Below are positions 1 through 59,986 of a stretch of 59,986 nucleotides of DNA, in pieces. This DNA comes from Fibrobacterota bacterium. GTDB taxonomy: Bacteria > Fibrobacterota > Fibrobacteria > UBA5070. The number at the start of each line of letters is the position of its first letter. Positions within the stretch are counted from its first letter, which is position 1. Where the stretch lies: the NCBI GenBank assembly GCA_039798065.1, contig JBDKGS010000002.1, positions 1 through 59,986 on the forward strand. Reading direction: 5' to 3'. Under the pieces are notes generated by a model. That model had not been told where the DNA came from, did no database searches, and worked only from the letters and a program-made list of their open reading frames with translations. The position numbers and the translations under genes were made by a program.

Positions 1-1
1 A

Positions 2-598
2 GTCATGCCGCGGATCTTCGAGCCCTTCTTCACCACAAAAGGTCCTGGCAAAGGGACCGGCCTCGGGCTTTCCGTGGTCCATGGAATCATCCACAACCAC
101 AAGGGTTCGATCACCGTCTCCAGCGAGATCGGAAAAGGAACGACCTTCGAAATCCTCCTTCCGGCCCTGAGCCGAGACAGCGTTGTCGACATCCAGGAAT
201 CCACGAGGTTCGAGCAAGTACGCACCAAAAAGCCGGTCATGGTCGTCGACGACGAAGAGGCTGTCGCCGATGTGCTCCATCACCTGCTGGACATGCTCGG
301 ATACTCCTCGGAGGTGTTCCTCAATCCACTGGAGGCCCTGCGAGCGTTTGGACAAGATCCGTCGAAGTGGTCGATCGTGGTCAGCGACTACACCATGCCC
401 GACATGACCGGTGAGCAGTTCGTGGAGGCCGTCCGGAAGCTCCGTGCCGACGTGCCCATCCTTCTCACCAGCGGCTACGAAAGCCATGGCCAGTCCGAAA
501 TGATCGCGCGGCTTTCCGTCAGCGCGTTCATCGCCAAGCCGTTCCAGACAGAGGATCTCGCTCGGACGCTGTCCAGCTGCCTATCTTCGGGGCAATGA
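2..598 (+). CDS. Hybrid sensor histidine kinase, C-terminal part (HATPase_c plus receiver domain); 5' end lies outside the window
   Basis: The reading frame is open to the window edge. It has a '[12 protein letters not shown]' G2-box followed by 'VMVVDDEE...DYTMPDMTG...ILLTSGY' receiver signatures. Confidence 0.85.
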
Positions 599-1743
599 GG
601 TTTTCGCTCCGAACCGACAATCCGGCAGGAAGTTCGCATAGGTTGATCGAACGGATGGATCTGTGCCGTTCGACAAAATCCGTTCGGTTGGATCTCTCCC
701 TCACCGATCCCACGGGTTGGCCCGATCGCGCCGAGCTGGAACGACAATGTTTGTCGTATTTGTCCGATCCCGGCTCCAACCGCTACTGCCCCGATTCCCA
801 GGGCCTGGAATCCACTCGACGAATTCTGTCCGAATGGACCCACGGCCGCGTCCCCGGACAGGATTGGTTCTTGTGCGCCAGCACCAGCGAAGCCTACGGC
901 ATCCTGTTCCAGCTTTTGTGCGACCCCGGCGAAAAAGTGGTCGTCAACCGGCCCAGCTATCCCCTACTCGACGACCTTGCCCGTCACGGCGGCATTGGTC
1001 TGGTCGATGTTCCATTGCGGCTGTTGGGCACCCAATGGCATCTGGACATCGGTAGATTGGAACAGGCGTTCCGAGATCCTGCCGTGAAAGCTTTTTGCCT
1101 GATCCAACCCGGAAACCCGACTGGTTGGTTCCTGGGTCCTGCCGAACGTTCCAAGGTTGTGGCCCTGTGCGCAAAACACAAGGTGGCACTGATTTCCGAC
1201 GAAGTTTTTGCCGATTACACCTACCAAGACGGATACAACTCCCTTCTTGGTGAAACTGAATGCCTCACCTTTGCCCTCTCGGGGCTATCCAAAGGCTTTG
1301 GGCTTCCTGGCTTCAAGATGGGCTGGATTGCCATGTCCGGGCCCCGCCTACCCCTGTCTGAGGCTCGAGAACGTCTACAAAGACTGAATGACAGTCTATT
1401 GTCGGCCTCTACTCCGGTTCAGCATGCCCTCAAACATTTGATTCCGCTTTCCACCTCGCTAAGAGCCCCCATTTTATCGCGACTGGAATCCAACAGAAGG
1501 CTTTGGATGGATTTGAATCGCCAGAAGGAAGCTTTTCTTCCTGTACCGGCTGGATGGATGGGCGTGGTTCGTTTGGCCCCTGGTACCGAAGAGCCATACT
1601 GCGATTCTCTATTGGATCAAGGAATTTTGGTTCAACCTGGTTTTTTGTTTGACTTGCCCTGGGACGGTGTGGTAGTGTCGCTACTAGCAGAGCCTGAGGT
1701 TTTCCAAGAAGGTCTCTCTGTTCTTCAAGTATTAGTTGTTTAA
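595..1743 (+). CDS. PLP-dependent aminotransferase, class I/II
   Basis: 382-aa ORF with 'NPTGW', 'SDEVFADY' and '[17 protein letters not shown]' (SxSK PLP-lysine region). Its ATG overlaps the upstream stop (ATGA). Confidence 0.8.
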
Positions 1744-1773
1744 TCTCTTAAGAACTTGAAGTAGAACTAGGCC

Positions 1774-2081
1774 TGTGGATTGGCAGGGAAAGCGCGATTT
1801 TGGGTCAAAAAGCCCTATCCACATGGGTTGGATTGACACGGAAATCACATTGTCAGGATTGGGATTTGGGATAACAAGTTATCCGTGGCAGTGTGGATTC
1901 AGAGTTGTGGATAATCTGGGGTTTTTTCCTTGGACTATCCACCGACATCGATTGGTTTTACAGGTCAATTCACAACCGATTTGCCCTCAAAACGGTCATT
2001 GAACGCAAAAAACCCTCTCGGAGGAGATCCGAAAGGGTTTAAAGGGTTTATCCGTGAAATGTGGATAAGTTGTGTGGAGAA
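1774..2081. promoter_or_regulatory. DnaA-box cluster (candidate oriC or DnaA-titrating locus)
   Basis: Matches to TTATCCACA/TGTGGATAA. Two are 9/9 (TGTGGATAA at 1906-1914 and 2060-2068). Two are 8/9 (CTATCCACA 1815-1823, TGTGGAGAA 2073-2081). At least six are 7/9 (1774-1782, 1866-1874, 1879-1887, 1892-1900, 1935-1943, 2048-2056). An AT-rich stretch lies at 1741-1770. Confidence 0.6.
2005..2040 (-). terminator. Rho-independent terminator of the atp operon
   Basis: The minus strand reads AAACCCTTTCGGA-tctcc-TCCGAGAGGGTTT followed by TTTTTT (13-bp stem with 1 mismatch). It lies about 80 nt downstream of the atpC stop. Confidence 0.7.
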
Positions 2082-2120
2082 GTGGTGGAACCCGGTGGGG
2101 ATCGGACCTCTTCGAGCTTA

Positions 2121-4883
<2,763 letters not shown>

Positions 4884-4897
4884 AGGGTTTTACTCCT

Positions 4898-6418
<1,521 letters not shown>

Positions 6419-6428
6419 TGCGTTCCTC

Positions 6429-6953
6429 TTACGCGGAAAGCAGGGCCCTGCGGGCCTGGTTCAGCTGGTTGTTGGCGGTGGCGTCCAAAACGGTGTCGCC
6501 CAATCTCACGCGGAATCCACCCAAAATGGAGTCGTCGCTAGCCTGCGACAGCTCGACCTTGGAGCCGGACCGGGAGAGGGATGTTTCGAGGGTCTGGACC
6601 TGTGTGCTGGAAAGGGCGCTCTTCGCGAACACCACGCCTCGGACAATTCCTGTCCGCTGCTCGTGCAGCGAAAGCAATGCGCCGGCGATGTCGGCGATTT
6701 CGCCCAGACGGCGGCGTCCGGCGAGCAACCCCACGAAACGCCCTAAGACAGAATCTGTCGCAGGGTTTCCCATCGCGGCAAGAAGAGCCGAAGCCCTCTT
6801 GGCGGCCGGGACCGTGGAATCGGAAAGACGCGTGGTCACGTCCGACGGAAGCGCGGCCAACGACTTGAACAGCGGGAGGTTCTTCTCCAGCTGGCCCGAA
6901 GACGAAAGCGTCTCCAGCAAGGCCTTGGCGTATCGAGGTGCGGCGTTGGCCAT
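6429..6953 (-). CDS. atpH: F1 ATP synthase delta subunit (OSCP)
   Basis: 174 aa from the internal ATG ([14 protein letters not shown]), whose last base is also the first base of the atpF stop. The longer 326-aa ORF is an overlap artefact. The C-terminal '[21 protein letters not shown]' is typical. Confidence 0.85.
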
Positions 6954-7498
6954 CAGCCCTTCACGGCTTCGCCCAGCATGCGCTCGGCGAAGTCCTTGGC
7001 TTCGGCGTCCTGCAGCTTGTGGCGCAGGATGCGTTCGGCGACACCCACGGAAAGTTCGGCGGCGTCCTTGCGAAGATCGGTGCGCGCCTGGTTCTTGGCG
7101 GCTTCGATTTCCACGACGGCTTGGGCCACGATCTTTTCGGCGGACGTCTTGGCGTCGGCTTCCGACTGGGTGCGGAACTTGGTGGCGAAGTCGCGCTGCT
7201 CGGAAAGGATCTTTCCGGCTTCGGTGCGAGCTTCGGCCAAAATCCGCTGCTGCTCGGCTTCGACCTGTGCGGTCTTGGCGGCGGCCTGGTCGGCTTTTTC
7301 CAGCGACTCCTTGAGCTTGCGCTCGCGCTCGGCAACGGAAGCCAGAATGGGCTTCCATGCGAACTTGTGCAACAGAATCAGGAGGGCGATGAAGACCACC
7401 CAAACCCAAATCATGATCCCCGGTTGGGGAGCCATGAGCTGGTTGGCGATCCCGCCTCCGGCTTCCGCGCCTGTGTGAGCCTGGACCTCTTCAGCCAT
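6953..7498 (-). CDS. atpF: F0 ATP synthase subunit b
   Basis: 181 aa with one N-terminal TM helix followed by a long charged coiled coil. It sits between atpE and atpH. Confidence 0.85.
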   Translation of the reverse strand: MAEEVQAHTGAEAGGGIANQLMAPQPGIMIWVWVVFIALLILLHKFAWKPILASVAERERKLKESLEKADQAAAKTAQVEAEQQRILAEARTEAGKILSEQRDFATKFRTQSEADAKTSAEKIVAQAVVEIEAAKNQARTDLRKDAAELSVGVAERILRHKLQDAEAKDFAERMLGEAVKG

Positions 7499-7501
7499 GA
7501 C

Positions 7502-7732
7502 TTACTTCAGGAGAACGATGAGGAGGCTGATGACGGCGCCCAACAGAGCGACACCTTCCATCAGTGCGGCGCCGAGAATCAGGTTGGCGCGCAGATCGTC
7601 CTTCACTTCGGGCTGACGAGCGATGGCTTCCACGGTCGAAGCGGTGGCCTTGCCGATGCCCAAGCCTGCGCCGATAGCGGCGAGTCCTGCGCCGATGCCT
7701 GCTCCGAGGTAGCCGATGCTCTGGTAGTCCAT
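7502..7732 (-). CDS. atpE: F0 ATP synthase subunit c
   Basis: 76-aa hairpin proteolipid 'GAGIGAGLAAIGAGLGIG...ARQPE...ALMEGVAL', read from the internal ATG of the 385-aa ORF. Confidence 0.9.
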   Translation of the reverse strand: MDYQSIGYLGAGIGAGLAAIGAGLGIGKATASTVEAIARQPEVKDDLRANLILGAALMEGVALLGAVISLLIVLLK

Positions 7733-7773
7733 GTGTCTGTCTCCTGTGAGTGTGGTGAAGAGAGGGTTATGAA

Positions 7774-8607
7774 TCAGTGTTCCTGGTGCAGAGCGCCGCC
7801 GATGTACAGCGAGCTCAGGAAGGTGAAGACGAAAGCTTGCAAGAAGCAGACGGCCACCTTGATCACCAGAATGAACAGAAGGAAAGCGAGAGGGAACGGA
7901 GCGATCAGCGCCAAGGCGATGCTGTTCGAGGCGCCGCCCAAAATGCCGTGAAGTCCGCCCGAGATCATGGGGGCCAATACGGAGATGAGTCCGGTGATGA
8001 CCAGGATCATGATGTGACCGGCGGTCATGTTCGCGAACAGACGGATCGTCAGCGAAAAGGCGCGAATGAAGATCGAGATGATTTCGATGGGCACCAGGAT
8101 GGGGAGAACCCACATCGGCACACCCGAGGGAATGATGTTCTTGATGTAATGGAAGGGGCCATTGTGGATCATGCCGGCAATATTGAAGACCAAAAAGACC
8201 ATCAAAGCCAATGCCGCGGTCACGGAAATGTTGGCGGTGGCGCCTGCGAATGCCGGAACCAATCCCATCAAATTCAAGACCAGGATGAAGAAGAACGCGG
8301 TGGCAAGAAACGGCACCCACTTGTCGCCGTCCTTTTTCCCGATGTTGGGCCGAGCCACTTCGTCGCGGATGTACAGGAGAAGCACTTCGACCATGTGACC
8401 GACAGGCGATCCAGGAAGAAGGTTCACCCGATTCGCGGCGGTGCGCGCCAGCAGGAAGGTGAAGAGGGCACCGATCAGGAGCATGAGCACATGCAGCGAA
8501 AGCGGTGCGGGCACATTCACGACAGCCCACTCGAATGGCAGGATCTGCCACTTGTGTCCGTCGACGATGTGATGGAGGATGAATTCCGAGAGATTGCCAG
8601 AACTCAA
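7774..8607 (-). CDS. atpB: F0 ATP synthase subunit a
   Basis: 277-aa polytopic protein with 'LTIRLFANMTAGHIM' (conserved Arg region). Confidence 0.9.
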   Translation of the reverse strand: MSSGNLSEFILHHIVDGHKWQILPFEWAVVNVPAPLSLHVLMLLIGALFTFLLARTAANRVNLLPGSPVGHMVEVLLLYIRDEVARPNIGKKDGDKWVPFLATAFFFILVLNLMGLVPAFAGATANISVTAALALMVFLVFNIAGMIHNGPFHYIKNIIPSGVPMWVLPILVPIEIISIFIRAFSLTIRLFANMTAGHIMILVITGLISVLAPMISGGLHGILGGASNSIALALIAPFPLAFLLFILVIKVAVCFLQAFVFTFLSSLYIGGALHQEH

Positions 8608-8999
8608 AGTCTTCCAACTCCCTTTGCGAAAAGAAAAGCTTCAATGACGGTGAAAACAATAATCAAAGACGAGCCGGTCCAGGCAACGAAATATCGCTCG
8701 GACGGAAATTGCCAAAGAAAGACTGAAAAGAGGATTAAAGAGGCGATAAATCGAATACTCAATATTGCAATCGGTATGCCAATTCCTTTGCGATTCGAAT
8801 CGTGCCAAAGTCGTTGCCCAAGCCAGATGTGCGGGAGCATGGCGCCGGTGCCGAGGATGAGTCCGCGGGTGGTGGCGTCGCGCAGCGAGGGAATGGCGAC
8901 GTAGGCGACGACAAATCCCGTCCAAGCCACGACCAGAGCGCGTACAAGGGCCAGATGCGAAGTCCGCCAGCGATCGGATGGATTGACGGAATTTGTCAT
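8604..8999 (-). CDS. atpI: ATP synthase protein I-like membrane protein
   Basis: 131-aa multi-TM ORF with a 4-nt overlap with atpB, in the position of atpI. The assignment rests on position and topology only. Confidence 0.55.
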   Translation of the reverse strand: MTNSVNPSDRWRTSHLALVRALVVAWTGFVVAYVAIPSLRDATTRGLILGTGAMLPHIWLGQRLWHDSNRKGIGIPIAILSIRFIASLILFSVFLWQFPSERYFVAWTGSSLIIVFTVIEAFLFAKGVGRL

Positions 9000-9229
9000 G
9001 GCGATTTGGATGATGTCTTCCTGACGAACGAGTAGAGCGCGTAGGCGATTCCCGAGATGGATCCTATCACCACCGGGGCGGCGGAATCAATCGCTTTTCC
9101 CAAAATCCACCCAACCAGGGTGTAACCGAGGATGGTCGCAAGAATTTCTCCCCCGAGCGTGATCCACTTGAGTGGTGGGGGAGTGGAAGACACTAGGCCT
9201 TGGCCTTGGCTCCGGACTGCATTTCGCAC
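8996..9229 (-). CDS. AtpZ/AtpR-like small membrane protein of the atp operon
   Basis: 77-aa ORF with two TM helices ('GGEILATILGYTLVGWILGK...VVIGSISGIAYALY') and a 4-nt overlap with atpI. An alternative GTG start at 9193 would abut the bactofilin stop (TAGTG). Confidence 0.5.
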   Translation of the reverse strand: MRNAVRSQGQGLVSSTPPPLKWITLGGEILATILGYTLVGWILGKAIDSAAPVVIGSISGIAYALYSFVRKTSSKSP

Positions 9230-9549
9230 TTGCCGTGGAAGACGGCACCTTCGAGGATGATCAGCTCGCGGGTGCGAAGATCGCCGACCAGCACGGCCTT
9301 GTTTTCCAAGATCACCCTGTCGTTGGCGGTCACGTTGCCCGTGACCTTTCCGCCGATCTTCACGGATGCCGCTTGGATTTCTCCTTCGACGACACCTTGG
9401 ATGTGGACGGAAACGGTTCCCGTCGCACGGATGATTCCCTTGACCGTGCCTTCGATCGAGAGATCGTTCTCCACCAGCAGTTCGCCGGTGATGACCGTTC
9501 CCGAATTCACGAAGGCAAAGCCTTTGCCGGTGGAGGATTTTTCAGACAT
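9193..9549 (-). CDS. Bactofilin (polymer-forming cytoskeletal protein, DUF583)
   Basis: 118 aa with repeated beta-helix pattern 'ITGELLVENDLSIEGTVKGIIRATGTVSVHIQGVVEGEIQAASVKIGGKVTGNVTANDRVILENKAVLVGDL'. Confidence 0.85.
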   Translation of the reverse strand: MSEKSSTGKGFAFVNSGTVITGELLVENDLSIEGTVKGIIRATGTVSVHIQGVVEGEIQAASVKIGGKVTGNVTANDRVILENKAVLVGDLRTRELIILEGAVFHGKCEMQSGAKAKA

Positions 9550-9552
9550 GGT

Positions 9553-10383
9553 TCACCGTATCATAGCAATCAAGGGGTCGATGGCAAGTCCGTTTACCGA
9601 TATACGCACTCGTATATGGGCCGAAGCCTCACCCCCCGATGGAGTGGTTTCCGCGAATGTTTGTCCGCGATGGATGATGTCGCCGGGTTTGACTTCGATT
9701 TGACCGAGGTCTCCCACCGAGTATTCGACACCGTTGAGGAGAAGCAATTTCACCGACAAACCCATGGTGGCATCCCAACCCACAGACGAGACCACGCCGT
9801 CGTCGGGACTGGAAACCGGTTCGCCAGAGGGAACGAAAAAGACGCGTTCATCCATGGCGGTGTTGGCCGTTCCGTTCTGGAGCGCGCGAGGGATCATGCG
9901 CCAATCGGGGAGCAGAGGCGCGAGATTGAGAGGCTTGGTTTTGACTTGTTGCGTCAAACGAAGCATGAAATTTTTGGAACGATCTGCGGCGATTTCGTCC
10001 AGGAACTTCTTGCGAGCGGCATCGTCGAACAGTCCCGAAGCTTTGGCGACGGTTTGGGTTGCGCTTTCGGTGGGGTCGTCCAAAAAGGATTGGGTCAGGG
10101 CCATCAGCGATTTTTCGCGTTCGGCCATCCGATTGACCTCTTCCTGCAAATGGGCCACCCGAGTCAACTGGCTGCGCAGTTGGCGATTTTCGGAAGCGAT
10201 GACTTCCGCCGCTTGCAGGCGCACCGCGATCACACCCATCCAAGTCACCGCCACCCCAGCCAAGATCACCAGGATCATGAACGACACCAGCAGGAACTGG
10301 AACAAATTCAGCGGAATGCCGATCTGCCAGGATTCCCCGGTTTGGTCCCGAAGGACCAAAAGCTTGAGCCGCTCGCCTTTCAA
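9553..10383 (-). CDS. Membrane-anchored coiled-coil protein with a degenerate LytM/M23 peptidase domain
   Basis: 276 aa: N-terminal TM helix, coiled coil, then a C-terminal M23-like fold ('GEPVSSPDDGVVSSVG...VKPGDIIHRGQTFAE...IDPL'). The HxxxD and HxH metal ligands are not recognisable (HIR stands in place of HxH). Confidence 0.7.
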   Translation of the reverse strand: MKGERLKLLVLRDQTGESWQIGIPLNLFQFLLVSFMILVILAGVAVTWMGVIAVRLQAAEVIASENRQLRSQLTRVAHLQEEVNRMAEREKSLMALTQSFLDDPTESATQTVAKASGLFDDAARKKFLDEIAADRSKNFMLRLTQQVKTKPLNLAPLLPDWRMIPRALQNGTANTAMDERVFFVPSGEPVSSPDDGVVSSVGWDATMGLSVKLLLLNGVEYSVGDLGQIEVKPGDIIHRGQTFAETTPSGGEASAHIRVRISVNGLAIDPLIAMIR

Positions 10384-10394
10384 GTGCGCTTCCC

Positions 10395-11303
10395 TTACCC
10401 GCCGAATCCGAGGATGATGTCGGCCACGCGGGTGAGGTCGTCGTTATTCAGGACATCGACCTTCAGAAATCCTTTGCCGATCTCGTTGACTTCCAACGTG
10501 ACCCGGGTACCCAGCCGCTGCTCGAGCGAGCGGAGGAACGCGACCTGATTCGGGTCTTCAGGGGCGGTCTTTTTGGCCGGCTTGGCTTCCTTGGCGGCCT
10601 TTGGTTTTTTGGCCGAGACCTCGCCGGATTCGGTCTCCAGCGTTCGGACGCTCCAACCTTCTTCTTGGGTCTTGCGAGCCAACGCGACTTGTTTGTCTTC
10701 ATCGACCCCGGCCAACACGCGAGCATGGCCGGCTGAAAGAGTGGCGTTGGAAACCATGTCGCGGACGGTGGGGTGGAGGCGCAACAAGCGCAACGAGTTG
10801 GTGATGGCCGGGCGGCTTTTGCCCAAACGGTCGGAGAGTTGCTCGTGGGTGTAACCGCACGAGTTGATCAACTCTTGGTAGGCGAGGGCCTCTTCGATGG
10901 CGTTGAGCTGGACGCGCTGGATGTTTTCCAACAGCGCGATCTCGCGCATGTCGCGGTCGGTGACCTGGTCGCGGACCAACGCGGGGATGGTGTCCTTGCC
11001 CGCAAGTTGGCTGGCGCGGAACCGTCGTTCGCCGGCGATGATCTGGTAGACCCCGCCTTGCTTGCGAACCAAGATCGGTTGGAACACACCCTTTTCGCGG
11101 ATGGATGCCGCGAGGTCTTCCAGCTCGTCTTTGTTGAATTCAAGGCGAGGCTGGTACGGATTCGGCTGGATCTGGGAGATGCGCAGCGTCTCGACATGCG
11201 AGCCATCGGGGGAGGGGGTCCCAGGAAGATCGTCTTTGTGGGCCAGTGTCTTTTCCTGGAAGATCGCTCCCAGTCCTTTGCCCAATCCGCGCGGCTTGTT
11301 CAT
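10395..11303 (-). CDS. parB: Chromosome partitioning protein ParB (Spo0J)
   Basis: 302 aa from 'MNKPRGLGKGLGAIF', including 'IIAGERRFRASQLAG' and an HTH region. Its ATG overlaps the parA stop (ATGA). The upstream 250 codons of the long ORF overlap parA and are rejected. Confidence 0.93.
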   Translation of the reverse strand: MNKPRGLGKGLGAIFQEKTLAHKDDLPGTPSPDGSHVETLRISQIQPNPYQPRLEFNKDELEDLAASIREKGVFQPILVRKQGGVYQIIAGERRFRASQLAGKDTIPALVRDQVTDRDMREIALLENIQRVQLNAIEEALAYQELINSCGYTHEQLSDRLGKSRPAITNSLRLLRLHPTVRDMVSNATLSAGHARVLAGVDEDKQVALARKTQEEGWSVRTLETESGEVSAKKPKAAKEAKPAKKTAPEDPNQVAFLRSLEQRLGTRVTLEVNEIGKGFLKVDVLNNDDLTRVADIILGFGG

Positions 11304-12076
11304 GCCGAGAGTCCCATCACTTCCTGTGCGAGTTTCATGTAGGCGACCGCACCCGGGGTCGCGATGTCGTAGAGCAAGATGGGCTTCCCGAACGAGGGGG
11401 CTTCGGCCAGCTTGATGGTCCGGGGGATCACAGCTTGGAACACCTTCTCGTGGAAGGAGGTCCGCACTTCTTCCACCACCTGCTTGGACAGGACCGTCGA
11501 GCTCTGGTGCATGGTGAGCAACGCACCTTCGATCTGGAGGCCGGGGTTGAACGACTGCTGGGTCAGACGGATGGTGTTGAGAAGTTCGGCCAAACCTTGC
11601 AGCGCGTAGTACTCGCACTGGATGGGGATGAGGCACGACTTGGCTCCGACCAACACGTTGAGCGTGATGAGCCCAAGCGATGGGGGGCAGTCGATGAGGA
11701 TGAAGTCGTAGCGATTTTCGATGAACTGGATGAACGACTTGAGACGGATCTCGCGGTGCTCCATGTTCACGAGTTCGATCTCGGCGCCCGCCAAATGGTG
11801 GGTGGCGGGGACCAGATCCAGGAACGGAAGCTGGGTCTTCATGATGTAGCCCGCGGCCCGTTCCGGGGACCAAGCTTCCTCTTCCAGCAGCGCTTCGTAC
11901 AGCGTCGGTTCGTCGCCGATGGTGATGCCCACACCTTGGGTGGCGTTGCCCTGGGGGTCGGCATCGATGAGAAGGGTCCGGCGTTCGGCCATGGAGAGTG
12001 CAGCCGAAAGATTGACGGCGGTGGTGGTTTTGCCCACTCCGCCCTTCTGGTTGCAAATCGCGATGATGCGCGTCAT
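11300..12076 (-). CDS. parA: Chromosome partitioning ATPase ParA (Soj)
   Basis: 258 aa with the deviant Walker A 'NQKGGVGKTTTAVNL'. Confidence 0.95.
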   Translation of the reverse strand: MTRIIAICNQKGGVGKTTTAVNLSAALSMAERRTLLIDADPQGNATQGVGITIGDEPTLYEALLEEEAWSPERAAGYIMKTQLPFLDLVPATHHLAGAEIELVNMEHREIRLKSFIQFIENRYDFILIDCPPSLGLITLNVLVGAKSCLIPIQCEYYALQGLAELLNTIRLTQQSFNPGLQIEGALLTMHQSSTVLSKQVVEEVRTSFHEKVFQAVIPRTIKLAEAPSFGKPILLYDIATPGAVAYMKLAQEVMGLSA

Positions 12077-12702
12077 GATTCAGCCTGGTTCGTTAAGGTC
12101 TTGGCAGTGACCAAGTTACGGAGGCCTTCCTCTCCGGGGAGGCGGTACGGAACATAGGACAGCGGAAAGTAGCCGTCAATTTCCGCAACTTGTTCGTCGT
12201 GCTTGTAGGTCACAAAATGACCGCCCGGAACAAGGAACGGTAGAGCGCGTTTTGCGTCTTCGGGAATGCTCCCCACGGCGCGGCAACTCACGACTTGGCA
12301 CTTGGCCCGGATGTCGGGGAAGGTCTGGATCAGCTCGACTTTGGAGCGAAGGATTCGCACGTTGGTCAGCCCAAGGTCGACGGACATCTTCTGGAGATGC
12401 TGCGCTCGGAGACTGCGAGGTTCCACTCCCACGAACTTCCAATGGGGGAGAGCGATGGCCAACGGGAACAACGGAAAGCCTGCACCCGATCCAAAGTCCA
12501 ACCACTGACCCGGCACATCCAACTGAAGTTCTTCCGAGACGATCAAGGGCGCCAGTGAATCTTGGATGTGCTTGGCGAACAGATCGGGGAGATCCACACT
12601 GCTCACCAGGTTCTGGGACTGACTCGCCTTGCGCGTCAAACTGCTCAACTTCTGAAGCGTTGCATGAGCGGCGGCAGGAATGGGAGGCTGCGAATGTTTC
12701 AC
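12073..12702 (-). CDS. rsmG: 16S rRNA (guanine527-N7)-methyltransferase RsmG (GidB)
   Basis: 209 aa with the SAM motif 'WLDFGSGAGFPLFPLAI' and a 4-nt overlap with parA. The GTG start lies inside parS-1. Confidence 0.85.
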   Translation of the reverse strand: MKHSQPPIPAAAHATLQKLSSLTRKASQSQNLVSSVDLPDLFAKHIQDSLAPLIVSEELQLDVPGQWLDFGSGAGFPLFPLAIALPHWKFVGVEPRSLRAQHLQKMSVDLGLTNVRILRSKVELIQTFPDIRAKCQVVSCRAVGSIPEDAKRALPFLVPGGHFVTYKHDEQVAEIDGYFPLSYVPYRLPGEEGLRNLVTAKTLTNQAES

Positions 12703-12710
12703 GTGAAACC
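12695..12710. promoter_or_regulatory. parS: parS site 1 (ParB-binding centromere-like site)
   Basis: TGTTTCACGTGAAACC matches the consensus TGTTNCACGTGAAACA at 15/16 positions. It overlaps the rsmG start codon. Confidence 0.85.
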
Positions 12711-12853
12711 AATCTGAAGGAAGATCTCGATCCGCACCGCGGACTCGTTGCTTCCCACAAAGATGATCTCACTTCTGGAGATGGGGGAGGGCGACCTCCA
12801 CTTCCCACTCAACTTCCCTCAAGAAACTTCTCCACCCACCCTTCACCCTCCCA

Positions 12854-12869
12854 TGTTCCACGTGAAACC
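12854..12869. promoter_or_regulatory. parS: parS site 2
   Basis: TGTTCCACGTGAAACC (15/16). Confidence 0.85.
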
Positions 12870-12968
12870 TCTCCGGTATTTGTCCCTGACGGATTTGCGG
12901 GTGGGGAGAGTTTGTCTGTCCGCTGGCATGTGCCCATGCACGCTCCCAGCCAATCTCTCCCCACCCGC
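12854..12968 (+). repeat. parS-hairpin module, copy A
   Basis: parS, then a ~27-nt pyrimidine-rich spacer, then a 72-nt hairpin. The outer stem is GCGGGTGGGGAGAG (12897-12910) paired with CTCTCCCCACCCGC (12955-12968). The conserved loop is TGTCTGTCCGCTGG-GCATG-tgcc-CATGC-ACGCTCCCAGCC. Confidence 0.8.
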
Positions 12969-13118
12969 TGTCGCCAGGTTCCCAGCCTTCAATTTCGCCG
13001 CCTACAGAAGAACGATGGGTCGGCCTCTTCTTGTGCAACCGAATCATGGGTGCTGGAAGAATGGTGGAAAGGTGGGGGAGTGGATGCCTCTCGCCAGGTT
13101 CCAGAGATGTCTTTCGCA

Positions 13119-13134
13119 TGTTCCACGTGAAACC
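13119..13134. promoter_or_regulatory. parS: parS site 3
   Basis: TGTTCCACGTGAAACC (15/16). Confidence 0.85.
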
Positions 13135-13235
13135 TTTCCCGTCGTTTGGTCTTTACCGGTTTTGCGGGAGGGGTGAGCTTGTCTGTCCGCTGGCGTGAAC
13201 ACACGCACGCTACCAGTCAAGCTCACCCCTCCCGC
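13119..13235 (+). repeat. parS-hairpin module, copy B
   Basis: Same layout as copy A. The 18-bp outer stem is GCGGGAGGGGTGAGCTTG (13164-13181) paired with CAAGCTCACCCCTCCCGC (13218-13235). The inner hairpin is changed compensatorily to GCGTG-aaca-CACGC. Confidence 0.8.
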
Positions 13236-13732
13236 GAGTCTCAGGTTTTCGATCCATGGAAGATCTCCATCCAGTTACGCGAAGGAGGGAAGCCTGACCA
13301 AATGATGGGGGAGCCTAATCTTAGGGAAGACGTGCGGTCGTACTCGAAGCGAGGTGGTCACCTCTAGAGAACGTTGGCTGAGCTGTCTCGGTGAAGAGGG
13401 GGAAGTGTCTGCCAGAATAGGATGAGGGGAGTGGCGGTAGCCTCCTCAACTCAGTTTGATTTCCGACGACCCAAGGCGCTGATCCCACCCCAAAGAGATC
13501 TCCACCTGATGGATGATGAAGCGCATCTCAGATGCCACACCCATCCCCCTAAGAGTTCGGAATCCGATCTCCAAGTAGTAGGGGAGATGACCTCCCAAAA
13601 CTTGGCTCAGTGGAACACGGTCTTGTCGGATCATGCTCCGAAACGAGTCGATTCTCCAACGATCCAAACATCCTGAAGTAGAAGGGGACGCATACTCTCC
13701 ACCTCCTTCATCCTTTCGTTTGCCCCCTCCAA

Positions 13733-13748
13733 TGTTCCACGTGAAACC
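13733..13748. promoter_or_regulatory. parS: parS site 4
   Basis: TGTTCCACGTGAAACC (15/16). Confidence 0.85.
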
Positions 13749-13846
13749 TTCTCCGGTTTTTCCTCGCCAACTTTCCGGGGTGGGAGGAGGATGTCTGTCC
13801 GCAGGCATGAGCACATGCACGCTCCCAGCCACCCTCCTCCCACTCC
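13733..13846 (+). repeat. parS-hairpin module, copy C
   Basis: The outer stem GGGGTGGGAGGAGGAT (13777-13792) pairs with ACCCTCCTCCCACTCC (13831-13846): 14 Watson-Crick pairs, 1 G-U and 1 mismatch. The inner hairpin is GCATG-agca-CATGC. Confidence 0.75.
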
Positions 13847-13988
13847 TCGAACTTGGATGCACCAACCTGAACGACCGACCATTCACCTGACTCTACACGC
13901 TCCACCTTAAACCCGGGTATCCAGTCCAAGGGATCTCTCAGATAGGTGAGGGAAGTGGGGGTGAGGTGGAGAGGTCGCCTCCTTATGC

Positions 13989-14004
13989 TGTTCCACGTGA
14001 AACC
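13989..14004. promoter_or_regulatory. parS: parS site 5
   Basis: TGTTCCACGTGAAACC (15/16). Confidence 0.85.
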
Positions 14005-14102
14005 TTTCTCGGGTTTCCCTCTCCAACTTTCCGGGGTAGGAGGAAGATGTCTGTCCGCTGGCATGAACACATGCACGCTCCCAGCCATCCTCCACCCACC
14101 CC
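13989..14102 (+). repeat. parS-hairpin module, copy D
   Basis: The outer stem GGGGTAGGAGGAAGATG (14033-14049) pairs with CATCCTCCACCCACCCC (14086-14102) at 14/17 positions. The inner hairpin is GCATG-aaca-CATGC. Confidence 0.7.
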
Positions 14103-14657
14103 TCAAGCGGATGCTTCCCTAAGTGAACCTCAAGACTTCATACCTCCCGCAACCCAGACTTCCAGCCGCCAACTTCCCACTCCTCAACCCTTTCATTCAT
14201 CATTCCCGAAAAGGGCGAGGCACCCAAAGGGTGCCAATGCCCGACAAACCGAAACATGAGTGGGGGATCCCGAAGGGGGTCGCGGTCATGGAGTGCCGCC
14301 AACCAGACCATCGGCCGCCCTTCGACTTCGCTCAGGGACCGAGGCCGATGGGTGAGAATCCCGTTGTGGCGGCACGTAAGTAGCGACCCTCTTGGGTCCG
14401 GCAATCCAAAGGGCCCGGACTGGCCCTTTGGTGCCGAGGGGGTCCAGAGGGGCAGCGGCATGAGCGGCCCCTGTGAAACGGAAAGCCCAGACGCCAGTCT
14501 GAGAAAGACAAAACTGTCGGAGACAAACCTGAAAGGACAAAGCGAAGCGCACCGGGGTCCGGGGCCAAAGCCCCGGAGAAGGGGTAGCCGCAGGCTCCCG
14601 CCACGGGAGTGAATACCCAACGGCGGAGCCGAAAGCTAGGGGGAGACGTCCCCCTCC

Positions 14658-15479
14658 CTATTGTTCCACGTGAAACAATCGCTTGTGAAAGAACCCAAAG
14701 TGCCAGCTCGGCGTCGCTTCGATCAGCGGGCGGAAGTCCTGGTCCAAGAGGAGATCCCAGTGGGCGATCACATCCGGGGAATAACGCTGAAGGCGAAGTT
14801 GGTAGGAGGAAGGTCCCGGCAACAAGGTCCCGGTCCAAATCTCGGGAGCGATGCCTTCACACCAAAGTCGGGGGAGCGGGGTGACCTGGGTGGAGTGACC
14901 CATCCACGTTCCGGGGACCCCTTGGGTGGGTGGTCGTTGGTCGGCCAGAAAGGCGACGAGTCCATTCCGACGGAGAGTCTTGTGCGCGGCGCGGACTCCG
15001 GTCTGGTTGTAGAGGACCGGGGTCTTGTGGAATCGACGGACGTGTTCCAGGAGGAGTTGACCGGGACGTTGGTGAGCGGCGCGGGCCACACCGATACAGT
15101 CGGGTCGCAGGTGGAAGAGGATTCCGGCGAGCCACTCCCAGTTGCCGTGATGCATGGAAAGGAAGAGAGCCGGTCGTCCGGTCTGGGTCCAAGTGGAGGA
15201 GATCTGGGACAGGGGAGTGAGGTCGAGGCGGTTCCATCCACCGGTCAGGAGGAGGACGGCTTCGCGCAAAGCATTGCGAAAAAGTTGGCGGGGGAGGTTG
15301 CTCGGAGGATGGGGGAGAACGGATTGGGCGAGGAGAGCGATTTCGGAATTGCGGGGAATGGGCAACCAGCGCCCTAACGGGGAGGTCAACGCGAGGAGGA
15401 TGCGTTGGGTGAGAGACGGTCGGAAGGGGAGGTCGACGACCAGGGTCTCGAGGGGTGTGAAAGGAGAGGTCGTGGTCAT
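14658..15479 (-). CDS. LpxL/HtrB-family lipid A (lysophospholipid) acyltransferase
   Basis: 273 aa with 'SMHHGNWEW' (the HxxxxE/D acyltransferase motif as in HtrB/MsbB). The length is typical. Confidence 0.65.
   Translation of the reverse strand: MTTTSPFTPLETLVVDLPFRPSLTQRILLALTSPLGRWLPIPRNSEIALLAQSVLPHPPSNLPRQLFRNALREAVLLLTGGWNRLDLTPLSQISSTWTQTGRPALFLSMHHGNWEWLAGILFHLRPDCIGVARAAHQRPGQLLLEHVRRFHKTPVLYNQTGVRAAHKTLRRNGLVAFLADQRPPTQGVPGTWMGHSTQVTPLPRLWCEGIAPEIWTGTLLPGPSSYQLRLQRYSPDVIAHWDLLLDQDFRPLIEATPSWHFGFFHKRLFHVEQ
14662..14677. promoter_or_regulatory. parS: parS site 6
   Basis: TGTTCCACGTGAAACA matches 16/16, identical to the classic Bacillus subtilis parS. It lies in the last codons of the acyltransferase gene. 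Confidence 0.9.
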
Positions 15480-15552
15480 AGGAAAGTGGGAGAGAATCTA
15501 GTGCCGGAAAGGGGAGGTCGTTGGGATGTGTAGTTTCGTGGCAATAGGGGGA

Positions 15553-16215
15553 ATGAGGATGGGTTCACGAATAAGGGGGAGCGCTGTGAGAAATTTGTGG
15601 CAAGGTTTGGTTTGTGTGGCTTTGGTGGTGGGGTGCTCGAAGTCGCCGGAGACACCATCGGTTTCGAAAGTCGCGGAAGGTGGAACGGTCGATACGACCC
15701 AGGCGCTTCAGTCGCCGCTTCTGGGTGGGACGAAGGTGAAGGCGGGGGACTTCCGGGTTTCGATGCGGGAGGGGCGGGTGATCCTGCCGGGTCTTTCACT
15801 TGTGCTCCCAGTTGGCTGGTCTTTGGACTCCCAAGCGACCTCGCCACGATTGGCGAACTTGATGGCACCCGGTGGGGTTCAGGTGGCGGTGTTCTGGTTT
15901 GGCCCGACGGCCGGCGGAACGATTGATGAAAACTTGAGCCGGTGGGATGGCTTTTTCTCGCCGATATGGTTGAGGGAAATCGAGCGGGACACGTCCAACC
16001 CGTCCGCACTGGTTTGGGGTCGGTGGCGGGGCAAGTACCAGAGCACCATGGGGGCACCACCCGCACATGGCAGCGACACCACCGAAATGTTGGCGGGAAT
16101 CGTGCCGACCTCGCAGGGGTCGGTGTTCTTCAAAGCGGTGGGATCGGTGGCGTCGTTGGAGGCCGTTCGACTCACCTTGCGTGGATTGCTCCAAGCGGCG
16201 AAATTGGAAGAGTGA
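15553..16215 (+). CDS. Hypothetical lipoprotein
   Basis: Signal peptide with lipobox 'VALVVGCS'. The overlapping minus-strand ORFs are Pro/Arg-rich shadow frames. The start is uncertain (15526, 15553 or 15559). Confidence 0.55.
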   Translation: MRMGSRIRGSAVRNLWQGLVCVALVVGCSKSPETPSVSKVAEGGTVDTTQALQSPLLGGTKVKAGDFRVSMREGRVILPGLSLVLPVGWSLDSQATSPRLANLMAPGGVQVAVFWFGPTAGGTIDENLSRWDGFFSPIWLREIERDTSNPSALVWGRWRGKYQSTMGAPPAHGSDTTEMLAGIVPTSQGSVFFKAVGSVASLEAVRLTLRGLLQAAKLEE

Positions 16216-16247
16216 GTCGAGGGGGCACTCGGCCGAAGGATCTTGGG

Positions 16248-16688
16248 CTAGAGCCAGTTCGGTTTTGGGGAAACCGGTTCGCGGTCTTGGAGATGGCGGA
16301 CCCAATCTCCGTGTTCGATGGGGGTGCCGCCGCCATGGGGCCAGCGGTAGGTTTGCGCCAAATGGGTGGTTTGGTGCCCGGGGAGTTGGACCTCGCGCAC
16401 TTCGCGAACAAACAACGAACCTTCGACATCGGCGGGGTCGAAACCCTCCAGGTCGTCGATGCGGTCCAGGGCGGCCACCGGGAGCAAGAACAATTCGCCG
16501 ATGACTTTCCCCTCGCCTTCGATCAGACCGGGATAGTCGCCCAGGTCCAAAAGTTGGCCATGGGTGGTGGCCCAGCCCAACGGAGTTGCTCCACCCAGCC
16601 GCGGTGCGTTGGGTTGGTTGGAGCGAAGGGTGCCGTACACAAATAGGTGGCACGTCGGGACGTCGGGTGGAAGTTCGTGGTCGTGCAT
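16248..16688 (-). CDS. Gamma-glutamylcyclotransferase (AIG2/GGCT-like) family protein
   Basis: 146 aa with 'LFVYGTLR...', 'GDYPGL' and 'V.GELF', typical of the GGCT-like fold. Confidence 0.7.
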   Translation of the reverse strand: MHDHELPPDVPTCHLFVYGTLRSNQPNAPRLGGATPLGWATTHGQLLDLGDYPGLIEGEGKVIGELFLLPVAALDRIDDLEGFDPADVEGSLFVREVREVQLPGHQTTHLAQTYRWPHGGGTPIEHGDWVRHLQDREPVSPKPNWL

Positions 16689-16699
16689 GCAAAGGAGTT

Positions 16700-16757
16700 T
16701 AAAAAACAGCGAGGTTGTCTGTAGGGGCGATTCATGAATCGCCCTCTACAGACAACC
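16700..16757 (-). terminator. Rho-independent terminator downstream of hsp20
   Basis: A ~22-bp near-perfect inverted repeat (GGTTGTCTGTAG[A]GGGCGATTCA / TGAATCGCCCCTACAGACAACC) is followed on the minus strand by TCGCTG-TTTTTT. Confidence 0.75.
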
Positions 16758-16761
16758 GATC

Positions 16762-17175
16762 TTAGAGCACCTGGACTTGTCGCGCGCCGACTTCGGGCTT
16801 GAGGGCTAGGCGGATCTCCAACACCCCGTTCTCGAATTTGGCTTGGACGGTATCGACATCGATGGTGTCGGAAAGCTGGAAGGTCCGCTCGAACTTTCCA
16901 TATCCGATTTCGGAATATCTATATCCCTTAGTCTCGTAGCTGGGGGCTGGCTTCTCTCCGGAAAGGGTCAGGACCTGCTCCTTGACCTCCACCTTGACCG
17001 CTTCCTTGGGAATGCCGGGAAGTTCGGTGCGCAACACGAAGCCGCCTTCCACTTGGGCGACATCGACGGCGGGCCGGAATTTGGTTGTGGCGGGAGCGGT
17101 GGGGCGCTCGAAGTCGCGGAAGAATTCTTCGAGCAGGTTGCGAGGGGTGGCGATGGTGTACATGGTGTGCTCCAT
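16762..17175 (-). CDS. Hsp20/alpha-crystallin small heat-shock protein
   Basis: 137 aa with 'PAVDV...F.L..ELPG..KE.V.VEV....L.LSGE' and 'F.NGVLEI.L'. Confidence 0.9.
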   Translation of the reverse strand: MEHTMYTIATPRNLLEEFFRDFERPTAPATTKFRPAVDVAQVEGGFVLRTELPGIPKEAVKVEVKEQVLTLSGEKPAPSYETKGYRYSEIGYGKFERTFQLSDTIDVDTVQAKFENGVLEIRLALKPEVGARQVQVL

Positions 17176-17452
17176 TGGTTGGACGTGGGATGGACGGACG
17201 GCAGAGACGGTGGTCTTTGCCTTACGTGGGTTTTAGAGGATTCCTTACCGTTGGAGAGGGCTTGAACCTCTCGTTCGGACACTCCATTCCTTAATCAACG
17301 AGCGTGCCAATTCTGTGGAATGGGCTTTGGCGCCGTTGATGGGTCGAATCGGTTTCGCTTTCGATCCGGATTGAAGCAAAGGGTTGTTTCAGGTGTCGCA
17401 AGACAGGACGGAAGTTGTCGCCAGGGCGGTGGGTCACTACTTTCCTTAGCCT

Positions 17453-17788
17453 ATGCCACTGCTTCCGGAAGAGAAGGAACTCGTCGCCCGCAGTCTGCAG
17501 CTTTACGCGCAGATGATCGGGAGCCAATACGGGCCTGCCGAAATGCAGGCTGCACTCCCCATGATCAAAGGGATCATCAAGAAGCTTGACGAAGTGGGTG
17601 TGGGAACCGGCGCGGCCCCTGGTGGTGTCGCACCGGTGGGAATCTCCGAGGAATTGTTCCAGGCCGTTTGCGCGAAGTGCCCCAAAGTGGGTGGCCCCAC
17701 GGGTTGCCAGGACCCCGTGACCGCTAAATTCCCGGGCAAATGCGATCCGATCCTCACTTTCGAGAGAAACAAGCGCCTGGCGGGATAG
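17453..17788 (+). CDS. Hypothetical small Cys-containing protein
   Basis: 111-aa ORF with plausible composition and four Cys ('CAKCPKVGGPTGC...GKC'). No clear Shine-Dalgarno. The competing 264-aa minus-strand ORF looks like a shadow frame. Confidence 0.5.
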   Translation: MPLLPEEKELVARSLQLYAQMIGSQYGPAEMQAALPMIKGIIKKLDEVGVGTGAAPGGVAPVGISEELFQAVCAKCPKVGGPTGCQDPVTAKFPGKCDPILTFERNKRLAG

Positions 17789-17855
17789 TTTTCTTCCAAG
17801 CCGCTTGTCACCGCATGGAGAATGGCGGTACAATCGAAGTAGGCCATATAAACAA

Positions 17856-19247
17856 ATGCGGATACAACTTCTCACTCCTGAACATCCTGCGCAGAATGCG
17901 GGGGGCATCGGCTCCCCCGTCGGGCGCGACGTCGAGGCGCTCGCAAGGGCGTACATGGCGCAAGGGCACGAAGTCCGTATTTCGGTTCCGCTTTTCAGCG
18001 CACCCGACCTTGAACGCTGGAAGGTTGTTGCCAATGTGCGGGCCTCGTTCCTCAAGCTGGAGGAAGCCAGGATTTTGGGCGGCAATGCCCAATGGCCCTA
18101 TGTGCGCTTGGTGCACCATCCTGTTTTGGAGCGCAGTCATCCGTATCTGGACGAAGGCGGATTCGACCATGGCGACAACGCTTTGCGGTTCGCTCTTTTT
18201 TGCGCGGCGGCACTCATCGATTGCGCCGCCGAAGATTGGACTCCGGATCTGATCCACGCCCACGAGTGGCAAAGCGGATTGGCCATTCTTTACGCGAAGA
18301 ATCATTTGCGCCCCATGCTGGGCGATGTCAAATTGCTGTTCAGTTTCCAGGACGCCGCCTTCCAAGGATTGTGCGACGCCTCGTGGGTCGACGACATTGG
18401 TATTGGTCGCGAATGGCTGAATTCAGACGGACTGGAATTTTGGGGTCGCTTGAACCTGTTGAAGTCGGGGCTTGTCTGCTCGCACCAAGTGACCTTGCCC
18501 AGCCAACAATATCTCCACGATTTGCTGGTCGATTCGCATGGGTATGGACTGGAAGGCATGTTCCGCTCGTTGGGCGGTAAAGTTCATCCCGTGAACCCGG
18601 GCGTGGACGATGCGGTCTGGAAGATCCCGACGGAGATCGCTTCCAATCCCGAAGCCTTGCATGAATGGAAGATTCAAGCGCGCAAGGAGCTGGTGGGTGG
18701 AACCGAGCCGTTGCTTGTGTTCGCCTCCTCGTTCAAGGCCGGCAAGGGAATCGACCATGTGCTCACCCTCATGCCCGATCTGTTGAAGATGGACGTGCGC
18801 GTGGCGGTGGTCGGTGGACACGGCACCGACGAACATCGGCATCTGGAATCGGTCGCGGCCAATCACCCCGAACGCATCCACTTGTTCAAGAAGGACGATG
18901 CGACCCTTCTGAAAGTTTTGAAAGCCGCCGACCTTTTGCTGTTGCCGGTGGCGCATCAGCCGGGCGGTGTGCTCTATGCACGCGCCATGTCGATGGGAAC
19001 GCCGACGCTTGCGCATCGCGTGGGAGCGGCTGCCGACCAGATCGTTTCCTATCCGAAGTCGGGTGCCGATGGGTTCCTGTTCGACGATTTGGCACCCGAC
19101 ACCTTGCTCAAGCACCTGCGCAAAGCGTTGCAGTTGCGTGCCAACATTCCCGAATGGACCGCCCTTTGTTCGCGCGCGGCTATCCGGGATTTTTCGTGGA
19201 CGAAAGTGGCGGGGACCTACTTGGGACTGCTGGAAGGCGGCGCGTAG
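17856..19247 (+). CDS. glgA: Glycogen/starch synthase-like glycosyltransferase (GT5/GT4 fold)
   Basis: The start is placed at 'MRIQLLTPE...GGIGSPV...GHEVRISVPLF', matching the GlgA N-terminal pattern. The C-terminus has a 'P..HQPGGVLYARAMSMGTP' GT-B motif. Confidence 0.75.
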   Translation: MRIQLLTPEHPAQNAGGIGSPVGRDVEALARAYMAQGHEVRISVPLFSAPDLERWKVVANVRASFLKLEEARILGGNAQWPYVRLVHHPVLERSHPYLDEGGFDHGDNALRFALFCAAALIDCAAEDWTPDLIHAHEWQSGLAILYAKNHLRPMLGDVKLLFSFQDAAFQGLCDASWVDDIGIGREWLNSDGLEFWGRLNLLKSGLVCSHQVTLPSQQYLHDLLVDSHGYGLEGMFRSLGGKVHPVNPGVDDAVWKIPTEIASNPEALHEWKIQARKELVGGTEPLLVFASSFKAGKGIDHVLTLMPDLLKMDVRVAVVGGHGTDEHRHLESVAANHPERIHLFKKDDATLLKVLKAADLLLLPVAHQPGGVLYARAMSMGTPTLAHRVGAAADQIVSYPKSGADGFLFDDLAPDTLLKHLRKALQLRANIPEWTALCSRAAIRDFSWTKVAGTYLGLLEGGA

Positions 19248-20716
19248 GAAGGGATCCGCACCGAGGCGCCTCCGCCAACGCCTGCCAGGATCGCCCGGTC
19301 GTTTTGCACGTGCACGTCGTAGATGTCGCCGGTCAGGCCTAAGCCTGCTTTCCATTCGCGGGTTTCGCCGCTTTGCAGGTTCCTGATGAACCAGGAGCCT
19401 CCCAGCGCCAAATGCAAACGGCCTTCGCGATCGAATTCCAAAGCGCGCAGCGGAGTCCGCTCGGGAAGCCAACGGTCGGGTTTGCCGCCGTGCCCGGGAA
19501 GGGTGTCGACGCACGCTTCGCGGCCGTCCCACCATGCCACGCGGAACGGTTCCTGCGATTCGACAACGGCGTGCACGATGTTGCGCGTTTGGGCTCGCTT
19601 GAGCCAGGCGGGTCGCATCCAGGTGGTGCCCACCCGCAGCCAAAATCCGTCGTTGGTGGCGGCGAGCAGCCCGGTGGGGGTCGAAAGCAGGGCGTTGATC
19701 GGGCCCGGTGTTTCCCAGGGCGGGACATCGACAGAAAACGTCTTGGAGCGCACCCGGAAGGAAAGCGAATTCTGGGTGCCCACCCAAAGAGTGTCTTGCG
19801 ATTCGAAGATGGACAAAACCCGTCCACCAAACGGCGCCTTGCGCCCCAGCAGACGGTCTTCGAAGCCGTCGATGGAAAGGCGAACCAGTCCGTCGGCGAC
19901 GGAGACCCACACGCCGCGAGAACTGGATGTTCCGACCAACCGGGACGACCGCAAATCGGCGTTGCGCGAATCGGTTGTCAGGAAGGTGGCCCGGGGGTTG
20001 CCGTCGCGCAGGGCGGTGAAGGAACCTTCGCAACCCTGCAACCAGATCACGCCCGAAGAATCGGGTGCGATCCGGGTGGCACAGGCTTCGGCCAAGCCGG
20101 TCGTCCGTGGCTCGATGCGGCCAGTGATGGATCGACCCGTCCACACGCCCTGGTCGGTGGCCAGCCACAATTCGCGATCGTCCAACGACATGGCGTGCTG
20201 GATGCGGATGCGCGCGCCGCGGGGATCGACAAGATCCGACTCCATGCGGATCCAGCCCGCGGGTGCCGGGTTCAGGTTGGCGATGGAGGCGATGTCGAGC
20301 GGTTTGCCCAGCCGCGACACGCAGCCCGCCGCCGGAGGAGTTTCTTCGCGCGCCGACTCGAGACCCGCCGACCAGCGAAACCAACGCTCGGTGCTGGAAC
20401 GGACCCACAAGCTCTGGGAAGGTTCGTCGAAGCAGATGGAGGCGATTCCTTCGCCGGGCAGACCCTGGTTGGTGCCGAACCACTTGGGAGTGTCGTCGCC
20501 CATGCGCCGGAACTGCAAAAGAGCGCTCGGATAGGCCACCCAGACTTCGAACGCCGATCCAGCCAAGCCGACGGGACGGCCCGTTTCGCCGAACGGGTGG
20601 GGATCGAATTGCGACGGAATTTGTCCGTGCGAGGCGAGCGCCAGACCCAGTCCCAACGCTATGACGGATTTTGTCGCAAAGCGGGACCGGGTGTCGCGTG
20701 GAATGGGATTGGTCAT
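19217..20716 (-). CDS. Secreted hypothetical protein, probably a beta-propeller
   Basis: 499 aa with N-terminal signal peptide 'VIALGLGLALASHG' and recurring W/G-rich ~45-aa segments. It sits downstream of mlaD. Confidence 0.55.
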   Translation of the reverse strand: MTNPIPRDTRSRFATKSVIALGLGLALASHGQIPSQFDPHPFGETGRPVGLAGSAFEVWVAYPSALLQFRRMGDDTPKWFGTNQGLPGEGIASICFDEPSQSLWVRSSTERWFRWSAGLESAREETPPAAGCVSRLGKPLDIASIANLNPAPAGWIRMESDLVDPRGARIRIQHAMSLDDRELWLATDQGVWTGRSITGRIEPRTTGLAEACATRIAPDSSGVIWLQGCEGSFTALRDGNPRATFLTTDSRNADLRSSRLVGTSSSRGVWVSVADGLVRLSIDGFEDRLLGRKAPFGGRVLSIFESQDTLWVGTQNSLSFRVRSKTFSVDVPPWETPGPINALLSTPTGLLAATNDGFWLRVGTTWMRPAWLKRAQTRNIVHAVVESQEPFRVAWWDGREACVDTLPGHGGKPDRWLPERTPLRALEFDREGRLHLALGGSWFIRNLQSGETREWKAGLGLTGDIYDVHVQNDRAILAGVGGGASVRIPSYAPPSSSPK

Positions 20717-20755
20717 CGGAAGGAAGAATATCTCAAAAACGCTGGTCCGCAGTCG

Positions 20756-21715
20756 TCACTTCTTGGCGGAATCCTCGAGGGGCTTCTTTTCTTCCGGCTT
20801 TTTGGCTCCGCCCACGACCTTGCCCACCAGCCAATGCTTGCGGCTGGCGTCGAGCATGGACTGGCCGTCGTCGATGAGCTTGCCGCCATTTCCTGTCAGC
20901 ACCTTGACCTGGCTTGCGATGGAGTCGCCGCGGCGCAGCAGGTTCACGCCCAGCACCCCGATGGTGTCGGCGCTGCGGGCGGTGCGGTTCAAGCGCGTGG
21001 CCAGCGAGTCGGATTGCTCCAACAGGCGAGGAACGCTTTTTTCCATCACCACGGCCAAGTGGTCCAGACGCGAGATGGTCCGTTCGCTCTGGTTGGCGGC
21101 ATGGTCGATGGACTGGACCGTGCGAAGGGTCTTGCGGTAGAGGTCGTCCTTCACGAGCACGGCGCCGATGGTGGTGTGGGTGTCGGTGACCATGTGCAGC
21201 AACGAATCGACGCGCGTGAGCGTGTTGCGAAATTGCGCGGTGAGGTTTGCAAGCGATCCCAGCGCGGTTTCGATGTCCTGCGGCGATCCCAGGCGAAGCG
21301 TGTCGCCCGCGGCCAGGATGGTGTCGCGCAGATCGCACTTCTCGATGTTGAGGACGCGATCGGAAACCATGTTGCGGTCGCGCTTGAAGTAGGCCACCGA
21401 ATGGCGCCGGATCAGGCTTTGGTACTTGAGCTGCAAATCGAGCGCGAGCACCACGCGGGCGTCGGGGGTGAGTCGCACGCCTTGCACGGTGCCAACTTGC
21501 ACGCCATTGAGAAGCACCTTGGCGCCGCGCGACATGCCGGTGCCATCTTCGTACAGCGCGTAGACCGTGTACTTGCGTTCCAGGAATTCGTTGTGGATGA
21601 GATAGGCGAACAGGGCGGTCGCGAACACGAGGGCGCTGGCCACCAGGATGGCGCCGGTGAGGAAATTGCGCACTTCCTTGAGCGCCAAAAGATCTTTCCA
21701 GGTCGCGCCTTTCAT
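20756..21715 (-). CDS. mlaD: MlaD/MCE-family substrate-binding protein
   Basis: 319 aa: N-terminal TM helix, then the MCE domain 'YTVYALYEDGTGMSRGAKVLLNGVQVGTVQGV'. Confidence 0.8.
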   Translation of the reverse strand: MKGATWKDLLALKEVRNFLTGAILVASALVFATALFAYLIHNEFLERKYTVYALYEDGTGMSRGAKVLLNGVQVGTVQGVRLTPDARVVLALDLQLKYQSLIRRHSVAYFKRDRNMVSDRVLNIEKCDLRDTILAAGDTLRLGSPQDIETALGSLANLTAQFRNTLTRVDSLLHMVTDTHTTIGAVLVKDDLYRKTLRTVQSIDHAANQSERTISRLDHLAVVMEKSVPRLLEQSDSLATRLNRTARSADTIGVLGVNLLRRGDSIASQVKVLTGNGGKLIDDGQSMLDASRKHWLVGKVVGGAKKPEEKKPLEDSAKK

Positions 21716-21746
21716 CCTGGAGACCTCGATGCGGAAGGATGCGGGA

Positions 21747-22550
21747 TCATAACGGAAAACTGCTTTCGTGGTCGAAGGCGCTGTCCTTGTTGTTGCCTTC
21801 GCGGACCAGTTCGCGTTCGCGCAGGTCGGACGACAGCAGCAGTTCTTCCATGGTCCGGGCCCGGCGCAGGTTGCCGTCCACCAAGAGCGCGATGCGACCG
21901 CCCAGCAATTTGGCGGAACCCAGATCGTGGGTGATCATGACGATGGCCACGTTGGACAGCGCACGCAGGTTGCCGATCAGCGAGAGCATGATGTCGGTGT
22001 TCTTGGCATCCAGTCCCGCCGTGGGTTCGTCCAGGAACAGGATCTCGGGTTCCATGGCCATGGCCCGTGCGACGGCGGCGCGTTTTTGCATTCCAATGGA
22101 CAGGTGCGCGGGGCGTTTGTCCTCGTGGCCGGTCAAGAGCAGCAGCTCGATCCATCGCTTCACGATGCGCGAAATTTCCGCTTCGGGAAGATCGGTGTGG
22201 TAGCGCAGCGGCATGGCGATGTTGTCTTCCACGGTCATGTTGGAGATGAGCGCGTTGTTCTGGAAGACAAAACCTGTCCGCTTGCGCAGATCCCGCAGCC
22301 GCGACTTGGGGATGTCCCAGATGTCTTCCCCGAAGAGGAAGACCTGGCCCGCCGCCGAACCGAGGGCGTCGTGGGAGGGACGTTCGAGCCCGATCAGAAG
22401 CCGCAGGATGGTGCTCTTGCCTTTGCCGGATTCGCCGGACAAAATCCGTACATCGCCGCGACGCACCTCGAAGTCCACACCGTCCAGGATGTACTCGTCG
22501 GGGTGGTACCCGAACCTGAGCCCGCAGGTTTCCGAAAGGACTTCGCTCAT
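21747..22550 (-). CDS. mlaF: ABC transporter ATP-binding protein (MlaF-like)
   Basis: Walker A 'GESGKGKST', signature 'LSIGMQKRAAVARA' and Walker B 'ILFLDEPTAGLD'. Confidence 0.9.
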   Translation of the reverse strand: MSEVLSETCGLRFGYHPDEYILDGVDFEVRRGDVRILSGESGKGKSTILRLLIGLERPSHDALGSAAGQVFLFGEDIWDIPKSRLRDLRKRTGFVFQNNALISNMTVEDNIAMPLRYHTDLPEAEISRIVKRWIELLLLTGHEDKRPAHLSIGMQKRAAVARAMAMEPEILFLDEPTAGLDAKNTDIMLSLIGNLRALSNVAIVMITHDLGSAKLLGGRIALLVDGNLRRARTMEELLLSSDLRERELVREGNNKDSAFDHESSFPL

Positions 22551-22596
22551 GCGGCGGTCCTCGGGTGGCTCGAGCCTGGATGATGGGGAATTCGGG

Positions 22597-23460
22597 TCAT
22601 GGGATGTAGTTGGCGACTTGTGGAAGCACGAAGGTGGCGGCGAAGAGTCCGTCCAAGACTACCACAACCACGATGGCATCGACCACAGCGGAACGCGTTC
22701 CTTGAGGGACCTCGTGCGAACTGATTCCCAACGACAATCCATTGAGGCAAGCGAGCAAGGCGATGGCCATTCCAAACGACATGGGCTTGAGGATCATGAC
22801 CAGCATGTCCAGAAAGCGCAACGCCATGCCGGTCCGCTCCAAAAAGGTGTTCAAACCCATGTCCAGACCAAGGCTTCCCGGGAACACCCAGGCTAAAAGC
22901 TGAGCCACCATGAATCCGCCAAAGATGGCGCTGGCGGTGAACAAAAGCGACAAGCAAACCATCCCTACGGTGCTTCCCAGCACGGCGGGCAAAACCAAGA
23001 ACCGGACTGGATCGATGCCCATGCTTTCCAACGCGTCGATCTCGCCGTGGACCTTCATGTTCCCAATGAACGTGGCCAAAGCCGATCCGGTACGGCCCGC
23101 CACGATGAAGGCGGTGAACAACGGCGCCAACTCGCGCAAGATGACCAGCACCATCACGTCGCCCAGAAAGAACGAATTGCCGATGCGCGGAAGCACGGTG
23201 GCGAATTCGATGAGCGTGACCCCACCCACCAAGGTGGCGAGGATCATCACGATGGGTGCGGCTTCCACGGCAGTGAAATACACCTGCTGCACGAAGATTT
23301 CGCCGATCTGGCGCACGGTCGCGCGTTTGCCGCGAAAGGGCGAGAGCAGGACTTCGGCCAGAAGCTGGACCACCCGACCTGGTCGCGACTGCGCCCAAAC
23401 GCGTCCAAGAAACATCAACGCCCTGGAGGGAAGTTCCTTGCTTTCCTCCAGGAACGACAT
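22597..23460 (-). CDS. mlaE: ABC transporter permease (MlaE-like)
   Basis: 287 aa with 'LAPLFTAFIVAGRTGSALATFIGNMKVHGEIDALESMGIDPVRFLVLP', the MlaE signature region. Confidence 0.88.
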   Translation of the reverse strand: MSFLEESKELPSRALMFLGRVWAQSRPGRVVQLLAEVLLSPFRGKRATVRQIGEIFVQQVYFTAVEAAPIVMILATLVGGVTLIEFATVLPRIGNSFFLGDVMVLVILRELAPLFTAFIVAGRTGSALATFIGNMKVHGEIDALESMGIDPVRFLVLPAVLGSTVGMVCLSLLFTASAIFGGFMVAQLLAWVFPGSLGLDMGLNTFLERTGMALRFLDMLVMILKPMSFGMAIALLACLNGLSLGISSHEVPQGTRSAVVDAIVVVVVLDGLFAATFVLPQVANYIP

Positions 23461-24081
23461 TTACACGACCGCCGGTTCGAAGATGGACAGAATCCGGTCG
23501 CGCAGCGTGTCCAGGCCCTTGCCGGTGCGCGCCGAGATCAGAAGCGGCGAGGTTTCCAGGCCAAAACGGTCCTTCACTATGGTGGGGTAGCGGTTGCGCT
23601 TGGACTGGTCCATGCGGTCGGCCTTGTTCATGACCACCACGGTGGGAACGCCCGCGTCCAAAATCCGTCCTAGACAAATCGTGTCGACTTCGCTTTCGGG
23701 AACATCGGCGTCCAGGATGTAGACCACCAGAACGGGTTGGTTGTCCTGGCTCAGGTATTCGCCCACCAGCTTGGCGAACACGCCGCTGGATTGATGGCCG
23801 CCGCGCGCGAAGCCAAAACCCGGCAAGTCGACGAACCAGCCTTTTTCAGGCACTTCGAAGAAGTTGATTTCGCGGGTGCGGCCGGGGGTGCCGCTGGTGC
23901 GCACCAGACCCGACCGACCCAGCAGCGCGTTTTGCAGACTGGACTTGCCCACGTTGGAACGGCCCGCGAAGGCGATCTGCGGCAGACCGTCGGTCACGAA
24001 CTGGTTTTGGCCCACCGCTCCGATGCGGAAAACCGCTTTCTGTCCGAGCTTGTAGAAGGGGTGGTTGTCGTTGGCTTTCAT
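23461..24081 (-). CDS. engB: Ribosome-biogenesis GTPase EngB (YsxC/YihA)
   Basis: 206 aa with 'IAFAGRSNVGKSSLQNAL', 'DLPGFGFA' and 'NKADR'. Confidence 0.9.
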   Translation of the reverse strand: MKANDNHPFYKLGQKAVFRIGAVGQNQFVTDGLPQIAFAGRSNVGKSSLQNALLGRSGLVRTSGTPGRTREINFFEVPEKGWFVDLPGFGFARGGHQSSGVFAKLVGEYLSQDNQPVLVVYILDADVPESEVDTICLGRILDAGVPTVVVMNKADRMDQSKRNRYPTIVKDRFGLETSPLLISARTGKGLDTLRDRILSIFEPAVV

Positions 24082-24184
24082 GTCTGGAAGGATCGTTTCT
24101 TATGTGTCAGGTGATCAATGCCGGTTGAGACAGTAACTGTCCCCCTCCCTGCCAGGGAGGGCCGGGGTGGGGGTGCTCAAGAAT

Positions 24185-24778
24185 TCACGCTGGGGTTCGC
24201 CCTTCGAAGGCGCGAAGAACCGTGAGGCTGTCGCTGTATTCCAGTTCGCCGCCCACCGGAAGACCGCGGGCCAGACGTGTGAGCGAAACGCCATCTGGCA
24301 CCAGGCGTTGCAGGTAAAGAGCGGTGGCGTCGCCTTCGGTGGAGGCAGGCGTGGCCAGCACGACTTCGCGGATTTCGCCGGAGCCCATGCGTGTGCGCAA
24401 AGGGCCCAGGTTCAAGCGGTCGGGACCGATTCCGTCCAAAGGAGAAAGCAGCGCACCCAGAACGTGGTAGACGCCTCGGTAGCGGCCCGTGGTCTCGAAG
24501 GCGGAAATGTCGGAAGGTTTTTCCACGACCAACACGATACCATGGTCGCGACGAGCATCGCCGCAAATGGGGCACAAGTCGCCTTCGGCGTAGTTGCCGC
24601 AGCGATGACAAGGACCGATTTTGTCGCGCGCGTCGTGGATGGCCAGCGCCAAGGCGCGGGCCTGGTCCTCGGGGCAGCGCAACAAGTGGTGGGCCAGCCT
24701 GGATGCGGATCGACGCCCGACCCCTGGGAGCCGCGACAGTTCGCGAACCAGGGATTCGACCGCCGGAGACCAATCCAA
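24185..24778 (-). CDS. recR: Recombination protein RecR
   Basis: 197 aa with 'LPGVGRRSASRLAHHLL', the C4 zinc finger 'CHRCGNYAEGDLCPIC' and a Toprim region. Confidence 0.95.
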   Translation of the reverse strand: MDWSPAVESLVRELSRLPGVGRRSASRLAHHLLRCPEDQARALALAIHDARDKIGPCHRCGNYAEGDLCPICGDARRDHGIVLVVEKPSDISAFETTGRYRGVYHVLGALLSPLDGIGPDRLNLGPLRTRMGSGEIREVVLATPASTEGDATALYLQRLVPDGVSLTRLARGLPVGGELEYSDSLTVLRAFEGRTPA

Positions 24779-24790
24779 ACGCGCGCTCCT

Positions 24791-25135
24791 TTATTCCTCT
24801 TCGCCGACGGCGAGGACGATCGAATGGAAACGGACTTCGAACCATTCCTCGAAGACATCGGCGTTGATCTTGGGCCAACGCGCTTTGTCCTCGATCCAGT
24901 GGCTGATCTCCTTTTCGGCGATCGCCTTCTTGTGGGGCTTGAGGAACTCCTCGAGCTCTTCGTCATTTTCCGGCACCGGCACCAGGACCACGGTCTGGTT
25001 GTCGGGTTCATCGAAGGCATGCTTCAACTCGTTTTTCAACGAAGGGTCGGCGGTTTCCAAAACCAGGCGGAAAGCCTCGGTGGGAACAAGGACCACGGCG
25101 GAGAGGTCTTCGAGATCATCCAGTGTTGTGCTCAT
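24791..25135 (-). CDS. Hypothetical acidic protein (not YbaB-like)
   Basis: 114-aa Glu/Asp-rich ORF ending 12 nt upstream of the recR start. I recognise no motif. Confidence 0.55.
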   Translation of the reverse strand: MSTTLDDLEDLSAVVLVPTEAFRLVLETADPSLKNELKHAFDEPDNQTVVLVPVPENDEELEEFLKPHKKAIAEKEISHWIEDKARWPKINADVFEEWFEVRFHSIVLAVGEEE

Positions 25136-25216
25136 GCCGCCAAAGGTACCACTTTGGGCATGTCAAGAAATACCTCCTCCCATCTCGTCGGATCTTTTTC
25201 CGCCGATTCGGATGAT

Positions 25217-26458
25217 TTATTCCTGGACCGGCCCTTTCCGCCGGACAAACCACAATGCAACTGCGAAGTAGGCGGTGGACTCGATGCAAATGGCGATCGG
25301 GGCGCCGATGGGGCCGAATTGGGGGACCAGGACCCGCACCAAGGCGATTTGGGCGATGGCACCGGCAAACTCGAGACCGGCGAACACCCGCGCCGATCGT
25401 CGCGCGATGAGGATCAGGCCCAACGGCATGGTGCAGCTTTGGACAAATTCCGCAAAACACTGCAAACGAAGCACCGGTAGGGCTCCCGGAAAACGACCCA
25501 CGTAGGCCACATCCAAGATCCAAGGTGCCGCCACGGCGATGGACCCCGCTAGGGCCAAACCGCCCAAAGGTCCGAACGAAAGCTTGCCGAATTTTGGCCG
25601 AGCGTGTTCGGGGCCCGACAACTTGGGAAGGGCCCAGGTGGTGAAGGCCATGCTCCAGGTGGCGAACAAGAGATCGGTGATGCGCACCGCCGCTTGCCAA
25701 TTTCCGGCAACTTCCACGCCTTGGGCAAGAATTGTCTCGCGGAACAAGATGAGCTTGTACGGGGAAAGCACCGCGACCACCGAACCCATGGCCGCCAGCG
25801 GCGCCCAGAGCCTTGCCTGTTCCTTCCATTGCGCACGTCGGGGAACCTGGAGCGGAAACGGCGGCATGAGCCAAAGCGCCAACGGCAAAGCGACGAGTCC
25901 GAACAAAAGGACACCGGGAACCAGCCCTTGGAGTCCGCCGTGGATCCAGAAATACAACCACAGAGCCTGCAACGGCCCCGAAAGCGCGATGAAAAGATTG
26001 AGTCGGCGCAACCGCCCCGTGCCGCTTGCGATGGCCTGGAGGTTGCCCATCATCGCCATGGCCATCAGGCCGGGAACCAGCATCCAGGCGGCGGCGTGCA
26101 TCTGCGGCGGCAGATAGATGGCGCCCGAGGTGGAAAGTTGCAACACCACCAAGCCCGAGAGCAACGCCAGAATTTGTCCTGAAAGCAATGCCCACGACGA
26201 GCGTTCCGAAACCTGTTCGGGTCGCGCCGATCCCAGGGCCTGCTGGATGCCGGGTTGCAACGCCTGCGAGGCCAGGGCCAACCCGAGGGTGAGCAGGTTC
26301 TGGAGCTGGCCCATCACCACGATGCCTTGCGATCCCAGTTGCGAAGCGACTTCGCGGCCCACCAGAAAAAGCAGGGCAAGGCGGAAGCTGGTGGCGGCCA
26401 GGTTTCCCAGCACTCCGGAAGGAAGGCGTGGAAGCCTTGGTGGGCGGACGGTGTTCAC
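25217..26458 (-). CDS. Wzx-like polysaccharide flippase (MOP/PST family membrane protein)
   Basis: Roughly 12 predicted TM segments. The GTG start at 26458 overlaps the upstream stop (GTGA). The first ~100 codons of the long ORF overlap the neighbouring gene and are rejected. Confidence 0.6.
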   Translation of the reverse strand: MNTVRPPRLPRLPSGVLGNLAATSFRLALLFLVGREVASQLGSQGIVVMGQLQNLLTLGLALASQALQPGIQQALGSARPEQVSERSSWALLSGQILALLSGLVVLQLSTSGAIYLPPQMHAAAWMLVPGLMAMAMMGNLQAIASGTGRLRRLNLFIALSGPLQALWLYFWIHGGLQGLVPGVLLFGLVALPLALWLMPPFPLQVPRRAQWKEQARLWAPLAAMGSVVAVLSPYKLILFRETILAQGVEVAGNWQAAVRITDLLFATWSMAFTTWALPKLSGPEHARPKFGKLSFGPLGGLALAGSIAVAAPWILDVAYVGRFPGALPVLRLQCFAEFVQSCTMPLGLILIARRSARVFAGLEFAGAIAQIALVRVLVPQFGPIGAPIAICIESTAYFAVALWFVRRKGPVQE

Positions 26459-27408
26459 GCCGCGGGATCCGGCAGATCGTAAGACGCGTCGTCGTAGACC
26501 GCGCCGTGTCCGCCGAAACCTTCCTTCCAGGCCAGAAGCCCTTCGTTCAGGATTTGTCCGCCCTGTTCGCACGAAGTTCCGAACGAAAGCCATTTGGCGT
26601 TTGACGGATTTTGTTCGATCAGCGAAAGCGCCAGAAGGTCCAGCGCCCCGGCGTCGCGACCGCGGTCGCTGGCGGCCGAATACTGCACGTGGAAGGTGGT
26701 GTCGAATAGGAAACCCACTATTCCAGCCAGGACCTCGTCGCCGTCGGTCGCGCACCAAAGACGGATCTTGTCGGGGAACCTTCCGGCCAAAAGACGGATT
26801 TCGTCAAGCGTATGGACGGGCTTCACGCCGTGGCGGCTGGCCAGCCGGTGTTCCAGCACAGGCCAGAATTTCTCCCAGAGGTCGCCTTCGCAAACGACGA
26901 TTCCCGTCTGTCGGGCCTTGGCCGCGCCGCGTTTTCGCAGCGACGACACTTTCTGACTGCCTTGCAGGTCCACCAGCGTGTTCAGCCAGAGCGCTTCCCG
27001 CTTGGCGCCCAGCCGATCCAGGATCCATAGATCTTCCTGGGCGGGGGATGTCTGCAACCACCAAGGGAGCGGCTTGTAGCGAACTCGAGAGATGTTCCGC
27101 TGCCGCAAGGCGTTGTGGAGCGCGTCGAACATGGACTGCAGATCGGGAGTGCGCGTTTCGGAAAGCGCCACGATGCCGCCGTGGGTGAGTCCGCGATGGG
27201 TGGCCCAGCCATCGGGTCCATCGAGGTGTCCGGCCACCAATCCCACCGGTTTGCCGTCGTGGAGGAACACGTACGACAAATCCTGGAACCGGTCGGAATG
27301 GTATTCCATGAATTCGCGACGGAACAGGAACAATCCGTTGCGGGAACGGTCCAACACGCTGTCCCAATGCCCCTTCAACGAAGGCTGGTAGGCGAGGGCC
27401 TCCATCAT
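26455..27408 (-). CDS. GNAT/FemAB-like acyltransferase of a polysaccharide locus
   Basis: 317 aa from 'MMEALAYQPS...'. The two-lobed acetyltransferase-like sequence ends 'FHVQYSAAS...GALDLL...EGLLAWKEGFG'. It has an ATGA overlap with the upstream gene. Confidence 0.55.
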   Translation of the reverse strand: MMEALAYQPSLKGHWDSVLDRSRNGLFLFRREFMEYHSDRFQDLSYVFLHDGKPVGLVAGHLDGPDGWATHRGLTHGGIVALSETRTPDLQSMFDALHNALRQRNISRVRYKPLPWWLQTSPAQEDLWILDRLGAKREALWLNTLVDLQGSQKVSSLRKRGAAKARQTGIVVCEGDLWEKFWPVLEHRLASRHGVKPVHTLDEIRLLAGRFPDKIRLWCATDGDEVLAGIVGFLFDTTFHVQYSAASDRGRDAGALDLLALSLIEQNPSNAKWLSFGTSCEQGGQILNEGLLAWKEGFGGHGAVYDDASYDLPDPAA

Positions 27409-27809
27409 CCGTTCGCGAGGGTGCGAAACTGCGCGATGTCGCGGATGTAGTCGTCTTCTTCGTAGTAGGCCGAGGCCAACACCAGGCAGACCGCGCCGCT
27501 GGAGAAGTTCTCCAGTTCGCGCCAGATCATGTTGGGCAGGTACAGGCCGTGGTAGCTGCGGTTGAGCGAAATCTTCTTGCGATCGGTGCCGTCGTCCACC
27601 ACCACATCGAAACTTCCCGACAAGGCGATGATCACTTGCTGGAGGTCCTTGTGGGCGTGACCACCACGCACGGCGCCACCCGGAACGTCGTAGAGGTAGT
27701 AGACGCGCTGGATGTCGAACGGAATCTGTCGCTGTCCTTCGATGAAGGAAAGATTCCCTCGCGGCTCGTGCACGATGGGGAAGTCGATGAGGCGTACCCG
27801 TGGGTCCAT
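27405..27809 (-). CDS. FdtA/QdtA/WxcM-like dTDP-4-keto-6-deoxyhexose 3,4-ketoisomerase (cupin)
   Basis: 'FPIVHEPRGNLSFIEG...IPF...RVYYLYDVP....RGGHAHK.L.Q..I.LSGSF' is the characteristic WxcM/FdtA pattern. The start is taken at MDPRV; the ORF extends to 27848. Confidence 0.8.
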   Translation of the reverse strand: MDPRVRLIDFPIVHEPRGNLSFIEGQRQIPFDIQRVYYLYDVPGGAVRGGHAHKDLQQVIIALSGSFDVVVDDGTDRKKISLNRSYHGLYLPNMIWRELENFSSGAVCLVLASAYYEEDDYIRDIAQFRTLANG

Positions 27810-27863
27810 GTGCGGAAGATAGATTGGGGAGTCCGGGGAATGTTCCACGGCGCGAATCGGCGG

Positions 27864-28943
27864 ATGTTTTCAGTGGCGGCAATCGACCCCGAACCGAAAC
27901 GGCGAACCGCGGCGATCCCGTCGCTGGACGGGTGGCGCGCGGTGGCGGTGCTGCTGGTGGTTTTGGGGCACGCGAAGCTGATCCAAGGGGATCTGGCGTT
28001 CTTTGGCGTGACGGTGTTCTTTTTCTTGAGCGGCTATCTCATCACCACCTTGATGATGCGCGAAGTTGCCGAGACAGGAACCGTGCATTTGGGCCGCTTT
28101 TGGCTGCGCCGGTTTTTGCGCCTGACCCCGCCATTGGTGGTGACCGTGTTGCTCGCCTATGCGGGTGCCGCGATGGGCTGGATCGCCGGAGGAACGGGCG
28201 CGTGGGGTTTCGCCTCCTTGCTCGGGTACTTCCACAACTACTACGTGCTGGCGGTGCAGTCTGGCGACAGCGTGCCGTTGGGCCTTGGCGTCTACTGGTC
28301 GCTGGCGGTGGAGCAACACTTCTACCTGGTCTTGCCACTTCTGTTCCTCCTGTTCCACGATCGGGAGCGGCCCGCGAAGATGGCGAGGATCGTGGCGGGA
28401 CTTTGCGCTGTTGTCCTGCTTTGGCGAGGGTGGCTCACCTTTGGCTCCAATGTGGATTTCGCACGCGTCTATTTCGCCACCGACACCCGCATCGATTCCA
28501 TCTTGTTCGGGTGCCTCCTGGCGTTGTGGAAAAACCCGATGGTCCCGACCTTTGCGCAAGGATTCGCGCTCGTGAAAGATCGGTGGATTCTGGCGTCGGG
28601 TGCTGTCCTGATCCTGTCGTTTCTTGTCCGTTGGATCCCGTTTCGCCAGTCTTTCCAATTCACGTTGCAAGGCCTGGCCCTCATGCCGCTTTTCCTGCTT
28701 TCCATGCGACATCCGACTTCGCGCTGGTTCGCGTGGCTGAACCACCGCTGGATGAAACGGATCGGCGATCTTTCGTACACCATCTACCTGGTCCACTGCG
28801 TGGTCCTGTTCAATCTCGAATCCCGTCTGCCGGGGCGGATCGCGTTGTTGGCCGTTTCCGCCATGACAATTTTCGTCTATGCCTGGTGCATGGAGCGTTT
28901 CGTGGAATCGCCGCTGCGCTCCCTGCGCCGGCGGTTGGGCTGA
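27864..28943 (+). CDS. Acyltransferase family 3 (OafA/YrhL-like O-acyltransferase), membrane protein
   Basis: 'IPSLDGWRAVAVLLVVLGH...FFGVTVFFFLSGYLIT' plus about 10 TM segments. There is an alternative ATG at 27840. The gene is divergent from the ketoisomerase gene. Confidence 0.8.
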   Translation: MFSVAAIDPEPKRRTAAIPSLDGWRAVAVLLVVLGHAKLIQGDLAFFGVTVFFFLSGYLITTLMMREVAETGTVHLGRFWLRRFLRLTPPLVVTVLLAYAGAAMGWIAGGTGAWGFASLLGYFHNYYVLAVQSGDSVPLGLGVYWSLAVEQHFYLVLPLLFLLFHDRERPAKMARIVAGLCAVVLLWRGWLTFGSNVDFARVYFATDTRIDSILFGCLLALWKNPMVPTFAQGFALVKDRWILASGAVLILSFLVRWIPFRQSFQFTLQGLALMPLFLLSMRHPTSRWFAWLNHRWMKRIGDLSYTIYLVHCVVLFNLESRLPGRIALLAVSAMTIFVYAWCMERFVESPLRSLRRRLG

Positions 28944-29004
28944 GACCGGCGGCGATGGCTACCTTCCTTTTCTCGATGCGCGAATCCTTCCCGGAAACCC
29001 AACC

Positions 29005-29961
29005 ATGGACATGAAACGTCTCGTCAAGAAGGTCCTGGCCCGATGGGGCCTGGAGATCCGCACGACACGCATGGCGCGGTTGCAAGCGGTGTTCGAGGCC
29101 GCCTTGGCGGAATGGGCCCGTCGCGACTTTCGACAGGAATTGACGGGTCCGTTTTCCGTCACCGGGATCGTCTTTTCGCGCGACCGCGCGATGCAGCTGC
29201 ACGCGCTGTTGGAAAGCTGGTTCGCCAACGCCCGGGGGGCGGCCCGCATGGTGGTGCTGTGGACGGTTTCCGACCATGAGCACGAAGCGTCCTACCGGGA
29301 GCTGGCCGCGCATTGGGGAGACAAGGTGGAGTGGGTGCGCGAGACGGATTTTCGCGCCGACCTGTCGAGGTTGGTGGAGAGCGATGCGTCCTCCCACCTG
29401 TTCTTCCTCACCGACGACGGAATCGTGCTGCGCCCGTTCGACCTGTCCGATGCGCTCCTTCCCGATCCGGGACGTCGGGTGTTCTCGCTTTGCCATGCGC
29501 CGGATCTCGACTGGTGCTTCATCCTCGGCAAAAGCCAGCGGGTTCCGCCTTTGCGGAGGTTTGGACAAAATCTGTTGGCGTGGAACTGGACCGAAGGCGA
29601 AACCGGCACCGATTGGAACTTCCCGCTTTCGGTGGACGGCAAGTTCTTCTCCAGACAGGAAATGTCTTTGCTGGTGCGCGACCTTCCGTTTCGCAATCCA
29701 AACACCTTCGAGCAGGCGCTCCAGGTGTTCCAGCCGCTGTTCGCGGGGCGCGAAGGCGTGTGCTTTTCGCAAGCGGCGTTGGTGAACGTACCGTGCAACG
29801 CGGTGCAGACGCAATTCGACAATCCCGTGACGGGGGCGCATTCCACCACCGAATTGAATGCGCGTTGGCGTGAGGGGAAACGGATCGCCTGGGAGGATTT
29901 CCAGAATTTGTCGCCGCGGGAGGCGGAAGTCCGGAATTTCAGGTTCGTTGAACGGGAATAG
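29005..29961 (+). CDS. Hypothetical protein, possibly a GT-A-like sugar transferase
   Basis: 318 aa from 'MDMKRLVKKV'. A Rossmann-like start 'VTGIVFSRDRAMQL' and 'FFLTDDG' (DxD-like) support the call. The assignment is tentative. Confidence 0.45.
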   Translation: MDMKRLVKKVLARWGLEIRTTRMARLQAVFEAALAEWARRDFRQELTGPFSVTGIVFSRDRAMQLHALLESWFANARGAARMVVLWTVSDHEHEASYRELAAHWGDKVEWVRETDFRADLSRLVESDASSHLFFLTDDGIVLRPFDLSDALLPDPGRRVFSLCHAPDLDWCFILGKSQRVPPLRRFGQNLLAWNWTEGETGTDWNFPLSVDGKFFSRQEMSLLVRDLPFRNPNTFEQALQVFQPLFAGREGVCFSQAALVNVPCNAVQTQFDNPVTGAHSTTELNARWREGKRIAWEDFQNLSPREAEVRNFRFVERE

Positions 29962-30123
29962 GGGCTCTGGGGGAGAAAGCCGTCACATTCCATTCGGGAT
30001 TTTGGGGTGGACTGGCCAAATCGGATGCACAGGTATTTAAATTGGCGGCTTCGAACACGGTCCTGGCCCGTATTGGGTTTTTACCAGACGATATCCCTGT
30101 AGGCTTCTTCCACGAGATCCCGA

Positions 30124-33100
30124 ATGCATTCCAAACTGTTCCCCTGTGCGCCCAAGCGCCGTTTTCCGCGCATACTGGCCTCTTTTGTGGGTGGCGTGCT
30201 TGCGCTTTCCTCCTGCCAGGACCAGCCCGTGGCCCCCGTTGGGCCCACGACCTACACGGCTAAACTTCCGGAAATCGCGAGCCTCCATCTTCGTCCGCAG
30301 TCCGCGACCTGGAAAAACAAGGCGGACACCGGTACCGGGAAGTTGTCGGCTCCAGCCTCCAGCCAGACCGTGGAATTCGTTCGCGACAATCCCCCCAAGG
30401 ACACCACCGAAATCGTCGCCTACCGCGCCGGGGTCAAGGTGCTTTCGGCGCTGTACAAGTACGTGGATGCTGCCGAGCTCGCGGACTTGAAGAGCTACAC
30501 CACCTATCCCGTGAACACGGAAATCCTGCGTCGCATCTATCCTGCGTCCGACAAACAGACGTTCAACGCGACTCTGGCCAAGGCTTTGGTGGACGGCGAC
30601 AAGCTGGTGGACACCCTGGAGTTTTCGAGCATACTGGCAGGCGGCGTGGACTCCGCTTCCGTGTATCGCGAGGCGATGCTCTACATGGTTTCGCTCAAGA
30701 AGCCTCTGGACCAGATCGTGGCCAATTGGTCGCTGGGTCTCGACACTTCCAAGGTCAAGGTCAGAATCCGTCAGTTGGCCAGCGAAGGCCTGGTCACCGA
30801 TACATCGACCTTGTTCACCAAGTACGTGTCGGTCAAGTCTCCGCTGTTGGTGCCCACCATGCAGATCGGCGGGACGGTTTCCGTACAGGGCGCGTTCCAA
30901 TCCGACTCCGGCCTGTCCAGCTTGGGCTGGAAGGTCTTGCAGGGATCTGTCGAAGCCACGGGATTCAAACTGACATTTTCCGCTGCGGTGACAGGGGCCG
31001 AAAAGACCTGGGACCTGGCCAAGAACGCCGACGCAAGCCTTGCTGCCGGTAGCGCGGTCCCTGCCGGCACCTACACCTTGGTGGTCTGGATGACCGACTC
31101 CAAAAAACATTCCGATACCGCTCGATTCACCTTCACCATCAGCGCTCTCGTCGTTGCCGACGCGGTCCCTCCGGTCGTGACCTGGGTTTCGCCCGCCAAC
31201 ATGACCACCCAGGAACATGTCGATTCGCTTGTTTCCATGAAGGTGCAGGCCTCCGACGCATCGGGGATCGAATCGGTCACCATCGATGGAGCCGCAGCCA
31301 CCGAAGTGGACGGCATCTGGACAAGAAGCGTCATCGTTCCGGTGAACGACACCGGTTACGTGGTGGTGGCCAGCGCCAAGGACAAGTTCGGCAACGTCGC
31401 TGTCGCCTCGATCCGCGTCTCCCGAAAAGCCAAGCCGCAGCTCGACGACCCTCGGATTTCCTTGGTCTCGCCCAAGAGCGGCACAGAGATCCCCTTCGAG
31501 ACGTCTTCCGTGACGGCGACTTGGAGCGTGGTCGATCCCGTCGCGAAGATCGATTCGGTCATCATCGACGGCGTTCGCGTGACTTCCAAGGACAGCGTCT
31601 ATGCCAAGGATGTCACCTTGGATCCGACAGGTGTCGCCAAGTCCATCGAAATCAAGGTCTGGACCCGCGGAAAGCCCTTCACTTCCAGCGTAACCGCGAC
31701 AAGACTTGTCGACAAGGTAGGCCCTGCGATCGTATGGGTCGATCCGACCAGCGACCCCATTTTGGACAACAAGGATTCTTCCTACACGGTGAAGGTGAAG
31801 GCCTCCGACCTGTCGGGCGTGGACACCGTCCTGATCGACGGCAAGCCGGCCGAACTCGTTGACGGAATCTGGTCGCGCAAGATCGAAGTCGCCGTCCTCG
31901 AAAAGGGCGATTCGGTGCTGGTTCGCGCGGTCGACCGCAAGGGCAACGAATCGTCCAAAGCCATGATGTTCTACCGCAAGCCCCCCGTGGTCGCGGGTGC
32001 GCCTGTGCTCACCTTGCTAAGCCCCGCTTCCAAGACGGGAAATGTCATCCCCGTGGATTCGGCCTACGTGGTCGCTCGCTGGAAGGTGATCGACACGGCG
32101 GCGGGAATCGACGATTCGATGGTGACCATCTCCGGGGTCCGAGCCACAAAGGAAGCCGACAATTTCTACGGCGCCAAGATCGCCCTCTCGCCCAACGGCA
32201 AGGACGTGGTGGTCCAGATCCGGGCGACGAACCGACAGAACTTGACTGCCACCGACGAATTCCGCATCCAGCGCGCCAAGGACACCGTTGCTCCCAAGCT
32301 GGTGTCGATCGATGGCTCGCGCACGGTGGGATTCGATTCGACCTCGGCCAAGGTTTCGTGGAAGGTCACCGACAACGTGGGCGTCAAGTCGGTGGTCATC
32401 GGCGGCAAGCCGGCGACGGCAATCGGGGACGTGTACGCGGCGACCGTGAATCTCGCGGGCGGCGACAACCGTTTGGTGATCGTGGCGGTGGACAGCGTCG
32501 ACAACACGGTTTCGGACACGGTGATCGTGACCCGTCTGGTGGACGCCAACAAACCCGTCATCCTGTTCGTGAAGGGCGAGCAAACGATCGCCTTCGACGA
32601 GACCAGCGCGACGATTTCCGTCAAGGTGGCCGACAACCGCGGTTTGAAAACAGTGACCATCGACGGACAGATCGTGGCAGGAACCGACGGACTGTATTCG
32701 CTGGTGGTGACTGTGCCGGTCCAGGGTCGGACTGTCACGGTGAAAGCCGAAGATCTTTCGGGCAACATCGCCACCGATTCGGCCAAGATCCTGCGGGGCG
32801 GCGACAACATCGCGCCGAGCATCGTGCGCGTGTCGGGCGGGGGTGGCGTCGTATTCGACATCACTTCGGCCGAACTTGTCTGGAAAGTCACCGACAACGC
32901 CCAGGTGGCGAGCGTTCTTCTGGATGGGGTCGCGGTCACCGGCGACGCGGGTGTCTACACCAAAACCGTTTCCCTGAAACCCGATCGCAACGTCTTCAAC
33001 ATCGTTGCCAAGGACTCGGCAGGAAATGTCGCGAAGGATTCCTTCGTGGTGAACCGAGGTGGAGACCTGGTCAAACCCTCGTTGGTTCTGGTTTCGCCCA

Positions 33101-35946
33101 GCAAGGACACGACGGTTTCGGAAACCCAGACAAGCATTGACATCACGGTCAAGGCCACCGACAACAACAAGGTGACCTCGCTCACCATCGGTGGCGTGGC
33201 GGTGACAGGAACTGCCGACACCTACAAGCGGAGCGTTTCTTTGGCGGTTGGCCTGAACACCATCGTGGTGGTCGCCTCCGATTCCAGCGGGAACGATTCC
33301 ACCAGGACGATCAAGGTGACAAAATCCGCCGACGCGACGAGCCCGGTCCTTTCCCTGAAGAGCCCGAGCAAGGATACGACCGTGGTCGACGCGACATCGT
33401 CGATCGTGGTGAGCGCGACGGCGACCGACAACGTGGGCGTGCAATCCGTGACGATCGGAGGAACGGCGGCGACGCTGACCGGCGGTGTCTGGAGCGCCAC
33501 CGTGAATCTCGCCTATGGCGCCAATACGTTCAGCGTGGTAGCCAAGGATGCGGCTGGAAATTCAACTGCGGCGTCCTTGAAGGTGACTCGCCTCGACCAG
33601 ACCGCTCCGGTGGTGGTCCTCGCGAACCCGACCAAGGACACCACAGTTTCCGACGCCGCGACAACCCTCGTGGTGGGTGCCGTGGTGACAGATAATGTCG
33701 GCGTGAAATCGGTGACCATCGGCGGCAAGGCGGCGACGCTTTCGGTCGGCATCTGGAGCGCGACGGTGAATCTCGCCTACGGCGTCAACACCATCTCCGT
33801 GGTGGCGACGGATTCCGTCAACCCGACCACCACCGCTTCGGTGAAGATCACGCGCCGCGACCAGACGGCCCCCACCATTGTTGCCGATGCCAACACCAAA
33901 TCGCAATCGGTGGCCTACGCGACCACCGGCATTGTGCTTGGCTGGACAGTTTCCGACAACGTGGGCGTCACGAGCGTGACCCTCAACGGTGCAGCCAAGA
34001 CCGTCGCCGAAATCAAGGCGTCGACCGTGACGTTGGTTCCAGGCGGCAATCCGTTCGTGGTCGTGGTGACCGATGCCGGAGGCAACTCGACAAAGGACTC
34101 CATCAACATCAGCCGGACGGCCGACGCCTCGGCGCCTACCATTGCGGGAGATGCTTCGACAAAGACACAAACCGTCCCGTTTTCGACCAGCAGCATCGCG
34201 TTGAAGTGGACGGTTTCCGACGACGTCGGAGTGGCCTCCATCACCTTGAACGGCGTTGCGCAAACCGTGGCCGGCACTGTCTCGTCCACGAAGAACTTGG
34301 TGGTGGGACCGAACATCTTCGTTCTTGTGGCCACCGATGTATCCGGAAAATCCACGAAGGATTCCATCGTCATCACCCGCTCGCGCGATGCGGTCAAACC
34401 TATCGTGATGAAGAGCGCTGGCACCAGCAATCGCACGGTGATCTACGACACCGCCTCCACCACCGTTTCGTGGACGGTTTCCGACAACGACGTTCTGAAG
34501 AGCGTGGTGATCGGTGGTACCACTACCCCGGTTTCGGGCGGTGTGTACAAGAAGACGGTCTCGCTGAATGTGGGTGCGAATTCGTTCGTCATCGCGGCCA
34601 CCGATACATCGCTCAACGTGTCTTATGATACGGTGACGATCACGCGGAAAATCCCAAAGGCCATGAACTCGCCAGCCCAAGGCCACTACCTGGGCAGCAT
34701 CTACGACACGTTGACTTCATCGATGGCGGATTCTGTCCAATACAACTTGGATGGAATCACTTGGATCACCGCCAAGGCACCTTTCCTGATCAACCAGACA
34801 CGCACGTTCCAGACGCGCGCTTGGTACAAGGGTGTGGCGACCTACGACACCGTGCGGTACGTCATCCATGCAGCGAAGCCGGTTCTGAATACGATGAGTT
34901 GGAGTTCGTTCTACCTGGTCGGTGACACCCTGTACGCATCGGGTTTGAACTCGGAAGGTGGCCTAGGAGTTGGCGATAACATCGATCGCACGACACCTGT
35001 ACGTGTAACCACCGGTGTCAAATCGGTTGGCCAAGGTGCAAGGCACACGATGATCGTTAAAACCGATGGGACCCTTTGGATGGTGGGAAGAAATCATCAA
35101 GGACAGTTAGGTGATGGAACGACCATCAGCAGATCCACTCCCGTTCAAGTTCCCGGCTTTTCCAACGTGGTTGCGGCAACAGGCTTCTCGAATGGTCCTG
35201 CGGCTTCCGGCTTCAATATCACGCTATTCTTGACTTCGACAGGGGACGTATATGGGATGGGATCAAATTCGATCGGCGAACTTGGAGATGGGACCACTAC
35301 GGAAAGGCACTCGCCGGTATTGATCGCAACTGGAGCGAGTCAGATTTCGGCAGGTGCACTCCATTACGGAATTCTGAAAACCGATGGCTCGCTTTGGATG
35401 GTTGGTTTCAACGGCTATGGCGAGTTGGGTGATTCTACGCTCAACAATTCGAACGTTCCGAAGAAGGTGTTGACCGGCATCAAGTCCATCGCCGCAGGTG
35501 GAATCCACACGCTCGCCCTTGGATTGGATGGTTTCATCCGAACCTTCGGCGACGGAACCAGTGGTCAAACCTTCGGCGTGACCACTGGGCCTGATGCCAC
35601 TCCACGCAAAACCTCATTGGTCGCGGAGCAAGTGTATGCCAGCAACTATGCCTCGTACTACAAGGACGCAAGCGGAAACATCTTCGGTGCGGGTGAGAAC
35701 ACGGGGAGCAGTACAGGAATGATTCCAACATCCGGAGACGGAAAAGTTCTCAGTCCTGTCAAAATTGGATCGAACTTCAATAGCTTCGCGGTGGGCATCT
35801 ACTTCGCCATCGGCGTGACAACGGAAGGTCGTTTGGTTCGTTTTGGCTCAAACGATGAGCAGGTGGCTAATCTATTCTGGTATGGCAGCCAATTCTCCAC
35901 TGTTGTTTCACCCGACTACACTCCGATCGCGATCGCAGCGCCCTAG
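30124..35946 (+). CDS. Giant surface lipoprotein: N-terminal domain, 13 Ig-like repeats and a C-terminal RCC1-type beta-propeller
   Basis: 1940-aa ORF with lipobox 'VLALSSC' (Cys31). It has 13 tandem ~88-aa repeats with the pattern D..xP.....P......S....V.W.V.DN.GV.SV.I.G..A.......Y...V.L..G.N...V.A.D..GN......V.R. RCC1 repeats follow ('GGLGVGDN..R..P', 'HQGQLGDGTT..R..P', 'GYGELGD'). Confidence 0.85.
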   Translation: MHSKLFPCAPKRRFPRILASFVGGVLALSSCQDQPVAPVGPTTYTAKLPEIASLHLRPQSATWKNKADTGTGKLSAPASSQTVEFVRDNPPKDTTEIVAYRAGVKVLSALYKYVDAAELADLKSYTTYPVNTEILRRIYPASDKQTFNATLAKALVDGDKLVDTLEFSSILAGGVDSASVYREAMLYMVSLKKPLDQIVANWSLGLDTSKVKVRIRQLASEGLVTDTSTLFTKYVSVKSPLLVPTMQIGGTVSVQGAFQSDSGLSSLGWKVLQGSVEATGFKLTFSAAVTGAEKTWDLAKNADASLAAGSAVPAGTYTLVVWMTDSKKHSDTARFTFTISALVVADAVPPVVTWVSPANMTTQEHVDSLVSMKVQASDASGIESVTIDGAAATEVDGIWTRSVIVPVNDTGYVVVASAKDKFGNVAVASIRVSRKAKPQLDDPRISLVSPKSGTEIPFETSSVTATWSVVDPVAKIDSVIIDGVRVTSKDSVYAKDVTLDPTGVAKSIEIKVWTRGKPFTSSVTATRLVDKVGPAIVWVDPTSDPILDNKDSSYTVKVKASDLSGVDTVLIDGKPAELVDGIWSRKIEVAVLEKGDSVLVRAVDRKGNESSKAMMFYRKPPVVAGAPVLTLLSPASKTGNVIPVDSAYVVARWKVIDTAAGIDDSMVTISGVRATKEADNFYGAKIALSPNGKDVVVQIRATNRQNLTATDEFRIQRAKDTVAPKLVSIDGSRTVGFDSTSAKVSWKVTDNVGVKSVVIGGKPATAIGDVYAATVNLAGGDNRLVIVAVDSVDNTVSDTVIVTRLVDANKPVILFVKGEQTIAFDETSATISVKVADNRGLKTVTIDGQIVAGTDGLYSLVVTVPVQGRTVTVKAEDLSGNIATDSAKILRGGDNIAPSIVRVSGGGGVVFDITSAELVWKVTDNAQVASVLLDGVAVTGDAGVYTKTVSLKPDRNVFNIVAKDSAGNVAKDSFVVNRGGDLVKPSLVLVSPSKDTTVSETQTSIDITVKATDNNKVTSLTIGGVAVTGTADTYKRSVSLAVGLNTIVVVASDSSGNDSTRTIKVTKSADATSPVLSLKSPSKDTTVVDATSSIVVSATATDNVGVQSVTIGGTAATLTGGVWSATVNLAYGANTFSVVAKDAAGNSTAASLKVTRLDQTAPVVVLANPTKDTTVSDAATTLVVGAVVTDNVGVKSVTIGGKAATLSVGIWSATVNLAYGVNTISVVATDSVNPTTTASVKITRRDQTAPTIVADANTKSQSVAYATTGIVLGWTVSDNVGVTSVTLNGAAKTVAEIKASTVTLVPGGNPFVVVVTDAGGNSTKDSINISRTADASAPTIAGDASTKTQTVPFSTSSIALKWTVSDDVGVASITLNGVAQTVAGTVSSTKNLVVGPNIFVLVATDVSGKSTKDSIVITRSRDAVKPIVMKSAGTSNRTVIYDTASTTVSWTVSDNDVLKSVVIGGTTTPVSGGVYKKTVSLNVGANSFVIAATDTSLNVSYDTVTITRKIPKAMNSPAQGHYLGSIYDTLTSSMADSVQYNLDGITWITAKAPFLINQTRTFQTRAWYKGVATYDTVRYVIHAAKPVLNTMSWSSFYLVGDTLYASGLNSEGGLGVGDNIDRTTPVRVTTGVKSVGQGARHTMIVKTDGTLWMVGRNHQGQLGDGTTISRSTPVQVPGFSNVVAATGFSNGPAASGFNITLFLTSTGDVYGMGSNSIGELGDGTTTERHSPVLIATGASQISAGALHYGILKTDGSLWMVGFNGYGELGDSTLNNSNVPKKVLTGIKSIAAGGIHTLALGLDGFIRTFGDGTSGQTFGVTTGPDATPRKTSLVAEQVYASNYASYYKDASGNIFGAGENTGSSTGMIPTSGDGKVLSPVKIGSNFNSFAVGIYFAIGVTTEGRLVRFGSNDEQVANLFWYGSQFSTVVSPDYTPIAIAAP
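31165..34650 (+). repeat. 13 tandem ~264-bp coding repeats (Ig-like/cadherin-like beta-sandwich modules)
   Basis: Repeat periodicity read from the translation. The most similar neighbours are 'TIGGTAATLTGGVWSATVNLAYGANTFSVVAKDAAGN' and 'TIGGKAATLSVGIWSATVNLAYGVNTISVVATDSVNP'. Confidence 0.8.
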
Positions 35947-36007
35947 GTCGGGACTCGTTCTCCCTTCGTGGATTAGGGGGAGCTTAGGCTTGATTTCGAC
36001 TTAAAGG

Positions 36008-36031
36008 AAAGGGAGGCTCAAGCCTCCCTTT
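36008..36031. terminator. Hairpin between convergent genes (possible bidirectional terminator)
   Basis: AAAGGGAGGCT-ca-AGCCTCCCTTT is a perfect 11-nt inverted repeat flanked by A/T runs. It lies between the giant gene stop and the stop at 36103. Confidence 0.55.
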
Positions 36032-36102
36032 GTCATTGCATGCGCTTGGCCGCGCAGGGTTCGTCTTCACTCGCGTGGTTCCCGAACCTCGAACCACCTG
36101 AA

Positions 36103-37218
36103 TCAACCCTTAGCTGGTTCCGATTCCGATCCACGTGTGTCCATCGATTGGAACAGCAGGTACAGGTGGAATGGCGACGAAAGCAGCAGGTAGGAGATGT
36201 CGATCGCACTGCCCGCGATGGAGTTGACCCAACCTTCGCTCCACACGATTTGTCCGGCGTAGATGAACACCATCGCATCCATCCCCAGGATCGCGACAGA
36301 AAGCGACCATTTCCATCCGTCGCGAAGGCAAGCGACAATTGTTGTCGAGAACAGCACGATCGCGATGATCCAGCTAGGGAGGAACAGCCCCGAGACCTTG
36401 AATGGATTCCACTCCCGGAAGACAGGCAACAGCAATGGGGCGATTCCCAGGGCCGCGGTGCCGAAGACGAGGATGGAACTTTTCCACCATGCTCTGGGCG
36501 AGCGGACGAAACGCTGCATGAATAGCGGGATCATCAATTGGAACGAGATGGAACGGGTTGCCGCGGCGATGCCGAGAAGAATGGAGGAGCGTATGCCGTT
36601 GGGCGGAGTTGGGGATCGGTAAAAAGGCAGAAGAAGGACCAGGAACAGCACTGCGTTTGCGAAGATCGTGCTGCGGCACACGATTTCCCACCACAGCGCT
36701 GGCGAAAGCAGGAGTAGGCACAGAGCGGCACCCCGAGCTGCGGGTTGGCCGGAAGTCATTTTCCAAAGAAGGTGACCCATGCCCAGGACGGCGATCAGCG
36801 GAATCCACCCGACTTCGTGGATCAGATGGAAGGGCAGGGCAAAGACGAAGTAGAGCGGGAATTGGCTCGGCACGTTGGAGACGTACGGGACCTTTGGAGT
36901 GTAAGGGGGGATGCCAGCGAAGGTGTTGTCCCAGAACAGCTGGATCATCTCGAATCGGTCGACGCGAATCATGCTCGTTGGCAGGACGTGGAATGCAGTG
37001 ATGGAAACAGCGACCAGCCCGACGGCCGCGAGCAGTCCCACCAGATTTTGTCTACCCTTGCGGTCCGCCGCCGACATGGCCTTGATTCCAAGGAAAGTCA
37101 AGGCGAGGATGGCTGCCGCTCCGATCAAGGGTGCCCAGACGCTGATCCGCCCGGAATACTTGTACAGAAACAGTCCATTGACCAAAGCCCACATTCCCAA
37201 ATGCCAAATTCTGTTCAT
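36103..37218 (-). CDS. Polytopic membrane protein, GT-C-like glycosyltransferase candidate (paralog 1)
   Basis: 371 aa from 'MNRIWHLG', with at least 9 TM segments. Its ATG overlaps the stop of the upstream GT2 (ATGA). It shares 'RVDRFEM...F.......PY' and 'GWIPL' motifs with 38135..39280. Confidence 0.6.
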   Translation of the reverse strand: MNRIWHLGMWALVNGLFLYKYSGRISVWAPLIGAAAILALTFLGIKAMSAADRKGRQNLVGLLAAVGLVAVSITAFHVLPTSMIRVDRFEMIQLFWDNTFAGIPPYTPKVPYVSNVPSQFPLYFVFALPFHLIHEVGWIPLIAVLGMGHLLWKMTSGQPAARGAALCLLLLSPALWWEIVCRSTIFANAVLFLVLLLPFYRSPTPPNGIRSSILLGIAAATRSISFQLMIPLFMQRFVRSPRAWWKSSILVFGTAALGIAPLLLPVFREWNPFKVSGLFLPSWIIAIVLFSTTIVACLRDGWKWSLSVAILGMDAMVFIYAGQIVWSEGWVNSIAGSAIDISYLLLSSPFHLYLLFQSMDTRGSESEPAKG

Positions 37219-37967
37219 GGCTTGGGCCTTGGCAGCAGAAGTTTGGATTGGACGATGCCTTTGCGATGAAGGAAATACCGCCCCGCCTCCACAAGACAAC
37301 CGAATCCATAGCGCATCGAGGGCAAAAATCGGATGCTCGATGCTTCTGCGAAATAGCGGGTGGGGCACGATATTTCACCGATTTTGAAGTCGGCGGCGAT
37401 CATCTGCATGAAAAATTGGTTGTCGAAGACGAAATTGTCGGAATTGTCCTGGTAGCGAATGGTTTCCAGGACTTTGCGCGAGTATGCACGGTAGCCGGTG
37501 TGGTATTCCGAAAACTTTCGGTCACAGAGGATGTTCTGCACGAAGGTCAAAATACGGTTGCTCACGTACTTGTAGCGAGGCATACCCCCGATCAGGGCAC
37601 CCGTTCCCAGGATGCGGGAACCGATCGCCGCGTCGAATTCCCCGAACGCGATCAAGCTTGCCAGGGCGGGAATCAACTTCGGGGAATACTGGTAGTCCGG
37701 ATGCAACATCACCACGATGTCGGCTCCGGATTTCAATGCCAGATCGTAGCAGGTCTTCTGGTTGGCTCCGTACCCCAGGTTCCTGGTGTGGGAGACGGGC
37801 GACAATCCAAGCTCGAGCGCGACCTGGCTTGTCTGGTCGGTGGATCCATCGTCGACGAGGATGATGTTGTCGACGATGTCTTTCGGTATTTCACGAAAGG
37901 TTTGCTCCAACGTCGACGCCGCATTGAAGGCCGGCATCACGATGCAGATGGATTGGTTGTTCAGCAT
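37215..37967 (-). CDS. GT2 glycosyltransferase, polyprenyl-phosphate sugar synthase type (DPM1/ArnC-like)
   Basis: 250 aa with 'IVMPAFNAASTL', 'ILVDDGSTDQT' and 'VMLHPDYQYSP'. Confidence 0.85.
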   Translation of the reverse strand: MLNNQSICIVMPAFNAASTLEQTFREIPKDIVDNIILVDDGSTDQTSQVALELGLSPVSHTRNLGYGANQKTCYDLALKSGADIVVMLHPDYQYSPKLIPALASLIAFGEFDAAIGSRILGTGALIGGMPRYKYVSNRILTFVQNILCDRKFSEYHTGYRAYSRKVLETIRYQDNSDNFVFDNQFFMQMIAADFKIGEISCPTRYFAEASSIRFLPSMRYGFGCLVEAGRYFLHRKGIVQSKLLLPRPKP

Positions 37968-38134
37968 GTCGACGTAACAGGTTAAAGGAGAAAAATTTCA
38001 AGTGTTGGCGAGGTCTTGCGGAAAAGTCTTCGTTGGTAGAATGACATAATCCGGAAGGATCTGCCCGAAAGAAAGGTCTCTGGCTTGGAGCGCCTTTCCA
38101 GGAGCCGCACTGCAAGGCTAGTTTGCCGAGGGCG

Positions 38135-39280
38135 ATGTCCCACTTTACAGTCAAATCGAGGGCAAATCCCTTTGCCGGGTATTCTTGGGATACCTGGATG
38201 CTGGGAGTGGTGGTTTTGCTTTCCATGGTGGCCAACGCCGAGACGGTCGGTCGGTATGCCTCTCGCGCGGTGTTGGGTTGGAAATTGTACTGCCTGGTCG
38301 CGCTGTCCGCTGCAGCTCCGGCGATGATTCTGGCTGTGCCAAAATCCGTCCAAAGAAGACTGTATCCCTGGATCGCCATCGTCGCGGCGATGTTGTGCAT
38401 CGTGGCGTGGCACATGGTGCCCGTCGAAACCTTGCGTGTCGATCGCTGGGAATTGATGTCCAACTTCCTGCATCGATTGTTCCAAGGAGAATATCCTTAC
38501 CTGGCCTCGTCGCATCTGAATCCGGCGCCTCCCGCACCGTTTCCCTGGCTGTTCCTGGTGGGTCTGCCGGCGTGGGCGGTTGGAGAAATTGGATGGTTTC
38601 CGCTCGGCAGCCTGGTGTTGCTGGTGCTATCGGCTCCCAAGCACGCCAGGGGCATTTTGGTTTTCGCGCTGGCGACTTCGCTGCCAGTCTGGTACGAAAT
38701 CGTGGTTCGATCGAACATCGTCGCGAACGCGGCTCTTGTCGGAGCCTTCCTTTTGTCGCGTCCTTCCCGGAAATTGTCCGCGGTTGTCGTGAGCGGTGCT
38801 TTCGCAGGCGTCGTCCTTTGCACACGCGCGAGTTTCGCGGCTCCCATCCTTGTTTGGGCCGGTTCCGAATTCCTCGCCGATCGCCGCTGGAAGGATGGTG
38901 CGATCTGGAGCACGATGGCGGTCGTTGTGGCCGTGCTTCCCTTCGCCTTGCTGGTAGCCATCTGGGGATGGCCTTTGTTCTACGATTGGAACCCGTTGCG
39001 CATCCAGGGGTCCATCCAGGCGCCTTGGCTTCCGCTGACAGCTCTTGTCCTGTCGCCATGGGTGGGCGCGGCCGCGAAAACGCAGAAGGAAAAGTTGGTG
39101 GCGGCCTTCTGGGTATCGCTGATCCCGATGCTATCCCTGCTGATTCCCAACCTGCTCGATGGAACCTTCTTCAATCCGAATCGCGGGTATTTCGAGGTTG
39201 CCTTCTGGAACACGGCCTTGGTGGTTGGATTCGTGGCGGCCGCGTTGTTCGCTTCCGAAAACGAGAAGGCCATCGTTTAA
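38135..39280 (+). CDS. Polytopic membrane protein, GT-C-like glycosyltransferase candidate (paralog 2)
   Basis: About 381 aa, multi-TM, with 'RVDRWELMSNFLHRLFQGEYPY' and 'GEIGWFPLGSLVLL' parallel to paralog 1. The ORF opens at TTG 38123; the first ATG is at 38135. Confidence 0.6.
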   Translation: MSHFTVKSRANPFAGYSWDTWMLGVVVLLSMVANAETVGRYASRAVLGWKLYCLVALSAAAPAMILAVPKSVQRRLYPWIAIVAAMLCIVAWHMVPVETLRVDRWELMSNFLHRLFQGEYPYLASSHLNPAPPAPFPWLFLVGLPAWAVGEIGWFPLGSLVLLVLSAPKHARGILVFALATSLPVWYEIVVRSNIVANAALVGAFLLSRPSRKLSAVVVSGAFAGVVLCTRASFAAPILVWAGSEFLADRRWKDGAIWSTMAVVVAVLPFALLVAIWGWPLFYDWNPLRIQGSIQAPWLPLTALVLSPWVGAAAKTQKEKLVAAFWVSLIPMLSLLIPNLLDGTFFNPNRGYFEVAFWNTALVVGFVAAALFASENEKAIV

Positions 39281-39363
39281 TCTCTTCGGGTCCGATTCCT
39301 CGACCGATGCGCGTTCCAATTATTGGCGGAGCATTGCTGCGGGGTGTGTTTATCCGGAGCGTT

Positions 39364-41058
39364 TCAAGGTTTGTACCCGCGCAGCAGGTCGTCCGACCAG
39401 TGCATTTCGCCGGTGGGGGAGGCGATCGGACAGTTTTTGTTGCCAAGTGCGGGCTGCAAAAGGCTCGTCGACGGATCGGAACCGGGAACCGAGATGCCCG
39501 CCGCGTCGAGCAAAGTCGGCATCGCCTGCGAAGCGCAAATCCGTTTGGACTGGTTGGTCCGGAGTATTCGCAGAGTCGTGGAATCCAGCGAGCCGTCAGT
39601 GGAGGATGTCCAGACCATGAGGGGTACCTGGATTTCCTGGGGGGTGGGTACGGGAGACCCGTGAAGGATGCGGCCGTGTGGAGGATCGAACAGGTTTTCG
39701 CCATGATCTGGAACAAAAACAACGATGGCTGGTCGGGCCGTGTGTTTGACCATCCGCAGCAGGCTGTCCAGGACGAAATCCTGCTCGAGCACGGCGTTGT
39801 CGTAGGCGTTGACAATTTCCGTCTTGTGCGAGGCGTCGAAATCCGCTACTGAAACGGATCCCCGCAAAGCGGGGGTGAAGATCTCGCGATCGGGGGGATA
39901 GCGCCAATTGTAGCGCAGGTGGCAACCCATGAGTTGCACGGTCAGGAACAGAGGTTTCGAGGTCGTCGTCAGCAGGTTCGAGAGCGAAGGAAGCACCACC
40001 CGGTCCCACGAGGGAGCATCCATGTTTTCGTTCAAGCCGATCACGGTGTCGGCATCGGACGCGATCAGCTGGGTCTCGAGGCTGCCTCCGGAATGGATGG
40101 GCTGGTTTGAGATCCAAGCGGTGCGGAAACCCACTTCGGAGAAGGCGCGAAGAAGGCTTCGTTCCCGCATGCCGACTTCGGGCGCCATGGGAGTCGATCG
40201 CTTGGTCAGGAACGGAACGGCCTTGTGGGTCAGGTTGGCCGGAGCGATGGCGTTGCAGAACCAAAAAATGTCATCTCGGCCCTGGAGCAGCGGCATGGTC
40301 GCGCGCGCGTATCCACACGTGGAAAGGTGGTCGGACCGAGTCGCTTCGCCGATCACGAACACGACGATTTGCGCGCCGGGCACACCCGATGTCCGAAAGT
40401 GCGCGCCGAAGCGGAATTCGGCAAGTTGGACTTTCGCGTCCACGAGCGCCGAGCGATCGGACAAGACTTTAAACAGCTTGAGGATCGGTCCGGTCGGATA
40501 GATCCGTTCCCATCGCATCAGCTGAAAATCGAGCAACTTCTCAAAACGGCCTTGCAGGGTTTTGGCCTCGGAGCCGAATCGTTGCATATCGAATGCGGCC
40601 GCCACCAGCAACACGACGACTGGGGCGAAGGCCCACGCGCGACGCGGATGTTTCCAGGTCGAGTTCGAACGGAGGGCGACGAAGACGCAGTAGCCGAATG
40701 ACATCAAACCTGCGGCGAACCAAGGCCACACCGTGCGGAGAAATTCCATCGATTCGGAAGGGTTGGTTCCGATCGAGGCGGCCCATGCGCCTTCGGTGAC
40801 CGGCGATTGGTTGTGGAGGATATGCCATCCTTCGGCCCAGCCCAAAAAGGCCAATGGAGAAAGAAGGCCGATGGAAATCCGATACGGAAGCAGCAGCAAG
40901 GGAACAGCCAGCACCGATGCCGAATACGACAAGATGAACAGGCGCTTCCCCAACGAGGCTTCGGCGAGATCGGAGGTGCCAAGCTGGGCCAAAACCGGCC
41001 AGACAAGAAGTGTCACGGCGATGGACGCAAGGATGCGCTGGCGGTAGTTGTCTTTCAC
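39364..41058 (-). CDS. EptA-like phosphoethanolamine transferase (sulfatase-family, membrane-anchored)
   Basis: N-terminal TM region plus a sulfatase domain ('VVFVIGEATRSDHLSTCGY', 'VPDHGENL'). The GTG start at 41058 overlaps the upstream stop (GTGA). The upstream part of the 806-aa ORF is rejected. Confidence 0.75.
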   Translation of the reverse strand: MKDNYRQRILASIAVTLLVWPVLAQLGTSDLAEASLGKRLFILSYSASVLAVPLLLLPYRISIGLLSPLAFLGWAEGWHILHNQSPVTEGAWAASIGTNPSESMEFLRTVWPWFAAGLMSFGYCVFVALRSNSTWKHPRRAWAFAPVVVLLVAAAFDMQRFGSEAKTLQGRFEKLLDFQLMRWERIYPTGPILKLFKVLSDRSALVDAKVQLAEFRFGAHFRTSGVPGAQIVVFVIGEATRSDHLSTCGYARATMPLLQGRDDIFWFCNAIAPANLTHKAVPFLTKRSTPMAPEVGMRERSLLRAFSEVGFRTAWISNQPIHSGGSLETQLIASDADTVIGLNENMDAPSWDRVVLPSLSNLLTTTSKPLFLTVQLMGCHLRYNWRYPPDREIFTPALRGSVSVADFDASHKTEIVNAYDNAVLEQDFVLDSLLRMVKHTARPAIVVFVPDHGENLFDPPHGRILHGSPVPTPQEIQVPLMVWTSSTDGSLDSTTLRILRTNQSKRICASQAMPTLLDAAGISVPGSDPSTSLLQPALGNKNCPIASPTGEMHWSDDLLRGYKP

Positions 41059-41942
41059 ACCCGCTTCCAACGTTTCCACAACCGCGCCGGCACCATCAGC
41101 TTGGCGATGCCCTTCCAGGTCTGGTCTTCGCGAAACGACACGTGAGCTAGTCGCTTCAGGGCCTCGCGCTTGTCGGAAAGCGTCCACTCCGAAAAGAAGG
41201 CCGAAACCCAGCGCTTGCGGGCTGCGGAGTGGAGCGGGTGGTCGACGTGCGAATCCACGATCTTCAGGATCTCGCGTTCCATGAAGGCGGTACGGGCGTG
41301 CAGGTTGGATCCGTGCAGGCGGTAGTAGGTGAGTTCTTCGGGAAGGAACGCGATGGTGCCGCCGCCACGGGACAGACGCAGCCAGAACCAGAAATCCTCG
41401 ACAGGAAATGACGGATCGTAAGGACCGTATTTTTCCAGCGCCGAACGGCGGAACAATGCTGATGCGCAGGGAATGGCGGTCTTCCCCGTGAACAACGCCT
41501 CGAACGCGTAGCCCGAGGGCGAGGCGGAGAGAAATTGCTGGCTTGCGGATCCCAGACGTTTTCCGTCCGCATCCACGCAGACGGTGGCGGTGAGGCACAC
41601 ATCCACTTCGGGATGGGCACGGAGGAATGCGATTTGTCGGGCGGTCTTTTCGGGATGCCAGAAATCGTCGGTGGCTTGCAGCGCCACGAATTCGCCGCGC
41701 GACCCGTCGATCATGCGGTTGAGCGTGGCGATCAGGCCTTGATTGGGTTGGCGGTCGTAGCGGAAGCCCGCCCGAGAGCTCCATTCGGTCAGAACCCCAT
41801 GCGAGTCGTCCGTGGAGCCGTCGTCGACCACCCAGATTTCCTTGTCGGGAAATGTCTGGTCCAGCGCGGTGCCAACGCTCTGGGCCAGGAATCGCGAATG
41901 GTTGTAGCTCTGCAGCAGGAGCGAGACGACAGGGTCGCTCAT
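41055..41942 (-). CDS. GT2 family glycosyltransferase
   Basis: 295 aa from 'MSDPVVSLLLQSYNHSRFL...WVVDDGSTDDS...LQATDDFW'. ATGA overlap with the upstream gene. Confidence 0.85.
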   Translation of the reverse strand: MSDPVVSLLLQSYNHSRFLAQSVGTALDQTFPDKEIWVVDDGSTDDSHGVLTEWSSRAGFRYDRQPNQGLIATLNRMIDGSRGEFVALQATDDFWHPEKTARQIAFLRAHPEVDVCLTATVCVDADGKRLGSASQQFLSASPSGYAFEALFTGKTAIPCASALFRRSALEKYGPYDPSFPVEDFWFWLRLSRGGGTIAFLPEELTYYRLHGSNLHARTAFMEREILKIVDSHVDHPLHSAARKRWVSAFFSEWTLSDKREALKRLAHVSFREDQTWKGIAKLMVPARLWKRWKRV

Positions 41943-42649
41943 GCGGGCTCCTTCAGACGGATTTTGACATCGCGGTGGATGCGCCACCGGAAGGCCAGGC
42001 GTTGCAGCATGGAGTAGGGGCTGCGGTTGGGATCGAAATTCGCGTTGCCGCCGTGGCGCCGGTGCAGAAGCAGCGGTTCACGCAGCACTTGCACGCCACC
42101 GGTTCTTTCGGCCAATAGTCCCAGCCACCAGTCGTGCATGGGAACGCTTGCGGGGAAGGGTAGTGCCTTCTCCAGCAGTTCGCGGCGCATGGCGATGGCG
42201 CAGCCCAGGTAGCCGGGGCGCAGCAGATTGTTCCAATAGCCGCTCTTGAAACCGCGGGCTCCCAGGAAGGATTCGGACAGAATCTGTTTGTTGGCGGCCA
42301 CCACGCGCGCATCGTGGAGCACCAATGGAGGTCGACCTTCCAAGGCACGACAACATTTGTCGACTTTGCCGGAAAGCCAAACGTCGTCCTGGTCGGCCAG
42401 GAAGATGGTGTCGCCTTTGCAGCGGCGCAGCGCGGCCTCGAAGCTTCCGGGGATGTCGCCGCGGGGCAGTCCTTCCAGGATGCGGACCTTGTCCTTGCAG
42501 AGGTCGCGCACGATCTCCAGTGTGCGGTCGGCGCTTTGGGCATCGGCGACCACGATCTCGTCGTGCGGTCCCAGCTGTTCCAGGATGCTCCAGAGCTGGG
42601 CGCTGATCCAGCGCTCGCCTTGACACGTGGCCATGGCCACCGAGATCAT
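41939..42649 (-). CDS. GT2 family glycosyltransferase
   Basis: 236 aa with 'ISVAMATCQGERWI', 'IVVADAQSADRT' and 'FLADQDDVW'. ATGA overlap with the upstream gene. Confidence 0.8.
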   Translation of the reverse strand: MISVAMATCQGERWISAQLWSILEQLGPHDEIVVADAQSADRTLEIVRDLCKDKVRILEGLPRGDIPGSFEAALRRCKGDTIFLADQDDVWLSGKVDKCCRALEGRPPLVLHDARVVAANKQILSESFLGARGFKSGYWNNLLRPGYLGCAIAMRRELLEKALPFPASVPMHDWWLGLLAERTGGVQVLREPLLLHRRHGGNANFDPNRSPYSMLQRLAFRWRIHRDVKIRLKEPA

Positions 42650-43488
42650 GGAGCGGGCTCCAATGGAAGCCCCTTGGCGAAGTGCTTGGTCCAGGTCGAC
42701 AGGAAACGTCGGTCCATGAGGAACGCGGCGAGTTTGAGCGCACGTCCCAGCGACCAGCGGCGAAGGTTCCTGCGATGGACGGGATCGAGGTCGGCGTAGG
42801 CGCGGGCGCCGGCGCAGAACCAGGCGAAACGGGCAAGACGGTTTTCGACGCTGGCGGGCGCGTGGGAAGAAAGGTCGTGGACCAGTTCGAGATCCACCAG
42901 GGCCAAGGTGCCGCCGGAACGACCCATTCGGTGGAAAAGGGAGTAGTCCGAGAAATCCAAAGGCGCCTGGGTGAGTTCACGCGATGCGCTCAACAAGGCG
43001 TCGACGCGGATGAGAAGTCCCGAGTTCAAGGCGACGATTCCTGTCGCATCCCAGGGGCCGCTTCCGATTGGCGCGCCGCGGCGGGGTGTCCCGCATTTCA
43101 CGACGAACGGAGAAAGACGTTTTCCGTCATGCACGAGCCTTGGCGCCCAGCAGGTGGCCAGAGGGTGCGCCGACACGGCGGCTTCGTAGGCGGTCCACCA
43201 GCCGTCGGGTGCCGTGAAGTCGTGGTCCAAGAGAAGCAGGAACGAATCGCCGCGTTCGTCGGCCAGGCGCGCCGCCTGCAGGTAGCGCGGACCAACGCCC
43301 GGGTTGCGTCCATCGTCCAGCGATTCTTCGACATGCCCGCCGACCGGAGGCAATCCGGATTTTCCGTTGGAATAGACCGCGACGGGAATTGTCGAGCCTG
43401 ACGATGCGAGCGATTTCGCGACGGGCGCGTCGTTCCAGTCGACACCTCGCAGCACGGCCACGGCCAAGGTGCGCGAGGAGGTGTTCAT
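42646..43488 (-). CDS. GT2-like glycosyltransferase
   Basis: 280 aa from 'MNTSSRTLAVAVL', with 'FLLLLDHDF' (DxD-like). Its ATG overlaps the miaB stop (ATGA). Confidence 0.6.
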   Translation of the reverse strand: MNTSSRTLAVAVLRGVDWNDAPVAKSLASSGSTIPVAVYSNGKSGLPPVGGHVEESLDDGRNPGVGPRYLQAARLADERGDSFLLLLDHDFTAPDGWWTAYEAAVSAHPLATCWAPRLVHDGKRLSPFVVKCGTPRRGAPIGSGPWDATGIVALNSGLLIRVDALLSASRELTQAPLDFSDYSLFHRMGRSGGTLALVDLELVHDLSSHAPASVENRLARFAWFCAGARAYADLDPVHRRNLRRWSLGRALKLAAFLMDRRFLSTWTKHFAKGLPLEPAP

Positions 43489-44822
43489 GCCCGTTCGCCC
43501 CACAAAATCTGTCCGCGCCGCGAAATGATTCGTGTCGTCAGAATCTGTCCTGGTTTGGCGTCGGGGCCGGGTGCGAGAACAACCTTGCGGAAGTGCGTGG
43601 TCTTCCCGATCCACTCCTCGCCGTTGCGGCGCGAGGCGCCTTCCAACATGACGTTTTCCGTCGTGCCCACGCTGGAGTCCAGCCGTTCGTAGGTGTGGCG
43701 GCGCTGGACCTCGATGATCTCGGCCAACCGCGCCTGCTTTTCCGCTTCGGTGATCGTTTCCGCCATGTCGGCGGAAAGCGTGCCGGGGCGGGGCGAATAC
43801 GCGAACATGTAAGCGGTGTCGAAGCGCACCGCGTCCATGACGGAAATCGTCTCCTGGTGTTCCTCGAACGATTCACCGGGGTATCCAGCGATGATGTCGG
43901 TGGTGAGCGCCACGTCGGGCATGAAGGAGCGGATCCTGTCCACGATCCGCAGGTACTGGTCGCGGCTGTACTGGCGGCGCATGGACCGCAAGACGCGACT
44001 GGATCCCGATTGAAGGGGAATGTGCATGTGCCGGCACACGGTGGGAAGGTCTGCCATGGTGCGGCAGAGGTTCTCCGTGAAATAGCGCGGATGCGGGCTC
44101 ATGAAGCGCACGCGACGCAATCCGGGTAGCTTGTCGAGCGCAGCCAAAAGGTCTCCGAAATTTCCATCGTCGGCGCGGTAGGCGTTCACGGTCTGCCCCA
44201 GAAGCATGACCTCCACCACGCCCTTGTCCACCAATCGCCGCGCTTCCTCGAGCACGTCGCGCAACGGACGCGAACGCTCGGGGCCGCGGGTGGTTGGCAC
44301 GATGCAATAGCTGCATTTCATGTCGCAACCGCGTTGCACGGCCACGAACGCCGATGTCCCGGCGGGTGCCGCGGCGAACAGTCCCTCGTAGGTCTGCGCG
44401 ATGTCGGGCCCCAGCGCCGACGTCAATTTCCGTTTTGAATCGGAATTGTCGAGGATCTCGCCCAGGCGGTCGTAGTGGTCGGGTCCCAGCAGGATATCGA
44501 CCTCGGGGATGCGCTCGAGGATGGCCTCCTTCTTGTTTTCGGCCATGCAACCCAGCACGCCCATGCGGACCGACGGATTCCGCCGGCGATGGTGGGCGAT
44601 GGAACGCAGCTTCTCCAGCGCGGTTTCTTCCGCCTTGTCGCGCACCGAACAGGTGTTCACAAGGATCAGATCGGCGCCGCCGGGATCTTCGGTCCTGGAG
44701 TAGCCGCGCTCGGCCAAAAGCTCGGCGACCAGCGCGCTGTCGTATTCGTTCATCTGGCAGCCGTAGGTCTCCAGGAAATAGCGACGTCCACCGGCCTGAG
44801 ACGTGTTCTCGATTTCTTCCAC
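43485..44822 (-). CDS. miaB: tRNA-i6A37 methylthiotransferase MiaB (radical SAM)
   Basis: 445 aa with 'RYFLETYGCQMNEYDS', the radical-SAM cluster 'GCDMKCSYCIVP' and a C-terminal TRAM region. Confidence 0.92.
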   Translation of the reverse strand: MEEIENTSQAGGRRYFLETYGCQMNEYDSALVAELLAERGYSRTEDPGGADLILVNTCSVRDKAEETALEKLRSIAHHRRRNPSVRMGVLGCMAENKKEAILERIPEVDILLGPDHYDRLGEILDNSDSKRKLTSALGPDIAQTYEGLFAAAPAGTSAFVAVQRGCDMKCSYCIVPTTRGPERSRPLRDVLEEARRLVDKGVVEVMLLGQTVNAYRADDGNFGDLLAALDKLPGLRRVRFMSPHPRYFTENLCRTMADLPTVCRHMHIPLQSGSSRVLRSMRRQYSRDQYLRIVDRIRSFMPDVALTTDIIAGYPGESFEEHQETISVMDAVRFDTAYMFAYSPRPGTLSADMAETITEAEKQARLAEIIEVQRRHTYERLDSSVGTTENVMLEGASRRNGEEWIGKTTHFRKVVLAPGPDAKPGQILTTRIISRRGQILWGERA

Positions 44823-44984
44823 CTTGGGAAAGGTAGCGACCTGTCGAACTCTCTTCTGCGTTTCCGATCTCAGGCCGTTAGGATTGCCATTTCGCGTTCC
44901 AAATTCCGCCTTGCCTGTGCTTCGAACCGCTCCCTTTCCCTCGACCTCTAGGATCCCAAGAGTGCGAGGAATCGGCGGTCGAGT

Positions 44985-45527
44985 TCAACCAGCGGATTGC
45001 TCTAATTCTTCCTCTTCTTCCGGAGAGGATGACGAACGCTCACCCAACCAGGTCCACGAGACAGCAATCACGGAGTACGCGAATGCGAAGACCATCGTCT
45101 CCATGCGATTCTGATCCGCAGCCGCGACATCATCAGATCCCGCGACCCAACCCGCGATCAAGCCGCTGGCCAAAAGCCCTACCATCAGGATCATGACGCC
45201 GCGCGGAATCAAGGGGGGCGTATACTCTGCCGCATCCCGAATCCGCGGATCGGTCCCATACTGGTTGCGCCCCGCCTCCCCCTCTCCGAACAGCATCGTC
45301 AAGTAGAAGACTGGCAACAGGACAAACCAGCCGCTTCGGCCGAGGTCATGCAGCCTCTTGACATGCTGGCAGAGCAGGAACCACAGCACGGCCGCCCCGG
45401 CGCCAAAGCCCAACAAAATCCCCACGGCATTCCCCCAGGACAGGAAGAAGGCTGGAAGCAGTATAAGTAAAGGCTTGAAGGCGAGTATCCGATTCCAATA
45501 GACCGACCTGCGGATGCGTCCTTGCAT
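44985..45527 (-). CDS. DUF805-family inner membrane protein
   Basis: 'GRIRRSVYWN' and 'VKRLHDLGRSGWFVLL' are DUF805 hallmarks. The start is placed at MQGRI; the ORF extends to 45602. Confidence 0.7.
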   Translation of the reverse strand: MQGRIRRSVYWNRILAFKPLLILLPAFFLSWGNAVGILLGFGAGAAVLWFLLCQHVKRLHDLGRSGWFVLLPVFYLTMLFGEGEAGRNQYGTDPRIRDAAEYTPPLIPRGVMILMVGLLASGLIAGWVAGSDDVAAADQNRMETMVFAFAYSVIAVSWTWLGERSSSSPEEEEELEQSAG

Positions 45528-45683
45528 TGTGAAAACGCCGGGTTCTGAATATCCGTACACACGAAAACTTTCGTTGAATTGATCACATAGGCCGAGTTTC
45601 AAACAAGCCGACTGAAAGCCGATGCAAGGGTTCGCCAGGCGGCAAAAAAGATAGCCCGTGAACCTGCGGCACGAAAGCCGTAT

Positions 45684-45775
45684 TCTGGCAGCCGTAGGTC
45701 TCCAGGAAATAGCGTTTGGAAGGCAAGTCCTGAGACGGTTTCTCGATTTTCTTCACGCAGGGAAAGGTAGCGTCC
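45684..45775 (-). pseudogene. Orphan duplicate of the miaB 5' end (leader plus the first ~20 codons)
   Basis: This ~90-bp segment is roughly 80% identical by eye to 44753-44841. It still encodes 'RYFLETYGCQ' and then loses the frame. Confidence 0.75.
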
Positions 45776-45806
45776 CGATCGGCACCATCGGCCATCCCGA
45801 AGCGAT

Positions 45807-48584
45807 TCAAACGAGCTTGCGCTTCAGGTTGCGTTCGAGGATGACGACCATGTCGTTGAAGTCGAATGGCTTGGGTAGGAAATCGTCCAATCCGAATTCC
45901 ACGCAACGAGCGCGGTCTCGCGGGAGTACGCCCGCGGTCATGGCCACGATGGGAAGGGTGAGTCCTAGGTCGTTGTGGATCGCCCGTGTGGCGGTGTATC
46001 CATCCATGACCGGCATCTGGATATCCATCAGGACCAGGTCGAACTTGGGGTCGTCGCGCAAAGTGTCCACGGCTTGGAGTCCGTGTTCGGCAACTTTTGT
46101 CTCGATTCCCAGCTGGTTGAGAATTCCCGTGGCCACCACTTGGTTGATGGCGTTGTCCTCGACAACAAGGATGCGGATCGGAACGGAATTTGGAGTTTCC
46201 GCGGCTGTGGCGAGGGAAACGGATTCGTGCAGGAGCGGTTCGACCACTTCTCGCACGGCGGCTTCGGTGACTGGCCAAAACAGGATTTTCTGGACCGGAA
46301 ACGCATCGGAACCGGAAGGGCCGTCGTCGCGGAAGGCGTGGTCCATGCCCACCAAAGGCAACCCCCGATCTTGCGCCTCGCGCCGCAGGATATCGAGCCC
46401 TGGAAGATCCGCATCGACCAGGATTCCCGACCAGGACTCGCCCGAGTATTCGCCGCGCCGCAGGATGTCGCGGACCTTCGGAATGGACGACAAAATCTGG
46501 TAGGACCAGCCAAGCCGTTTGAAGGCGAGCTCGAGGCTCGATGCCAGAGTCCGGTTGGGTTCGACGATCAGAAACGGATGGGGCCAGACGGGTGCGCTCG
46601 GGCTTTTCCCATGGGGGATCGTTTCGAGGGGAATCGAAAAACGGAACTCGGTCCCGACGCCAGGGCAGGTCTCGAACTCCAGGACGCCGCCCATGAGTTC
46701 CACGAGTTGACGGGAAATGGCAAGGCCCAATCCGGTTCCGTCGTGGCGTCTGGTGAGGGACGAATCGAATTGCGTGAAGGGAACGAACAGTCTAGACGCC
46801 AACGACGGATCCATCCCGATCCCGCTGTCGCGGACGGAAAAGCGCAATCGACCCTCGCGCAGCGGGTCGCGTTCGATCCCGAGTTGCACTTCGCCGTGGT
46901 CGGTGAATTTCACGGCGTTCCCCACCAGGTTCACCAAAACTTGTTGCAGACGAACGCTGTCGCCGCGCAGGTACCTCGGCACGTCGGGTTGGATCATGAT
47001 GGCCAGCACCAGTCGCTTCTTCGCGCTTGCCGAGGCCATGGTGCCGGAAATTGTCGAGGTCAGGTCGTCGAGCTCGAAATCGCACGGTTCGAGAACGACG
47101 TCCCCCGTCTCCAGCCGGGAAAAATCGAGGATGGAATGGATCACCCTGGACAACGCCTGGCCCGAGCGTCGGATCATCCGCGCCGTTTCGTGCGCCTCGT
47201 TGGACAGTTCGGAGCGAGTCAGGATTTCCGAAAGACCGATGATCCCGTTCAACGGAGTGCGGATCTCGTGGCTCATGTTGGTGACAAATTCCGTCTTGGC
47301 ACGGGTGGATTCTTCGGCGGCGGACTTGGCCGCTTCCAAGGCGGCGCGGACCTGGCGATCCCCGGTGATGTCGTGGATCTGGAGGAAGAACGTGTCCTTG
47401 AAGGAGGCGGGTTTGGCCACCGTCACGCGAGCCCACACGTGGACGCCATCGAGTCGCACCAGTTCGCGGTCGATGGAGTACTTCGTGGTTTCGCCCGACA
47501 TGAGTTTGGCCAACCTTGCGTTTGCGGGCTCCACGTCCTGCGGAAGTGAAACCATCTGGATCGTCTGCCCCACGATCTGGTCGTGGGTGCCGCCGAGCAG
47601 CTCGCACAAGTACTGGTTGGCTTCGCGAATGGACAGATCGAGGTTCACGATCGCGTATCCTGTTCCCGAAAGCGCCAGGGCGTCGCGCAGTCGTTGGTCG
47701 GTCTCGCGGGCCCGATCCCGCAGGCTTCGCATCTGGTCGGCAAGCATTCCGATCAGGAAGGCGCCAAGAAATGTCGCGACTCCGGCGGCGAACAATCCCT
47801 GTGCGCCATCGGTGGCATAGGCCGTCGGCATGCGGATCCATCCGAACATGAACAAGAACCCGCAGACAAGAAATGTGAAATTGCCGATCAAGGAGATCCT
47901 GAAGGCGCCGAAGTGGAACGCGGCGATTCCCAGAGGTAGCGCGATGTACGGGAAGGGAAACGGGATCCAGGCCAGCGCCAGTGCGGAAAAGACGCCGAAA
48001 AGGACGGGCCAACCCGCGTACGGCCATGGATTTAGACGGATTTTGTCAAGTTCCAACTTGTCGGTGGCGAGGTACGGAACGACGATGAAAACGAACGCGC
48101 TCAGGTCGCCGCCCCACCAGTGCCAGAACAGGTGGTTCCAAGGCTGGTCGGCATGCCACGATTGGACGCTCGCTCCCAGCGCGGCTCCGGCGGGAAGGCT
48201 CGCCAGCGCGAACGTTCCCAATGCCCGCATCGTCGAGACCAGACTGTTCGGATTCTGCTGATCGGAGTGGGGTTGCACCAAAAGCGCACCCAACACAACC
48301 GTGGCGAGGTGCGCGAAACCGAACCCCAAGGTGGGCAGAATCCGGGAATCGTCCATCATCAGGAACGCCAAGGTCTGCACAGCGAAGAACACCGCGCTCA
48401 GCAACACCCATTGGCGGCGCGATGCGTTGACAAAAAACAGGAAAGCCAGTGCGGTGGGAAGCCAGATGAATGGTGCCGTCGTGCTGGGGGGCAGAAGGGT
48501 CAACTGGGCTGCTGTCGAGAGGCATTGGAGCGCCACGAACCAGACGATGCCACGTCGCGAAAGCGGCTGTGCCAGGGATTCCAT
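45807..48584 (-). CDS. Hybrid sensor histidine kinase/response regulator with an N-terminal MASE1-like membrane sensor and a PAS domain
   Basis: 925 aa: about 8 TM segments, PAS, H-box 'SHEIRTPLNGIIG', 'GTGLGLAISRQLV', a degenerate receiver, then the canonical receiver 'ILVVEDN...DLVLMDIQMPVMDG'. Confidence 0.9.
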   Translation of the reverse strand: MESLAQPLSRRGIVWFVALQCLSTAAQLTLLPPSTTAPFIWLPTALAFLFFVNASRRQWVLLSAVFFAVQTLAFLMMDDSRILPTLGFGFAHLATVVLGALLVQPHSDQQNPNSLVSTMRALGTFALASLPAGAALGASVQSWHADQPWNHLFWHWWGGDLSAFVFIVVPYLATDKLELDKIRLNPWPYAGWPVLFGVFSALALAWIPFPFPYIALPLGIAAFHFGAFRISLIGNFTFLVCGFLFMFGWIRMPTAYATDGAQGLFAAGVATFLGAFLIGMLADQMRSLRDRARETDQRLRDALALSGTGYAIVNLDLSIREANQYLCELLGGTHDQIVGQTIQMVSLPQDVEPANARLAKLMSGETTKYSIDRELVRLDGVHVWARVTVAKPASFKDTFFLQIHDITGDRQVRAALEAAKSAAEESTRAKTEFVTNMSHEIRTPLNGIIGLSEILTRSELSNEAHETARMIRRSGQALSRVIHSILDFSRLETGDVVLEPCDFELDDLTSTISGTMASASAKKRLVLAIMIQPDVPRYLRGDSVRLQQVLVNLVGNAVKFTDHGEVQLGIERDPLREGRLRFSVRDSGIGMDPSLASRLFVPFTQFDSSLTRRHDGTGLGLAISRQLVELMGGVLEFETCPGVGTEFRFSIPLETIPHGKSPSAPVWPHPFLIVEPNRTLASSLELAFKRLGWSYQILSSIPKVRDILRRGEYSGESWSGILVDADLPGLDILRREAQDRGLPLVGMDHAFRDDGPSGSDAFPVQKILFWPVTEAAVREVVEPLLHESVSLATAAETPNSVPIRILVVEDNAINQVVATGILNQLGIETKVAEHGLQAVDTLRDDPKFDLVLMDIQMPVMDGYTATRAIHNDLGLTLPIVAMTAGVLPRDRARCVEFGLDDFLPKPFDFNDMVVILERNLKRKLV

Positions 48585-48637
48585 AGGGGCTCAGGATACC
48601 ATATCGGGTTGACGAAGGCGCGATCGGGTCTTCGGGT

Positions 48638-50392
48638 TCACTCCCTGGGATCCCAGTCCTCGCGTTCGGGGAAGATGTTCATGTGGGAGAGCTGGTCGCC
48701 AAGCCGGGTTCCGATGATCGCAGCGGAGATCAATCCACGCAGCGAGTCCAGCAGCATACCGCGGCGCGAAACCAGTTCCAGGAAGGCGAATCCCAGCTGG
48801 GTCTCGCCGAAGAAAAGCGGTTCCACCACGAATGCGCAGCGAAAGGGGCGGTCGTGGACGATCCGCCGCACGATGTCCTGCTTGGACAGATTCCGGTCGT
48901 TGTCGCCGGGGGGGCGCCGGGTGTTGGCGTGGATGGACAGATGCAGCCGGTGGGTGTCGGCCACCGCCTCTTCGCCGCGCAGGACCAGGTGCAAGCTGGT
49001 GATCTTGAGCGTGGTGGCCTCGCGGGCCAGCACCTCCACCACCTGTTCGACTTCGGAACAAGCCGAGAGCAGAAGTCCGGTGGTGTGGACCTCGCGGGCC
49101 CATTGCTGGGTCTGCAGACCTTGCAGGCCCATCTGTTGCAGGGCACGTTCGTGCGAAAGAATGCGCAACTGGTGGATCAACCCCTCGAAGGCGGTCGAGA
49201 GGGAGGGGTCTTCGGGAAGGAAAGGCAACGAGGCCGTGCGCAGGTTGGACAACAGAATCTGCCAGCGATCGAAACTGTCGGTCGGGGTTTTTGCGACGTC
49301 GAGAAGATACTGGAAGCGCAGTCGCGTGGCGGTGTCCTCGCCTGCTTGGCAATCCGACCAGATCGCGTCCACCAGGTCCTTGAGAAACGGGGAGAAGCGC
49401 TGCGAGGGTAGCGTCGATTCGCACTCGATCTGGGTGGCCTGGAGGTGTTCGCGTCCCCCGAAAGCCCCTTTGCTACCCTGCCAATTTCTGCCATGATGGA
49501 TGCTGCGTCTTGCCGCGGCCATCGAGTCGCTGGTGCATCCGCACGAACCGCGGTAGACCGGTACGCTCGAAACCCGCGTCGTTGCCGCGACGGCATGGCC
49601 GTCGATGCGAGCCAAGGCCAGCTGGATGGCGTTGACGCCTTGTTCGTACACGGGCTGGTGGATGGTGGTGAGGGCGGGCGGAACCCACAAACCATCCTCG
49701 ATGTTGTCGAATCCTGTCACGACCACATCATCGGGGATCCGTTTGCCTCGCTCGCGCAGAGCCTCCATGGCCCCCAGCGCCATGTTGTCGTTCGCCGCCA
49801 CCAGCGTGTCGAAGGGGGTGCCCGCGTCGAGAAGCTTCTTGGTGGCCTCGCGCGCCAGCCCGAAATCGAACCGGGCCTCGGCCTCGAGTTGGGGGGAAAG
49901 CGCCAGTCCGTGTCGGGACAAGGTTTCGACCAGCGCCTCGCGGCGCTCCGTGGAATCGGGGTTGGAGGCGGTGCCGCCCAGGAAGGCGAAGCGCGTGCGA
50001 CCGTGCTCCACCACAAGGTGCTCGACAAGATCTGTCATGCCCGAGCGGTTGTCGACCAACAGCGACGGGTGTTTGGGGTGTGTGAAGCCGACAGTGAGGA
50101 TGGGTGTGGGCGCGAACCGGTCCAGGAACGCGGTGATGCGCTCCAGGTCCGAGATGTCGTTGAAGATCGACGACAGCACGATCAACGCGTCGAATTCCGA
50201 CAGGTCGATCAGCTCGAAGCAGGAGTTGCGCATGCGTTTGTTCTGGTCGGCGGAGTCGATTGCCCCGCCGTTGAAGCTCACGAGGTCGCAGTCTTCCTCG
50301 GTGGCCGCCGCCTTCATTCCCGACCAGAAAGAGTATTGGTAGGTGCCGACCAGATCGTTGGTCAACAATCCGATCAAAGGACGCTTTTCCAT
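48638..50392 (-). CDS. LacI-type periplasmic-binding-fold (sugar-binding) domain protein without an HTH, plus a ~270-aa C-terminal domain of unknown function
   Basis: 584 aa from 'MEKRPLIGLLTNDL'. 'AFLGG...ERREA', 'AANDNMALGAMEAL' and 'IPDDVVVTGFDN' match the LacI/PBP core, but no N-terminal DNA-binding HTH is present. Confidence 0.7.
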   Translation of the reverse strand: MEKRPLIGLLTNDLVGTYQYSFWSGMKAAATEEDCDLVSFNGGAIDSADQNKRMRNSCFELIDLSEFDALIVLSSIFNDISDLERITAFLDRFAPTPILTVGFTHPKHPSLLVDNRSGMTDLVEHLVVEHGRTRFAFLGGTASNPDSTERREALVETLSRHGLALSPQLEAEARFDFGLAREATKKLLDAGTPFDTLVAANDNMALGAMEALRERGKRIPDDVVVTGFDNIEDGLWVPPALTTIHQPVYEQGVNAIQLALARIDGHAVAATTRVSSVPVYRGSCGCTSDSMAAARRSIHHGRNWQGSKGAFGGREHLQATQIECESTLPSQRFSPFLKDLVDAIWSDCQAGEDTATRLRFQYLLDVAKTPTDSFDRWQILLSNLRTASLPFLPEDPSLSTAFEGLIHQLRILSHERALQQMGLQGLQTQQWAREVHTTGLLLSACSEVEQVVEVLAREATTLKITSLHLVLRGEEAVADTHRLHLSIHANTRRPPGDNDRNLSKQDIVRRIVHDRPFRCAFVVEPLFFGETQLGFAFLELVSRRGMLLDSLRGLISAAIIGTRLGDQLSHMNIFPEREDWDPRE

Positions 50393-50490
50393 GCGGTCCA
50401 GCTTATCATCAAGCGGGAAACCAGTCCAGGATTTCCGGTTCCTGTCGCCAGGAGATCCGATCGGTCGATCGGATCCGGCCATCGGGCGAT

Positions 50491-51237
50491 TCAGGAACCC
50501 ATCGACTCCAATTTACGGCGCAAACTGGCGATGTCCTCGAGATTCTTGCGGTCGCCAGGCGCCGATCGCCCAAGCCCGTTGGCTCGACGACAGACGGCCA
50601 GCGCTTGGGTCCGGAGTTTGGCGCGCTCCAGGTTGCGGGCCAATTCCAACAGCAACAAGGGGTCGTCGGGGCGCAAGGTCAGGGCCCTTCCCAAATACGC
50701 ACGCGCCGAGTCGTCCGATGCCCCTTTGGGCAATCCACCCAGCAACAGGTTCGCGAAGCCTCGTTCGGCAAGGTTCAGGGAGGACAGGCCTTCGTGCCAC
50801 TTGGCGAGAAGGTACCAGCCACCTGGCAGGGACGGGTCGAGGGTCAACGCGCGCCCCACCCGTTCACGCAGAATCTTGGAAAGCTCCACGCGCCGCTTGG
50901 CGTTTGAAATGGTGCTCTCAACGCCCAAAGCGAGTGCCGAGGCGAACCAAGCCCCGCCTGACCTCGGGAATTTGATGATGGCCTGATCGGACAGATTCCG
51001 ACCCAGCCTCCAAAGTGCGGTCCGTTTGGCGAGGAGAGGTTCGCGATTGGCTTCTGCCAGCCGGACATAAGCGAGTTTCCACAGAGCCTCGGAACAATCG
51101 GGCTCGTCGCGGACGGTGCGTTCCAGGATGCGCACGGCACTGGAATCGTCGCCGGCATCGTAGTGGCGCTCGGCGGTCGCCGGAGAATCCGCGCAACCGG
51201 CAAAAAATGTCCAGACGGTCAGGAGCATGTGGATCAT
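50491..51237 (-). CDS. TPR-like lipoprotein
   Basis: 248 aa with lipobox 'TFFAGC'. The rest is helical-repeat sequence ('ALWKLAYVRLAEA', 'YLLAKWHEGL', 'AYLGRALTLRPDDP'). Confidence 0.6.
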   Translation of the reverse strand: MIHMLLTVWTFFAGCADSPATAERHYDAGDDSSAVRILERTVRDEPDCSEALWKLAYVRLAEANREPLLAKRTALWRLGRNLSDQAIIKFPRSGGAWFASALALGVESTISNAKRRVELSKILRERVGRALTLDPSLPGGWYLLAKWHEGLSSLNLAERGFANLLLGGLPKGASDDSARAYLGRALTLRPDDPLLLLELARNLERAKLRTQALAVCRRANGLGRSAPGDRKNLEDIASLRRKLESMGS

Positions 51238-51363
51238 GCGCAGCCAGAATAGGTGTGCGGCGTTAGATCCGCGTTTCGCGGAAGTTGCGGGCGTGTTTGG
51301 AGGAGCAATCCAACCCTCCAGCTAGATTTGCCTCGTCGTCGCTTTTCTCGAAGGAGCCCTCTC

Positions 51364-52566
51364 GTGGAACTCGGAACCCCTTTGTCGTCCGCCGCCGTGC
51401 GCGTCCTGCTTCTCGGTTCCGGCGAGCTGGGCAAGGAAGTCATCATCGCGTTGCAGCGCCTGGGCTGCGAGACCATCGCCGCCGACCGCTACGAGAACGC
51501 TCCGGGCCACCAGGTGGCGCACCGCTCCCATGTCCTGGATATGACAGATCCTGTCGCCATCCGCAAGCTGGTGGAGCTGGAGCGCCCGCATCTGATCGTG
51601 CCGGAAATCGAAGCCATCGCGACCGACGAGCTGGTGCGCATCGAGGCCGACGGAATCTGTCAGGTAGTCCCCACCGCCCGCGCAGCGCAGCTCACCATGA
51701 ACCGCGAAGGCATCCGCCGCCTGGCCGCCGAGACGCTTGGGTTGGCGACCTCGCCGTACAAGTTCGCGAGCAGCTTGGATGAATTGCGCGCGGCGGTGGA
51801 TGGGGGAATCGGGTATCCCTGCGTGATCAAGCCGACGATGTCGAGTTCCGGAAAAGGACAGTCGGTGGTGCGATCGGCCGATGCCCTGGCCGCTGCGTGG
51901 GACTACGCCGCCAAAGGTGGTCGCGTGGACAGCGGACGGGTGATCGTCGAAGGGTTCGTGGATTTCGAGTACGAGATCACCATGCTCACGGTCCGGGCAA
52001 AATCTGTCGATGGCTCGGTGGAGACGCATTTCTGCGAACCCGTGGGGCACGTGCAGGTGAACGGCGACTACGTGGAGAGCTGGCAGCCGCAGCCCATGAG
52101 CGCCTTGGCCCTGGAACGCACCAAGGAGATCGCGCACAAGGTCACCGAAGCCTTGGGAGGCCGTGGACTGTTCGGCGTGGAGTTGTTCGTGAAAGGCGAC
52201 ATGGTGTGGTTCTCGGAAGTGAGCCCTCGTCCGCACGACACCGGGCTCGTCACGCTGGGCACGCAGCGCTTGTCGGAATTCGAGCTGCACGCCCGCGCCA
52301 TTTTGGGATTGCCGGTCGACACGTCCTTGCGTCGCCCCGGTGCCAGCGCCGTGATCTACGGTGGCATGGATGCGAAGGCGGTGACGTTTTCTGGCGTGGC
52401 CGATGCGTTGGCGGTGCCGGAAACCGACATCCGTTTGTTCGGCAAGCCCGAAGCGTTCCCCAAGCGCCGCATGGGCGTGGTGGTGGCCACGGCAGATTCT
52501 GTCGAACAGGCTCGCGAGCGGGGGAAGAGCGCGGCGGGGAAGGTGAAGCCGGTCGCGAAAACCTGA
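51364..52566 (+). CDS. purT: Formate-dependent GAR transformylase PurT
   Basis: '[24 protein letters not shown]' aligns with the E. coli PurT N-terminus, and the ATP-grasp core follows. A GTG start at 51364 sits 7 nt after AAGGAG. The ORF opens at 51253. Confidence 0.9.
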
Positions 52567-52570
52567 CCTT

Positions 52571-53662
52571 TCACCTGGAAGGGATTAGTCCGTAGCTCGA
52601 TGGGTTGTCGAAACGCCTGAATAACTTCAGGTAAGCTCGTCCTAACTCGGTCAACGAGGCATTTTCGGCAGGGGAATCGTATAGGCCCGTCACGGTGGGA
52701 TCCATCGCGGTCGTTATTCCTAACGCCTTCAAATAGGCGGATGTGCCGGTGAGCTTGTCGTCGGTACCGGATTGCTTGTACCAGAACCACCTTCGTATCT
52801 CGGGTTGGGTGGCGAAGTATTCGACCATGCGGTTCATCGAGTTGATCTTGTCCGAGGTCGTTGCCTCGTTGTTCATGATCCCAAATTCGTCGATCCAAAC
52901 TTTCGTAGGTGGGAAACCAGCCGATTTCGCGGTCTTGATGAAGTTTGCGTAGGCGGAAATCGGATCGGTTTTCCAGGAGCCCAGTGCGGCGGCAACGAGG
53001 TCGTTGGCGATCCCGGCGCCTTTGATCTGGAGGATCTTCAAGTTGGCATCGTAGACGTGGACGTTGAACGCGTCGATCTTGCCTCCCAATGCGGACAGCT
53101 TGGAAAGGAATTCCGAGGTCCACGTGTCGTAATTCTTGAGATTCAATCCATAGGCCTTGAGCAAGAGCGATGCGAGAGTGCTGTTTGCTGGTTGAAGTCG
53201 AACCAAGAGGATCGCTCCGTTGTGGACTACGCATTCACCGCAATTGAGCTGGCCTGCCGAAGCTCCTTTGATGTAGTCGTAGTACATCTTGTAGGCCTGG
53301 GCATAATCGGATGGTGAAAGGTACGGGTAGGCGTTCGGTTCGTTTCCGATCGCGAAATGGATTTCCCGCTCCCCCGCGGTCTTTGCCGCGTTGATGAGAG
53401 TTTTGATCGCTCCCTTCTCTGCATCGAAAACGGATTTGTATTGCGCCAGATCGGCTTGGAGTGTGCCGTTCCAGGGAACGAGCGGATTGGCGTCGAGCTT
53501 TCCGACGGTCCAAAATTTGTTCTTCCCCACCGCTTGGGGGTAGGAATAGTCGCCGTTGTACTGCCGGTACCAAGGAAAATCGGGTGATAGTCCGTCGGTG
53601 CCGAACCTCGAGTCGGGGTGGAGAGCGGCGATCGCGGATGCGAGGAAGGCGAAAGCGAACAT
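52571..53662 (-). CDS. Secreted clan GH-A glycoside hydrolase-like protein
   Basis: 363 aa with a signal peptide. 'FAIGNEPN' (acid/base Glu) and 'VWIDEFG' (nucleophile Glu) have the spacing typical of (beta/alpha)8 GH-A enzymes. Confidence 0.65.
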   Translation of the reverse strand: MFAFAFLASAIAALHPDSRFGTDGLSPDFPWYRQYNGDYSYPQAVGKNKFWTVGKLDANPLVPWNGTLQADLAQYKSVFDAEKGAIKTLINAAKTAGEREIHFAIGNEPNAYPYLSPSDYAQAYKMYYDYIKGASAGQLNCGECVVHNGAILLVRLQPANSTLASLLLKAYGLNLKNYDTWTSEFLSKLSALGGKIDAFNVHVYDANLKILQIKGAGIANDLVAAALGSWKTDPISAYANFIKTAKSAGFPPTKVWIDEFGIMNNEATTSDKINSMNRMVEYFATQPEIRRWFWYKQSGTDDKLTGTSAYLKALGITTAMDPTVTGLYDSPAENASLTELGRAYLKLFRRFDNPSSYGLIPSR

Positions 53663-54135
53663 GGGGGAAGTCCGGGCCAGGGGTTGGGGACAGAACGAGG
53701 GAGTTTACAGACGGCCGGGGGCGGCGCATCCATGCATGTCAAAATACGGCAATACGACAGGAAATGTCAAGATGATTCGATCCTGTTTCAGAGGCGACAA
53801 ATTTTGACTTGAAGTCTTGAAATTCGTTCTGACCCGTCGTAGACTTCGAATCCAACTCTCCAGGACGACAAGGCAATGCGATGTGCACTGCCAGTGCTTG
53901 GTGTTGTTTTCCCTCCACCTCACACCCGTTTCCCCCACCTCGATTCCCGAGCTAATCCGAAAAGCTGACTTTACAATCAGGTAATTGTCATTGTTTGCAA
54001 TATGAATCAGCGCCACATTCAATTGTGGCGCTTGCTTTGGTATGCCCTCAATGCAATCGATATCAATGGCGAATTGCTATTGATGTTTAAGTGGTTTTGC
54101 GTAATTGTTGGGCGAAAATTCATTGAATAAAAATG

Positions 54136-54163
54136 TTGACTTTTCCGTATTTCGCCATAAATT
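54136..54163 (+). promoter_or_regulatory. Candidate sigma70-type promoter
   Basis: TTGACT (54136-54141), a 16-nt spacer, then TAAATT (54158-54163), about 85 nt upstream of the 54246 start. This rests on sequence resemblance only. Confidence 0.3.
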
Positions 54164-54245
54164 AATCATCAATCTTCGCAGCCAGCAATGAATTCGAAAC
54201 CAAGATTTGGTTGCGGAGTTAAACCACGCATAATCGGAGTATAAA

Positions 54246-54662
54246 ATGAAGAACTCTTTCATGAAAATCGCTGCATTGACCATTGTTGCTGCTGGAATGG
54301 CGTCGGCCACTTGCGCTGATGGAAATGTCTGGCAAGTTCTTAACACTCGTGTTGGGTCTATCGGTGTAAATCAAAACGCCAACGTGAACATTACTCCAGT
54401 TGCGGCGCCTGGGCAAACTGCTCAAATTCAAAATGTCAACACAAGTCCTTGGGGACCTCTTACCGCTTGGACCCCGAAGCAACTCTGGGTTTCTTCTGGT
54501 GCAACGTCCTATGGTGGAACTTCGAATGTTGGCCGAGTTGGACAGCAGTCCTTGCTTCAGCAGGCATTCCAATTGGGAAGTAACCTGACGAGCATTACGT
54601 TTTGCAATTGGAAAGAAGTTCCAGGAAGTTTTGAAATCATCAATGTGACGGTCGGAAACTGA
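54246..54662 (+). CDS. Small secreted protein (138 aa, 2 Cys after the signal peptide)
   Basis: GGAG RBS and signal peptide 'KIAALTIVAAGMASA'. The mature part is Asn/Gln/Thr-rich. Confidence 0.65.
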   Translation: MKNSFMKIAALTIVAAGMASATCADGNVWQVLNTRVGSIGVNQNANVNITPVAAPGQTAQIQNVNTSPWGPLTAWTPKQLWVSSGATSYGGTSNVGRVGQQSLLQQAFQLGSNLTSITFCNWKEVPGSFEIINVTVGN

Positions 54663-54676
54663 AACTTTGATTTCTG

Positions 54677-54720
54677 TTGATCGCCTTTAAAACCATAAAG
54701 GCGATCAATCCATTTCTTCT
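54677..54720 (+). terminator. Rho-independent terminator
   Basis: A 13-bp perfect stem TTGATCGCCTTTA / TAAAGGCGATCAA with a 6-nt loop, followed by TCCATTTCTTCTT. Confidence 0.75.
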
Positions 54721-54737
54721 TGGTGGAGGTGTTAGAG

Positions 54738-56489
54738 ATGAGAAAACATAAGGCGTTGCTTCTCCTGTTAGGTGCAGCGATGATGCTCCCGGCGCATCTC
54801 CATGCAGCTGGAGCAGGTTGTTCGGAAGATTACACGGGGTTTGGAGAATATACTGCACGATATACCAAAACGGGTCAGCAGTATACGAATACCTATACCG
54901 GGAACGCGATTCAATCATCGCCACGAGCCGATGGAATCCAGGGCTATACGACGTATTATCCCTATGGGACCAAAACAACGACTACGAATATTCGGTATAC
55001 GCGTTTCGTGTACGGCCTGAAAGTTACCTATACTGAAGTTTTGGGGGTTGAAGTTGCAACTGGTGCAAGTATGCGAGGGCGATACTGCTTGGAGGAGACC
55101 TCCTCTGCCGCACCCCCTGTCGCTGCTCCCAGTATGAAGCAATGTACTTCGTGCGGAGATGCGGCGTACGGGTGGCAGGTCATGATCGTCTCGTCGAGGA
55201 ACATCTCGACCGATCTGATGAAGGCACCGATCGTCGTTTCCCAGGGCTTCGATCCCGCCTTCACATCGGACAAAGAATTCTCTTTCACGGAATTCGAAAA
55301 TTCGTTCAAGGCAGTCTATCCTGCATCGGGTGCGAACAGCCCTAGCTTCCCCGCCAACAATGCACTTAAGCGGTTGGTAGGCGAAGGTTTCGATGTCGTC
55401 TTCGTAAAGTACAACAACCCTTCGCTGAATATTCGGACGCAAGGCAAGAATTTCCTCGAGGCGATGAATTGGGTTGCTAGCAAGTCGGTTCCGAATAGCT
55501 CCATGTACCTGGTCGGCCCAAGCATGGGTGGACAGGTCGTGCGTTCCGCCTTGATCGAGTACTACGACCAGAAGGCAGCGAACAATTTGGCGGTGGCCAA
55601 GACGCGCATCAACGGTGCGTTGTTGTTCGATTCGCCCAACCTAGGTGCCTCGATTCCATCGTCGGGTTTCTTCGCGATGCGCAAGCACAGCGATTTCGAT
55701 GCTACAGCGAAATACATGACGGAGAATATGAAGGCAACAGCTGCGCAACAGATGCTCTATCGCGCTGCGAGCGGTGACAGCTGGACGACGAATTCGACCG
55801 CAGCATCGTTCTATGCCGACTTGAATTCTCCCAACAACATTCGGAAGATGACTCAGGATGGCAAGATCGACATTGTTGCGATCTCGAACGGAAGCGCAGC
55901 GGGCGTTTCGCAGGGAATTCCTGTAAACACGACATACTTCTCAGGAAACGATCAGCTGTACCGTCAAGTGATCGATGTCCCGGTTCTTGGCAAGTTCACC
56001 CTCACCGGAACCATGTCCACAGCGATGACAACCGCCTCGGCTAGCTCCAACAGTCCGTTTACCTGGGGGTTAACGTTTGCCGGAATGCCTGCCAGCTATG
56101 ACAAAACTTACCAGACTGGAGATTCTTACCTGGAGAATTCTCCAGGAGGCTACCGAGGAACGTTTAAGCAGTTGACTGATGCATTGTCGTCAACCTATTC
56201 GAGAAATGTCACACTGAATACCTCGGTGGTCAACCACAGCTTCATCCCCACGATCAGCTCGCTCGGTCTGACTGCGCGCAGTCTGGGGAATAGCAGCGAC
56301 CTCAATCGTGCAGTGGTTGCGGTGGGCAACAAACCTCAGGAAAGCTCGATCTTCTCTCGGATCTATGCTCCTCAGGTGAATCAACCCCACGTCGCGTTGA
56401 CGTACGAAAACGCTGGCTGGATGCTCCAGGAAATCAAGTGGGCATTCGCCAAGAAACAGTATCTCGGATTCACTTCGGTTCTGAATTAA
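54738..56489 (+). CDS. Secreted alpha/beta-hydrolase (lipase/esterase-like)
   Basis: ATG behind GGAGGTG, signal peptide 'ALLLLLGAAMMLPAHLHA' and nucleophile elbow 'LVGPSMGGQV' (GxSxG). Confidence 0.65.
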   Translation: MRKHKALLLLLGAAMMLPAHLHAAGAGCSEDYTGFGEYTARYTKTGQQYTNTYTGNAIQSSPRADGIQGYTTYYPYGTKTTTTNIRYTRFVYGLKVTYTEVLGVEVATGASMRGRYCLEETSSAAPPVAAPSMKQCTSCGDAAYGWQVMIVSSRNISTDLMKAPIVVSQGFDPAFTSDKEFSFTEFENSFKAVYPASGANSPSFPANNALKRLVGEGFDVVFVKYNNPSLNIRTQGKNFLEAMNWVASKSVPNSSMYLVGPSMGGQVVRSALIEYYDQKAANNLAVAKTRINGALLFDSPNLGASIPSSGFFAMRKHSDFDATAKYMTENMKATAAQQMLYRAASGDSWTTNSTAASFYADLNSPNNIRKMTQDGKIDIVAISNGSAAGVSQGIPVNTTYFSGNDQLYRQVIDVPVLGKFTLTGTMSTAMTTASASSNSPFTWGLTFAGMPASYDKTYQTGDSYLENSPGGYRGTFKQLTDALSSTYSRNVTLNTSVVNHSFIPTISSLGLTARSLGNSSDLNRAVVAVGNKPQESSIFSRIYAPQVNQPHVALTYENAGWMLQEIKWAFAKKQYLGFTSVLN

Positions 56490-56505
56490 TCGAAGCTCTA
56501 TGAGT

Positions 56506-56542
56506 GCCGACCCGCCGTTCTCGGCGGGTTGGCCTTTTGTTT
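56506..56542 (+). terminator. Rho-independent terminator
   Basis: GCCGACCCGCCG-ttct-CGGCGGGTTGGC followed by CTTTTGTTT. Confidence 0.75.
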
Positions 56543-56573
56543 GAAAACCACTCTGGCAAAGGAGTTTTTGACG

Positions 56574-56921
56574 ATGTTCTCAAAGTTTGGAAAACACCTT
56601 GTATTCGGATTTCTGATCGTTACAGCAGGGAACGCATTTTCCGCCTGTTGGGAAACCAAGCGAGTAGTCAAATATTGGACAGGCAACTACAAGACGCATC
56701 GGTCTTCGTCCGAGCCTGCTTTTGTTGTCCAACTCGATGGGATTCAAAATTTCAGGTATATCGTCCTTGATGGAAGCGACCGATCGAATCAGCAAGCTGC
56801 CATCGTTGTGAACGCCTACAACAAGATGAAGCTCCTGTCTGTTTGCACCTCGGCCAACAAGAACTCCACGGCTTCAGATGCATGGAGTGAGGTTGATCTA
56901 ATCGGGGTTGGAGACTACTGA
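56574..56921 (+). CDS. Small secreted protein (115 aa, 2 Cys after the signal peptide)
   Basis: ATG 9 nt after AAGGAG, with signal peptide 'LVFGFLIVTAGNAFSA'. The longer ORF start at 56529 lies inside the upstream terminator and is rejected. Confidence 0.6.
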   Translation: MFSKFGKHLVFGFLIVTAGNAFSACWETKRVVKYWTGNYKTHRSSSEPAFVVQLDGIQNFRYIVLDGSDRSNQQAAIVVNAYNKMKLLSVCTSANKNSTASDAWSEVDLIGVGDY

Positions 56922-57826
56922 TGCTTACATCTGTCCTGGCAGCGATCGTCACTTGGATTGCCTCGGCGCCAGCAAAGGTTTTTTTGTTGTCGGGACAGTC
57001 GAATATGTCTGGGGCCGGATGGGTGTCGGAAGTCCAAGGCTGGAAGAACCCAGGACTAGTCCAATTTATGTCATCCGGAGAAGGCAATCCTATTCTGAAA
57101 GGACCAGAGATGCTTTCGCCTGGAAAGGCGAACGAAGTTGCCGAGAATTTCGGACCAGAAATCGGAATTGCGGAGAAACTCGCCGCTAGGTTTCCCTCGG
57201 ACGACATCGTGCTTGTCAAGCTCTCCTGGGGAGGCACCGCGTTGCAAGGTGCACCAACCGAACCGGTATGGCTCGATGGCGCCCTGTACACCGATTGGTT
57301 CATACCGCAGTTGACGACGGCCTTCCAAAGGCTTGGGGACAAAGCAAAGTTTCCCAATGGATTTGTGGTGTCCGGAATTTTTTGGATGCAAGGTGAATCG
57401 GATGCTTCATTCTTTGAGAAGTCAGGTTTCGGTAATTACTCGTCGGCATTGAAAAAATTCGTGCAGGATCGACTCCGGGTCGAGTTGGCAAGGATTCCCG
57501 GTACCGGTTCATATATCGAGGCGCCGTTCGTGTATTCCTTGATTCGACCACACTGGTTGTATGCGACCATGATTCAAAGAGAGCAGCGAATGGCGCAATA
57601 CAAGATTCCGGCATCGAAGTGCGTCACGGTTGGCAAGACTGCCGAGGTCTACGCGTTTACTGATCCAGTCAACGTCAATCTCGGCTACAACCTCAACCAT
57701 TACAATGCGAGAGGCATCCTAGAAGTTGGAAGGGGAATGGGTGAAGCGATGGTGAAGTTCCTCGATGGTGATCGAACCTATGGATGTCCAATGATTGCTG
57801 CGAATAAAGGGCTTTTCGTCGAATAG
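56921..57826 (+). CDS. Sialate O-acetylesterase-like carbohydrate esterase (SASA/DUF303 type)
   Basis: 301 aa with 'VFLLSGQSNMSG' (catalytic Ser block) and 'IFWMQGESD'. The start overlaps the preceding stop (TGATG). Confidence 0.7.
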   Translation: MLTSVLAAIVTWIASAPAKVFLLSGQSNMSGAGWVSEVQGWKNPGLVQFMSSGEGNPILKGPEMLSPGKANEVAENFGPEIGIAEKLAARFPSDDIVLVKLSWGGTALQGAPTEPVWLDGALYTDWFIPQLTTAFQRLGDKAKFPNGFVVSGIFWMQGESDASFFEKSGFGNYSSALKKFVQDRLRVELARIPGTGSYIEAPFVYSLIRPHWLYATMIQREQRMAQYKIPASKCVTVGKTAEVYAFTDPVNVNLGYNLNHYNARGILEVGRGMGEAMVKFLDGDRTYGCPMIAANKGLFVE

Positions 57827-57833
57827 GACGAGT

Positions 57834-57953
57834 AAGCCCGAAGTGTTCCCCAAGCGCCGCATGGGCGTGATCGTGGCTACGGCAGATTTTGTCGAACAGG
57901 CCAGCGTGCGCGCGAAGAGCGCGGGGAGGAAGGTGAGGCCGGACAGAATCTGA
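57834..57953 (+). pseudogene. Displaced relic copy of the purT 3' end
   Basis: Roughly 85% identical by eye to 52444-52566. It is still in frame ('[23 protein letters not shown]...') with its own TGA, but has no upstream purT body. Confidence 0.8.
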
Positions 57954-57965
57954 CAGACCGATTCG

Positions 57966-58502
57966 CTACCTGAGCAGCGATTTTCGGATCTGCAACCTCG
58001 CACGATGCAACCTGGCCTTGGCGCTTTCGCGGGTGAGGCTCAAGGCTTGCGCTACCTCGCCGATGGGGGTCTCCTGCACATCGACCTTAAGGACCATCTC
58101 CCGGTAGTGGTCGGGCAATTCCTGCAAGGCACGCGCGAGGTCCAACCGCAAATCTTCGGTGGGGAGTTCGGAAAAACGCAGATCGTCCTCGATGGACTCG
58201 ATGCCGGTTTCCGTTCCCCGCGCGCCCCGGCGCATCAAGCGCAGGCATTCGCGTTTGACCACGGTGAACAGCCAACTGGTGAGGGCCCCCAGCGTTCGAA
58301 CCCCGCCTACCTTGCGATACAACAGCCACAGCGATTCCTGCACGGCGTCGTGGATGTCGGAAACGTGGCAGGTGGACCTGGCGAACCGGCGAATGTCGGG
58401 TTGCGCCAAATCCAAAAGGGCAAGGAGAGCCTTCTCCTCGCCCCGCTGGGCCGCCTCCAACAGGCTTTCGGAAATCCGATTGGTGGCGTTCCGGGAGCTC
58501 AA
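57966..58502 (-). CDS. ECF-type RNA polymerase sigma factor
   Basis: 178 aa with region 2 'IHDAVQESLWLLYRK...WLFTVVKRECLRLMRR' and region 4 'LPDHYREMVLKVDVQETPIGEVAQALSLTRESAKARLHRAR'. Confidence 0.9.
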   Translation of the reverse strand: MSSRNATNRISESLLEAAQRGEEKALLALLDLAQPDIRRFARSTCHVSDIHDAVQESLWLLYRKVGGVRTLGALTSWLFTVVKRECLRLMRRGARGTETGIESIEDDLRFSELPTEDLRLDLARALQELPDHYREMVLKVDVQETPIGEVAQALSLTRESAKARLHRARLQIRKSLLR

Positions 58503-58705
58503 CGTTTATCGAGCTTTCGTCCCACCAGGGCGCACATCGGGCAGAAGCCGAAGAAACCTGTCATGCCGGTAAAGATACCGGTCGCGAGCAGGGACCCGGC
58601 GATGAGCGGGGGTTGGTGACTCACCAGCCCCACGACGGCGATGGCGACTCCGGCGACAACACGCAAGGCATATTCCCAAGCGGGGAGATTTTTGGTGTAG
58701 AACAT
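58499..58705 (-). CDS. DUF2892 (YgaP-like) small membrane protein
   Basis: 68 aa with 'R...G......G........L..TG..G.CP.Y/C' ('TGMTGFFGFCPMCALVG'). 4-nt overlap with the sigma factor gene. Confidence 0.7.
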   Translation of the reverse strand: MFYTKNLPAWEYALRVVAGVAIAVVGLVSHQPPLIAGSLLATGIFTGMTGFFGFCPMCALVGRKLDKR

Positions 58706-58885
58706 GGGTATGGATTTCTTTCGAAGAAGGAGTGGGAGAGGGAGCGCGCCATGTCAGCGGCCTTCGAAAGAGCAGAGGAGGCAAAAGGGGCGAAAAGGTT
58801 CGCGGAATTTTCGAAAGGAAGCGAATTGTGATAGCGGCCGCCTGGATGGAAAGCTTCTTGTTTTCCTTTTTGCGCCAAACAGAGT

Positions 58886-58936
58886 GCCCACACCTTGTAA
58901 AACACAATCGTCAATTGTGTTTTACAAGGTGTGGGC
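58886..58936. repeat. Perfect 23-bp inverted repeat with a 5-nt loop
   Basis: GCCCACACCTTGTAAAACACAAT-cgtca-ATTGTGTTTTACAAGGTGTGGGC. No flanking T-run on either strand. Confidence 0.9.
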
Positions 58937-58988
58937 CTATCGCTAGCTAGGGGTGTGGTGCCCGAGCCATCTCCGCCAAACTCACGCG

Positions 58989-59986
58989 TCAAAGAATGAC
59001 GTGCGGCACGAACCTCGACGTGTCGCGGGTCACCAGCGTGTCGTCTTCGCGCATGCCAATGCCGCAGGCGCGGTCGGCCACCACCCAGCTTCCCACCAAG
59101 GCGTAGCGTCCATCGAAGCAGGGGAGTGGATGGTACTCCTGCCGGATGGTGGGGCTGTCGCCGTAGGGGCCGTCGACAAAAATCGACCGTCCTAGGCCGG
59201 TGCGGATGTGGATGTTGGCGCCTTCGCGCGAGTGCAGCGGTTTGCGCACCCAGCCGGGCTCGAGCGTGGTCTGCGAGTCGGAATCGAAGAAGGCGGGCAA
59301 GAGGTTCGGGTGACCCCGATGCGCTTCCCACAACAACGGAAGGATCCCCTTGTTGGACAAGATCGCCTTCCACGGTGGCTCCAGCCAAAGCGTGGGACTT
59401 GTCGACAAATACCGTCCGAATTCTTCGGCGAACATCCATTCCCACGGGTACAGCTTGAACGCCCAGCGGATCATCTCGTCGGACGAATCGGTGTAGCGCC
59501 CCATGGCGTCGATGCCGATGGATTCGATGTTCTCGAACTTGGTGCGAAATCCCGCTTGGCTCGCCAGGTCCTGTAGGTATTGCGCCGTGCCGCGGTCCTC
59601 CACCGAATCGGCCACCGCCGCGAACACGAAGGCGGAGTCGGTGTCGGATCCTGTCGTGCCGGTCAGATTCCGCAGATGCGTGAACACGTCGACCAGGTCT
59701 TCCTGGATGCGGTTGTACTGGTCGGCGGAATTTGGCAGGTCGCCACGTTCCCGCATCTGCTCCAGCCACAGCCATTGGAACAAGGCAGCCTCGTACAGCG
59801 CCGTTGGCGTGTCGTAGTTCAGCTCCAACAGCTTGGCGGGGCCGCTACCGTCGTACGAAAAATCCATGCGGCCGTACAGATGCGGATCGCCGTTGCGCCA
59901 GGAATGGGCCACCAGATCGCGAAAGGCTTCGGGGATGGCCAGGCGCTCCATCATTTCCTGCGAGCGCACCACCTTGTCGACCAGGT
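58989..59986 (-). CDS. Glutathionylspermidine synthase-family (ATP-grasp amide ligase) protein; 5' end lies outside the window
   Basis: 'YGRMDFSYDG..PAKLLELNYDTPT', 'NKGILPLLWE..PGHPNLLPAFF', 'WVRKPLHSREGANI' and 'VGSWVV'. The frame is open to the window edge. Confidence 0.85.
   Translation of the reverse strand, partial: LVDKVVRSQEMMERLAIPEAFRDLVAHSWRNGDPHLYGRMDFSYDGSGPAKLLELNYDTPTALYEAALFQWLWLEQMRERGDLPNSADQYNRIQEDLVDVFTHLRNLTGTTGSDTDSAFVFAAVADSVEDRGTAQYLQDLASQAGFRTKFENIESIGIDAMGRYTDSSDEMIRWAFKLYPWEWMFAEEFGRYLSTSPTLWLEPPWKAILSNKGILPLLWEAHRGHPNLLPAFFDSDSQTTLEPGWVRKPLHSREGANIHIRTGLGRSIFVDGPYGDSPTIRQEYHPLPCFDGRYALVGSWVVADRACGIGMREDDTLVTRDTSRFVPHVIL

Follow-up and report, generated by a model that had tools for sequence, protein, structure and literature searches.

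A probable chromosomal replication origin beside atpC, with converging flanking genes, in a family of uncultured Fibrobacterota

The spacer between an aminotransferase gene and atpC in this Fibrobacterota bacterium is very likely its chromosomal replication origin (oriC), predicted to be monopartite and DnaA-dependent, with an unwinding element at one edge. Judged by its sequence and that of its relatives, it is very probably a DnaA-type origin of the ordinary kind whose place is unusual and specific to the family, far from dnaA and with the genes on both sides reading in. The spacer contains a cluster of DnaA boxes that is conserved and rigidly spaced in relatives, it is edged by an AT-rich tract, and its position coincides with a switch in strand composition. 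An initial annotation of this DNA had proposed an oriC in a convergent setting, with a DnaA-titrating or -reactivating locus (datA or DARS-like) and a relocated origin as alternatives. The proposal is supported by a skew minimum at the orthologous spacer of a relative, by the spacer's rank as the top box cluster, and by the lack of a cluster beside dnaA.

The window, by which we mean the whole 59,986-bp stretch that was analysed, is contig C2 of a 4.40-Mb draft genome (G000) in 417 contigs that is 81.6% complete; its genes were called with a self-trained codon log-odds model. The spacer occupies exactly positions 1744-2120 (377 bp), with a GC content of 0.46 vs 0.605 genome-wide. DnaA boxes were counted as matches to the consensus TTATCCACA with at most two mismatches in nine positions. 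The features on which the argument draws are as follows.

595-1743, plus strand: aminotransferase gene (stop codon 1741-1743), left flank of the spacer.
1719-1770: AT-rich candidate DNA-unwinding element (DUE), overlapping the last codons and stop of the aminotransferase gene; GC 23-27% in 30-45-bp windows.
1759-1770, plus strand: DnaA-trio-like run AAG TAG AAC TAG (four NAN triplets), followed by a 3-nt spacer GCC (1771-1773) and then a box.
1774-1782, minus strand: DUE-proximal DnaA box TGTGGATTG (7/9), nearly invariant across the family.
1783-1791: 9-mer GCAGGGAAA, joined directly to the box at 1774-1782 and invariant in the alignment.
1815-1823, plus strand: DnaA box CTATCCACA (8/9), 32 bp past the CAGGGAAA motif in most genus members.
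1829-1844: second copy of a composite element, TGGATTGACACGGAAA, 53 bp past the first copy (1776-1791); direct repeat D1.
1866: DnaA box, 7/9 match to the consensus.
1879-1887, plus strand: variant box TTATCCGTG (6/9), 96 bp past CAGGGAAA; position kept in the relatives G001, G002, G007 and G009.
1892-1914, minus strand: tandem DnaA boxes TGTGGATTC (1892, 7/9) and TGTGGATAA (1906, perfect), 5 bp apart.
1935-1943, plus strand: DnaA box CTATCCACC (7/9); relatives carry TTATCCACA or TTATCCACC there.
2010-2040, minus strand: intrinsic terminator of the atp operon, a 13-pair stem followed by a T run (inverted repeat I2).
2048-2081: three-box module TTATCCGTG-AAA-TGTGGATAA-GTTG-TGTGGAGAA, in the atp 3' untranslated region.
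2060: DnaA box, perfect match to the consensus (in the module).
2073: DnaA box, 8/9 match to the consensus (in the module).
2121-2513, minus strand: atpC (stop codon 2121-2123), right flank of the spacer.
12695-14677: six parS sites upstream of rsmG-parA-parB; 13 matches on two strands vs 1.3 expected.

The box cluster described in the initial annotation is real, and its size was somewhat overstated: in place of at least ten boxes, six of them 7/9 matches, we find eight, namely two perfect, two 8/9 and four 7/9. The additional 7/9 boxes counted there are probably the two copies of TTATCCGTG at 1879 and 2048, which match at 6/9 and are conserved; this 9-mer occurs seven times in the genome, twice in the spacer. 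From genome-wide rates, 0.53 boxes with at most two mismatches would be expected in the spacer (eight found; P about 1e-3, corrected for all windows) and 0.025 with at most one (four found; P about 2e-4, likewise corrected). Perfect boxes are scarce in this genome: base composition predicts about 14 for the whole 4.4-Mb draft, which has only five, two of them in the spacer. Overall, the spacer is the best 400-bp box cluster in the draft, scoring 16 vs 10 for the runner-up, with the reservation that at 81.6% completeness a competing cluster could sit in unassembled DNA. GATC sites number two in the 377 bp (5.3 per kb, vs 7.5 per kb in the window), so an enrichment of the E. coli SeqA/Dam type is not seen.

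The AT-rich edge that had been noted by eye is extreme. The 45-mer at 1719-1763 has a GC content of 26.7%, which places it among the lowest 0.022% of all the genome's 45-bp windows, and it ends 3-10 nt from a box, the arrangement looked for at the sequence level in an oriC unwinding element. An AT-rich tract is found at the same place in all relatives aligned. DnaA-trios are defined as at least three NAN trinucleotides within 16 bp of a box on its 5' side (PMC8287927). The box-proximal TAG is present in every aligned member of the family; three or more consecutive trios are found in this genome, in G004 and G008 and at both loci of G006, and only one or two in G001, G002, G007, G009, G010 and G011. 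A pattern of this kind carries little information.

This left edge is also the best-conserved block of the spacer, reading AT-rich tract, TAG, three GC-rich bases and then TGTGGATTGGCAGGGAAA. The 17-nt element GTGGAYTGRCAGGGAAA occurs once in the draft. The core signature, unique in the draft, turns up in 9 of the 11 other family genomes, in both genera, and always downstream of atpC; its 3-mismatch matches outside the family were dismissed as chance, as they fall within coding sequence and have no boxes around them. More broadly, the order aminotransferase-spacer-atpC recurs in genomes of the same genus with box positions and orientations kept. Of 10 genomes of the genus, 8 have a cluster of boxes with at most one mismatch each downstream of atpC. 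The cluster is weaker in the sister genus; it was not found in the same-genus genomes G003 and G005, nor in the other families searched. The suggestion of a relocated origin is compatible with the data; the atpC-side cluster was seen only in this family, and the core signature has its real matches only there. One relative, G006, carries two different atpC-plus-origin loci (contigs C176 and C301) whose AtpC proteins are 79% and 61% identical to the query, and this bin is probably a mixture of two strains or two species within the genus.

Besides the canonical boxes, the core contains non-canonical elements at fixed distances. A direct repeat is made up of TGGATTGGCAGGGAAA and TGGATTGACACGGAAA, 53 bp apart, and this spacing is kept in 9 of 10 genus loci (8 of 9 genomes), with CAAGGAAA at that place in G009. 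In most genus members the spacing is rigid throughout, with CAGGGAAA at 0, CTATCCACA at +32, CACGGAAA at +53 and TWTCCGTG at +96. The conserved TWTCCSTG sites of the core are CAGGGAAA, CACGGAAA and TTATCCGTG, which in most members of the genus lie at offsets of 0, +53 and +96 bp; the spacer contains four such sites vs 0.04 expected.

GC skew supports an origin at this position. Whole-genome evidence comes from relatives, above all the complete genome of the same-genus G007 (a single contig of 5,836,944 bp, with the orthologous spacer at about 1,300,812-1,301,103) and also G002 and G009, and for the lineage itself from local flanks. The skew test recommended in the initial annotation has a clear outcome: the minimum falls on the orthologous spacer in G007. 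There, 37 of 40 5-kb bins are negative from 1.10 Mb to 1,300,000, and 39 of 40 are positive from 1,300,001 to 1.50 Mb. In 20-kb samples of the same chromosome nearly all bins are positive from 1.30 to about 4.2 Mb and nearly all others negative; the opposite switch, at about 4.2-4.3 Mb, lies about 2.9 Mb from the spacer, as expected for the terminus. The same minus-to-plus switch is found in G002, where it coincides with the origin core at 405 kb and holds for 100 kb on each side; in G009 it is weaker. The switch is repeated in the flanks of our own lineage, where the skew is -0.052 in the window's own left part and +0.054 over the 58 kb on the spacer's right. To the left it is -0.045 over the 9.6 kb available in L120, a metagenome contig (SRR26425191; window positions 1-2798; 98.9% identical to C2, and 98.9-99.4% with C312 and C384 taken in) that joins C2 leftwards to C312 (reversed), with C384 beyond it. 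On that side L120 carries eight genes, a series for histidine kinases and response regulators, and all eight read towards the spacer. Contigs nearly identical to this DNA also occur in SRR33038212 and SRR35185577.

We considered whether the skew is an artefact of gene orientation and rejected this. In the right replichore of G007 it is +0.036 for plus-strand and +0.053 for minus-strand genes, and in the left replichore -0.049 and -0.031, respectively; since genes on both strands share the sign of their replichore, the skew comes from replication and not from gene orientation. Two low-GC islands (G007 C1:1,350,001-1,365,000 and 1,435,001-1,445,000; 41-49% GC vs about 61%) lie within 50-140 kb of the G007 origin and are probably acquired DNA. 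The parS cluster, which had been placed 10.6 kb from the spacer, was recovered as the six sites listed above and marks the region as origin-proximal, with parS sites and parAB within 11-13 kb of the spacer. This proximity, and the direction of both G007 rRNA operons (below), which agrees with forks starting at 1.30 Mb, are two checks on the origin that make no use of skew.

Might the spacer instead be a DnaA-titrating or -regulating cluster, of the datA, DARS or B. subtilis type, that merely lies near the true origin? Such clusters do exist near origins in other bacteria, a convergent setting at two 3' ends is atypical of origins, and the skew resolves position only to a few kb. Against this, the skew of G007 changes sign between one bin that ends at 1,300,000 and the next, from 1,300,001, with the spacer beginning at about 1,300,812, and the 40 kb around that switch contain no other perfect box. 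In addition, the spacer comes with an extreme AT-rich tract of its own, next to a box, and no cluster in the draft is stronger. We therefore regard a titration locus as improbable; as an account of the whole spacer the datA/DARS alternative does not fit, and it could apply only to the module at 2048-2081.

The setting is unusual, and an origin here has to be reconciled with it. The flanking genes do converge on the spacer, as had been reported: the aminotransferase gene is on the plus strand, and atpC closes a minus-strand array running rsmG-parA-parB-...-atpC (40 of 50 gene calls in the window are on the minus strand). Genes are head-on for about 40 kb on both sides (window 2121-59986; G007 1.26-1.34 Mb), the whole rsmG-parAB-atp array included, and in the 40 kb to either side of the G007 origin about 75% of coding sequence is head-on. 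Head-on flanks that include the highly expressed atp operon are unusual beside an origin and count against the oriC reading. In G007, however, gene co-orientation is just 50% and 58% in the two replichores, and gene orientation in single 20-kb windows takes values between 0 and 100% in all parts of the genome. With so weak a strand bias and so wide a range, a head-on patch at the origin is not exceptional in this lineage.

The same convergence, extending about 40 kb to each side, is what could suggest that the site is the replication terminus and that GC skew polarity is reversed in the lineage. Both rRNA operons of G007 (72,428, minus strand; 2,978,857, plus strand) run in the direction of forks that start at 1.30 Mb and would be head-on if forks ended there, overall gene co-orientation would drop below 50%, parS sites and parAB adjoin the site, and the site is the top DnaA-box cluster; with 20-kb windows at 0 to 100% all over G007, the local head-on patch carries little weight. 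On rRNA operon orientation, overall co-orientation, parS sites and the box cluster we rejected the terminus reading, which we consider extremely unlikely.

Transcription enters the spacer differently from its two sides. The atp terminator divides the origin core from the atpC-proximal boxes, and the boxes at 2048, 2060 and 2073 lie between it and the atpC stop codon, just as the initial annotation had placed them. On the other side, no terminator of the type scanned follows the aminotransferase stop codon, and the single weak hairpin on that strand (1696-1716) is inside the gene; aminotransferase transcripts should therefore probably enter the DUE. The aminotransferase gene itself has weak codon-usage support (log-odds 16 vs 35-210 in its neighbours), and its 3' end is AT-rich from about 1600, with the final codons inside the AT-rich tract. 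The 9-mer TATTAGTTG stands at both ends of the spacer (1730-1738 and 2119-2127), where it overlaps each flanking gene's 3' end; by our estimate, chance alone would give one such repeat about one time in three.

Many bacteria use DnaA as a transcription factor, and the boxes could in principle be sites through which it regulates the flanking genes; one or two boxes upstream of the second dnaA gene (below) would fit autoregulation of this kind. Both neighbours of the spacer end there and do not start there, though, and in 1500-2400 we found no sigma-70-like promoter (nor any known RNA family), so this explanation is very unlikely.

As had been stated, no dnaA gene is in the window; the genome has two, elsewhere. 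DnaA-1 is split over contig ends (C82:3-842, minus strand, and C222:3-1319, plus strand) and has the base-contacting motif RDHSTV. DnaA-2, at C52:16067-17476 (minus strand; equivalent to L003:979-2388), has RDYSTV, and one perfect box lies upstream of it (C52:17541). Both paralogs are full-length and carry the DnaA_N, AAA+ and C-terminal helix-turn-helix domains, and two full-length DnaA paralogs were found in 41 of 41 genomes of the class searched. The motif of DnaA-1 is the canonical RDHSTV across the class, and that of DnaA-2 is RDYSTV in the two sequences read (G000 and G007). In G007 the dnaA genes, at 513,890 and 1,820,247, are 787 and 519 kb from the origin, and neither is at a skew switch. 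Beside dnaA-1 there is no box cluster in the 30 class genomes examined, and no box with at most one mismatch. The comparison of box density at dnaA that had been called for thus gives dnaA flanks without a cluster and, anywhere in the draft, none stronger than the spacer; box clusters flanking dnaA or between dnaA and dnaN, the mark of dnaA-linked origins of the B. subtilis type, were not found.

The differing RDYSTV and RDHSTV motifs, together with the conserved TWTCCSTG sites, raise the idea of a two-initiator origin, with DnaA-1 acting on one class of site and DnaA-2 on the other (TTATCCACA boxes vs TWTCCSTG sites). We consider this doubtful.

The right-hand module at 2048-2081 is best described as a predicted accessory DnaA-binding unit outside the conserved core. 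Its boxes are oriented forward, reverse, reverse, as in E. coli DARS1 (read from NC_000913.3 813107-813141), the core of which is TTATCCACT-ATTCC-TGTGGATAA-CCA-TGTGTATTA in NC_000913.3. A second copy, TTATCCACG-AAA-TGTGGATAA-GGG-TGTGGAAAA, lies at C180:7567-7600 of the same draft and is its second-best box cluster; this copy too lies between converging genes, on the downstream side of a hypothetical gene that itself comes after a FabF-like gene. Within the family, the module is in the spacer of only G000, G001 and G006, and the spacers of G007 and G009 lack it. With the search pattern used, the module is rare in the phylum (7 of 296 genomes), and as an ancient shared element it was therefore rejected.

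A refinement that is compatible with an origin here would make the spacer composite, with an origin core at 1719-1975 and, past the atp terminator, a separate DARS-like module that reactivates DnaA. The orientation pattern of the DARS1 core and the perfect consensus of box II (PMC6868365) speak for it, as does the C180 copy, which stands alone, and the G007 and G009 spacers indicate that the core does not need the module. In DARS, however, the gap between boxes I and II is 5 bp and highly conserved (PMC6868365), whereas it is 3 bp (AAA) in both copies here; box I in the spacer copy matches at only 6/9, and the module is confined to three close family genomes and rare in the phylum. We rate the refinement as possible but less likely than not.

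From these features we infer that DnaA binds, unwinds and fires the origin at the spacer, in steps that may be sketched as follows. DnaA would bind the conserved canonical boxes at 1774-1943. From the box TGTGGATTG (1774-1782) it may extend a filament over the GCC spacer to the triplets TAG/AAC/TAG/AAG and into the AT-rich tract at 1719-1770, opening the duplex. Helicase would load at the opened tract, and two forks would leave, one to the left and one to the right. The atp terminator would keep atp transcription out of the core, and aminotransferase transcription probably runs into the unwinding element.

Comparison with E. coli oriC, which lies between mnmG (gidA) and mioC, is informative. 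Both origins are monopartite and unlinked to dnaA, both lie beside an rsmG-atp gene block, and both have a neighbouring gene transcribed into them (mioC in E. coli). In E. coli the DUE is followed by box R1, reading TGTGGATAA; here, too, the unwinding element is at one edge and is followed by a box on the same strand, reading TGTGGATTG. They differ in that this origin is at the atpC end, with rsmG-parAB-atp read towards it and head-on to the forks, in that GATC sites are not enriched, and in having another box arrangement together with the conserved non-canonical elements GCAGGGAAA, CACGGAAA and TTATCCGTG.

The left edge resembles the basal unwinding system of B. subtilis and others (PMC8287927; PMC6669920) in having a box within 3 nt of a NAN run whose proximal trio is TAG (3'-GAT-5'), with the trios 5' of the box on their strand, as the system requires (a 5' tail with trios; PMC8287927), and an AT-rich tract beyond. 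Unlike that system, it has a single recognisable box by the trios in place of a tandem pair, some relatives do not keep three or more trios in a row, and the origin is not between dnaA and dnaN. The E. coli DARS1/DARS2 core (PMC6868365) is matched by the module at 2048-2081 only, in having three boxes, the first opposed and the middle one perfect; apart from its shorter gap, the module differs in lying inside an origin spacer and in its narrow distribution. Origins linked to dnaA-dnaN, such as that of Melioribacter roseus in the neighbouring Bacteroidetes/Chlorobi group (PMC3534657), likewise have boxes at the GC-skew transition; they differ from the present one in that dnaA-1 has no adjacent box cluster in this class and the G007 origin is 519 kb and 787 kb from the dnaA genes.

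If the spacer is oriC, as is very likely, a replication origin has been placed for a family of uncultured bacteria in which the shortcut of looking beside dnaA fails. The core signature would let the origin be located in draft genomes of the family, and an origin so located helps in ordering contigs, in estimating growth rates from read depth (peak-to-trough ratio) and in reading strand bias. The family would also offer a natural example of an origin with head-on flanks that include the ATP synthase operon and with rigidly spaced non-canonical elements, in a lineage with two DnaA paralogs.

Follow-up and report, generated by a model that had tools for sequence, protein, structure and literature searches.

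A structure-conserved hairpin accompanies duplicated parS sites in a predicted chromosomal centromere of an uncultured Fibrobacterota clade

Four of the six parS sites found upstream of a parAB operon in this Fibrobacterota bacterium are the heads of a repeated unit, in which a 72-nt two-level hairpin follows the site at a nearly fixed distance. Judged by the substitutions among the copies, the hairpin is under selection for within-strand pairing, and its apical part, mismatched loops included, is conserved in sequence. All copies descend from one ancestral unit, and the association of parS with such a hairpin is undescribed. The explanation that we tentatively favor is that of a young, locally amplified centromere unit whose hairpin would act single-stranded, more likely as RNA than as a cruciform.

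The parS island and its repeat units

The window (the whole 59,986-nt stretch of DNA that was analyzed) contains six sites of the parS pattern GTTNCACGTGAAAC, at 12696, 12855, 13120, 13734, 13990 and 14663, which over both strands amounts to 12 matches against 0.16 expected. All six fit the canonical chromosomal 16-bp parS palindrome TGTTNCACGTGAAACA and are confined to 12696-14676, the rest of the window being without any. The island lies upstream of the rsmG-parA-parB operon and directly adjoins it (Table 1), and the parB product scores E = 2e-33 for ParB_N and E = 3.7e-33 for HTH_ParB. On the strength of the palindrome match and the adjacent parAB genes, the sites are predicted ParB-binding sites. 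The start codon of rsmG is itself the central GTG of parS 1 (12702-12700, minus strand).

An initial annotation of this DNA had described four parS sites as each fused to a two-level hairpin, and both parts of that description hold. Each of parS 2-5 opens a unit made of the site, a pyrimidine-rich spacer of 25-29 nt and a 72-nt hairpin; the start-to-start spacings of the four modules are 265, 614 and 256 nt, and the intervening sequence is unrelated. The core TGTCTGTCCGC[T/A]GGC occurs exactly four times, always inside a module. The initial wording of this loop core had one G too many (the correct form is CGC[T/A]G-GCATG), and the sequence of copy B has been corrected to read ACGCTACCAGTC. From its base upward, hairpin A consists of a 14-bp outer stem, a T.T mismatch, 3 bp, a 1x1 loop and 3 bp, followed in the upper part by a 3x3 loop (TCC/TCC), 2 bp, a 2x2 loop, a 5-bp stem (GCATG/CATGC) and the loop TGCC. 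All four modules fold in this two-level fashion, and an independent RNAalifold run returned the identical 28 pairs. The RNA fold z-scores for modules A-D are -5.7, -7.2, -4.5 and -2.6 on the plus strand and -5.5, -7.0, -4.6 and -4.7 on the minus strand, hairpin D folding clearly better on the latter. The outer stems had been taken as complementary throughout, which is true of copies A (14/14) and B (18/18) but goes too far for C and D, whose defects are listed in Table 1. A possible half-module relic at 14158-14200 (alignment score 39, against 23.6 +/- 4.1 and a maximum of 41 in shuffles) was too weak to be retained.

Table 1. Coordinates of the parS island, its modules and the flanking genes in the window
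Feature	Position	Strand	Remarks
parB	10395..11303	-	ParB_N and HTH_ParB domains
parA	11300..12076	-	258 aa; by size and synteny with annotated relatives
rsmG (GidB family)	12073..12702	-	
parS 1 (GTTTCACGTGAAAC)	12696..12709	.	no hairpin; ancestral, in all relatives
Module A	12854-12968		direct repeat
parS 2 (TGTTCCACGTGAAACC)	12854..12869	.	head of module A
Module A spacer	12870..12896	+	27 nt, pyrimidine-rich on plus strand
Hairpin A	12897..12968	.	72 nt
Module B	13119-13235		direct repeat
parS 3	13119..13134	.	head of module B
Hairpin B	13164..13235	.	18-bp perfect outer stem; inner stem GCGTG/CACGC
Module C	13733-13847		direct repeat
parS 4	13733..13748	.	head of module C
Hairpin C	13776..13847	.	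outer stem with one G.T and one A.C
Module D	13989-14103		direct repeat
parS 5	13989..14004	.	head of module D
Hairpin D	14032..14103	.	most decayed window copy: two A.C and one A.A
LpxL-like acyltransferase gene	14658..15479	-	bounds parS island on side away from rsmG
parS 6	14662..14677	.	3' end of acyltransferase-like gene; no module hairpin; ancestral, in all relatives

Pairing, covariation and strand

The same locus was recovered from close relatives, defined by RsmG at least 95% identical, and five genomes together provide 11 distinct complete hairpins and a truncated twelfth, with 2-4 copies in each genome. In the pairing alignment of the 11 complete hairpins, 94.5% of cells are paired and 11 of the 28 pairs have changed on both sides. 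Doubly changed cells number 28, compared with 10.0 +/- 2.3 in shuffles; none of 500 shuffles reached the observed pairing or covariation score, and controls with slid partners were 37-50% paired. An earlier subset, the four window copies plus two from the related locus L047, gave much the same picture (94% of cells paired, eight double-sided pairs, 0 of 500 shuffles reaching the observed values, slid-partner controls again at 37-50%). The compensatory change at both levels that was originally seen in four copies is thus strengthened in the larger set. At the inner level the stem occurs as GCATG/CATGC, GCGTG/CACGC, GCGCG/CGCGC and GCACG/CGTGC, all complementary, and the double change reported for copy B (the first of these forms to the second) is borne out.

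Within the window, all four compensatory double changes fall between copies A and B, whose hairpins differ by four double-sided and zero one-sided changes, while C and D differ at five stem positions, each of them one-sided. One intermediate was seen: L047B has gone from G-C to A-T, and L047A carries the half-step A.C. Recent copies (C versus D, and the orthologues A, L047A and L053A) show one-sided changes only, and copies D and L056 M1, with 3-5 defects each, are decaying, so selection on pairing is not strong. Mean pairwise identity falls from 95% in parS and 86% in the core, where the differences lie mostly at loop and compensated positions, to 69-71% in the outer stems, 54% in the spacer and 50% in the 3' flank. 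The internal loops T.C, TCC/TCC and TG/AC are conserved and have never been "corrected" into pairs.

Ten of the 11 copies fold better as minus-strand RNA, and with DNA parameters too the minus strand is the better one for all four window copies. Near-pair cells comprise nine A.C against five G.T as read on the plus strand, and the variable middle base of the 3x3 loop gives U.G or G.U on the minus strand in five copies. The strand carrying rsmG is weakly favored by these features, a preference that derives in part from loops shared by descent. About 16 of the 72 positions per strand are unpaired near the tip, which makes a cruciform unlikely.

Several kinds of signal were sought in the modules. 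The possibility of an intrinsic terminator was rejected, since the scan found no terminator-like site at any module and the hairpins lack a trailing U-tract on either strand; what comes after them is TGTCGCC, GAGTCTC, TCGAAC or TCAAGC on the plus strand and AAATCC, AAAACC or GGAAAG on the minus strand. No sigma-70-like promoter site was found by scanning the modules, and the Bacteroidetes-type TAnnTTTG, with 2 + 2 occurrences in 60 kb, has none within them. A sigma-54-like TGGCA(N)...TGCA in the core was dismissed with its spacing off by one base. Between parS 1 and module A there is a conserved box, GAGATCATCTTTG; if this is the rsmG promoter, the modules lie outside the rsmG leader, and only transcription continuing past the acyltransferase gene would reach them. 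The modules are traversed by several open frames, and a 92-aa ORF over module A had been called by JGI. A coding reading was nevertheless set aside, as the spacer indels (25-29 nt) shift the frame, the stem variation is compensatory, and ORFs starting at the parS GTG have nothing in common after residue three. A search of the protein collection with the modules translated in all six frames, meant to reveal spurious ORFs over further copies, yielded 8000 candidates with common words, none of which scored, an uninformative result. A replication origin was likewise discounted: cumulative GC skew climbs steadily without a switch, and the island is without an A+T-rich stretch.

Distribution and comparison with known elements

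Every hairpin copy (12 of 12) adjoins a parS, and the intervening 25-29 nt have been held in length although the spacer itself has drifted to about 54% identity. A covariance-model search of the kind that the initial annotation had proposed, over 191 kb (the window plus 131 kb of related loci), found copies only beside parS and no orphan hairpins. Even with filters switched off, the 60-kb window has no copy beyond the parS island, a scope of about 2% of one genome, and there is none in the 20-kb flanks of L054; among the copies found, none is without its parS. The core pattern GTCTGTCCGCNGGCN{8,12}GCACGCT returned 16 GTDB species-genome and 24 JGI metagenome-contig matches, all of them chance matches with neither hairpin nor parS. 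Both collections lack the contigs of this organism, and copy M2 of L054 fits the pattern yet was not returned, so this negative is silent on spread within a genome. Descent from one ancestral unit also means that the linkage to parS arose once and was then retained; the twelve copies do not count as separate events.

Copy number varies between 2 and 4 among near-identical genomes and hence changes quickly. The two L047 copies are nearly identical to each other, and L051 matches the window exactly as far as 14203, diverging only past that point, so it offers no comparison of selection on module versus flank. Relatives at 69-78% RsmG identity lack the unit at their orthologous locus; those at or below 78% have either short spacers with three parS or other hairpin repeats, and their parS islands are littered with the latter, GTAG-headed REP-like ones included. 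As a general design, the notion of a structured element "built into the centromere" does not survive this narrow range, and a young element limited to a single clade cannot be indispensable for ParABS.

The initial annotation knew of no described parS-associated structured module, and searches of Rfam and of plasmid, phage and viral sequences agree. Rfam gave no match at gathering thresholds in the window or eight related loci, and at E-value thresholds only generic miRNA-precursor hairpin models appeared, at 17-34 bits against cut-offs of 47-97. Nothing matched in viral contigs, phage records or plasmid records, and no experimental precedent for a parS-linked structured hairpin was found in the literature. 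The hairpin departs from the REP/BIME pattern, a 20-40-nt palindrome with a GTAG/GTGG-type 5' head that a RAYT transposase recognizes, in being 72 nt long with a variable base (GCGGG/CGGGG/ACGGA) and a conserved tip. It is unlike a MITE as well: the arms at the unit ends are the most variable part (69-71%), the tip is conserved and one end is parS itself. No flanking direct repeats of the target-site-duplication kind were seen around the modules.

Intergenic repeats of the REP/BIME, ERIC and Correia kinds are typically imperfect palindromes whose stems are compensated, and they have been proposed to act either at the RNA level, as hairpins that block decay or are targeted by RNases, or as sites in DNA. 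The element described here resembles them as an imperfect non-coding palindrome of tens of nucleotides whose stem changes are compensated between copies. Unlike them it is not dispersed in the 191 kb searched, lacks a GTAG-type head, is conserved at the tip and variable at the base, always has a parS 25-29 nt away, and numbers 2-4 copies, counted at the parS locus, rather than tens to hundreds per genome. Integron attC sites, which are 57-141 nt long and act as a folded single strand, are likewise imperfect palindromes with structure conserved over sequence and unpaired bases conserved. In attC sites, however, it is the base, with its R and L boxes (RYYYAAC / GTTRRRY), that is conserved and the center that varies, which is the reverse of the arrangement here; the hairpin base reads GCGGG...CCCGC or a variant, with no GTTRRRY, there is neither an integrase nor a cassette array, and identity with attC was rejected.

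Arrays of ParB-type sites offer a closer comparison. In F sopC, SopB binds a 16-bp inverted repeat within each of 12 direct 43-bp repeats (PMC3177203). The present array similarly consists of direct-repeat units with one ParB-type palindrome each, beside a par operon and in variable copy number; it differs in being chromosomal, in having units 256-614 nt apart rather than uniformly head-to-tail, and in adding a 72-nt structure-constrained hairpin to each. Chromosomal parS clusters near parAB exist in Caulobacter and Myxococcus. Corynebacterium glutamicum has 10 parS near parAB (PMC7083940). As in such clusters, several TGTTNCACGTGAAACA sites lie here within a few kb of parAB, one overlapping a gene start and another a gene end. 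Those clusters, in contrast, are not described as heads of a hairpin-bearing repeat module, and here four of the six sites arose by module duplication in a very recent clade.

What the hairpin may do

One credible if unlikely explanation makes the hairpin a member of a commonplace family of the REP, ERIC or MITE type scattered through this genome, a copy of which happened to stand beside a parS and was carried along by parS duplication, the linkage being functionless. The other hairpin repeats in the parS islands of relatives, some of them GTAG-headed, fit such an origin, as does the frequency of compensated imperfect palindromes in REP/BIME, ERIC and Correia families, and the scan covered only about 2% of a genome. 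That said, the window, the L054 flanks and the other related loci yielded no copy beyond the parS island, no copy has lost its parS or been seen without one, spacer length is held, and it is the tip that is conserved, whereas MITE terminal repeats and REP heads place conservation at the ends. It is also unlikely that the hairpin is a partner of parS at the DNA level, a cruciform or a fold on transiently single-stranded DNA beside the ParB loading site that would alter loading or sliding of the ParB clamp (as a roadblock or corral) or offer a structured or single-stranded entry point for the SMC condensin that ParB recruits. Spacing held while the spacer drifts, pairing kept on both strands with no decisive strand bias, folding of both strands as DNA (-15 to -34 kcal/mol) and the lack of transcription signals found in the modules would all suit it, as would the report (PMC9682359) that the condensin of bacteria loads preferentially on single-stranded DNA. 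On the other side, the tip is G+C-rich and 2x2, 3x3 and 1x1 loops lie within 16 bp of it, so that about 16 bp per arm pair would be lost on extrusion; a barrier 27 bp from each loading site would hinder ParB spreading, not help it; relatives manage with three plain parS; and the literature yielded no experimental precedent.

Quite unlikely is a true centromere cofactor, folded DNA or nascent RNA at a fixed distance from each added parS, read through its apical loops by ParB, SMC or a clade-specific adaptor and tuning clamp loading, the limits of spreading or condensin entry. An improbable explanation is a functionless palindrome kept symmetrical by template switching during replication (quasi-palindrome correction), the unit hitch-hiking on selection for parS copies. 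Two of the four double changes between A and B are T-A to A-T swaps, hard to reach by a wobble route and easy by templated copying; the near-identical L047 copies point to conversion, and the copies do decay. Template switching should, however, erase the six mismatched tip positions, which are conserved in all 11 copies, and a 40-nt core at 86% identity, against some 70% in the stems and 54% in the spacer, needs purifying selection. Highly improbable is a small-RNA gene in each module, with a promoter overlapping parS and the hairpin as its body, such that ParB would control 2-4 sibling sRNAs. Other bacteria are known to have sibling sRNAs in tandem, some plasmids have promoters that overlap their centromere sites, and the left edge of the unit is parS. 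Nonetheless, sequence conservation is missing upstream of parS, the scans showed neither a sigma-70-like nor a TAnnTTTG-type promoter in the modules, the hairpin has no U-tract terminator after it, and a conserved single-stranded seed region is absent.

The tentatively favored alternative, a young centromere unit with a single-stranded hairpin, supposes that the parS island expanded as a single unit, about 115-135 bp long, was locally duplicated, lost and converted. Within-strand pairing matters only when the strands are separated, and the element would thus work as a single-stranded stem-loop. We infer that its most likely form is an RNA stem-loop, in transcripts that run through the parS array in the same direction as the flanking genes (minus strand, with the hairpin first, then the spacer and parS). 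It may act in the manner of REP- or ERIC-type intergenic hairpins, as a pause, a processing site or a decay barrier positioned just ahead of each added ParB loading site, and a protein probably reads the conserved apical loops. The unit would persist because there is a benefit in additional parS sites, every one of which requires its own hairpin.

ParABS centromeres have so far been treated as plain protein-binding palindromes. Here a structured hairpin stays welded to each new parS through drift, duplication and loss, and this would be the first hint of a second, structured component in some chromosomal centromeres. The locus makes a clean test case: the unit is 115 bp long, its natural variants include both compensated and uncompensated stems, and sister genomes have two, three or four units where outgroups have none. 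Should the hairpin be an ordinary intergenic repeat, the locus still shows the expansion of a centromere within a species-level clade through duplication of a parS-bearing repeat.

parS sites and their gene setting

Six sites match the parS motif GTTYCACGTGAAAC (12696, 12855, 13120, 13734, 13990 and 14663) and none occurs elsewhere in the 60 kb; with both strands counted, the pattern is matched 12 times against 0.16 expected. The interval of 1,955 bases between rsmG and the acyltransferase gene holds no convincing gene. parS 6 falls at the 3' end of the acyltransferase gene, and parS 1 (12696-12709) is centred exactly on the GTG start codon of rsmG, a placement shared by all relatives examined, including those with RsmG identity as low as 69%. 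Judging from its position, ParB bound at parS 1 would cover the beginning of the rsmG-parA-parB operon. On the minus strand, the box GAGATCATCTTTG (12757-12769), some 55 nt upstream of where rsmG starts, is kept in all relatives while the sequence around it is not conserved, and it may be an rsmG promoter or operator.

Gene order is constant at the orthologous loci: HSP20, GGACT, a hypothetical gene, acyltransferase, parS region, rsmG, parA, parB, M23 peptidase, bactofilin, and ATP synthase. The M23 peptidase and bactofilin genes directly follow parB (9193-10383, minus strand), in that order in all relatives extending far enough (L017, L045, L048, L049, L054, and L056; L-numbers denote relatives' loci with the orthologous region). 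This neighbourhood recalls the links between bactofilin and ParB known in Myxococcus.

Coordinates of the genes and hairpins in the window
Feature	Position	Strand	Remark
rsmG	12702-12073	minus	
parA	12076-11300	minus	
parB	11303-10395	minus	
LpxL-like acyltransferase gene	15479-14658	minus	upstream of rsmG, same strand
Hairpin A	12897-12968		
Hairpin B	13164-13235		
Hairpin C	13776-13847		
Hairpin D	14032-14103		

The parS-hairpin unit

In the window, parS 2-5 each head a direct-repeat unit (A-D) in which a 27-29-nt pyrimidine-rich spacer is followed by a 72-nt hairpin, and the core TGTCTGTCCGC[T/A]GGC is confined to the four hairpins. The initial annotation had described a two-level hairpin, and each of the four copies does fold in this way. 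In all copies an outer stem of 14-18 bp leads to a 1x1 mismatch and a CTG/CAG helix, then to a 3x3 loop (TCC/TCC), a GC/GC helix and a 2x2 loop (TG/AC), and finally to a 5-bp inner stem closing a 4-nt loop. Folding z-scores against shuffled sequences range from -4.5 to -7.2, except for the plus strand of copy D (-2.6). The annotated coordinates and stems were correct, but the core had been written with one G too many and complementarity was overstated for copy C, with 2 defects, and copy D, with 3. All four changes between copies A and B are double-sided; between C and D all five are one-sided and none is compensated.

The evidence for pairing comes from a gapless alignment of 11 distinct complete hairpins. 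Standard pairs fill 94.5% of pair cells, and both-sided changes occur at 11 of the 28 pairs, in 28 cells; column shuffles gave 10.0 +/- 2.3 doubly changed cells and reached 28 in 0 of 500 trials. When the 3' partners were slid by 1-3 columns, pairing was just 37-50%. RNAalifold, run on each strand, returned the same 28 pairs. The inner stem exists in four variants, all complementary (GCATG/CATGC, GCGTG/CACGC, GCGCG/CGCGC, and GCACG/CGTGC). An intermediate is seen in L047, where both copies carry a left-arm G->A change, matched by a right-arm C->T in one and leaving A.C in the other. In none of the copies have the mismatches of the internal loops been turned into pairs, and the loop sequences are conserved. 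Mean pairwise identity is 95% for parS, 86% for the 40-nt core, 69-71% for the outer arms, 54% for the spacer, and 50% for the 3' flank. Together, the covariation, the conserved mismatched loops and these segment identities indicate that both arm pairing and the tip sequence, mismatches included, are under selection. The compensatory pairing first noticed in four copies is thus confirmed and strengthened.

A parS adjoins every hairpin in the same orientation (12 of 12, including a truncated copy in L056), at a spacing of 25-29 nt in the 11 complete copies, and the ancestral parS sites at the rsmG start and acyltransferase end never have a hairpin. As all copies derive from one ancestral unit, this amounts to a single retained linkage; the alignments indicate that it is retained though the spacer has drifted almost to saturation and large indels have reshaped the DNA between units. 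The proposed covariance model was built and run on both strands of 191 kb, made up of the window and 14 loci, recovering known copies only, and a search of the whole window with filters off found only the four known hairpins. These results support a structure under selection and tied to parS.

In L054 the parS of unit M2 (8848-8861) has its two variable positions swapped, reading GTTTCACGTGGAAC in window orientation; GTTCCACGTGAAAC is the form in most other units and GTTTCACGTGAAAC the form in two. Outside its parS, M2 has not changed orientation, so the parS half-sites also vary in paired fashion.

Relatives and turnover of the parS island

Relatives were reached through RsmG and acyltransferase homologues and their cluster members, and 17 further contigs with the orthologous locus were recovered in this way. 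Two whole-collection scans with the hairpin core, in collections without this organism's contigs, returned chance matches only. Over the segments compared, L049, L052, and L050, the last of which belongs to a 523,887-nt contig, are identical to the window. The number of units varies within the clade at >=95% RsmG identity: the window and L051 have four copies each, L054 three, L047 two, L056 at least two, and L053 at least one. At 69-78% identity no relative has a window-type hairpin; L018, L045, and L046 have a 160-250-nt spacer with three parS, and L017 and L048 an expanded island of different hairpin repeats. L047 lacks 13236-14213 (units C and D) and L043 departs from the window just before the unit A position, which, with the variable unit number, shows that the island turns over quickly among near-identical genomes.

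Several other features of the island were observed. L051, compared over 12600-14760, is identical to the window through 14203 and then shows 92 differences (substitutions and indels) up to 14658, a sharp boundary that suggests recombination within the island. Units B and C are separated by conserved non-coding sequence (13236-13732), which L047 lacks; the L056 version visibly resembles the window and the L054 version has diverged further, with indels that break the frame. Positions 14158-14200 resemble the 3' arm of hairpin C and may be the right-half relic of a fifth unit, though the alignment score of 39 is borderline (shuffles 23.6 +/- 4.1, maximum 41). Beside parS 6, a region of about 450 nt (14205-14655, plus strand) is rich in purines and hairpins and conserved in L047, L051, and L054, all three of which lack a 20-nt insert of the window copy (14317-14336). 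The consensus fold of this region reaches -143 kcal/mol with 10 covarying pairs on the plus strand against -121 on the minus strand, and Rfam gave no match. The region may encode a structured ncRNA that would run antisense to the genes on either side. Other hairpin repeats occur in the islands of more distant relatives (L017 8690-9860, L018 9830-9870, and L048) and in L054 (9660-9790); among them are a REP-like palindrome with a GTAG head (GTAGGGGCGATTCATGAATCGCCCCTAC) and a nested hairpin (CCGCCGTACCCTGAGTG...CGAAGGGTAGGCGG). Two degenerate parS (GTTCCAAGTGAAAC) are present in L017 as well. In this lineage, structured repeats seem to accumulate in the parS island generally.

Possible roles of the hairpin

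No parS-associated hairpin module was found in a literature search, in keeping with the initial annotation, and neither Rfam families nor plasmid, phage, and viral sequences gave a match. The closest known counterparts are REP- and ERIC-type intergenic palindromes and plasmid centromere arrays such as sopC, the latter likewise repeating a unit with one ParB site, but without a hairpin. A coding reading was rejected because indels between the spacers shift the reading frame and the copies share no conserved peptide.

Which strand carries the structure bears on its nature. Near-pair cells on the plus strand comprise 9 A.C against 5 G.T, the minus-strand RNA fold is more stable in 10 of 11 copies, and in five copies a change at the middle of the 3x3 loop gives U.G or G.U pairing that only the minus strand can form. 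DNA parameters also make the minus strand more stable in all four window copies. Together these signs weakly favour the minus strand, on which rsmG and the acyltransferase gene are encoded; the copies are not independent. A role at the DNA level, with ParB or SMC, is rather unlikely; a cruciform is unattractive since about 16 of 72 positions per strand would be unpaired close to the G+C-rich tip. Genes for ParB-controlled sRNAs are the least probable reading, and a scan of the window found no terminator-like or promoter-like site belonging to the units.

Slightly less doubtful than the DNA-level role is an ordinary genome-wide repeat captured through parS duplication: REP- and ERIC-type palindromes are likewise imperfect and compensated, but they are dispersed and conserved at the base, whereas here the tip is conserved. 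Template switching during replication could alone account for arm pairing in a functionless palindrome, but not for the conserved tip sequence with its mismatches, which makes that reading improbable. The suggestion that the element is a working part of the centromere is weakened by its youth, narrow range, and decaying copies. The account we tentatively prefer is that a parS unit was amplified locally and that its hairpin would act as a single-stranded stem-loop, most likely as RNA within transcripts crossing the parS array, with the conserved tip the part by which it would be read.

Follow-up and report, generated by a model that had tools for sequence, protein, structure and literature searches.

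The window analysed here, a stretch of 59,986 nucleotides, belongs to a metagenome-assembled genome (MAG; 4.4 Mb, 417 contigs, 82% complete) of an uncultured species of Fibrobacterota. It contains an intact purT gene (51382-52566, forward strand) encoding a formate-dependent GAR transformylase of 394 aa, with the start codon taken from the JGI contig gene calls. The product matches the Pfam ATP-grasp (6e-53) and PurT_C (1.5e-25) domains, with coverage to 6 residues short of the end of the ORF, and is 78-90% identical in amino-acid sequence to its counterparts in relatives of the same genus. The tail of this gene is present twice. Alignment identified a direct repeat of 109 nt (52444-52552 and 57834-57942; 88% identity, E-value of 1.5e-34 in a restricted search), which can be taken to 111 nt (52444-52554 and 57834-57944; 14 mismatches, 87-88% identity), and these are the only two copies of the purT tail in the whole 4.4-Mb MAG. 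The longest identical run shared by the upstream copy (hereafter tail A) and the downstream copy (tail B) is 25 nt (52456-52480 and 57846-57870), identity being patchy elsewhere. A preliminary description of the locus had the last 120 nt or so of purT recurring at about 85% identity; the repeat was confirmed by formal alignment, but the homology ends at position 52554, and not at 52566.

Tail A (52444-52554, forward strand) is part of the working purT and is native-like, with 3 differences in 111 nt from strain S3. The homology of purT from three relatives (L083 and L085, which have an empty site, and L079) to the window also ends at 52554. The final 12 nt of the gene (GCGAAAACCTGA, encoding AKT*; 52555-52566, forward strand) are novel, lying in place of the native AGATTCTGA (RF*), and the left junction of the island is located here. 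The native ending, AGA[T/A]TCTGA ("RF*"), is retained solely behind tail B, where the native-type sequence (AGAATCTGA) and a 12-nt spacer (57945-57965, forward strand) match the empty sites. Tail B (57834-57944, forward strand) is non-functional; it has kept its reading frame, with its own TGA at 57951-57953, and carries about 12 private, mostly non-synonymous changes, versus 1 in tail A. Compared with the single tails of L083, L085 and L079, tail A has 3-16 mismatches per 111 nt and tail B 15-23. The tail B ending lies 12 nt from the stop codon (57966-57968) of an ECF sigma factor gene (57966-58502, reverse strand; Pfam Sigma70_r2 and r4_2), which in the empty-site arrangement converges on purT from the right. 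The in-frame state of the second copy, its stop codon and its distance from the ECF gene were all as first described.

The inserted low-GC DNA (52567-57833), which is missing in strains S4 and S5, has a GC content of 0.51, versus a genome mean of 0.605 (sd 0.036, 1-kb windows). GC drops at the island from 0.62-0.65 to 0.41-0.55, and the GC3 of the cargo genes (0.44-0.70) is below that of their neighbours (0.73-0.82), so both measures bear out the AT-richer island reported earlier. The cargo list drawn up from the sequence was also upheld. A secreted GH-A-type glycoside hydrolase gene (52571-53662, reverse strand; Glyco_hydro_cc, PF11790, 7.8e-13; GC3 0.70) converges on purT, and the stop codons of the two genes (52571-52573 and 52564-52566) are, as noted at the outset, 4 nt apart; homologues of its product (65-68% identity) were retrieved only from related MAG contigs. 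Beyond an AT-rich spacer (53663-54245; GC of about 0.42), which has divergent promoter-like sites and no gene remnant, lies sm1 (54246-54662, forward strand), encoding a small secreted protein of 138 aa with a hydrophobic N-terminus and followed by a terminator-like hairpin (54676-54709). The next gene, abH (54720-56489, forward strand), encodes a secreted alpha/beta-hydrolase that is lipase/PGAP1-like and contains a GPSMGG motif; its Pfam matches (cutinase, Abhydrolase_3) are weak, its relatives match PF05057 or PF07819, and a strong terminator (56506-56533) lies 3' of it. Within the class, it was found in 4 of 208 genomes, and in one of the cassettes described below (L039), a 26% identical homologue of sm1 lies upstream of the abH homologue. 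A second small secreted protein with a hydrophobic N-terminus, sm2 (56574-56921, forward strand; 115-126 aa depending on start choice), precedes a SASA-type (SGNH-like) carbohydrate O-acetylesterase (56921-57826, forward strand; PF03629, 5e-17), the closest homologue of which (57% identity) lies within the L065 cassette. The genes form three transcription units: the GH-A glycosidase, a small protein with the lipase-like hydrolase, and a small protein with the SASA acetylesterase. A PDB sequence search with the cargo proteins gave no match; judging from the Pfam matches, the cargo probably provides accessory polysaccharide-deacetylating or -degrading functions.

The absence of an integrase, transposase or tRNA had been pointed out previously, and a Pfam search of all island ORFs, including spacer ORFs (52555-57953), retrieved no integrase, transposase, resolvase or other mobility domain and no phage or ICE pseudogene fragment; a tRNA search of the island was also negative. 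The recombinase within the element, beside an attachment site, that characterises prophages, ICEs and IMEs was not found in 52555-57953, and the three tyrosine recombinases (PF00589) of the MAG are located elsewhere, on contigs C200, C11 and C49. No terminal inverted repeats were found at the island ends, the only candidate being a weak 21-nt match (76%). A DNA transposon or IS-bounded composite was rejected on the basis of this lack of inverted repeats and of a duplication of 111 nt rather than <15 bp.

Both junctions were recovered with 100% identity in at least five independent assemblies (JGI 3300043426, 3300047477 and 3300046821; Logan SRR35181656 and SRR35185577), which rules out an assembly artefact. 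In L083 (about 90% nucleotide identity) and L085, purT and the ECF sigma gene converge across the same 12-nt spacer, with no island; the right flank of L085 is 99.4% identical to that of the window, with 2 mismatches in 332 nt beside the junction. The species-level relatives likewise have no island beside purT and no compositional step. The empty purT/ECF-sigma junction thus exists, and the ECF side, with its native ending and spacer, is the original context, as proposed in the preliminary description. These comparisons show that the 5.4-kb block (52555-57944, with the tail copy) is horizontally acquired and strain-variable, and entered purT some 120 nt upstream of its end. They also show that the working purT retains a complete tail (A), to which the insert has supplied a new four-codon ending, and that the decaying tail B, with the native ending, was left beside the original neighbour, the ECF sigma gene. 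Of the earlier proposal of an element that integrates into a gene's 3' end and supplies a replacement end, the insertion and the new end (AKT*) therefore stand, whereas an integrase origin is unproven.

The distribution of the block among strains was informative. In strain S2, the island, tail B and spacer are identical to those of the window (0/1307 differences), with a flank that is about 5% diverged, mostly through third-codon-position changes; the island has therefore moved recently, in its present small form. Allele tables and mismatch profiles placed a genealogical breakpoint at 57964-57968, within 5 nt at the ECF stop codon: to its left, the window is identical to the island-bearing S2, and to its right it groups with the empty-site S5. 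This is the right boundary of the exchanged block, the left boundary not having been recovered. Relative to its closest empty-site relative, the window strain has 23 differences in the 111 nt of tail B and 5 in 24 nt of spacer. Tail B and the spacer being unlike those of the nearest empty-site strain, the whole block was imported as an allele from another lineage, and the island of the window strain was not gained through site-specific integration into its own purT. Near the breakpoint, the haplotypes share identity blocks of only about 5 nt, making this DNA a poor substrate for RecA-type recombination and one that would be more suitable for a site-specific or microhomology join.

The same architecture, with related cargo, was found at three genes (purT here, and Tex and a DUF4423 gene in related MAGs), in both cargo orientations. 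The L039 cassette, at the Tex tail, is 3.3 kb long, with three genes, and is bounded by 191-nt repeats (96% identity, E-value of 4e-78); the Tex site is empty in its relative G011. Comparison of L065 with L063 revealed a 40-nt repeat (82.5%, E-value of 1.5e-7) at the tail of the DUF4423 gene. No motif common to the three junction sets was detected by eye. The signature was present in both of the close cargo homologues examined (2/2) and in 1 of 49 low-GC islands of this genome, hinting at a cassette-specific cause rather than a generic accident.

On balance, we favour an "insertion with long target duplication" with hydrolase cargo, founded without a recombinase and later passed from strain to strain as an allele block. 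This is a published class of unexplained mechanism (Furuta, Abe & Kobayashi 2010, NAR 38:2428, PMC2853133), for which that paper lists Nobusato et al. 2000 (its ref. 37) as an earlier source. It is defined by an empty site in a related genome, direct repeats >30 bp that align to a single target copy, and an insert <20 kb without a mobility gene; published examples are restriction-modification systems, whose own DNA breakage was invoked by the authors (PMC2853133). No experimental demonstration of the mechanism was found in the literature reviewed. The purT locus has an empty counterpart that is similar to it on either flank (L083, L085), 111-nt repeats each aligning to one target tail (L083, L085, L079) and an insert of about 5.3 kb with no linked mobility gene. 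Its cargo is not a restriction-modification system, a criterion of the published screen rather than of the architecture. The founding event would have needed no recombinase, foreign DNA joining a break close to the end of the gene and the target being copied on both sides. The island could later have travelled between strains by recombination as a purT-linked allele block, the purT body serving as one recombination arm and tail B with the spacer as the other, an arrangement that would make it portable to any strain having purT. Counting against this explanation are the reconstructed nature of the founding event, the missing left boundary of the exchanged block, the derivation of the cargo functions from Pfam matches, a breakpoint that is poor for RecA and a signature that is tied to a cargo family.

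The last two of these points could be accommodated by a CIME-like (cis-mobilizable element) or satellite arrangement, which we regard as possible but doubtful. A non-autonomous element would use the purT tail as its attachment site and be inserted and excised by a tyrosine or serine recombinase encoded elsewhere, on a helper prophage, ICE or island, with other helpers serving the Tex and DUF4423 sister cassettes. The attL/attR-like layout with a replacement gene end, the recent movement of an integrase-less form and a breakpoint that falls at a fixed landmark, within 5 nt of DNA ill-suited to homologous crossover, are consistent with this possibility, as are the association of the signature with this cargo family rather than with low-GC islands generally and the presence of two P4-like integrases in the MAG. 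However, neither a third copy of the purT tail nor a helper with a purT-tail site was found in the 82% complete MAG, and an IMG/VR search with the cargo gave no close match. Three targets and both cargo orientations would require three recombinase specificities, the longest identical run in the repeats is 25 nt and no motif common to the junction sets was seen by eye, and a tail B and spacer foreign to the lineage of the window strain are contrary to fresh site-specific integration.

A broader proposal, which we consider unlikely, is that such cassettes form a family in high-GC Fibrobacterota. Small, "tail-replacing" and recombinase-free (or trans-served), they would actively target the terminal 40-190 nt of host genes of any kind through a mechanism not yet described. 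The copy of the target tail carried by each cassette would both guide insertion and preserve the gene, secreted-hydrolase modules would be the characteristic cargo, and the element would have its true end at the 5-nt breakpoint beside the ECF stop.

The "decayed" state suggested in the preliminary description, in which a larger prophage or ICE entered the purT tail through its own integrase and later lost, in place, all but the useful cargo beside one attachment site, is improbable because the integrase-less form has itself been exchanged between strains. The classic att-like appearance of the repeats at the 3' end of a gene, the low-GC mosaic composition (GC3 0.44-0.70) and the age of tail B (about 10% private divergence) would fit such a history, but the identical 5.4-kb form of a second strain, whose flank is 5% diverged, implies movement after any decay, the L039 cassette is already down to 3.3 kb and three genes although its tails are 96% identical, and phage or ICE pseudogene fragments are lacking. 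That the block is ancestral and was lost from relatives by repeat recombination, or that the contig is chimeric, is highly improbable: 111-nt direct repeats would make deletion mechanistically easy and the MAG is split into 417 contigs, but the junctions recur in independent assemblies, the species-level relatives show neither island nor compositional step at purT, the GC3 of the block is distinct, and the tail and spacer of the empty-site strains are a different allele rather than an A/B hybrid.

The purT locus is a clean natural example of accessory genes entering without a visible mobility gene and leaving a housekeeping gene undamaged. A single species has both occupied and empty alleles, the identical island is found on diverged backbones, and sister events are seen at other genes. 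In the Fibrobacterota, which are polysaccharide degraders, secreted esterase and glycosidase modules are here seen to circulate as portable units, both inside lineages and from one related lineage to another.

Several known systems resemble this locus in part. Homology-facilitated illegitimate recombination (HFIR) during natural transformation was reportedly described by de Vries and Wackernagel in 2002. The purT island shares with it an anchor of homology on one side, in a conserved gene, and a microhomology-scale join opposite, which would fit the 5-nt breakpoint at CGCTA, competence of these Fibrobacterota being an assumption in this likeness. HFIR normally replaces or deletes recipient DNA without duplicating the anchor, whereas the anchor is duplicated here. 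In integrative islands of the tRNA/tmRNA type and tycheposon-like cargo arrays, a partial 3' end is displaced to the distal side of the island. They resemble the purT island in the fused replacement 3' end, the displaced distal copy and a cargo that is AT-richer than the host, but here the target is protein-coding, there is no recombinase, the copies are far more diverged and the displaced copy is not that of the strain's own lineage. The CIMEs of Streptococcus thermophilus, located at the 3' end of fda, lack an integrase and are flanked by att sites, as are other integrase-less islands; the CIME repeats are short, near-identical cores (about 27 bp) matching a known ICE integrase system. Like the CIMEs, the purT island has no cis integrase, its repeats come from a housekeeping gene's 3' end with the gene itself remaining functional, and mobilisation in trans is conceivable; unlike them, it has no helper or core that we could find, and targets vary among its sister cassettes. 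[quoted passage not shown] Here, the cargo consists of secreted hydrolases with no nuclease, which argues that DNA breakage by the cargo itself is not required; the copies are 87% identical, with one decaying, and related cargo occurs at three gene tails, with exchange of the block between strains.

The DNA belongs to the metagenome-assembled genome (MAG) of an uncultured Fibrobacterota bacterium, comprising 417 contigs (completeness 82%, GC content 0.605), in which the window is the complete 59,986-bp contig C2. The purT gene (51382-52566, plus strand) is a normal ATP-grasp/PurT_C gene, the final ~111 nt of which (52444-52554; tail A) are repeated at 57834-57944 (tail B), with 88% identity over 109 nt, or 14 mismatches in the full 111 nt. 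The purT tail occurs nowhere else in the MAG. A minus-strand glycosidase gene (Glyco_hydro_cc), with its stop codon 4 nt from that of purT, is followed by a 583-nt spacer (42% GC) with divergent promoter-like sites, by sm1 (138 aa) and a hairpin, and by abH, encoding a lipase-like alpha/beta-hydrolase of 589 aa, with a strong terminator at its 3' end. The sm2 gene lies between this terminator and the SASA esterase gene, the last cargo gene before tail B. The start of abH (54720-56489) is ambiguous, the product having 435, 583 or 589 aa depending on the pipeline; the longest form begins at a TTG (54720), and an ATG at 54738 opens a signal-peptide-like sequence (MRKHK...). PDB sequence searches with the three enzymes gave no matches. 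The GC content of the block was 0.51, and the GC3 values of the cargo genes ranged from 0.44 to 0.70, versus 0.73 to 0.82 for the flanking genes. Neither a tRNA nor a mobility domain was found in the block, spacer ORFs included. Tail B possesses a TGA of its own, located 12 nt short of the stop codon of the convergent ECF sigma gene. The preliminary description of a repeat-flanked island of deviant composition, without an integrase, was thus confirmed, and both junctions were 100% identical in contigs of at least five other datasets.

Species-level relatives were uninformative about the empty site: in 12 GTDB representatives of the family, purT was present without conserved gene order in either flank, and ECF was missing. 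A metagenome scan with the ECF protein yielded only distant matches. The question of insertion was settled by strain-level contigs, retrieved through protein clusters (90%) of the neighbouring ECF and TPR genes, which bore out the earlier proposal of an insertion into the purT tail. The island was present in the window (strain S1) and in S2 (contig L073), the right flank of which is ~5% diverged. Empty sites were found in S4 (L083; ~90% nucleotide identity) and S5 (L085; two mismatches over 332 nt beside the junction), both with the order GSP-synthase, YgaP, ECF, 12 nt, purT. In S3 (L079; purT 94.5% identical), YgaP-ECF is replaced by a GH43-CBM6 gene of normal GC content (6773-8673; counterpart, window 57966-58708), which adjoins the purT stop codon; no purT-tail remnant was found near this gene. 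In S6 (L084; 91-95% identical), the ECF gene is adjoined by a different, non-purT sequence. These differences between strains identify the 3' flank of purT as a variable locus, and the purT/ECF junction is a hotspot of gene-content change. Two further features were observed in this region. A 614-aa periplasmic-binding-protein gene between the TPR and histidine kinase genes (48638-50482) is absent from S3, in which TPR abuts the kinase; this is a second indel at the strain level, situated 2 kb from the island. Between the YgaP-like and GSP-synthase genes lies a perfect inverted repeat (58886-58936) with arms of 23 nt and a loop of 5 nt. It is conserved (91-94%) in S4, S5 and also S3, the strain lacking YgaP-ECF, and may delimit the variable segment at its other end or act as a terminator.

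The native purT gene ends in ...CCGGTC AGATTCTGA. Tail A is native-like up to position 52554 and then continues as GCGAAAACCTGA, such that the protein terminates in AKT* instead of RF*. Behind tail B lie AGAATCTGA and a 12-nt spacer of the native type. The end of the working purT gene has therefore been replaced, the native end being retained with tail B, as expected from the earlier proposals that the insert supplied a new purT end and that the ECF gene marks the original context. Tail A differs from the tail of S3 at three of 111 positions and has a single private change; tail B has about 12, mostly non-synonymous, indicating that it is a non-functional copy with a drift of ~10%. It is less likely that tail B is a homology arm carried by the element, with a crossover at its 3' edge. 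Such an arm would be compatible with the identity of S1 and S2, but the native ending and spacer come after tail B, and in a second locus (L039, described below) the non-native allele is tail A. For these two reasons, we retain the more likely reading, in which tail A is the replacement and tail B the displaced copy.

Comparison of the strains also provided information about the transfer of the island. S2 and the window had no mismatches over 1307 nt (56662-57968; sm2, SASA, tail B and spacer), and S2 was ~5% different from position 57969 onwards, with 24 of 28 differences in the ECF gene at third codon positions. In a four-strain allele table, all variable sites as far as 57963 placed the window with S2, and those from 57969 placed it with S5, which has the empty site; the genealogical breakpoint therefore falls within 57964-57968 (CGCTA), where the ECF gene has its stop codon. 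The window differed from S5 at 23 of 111 positions in tail B and five of 24 in the spacer, and purT directly upstream of the tail was also not S5-like. The lineage of the window therefore acquired the block in its entirety (at least 52413-57963) from another lineage. These allele patterns indicate that the island, which has no integrase, moved recently, as one unit. The two haplotypes share only ~5-nt blocks of identity at the breakpoint, which is awkward for a RecA-type crossover. The purT protein clusters had no further members, and S2 is known on the right side of the island. The right flanks of S1 and S5 are 99.4-99.6% identical, save for window positions 58301-58988 (versus L085), which are 2.5-5% divergent; in this patch, a separate small recombination tract, S5 resembles S2.

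A search of 5.8 billion proteins placed all close homologues of the cargo on contigs of related high-GC Fibrobacterota, all in low-GC DNA. On one of these contigs (L039; ENA ERZ27248716 k141_307313), a 3.3-kb island (GC 41-48%) encoding sm1-like and abH-like (45% identity) proteins and a 196-aa ORF lies at the end of a Tex gene with 83% nucleotide identity to that of genome G011. Copies of the Tex tail bracket the island at 9093-9283 and 12443-12633 (191 nt, 96%, E 4e-78), tail A being followed by a terminator supplied by the insert and tail B, a G011-like allele, by G011-like downstream sequence; G011 itself retains GlgA-Tex without the island. Four of the five internal differences between these tails are clustered in two codons (AP vs PQ), and the tails look like two different alleles rather than products of drift. 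On another contig (L065; Logan SRR24566909_76891), copies of a DUF4423 gene tail (1765-1804 and 7409-7448; 40 nt, 82.5%, E 1.5e-7) flank a 5.6-kb cassette encoding SASA (57% identity), an abH-like protein (27%), a thermolysin-like M4 peptidase and a 138-aa protein. On contig L063, these flanks occur with no cassette between them. The working DUF4423 gene gained new terminal codons, like purT; the cargo orientation relative to the tails is opposite to that in the window, and a GH gene with 67% identity lies outside the insert, as a resident neighbour. The AT-rich spacer of the window was examined for a remnant of the DUF4423 tail, which would have linked the island to an L065-like source, and gave no significant alignment. 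More distant abH homologues (~30% identity; G038, G193 and G047) were associated with neither island nor repeats. At the two close homologue loci examined, the tail-duplication signature appears to go with this cargo family.

About 49 low-GC islands (≥1.5 kb, GC <0.535) are spread over the contigs of the MAG, and self-BLAST with a targeted test revealed tail duplication in this one alone (1/49). P4-like integrases are present in two such islands (C49, 11731-13002; C11, 25414-26775). A low-GC islet on C75 (3695-6948; 0.42-0.46) encodes two small secreted proteins and a 707-aa secreted protein, a combination of small and large secreted proteins resembling the style of the window's cargo, and is surrounded by a 61-nt direct repeat (114-174/8983-9043; 93%, 8.8 kb apart). 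This repeat, and candidates on C10, C12, C113 and C173, lacked gene-tail geometry and were rejected as tail-duplication islands.

The best explanation, in which we have moderate confidence, is that the island arose without a recombinase, by insertion with long target duplication, and is currently spreading as a purT-linked block. The founding event would have occurred at the purT tail, and the present spread would correspond to the passage of the block between strains. The attL/attR-type integrase mechanism of the preliminary description, with the island either mobilised in trans or decayed, is unproven and partly contradicted by the import of an allele block. A CIME-like element (cis-mobilizable element) served in trans is a less likely possibility. 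Neither a helper nor a shared core was shown. None of the three PF00589 genes of the MAG was linked to the locus, and abH and SASA profiles had no close match in IMG/VR. A decayed element is more doubtful still. An artefact or ancestral arrangement is barely credible.

On the test of a recombinase encoded in cis, the purT island falls outside the integrase-based families. Furuta, Abe and Kobayashi (2010) described insertions with long target duplication as inserts of <20 kb with no mobility gene, flanked by direct repeats of >30 bp that both align to one copy at the empty site (PMC2853133). The repeats in their cases were 46 to about 420 bp long, and the insertions, the mechanism of which is unknown, were often at gene 3' ends, often deviant in GC content, and mostly in naturally competent species (PMC2853133). 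The purT island has every one of the architectural features of this class, but differs in its cargo: theirs consisted of restriction-modification systems, which the authors suspected of breaking the DNA themselves (PMC2853133), whereas the purT island carries no nuclease. The purT island belongs to a known but poorly understood kind of insertion.
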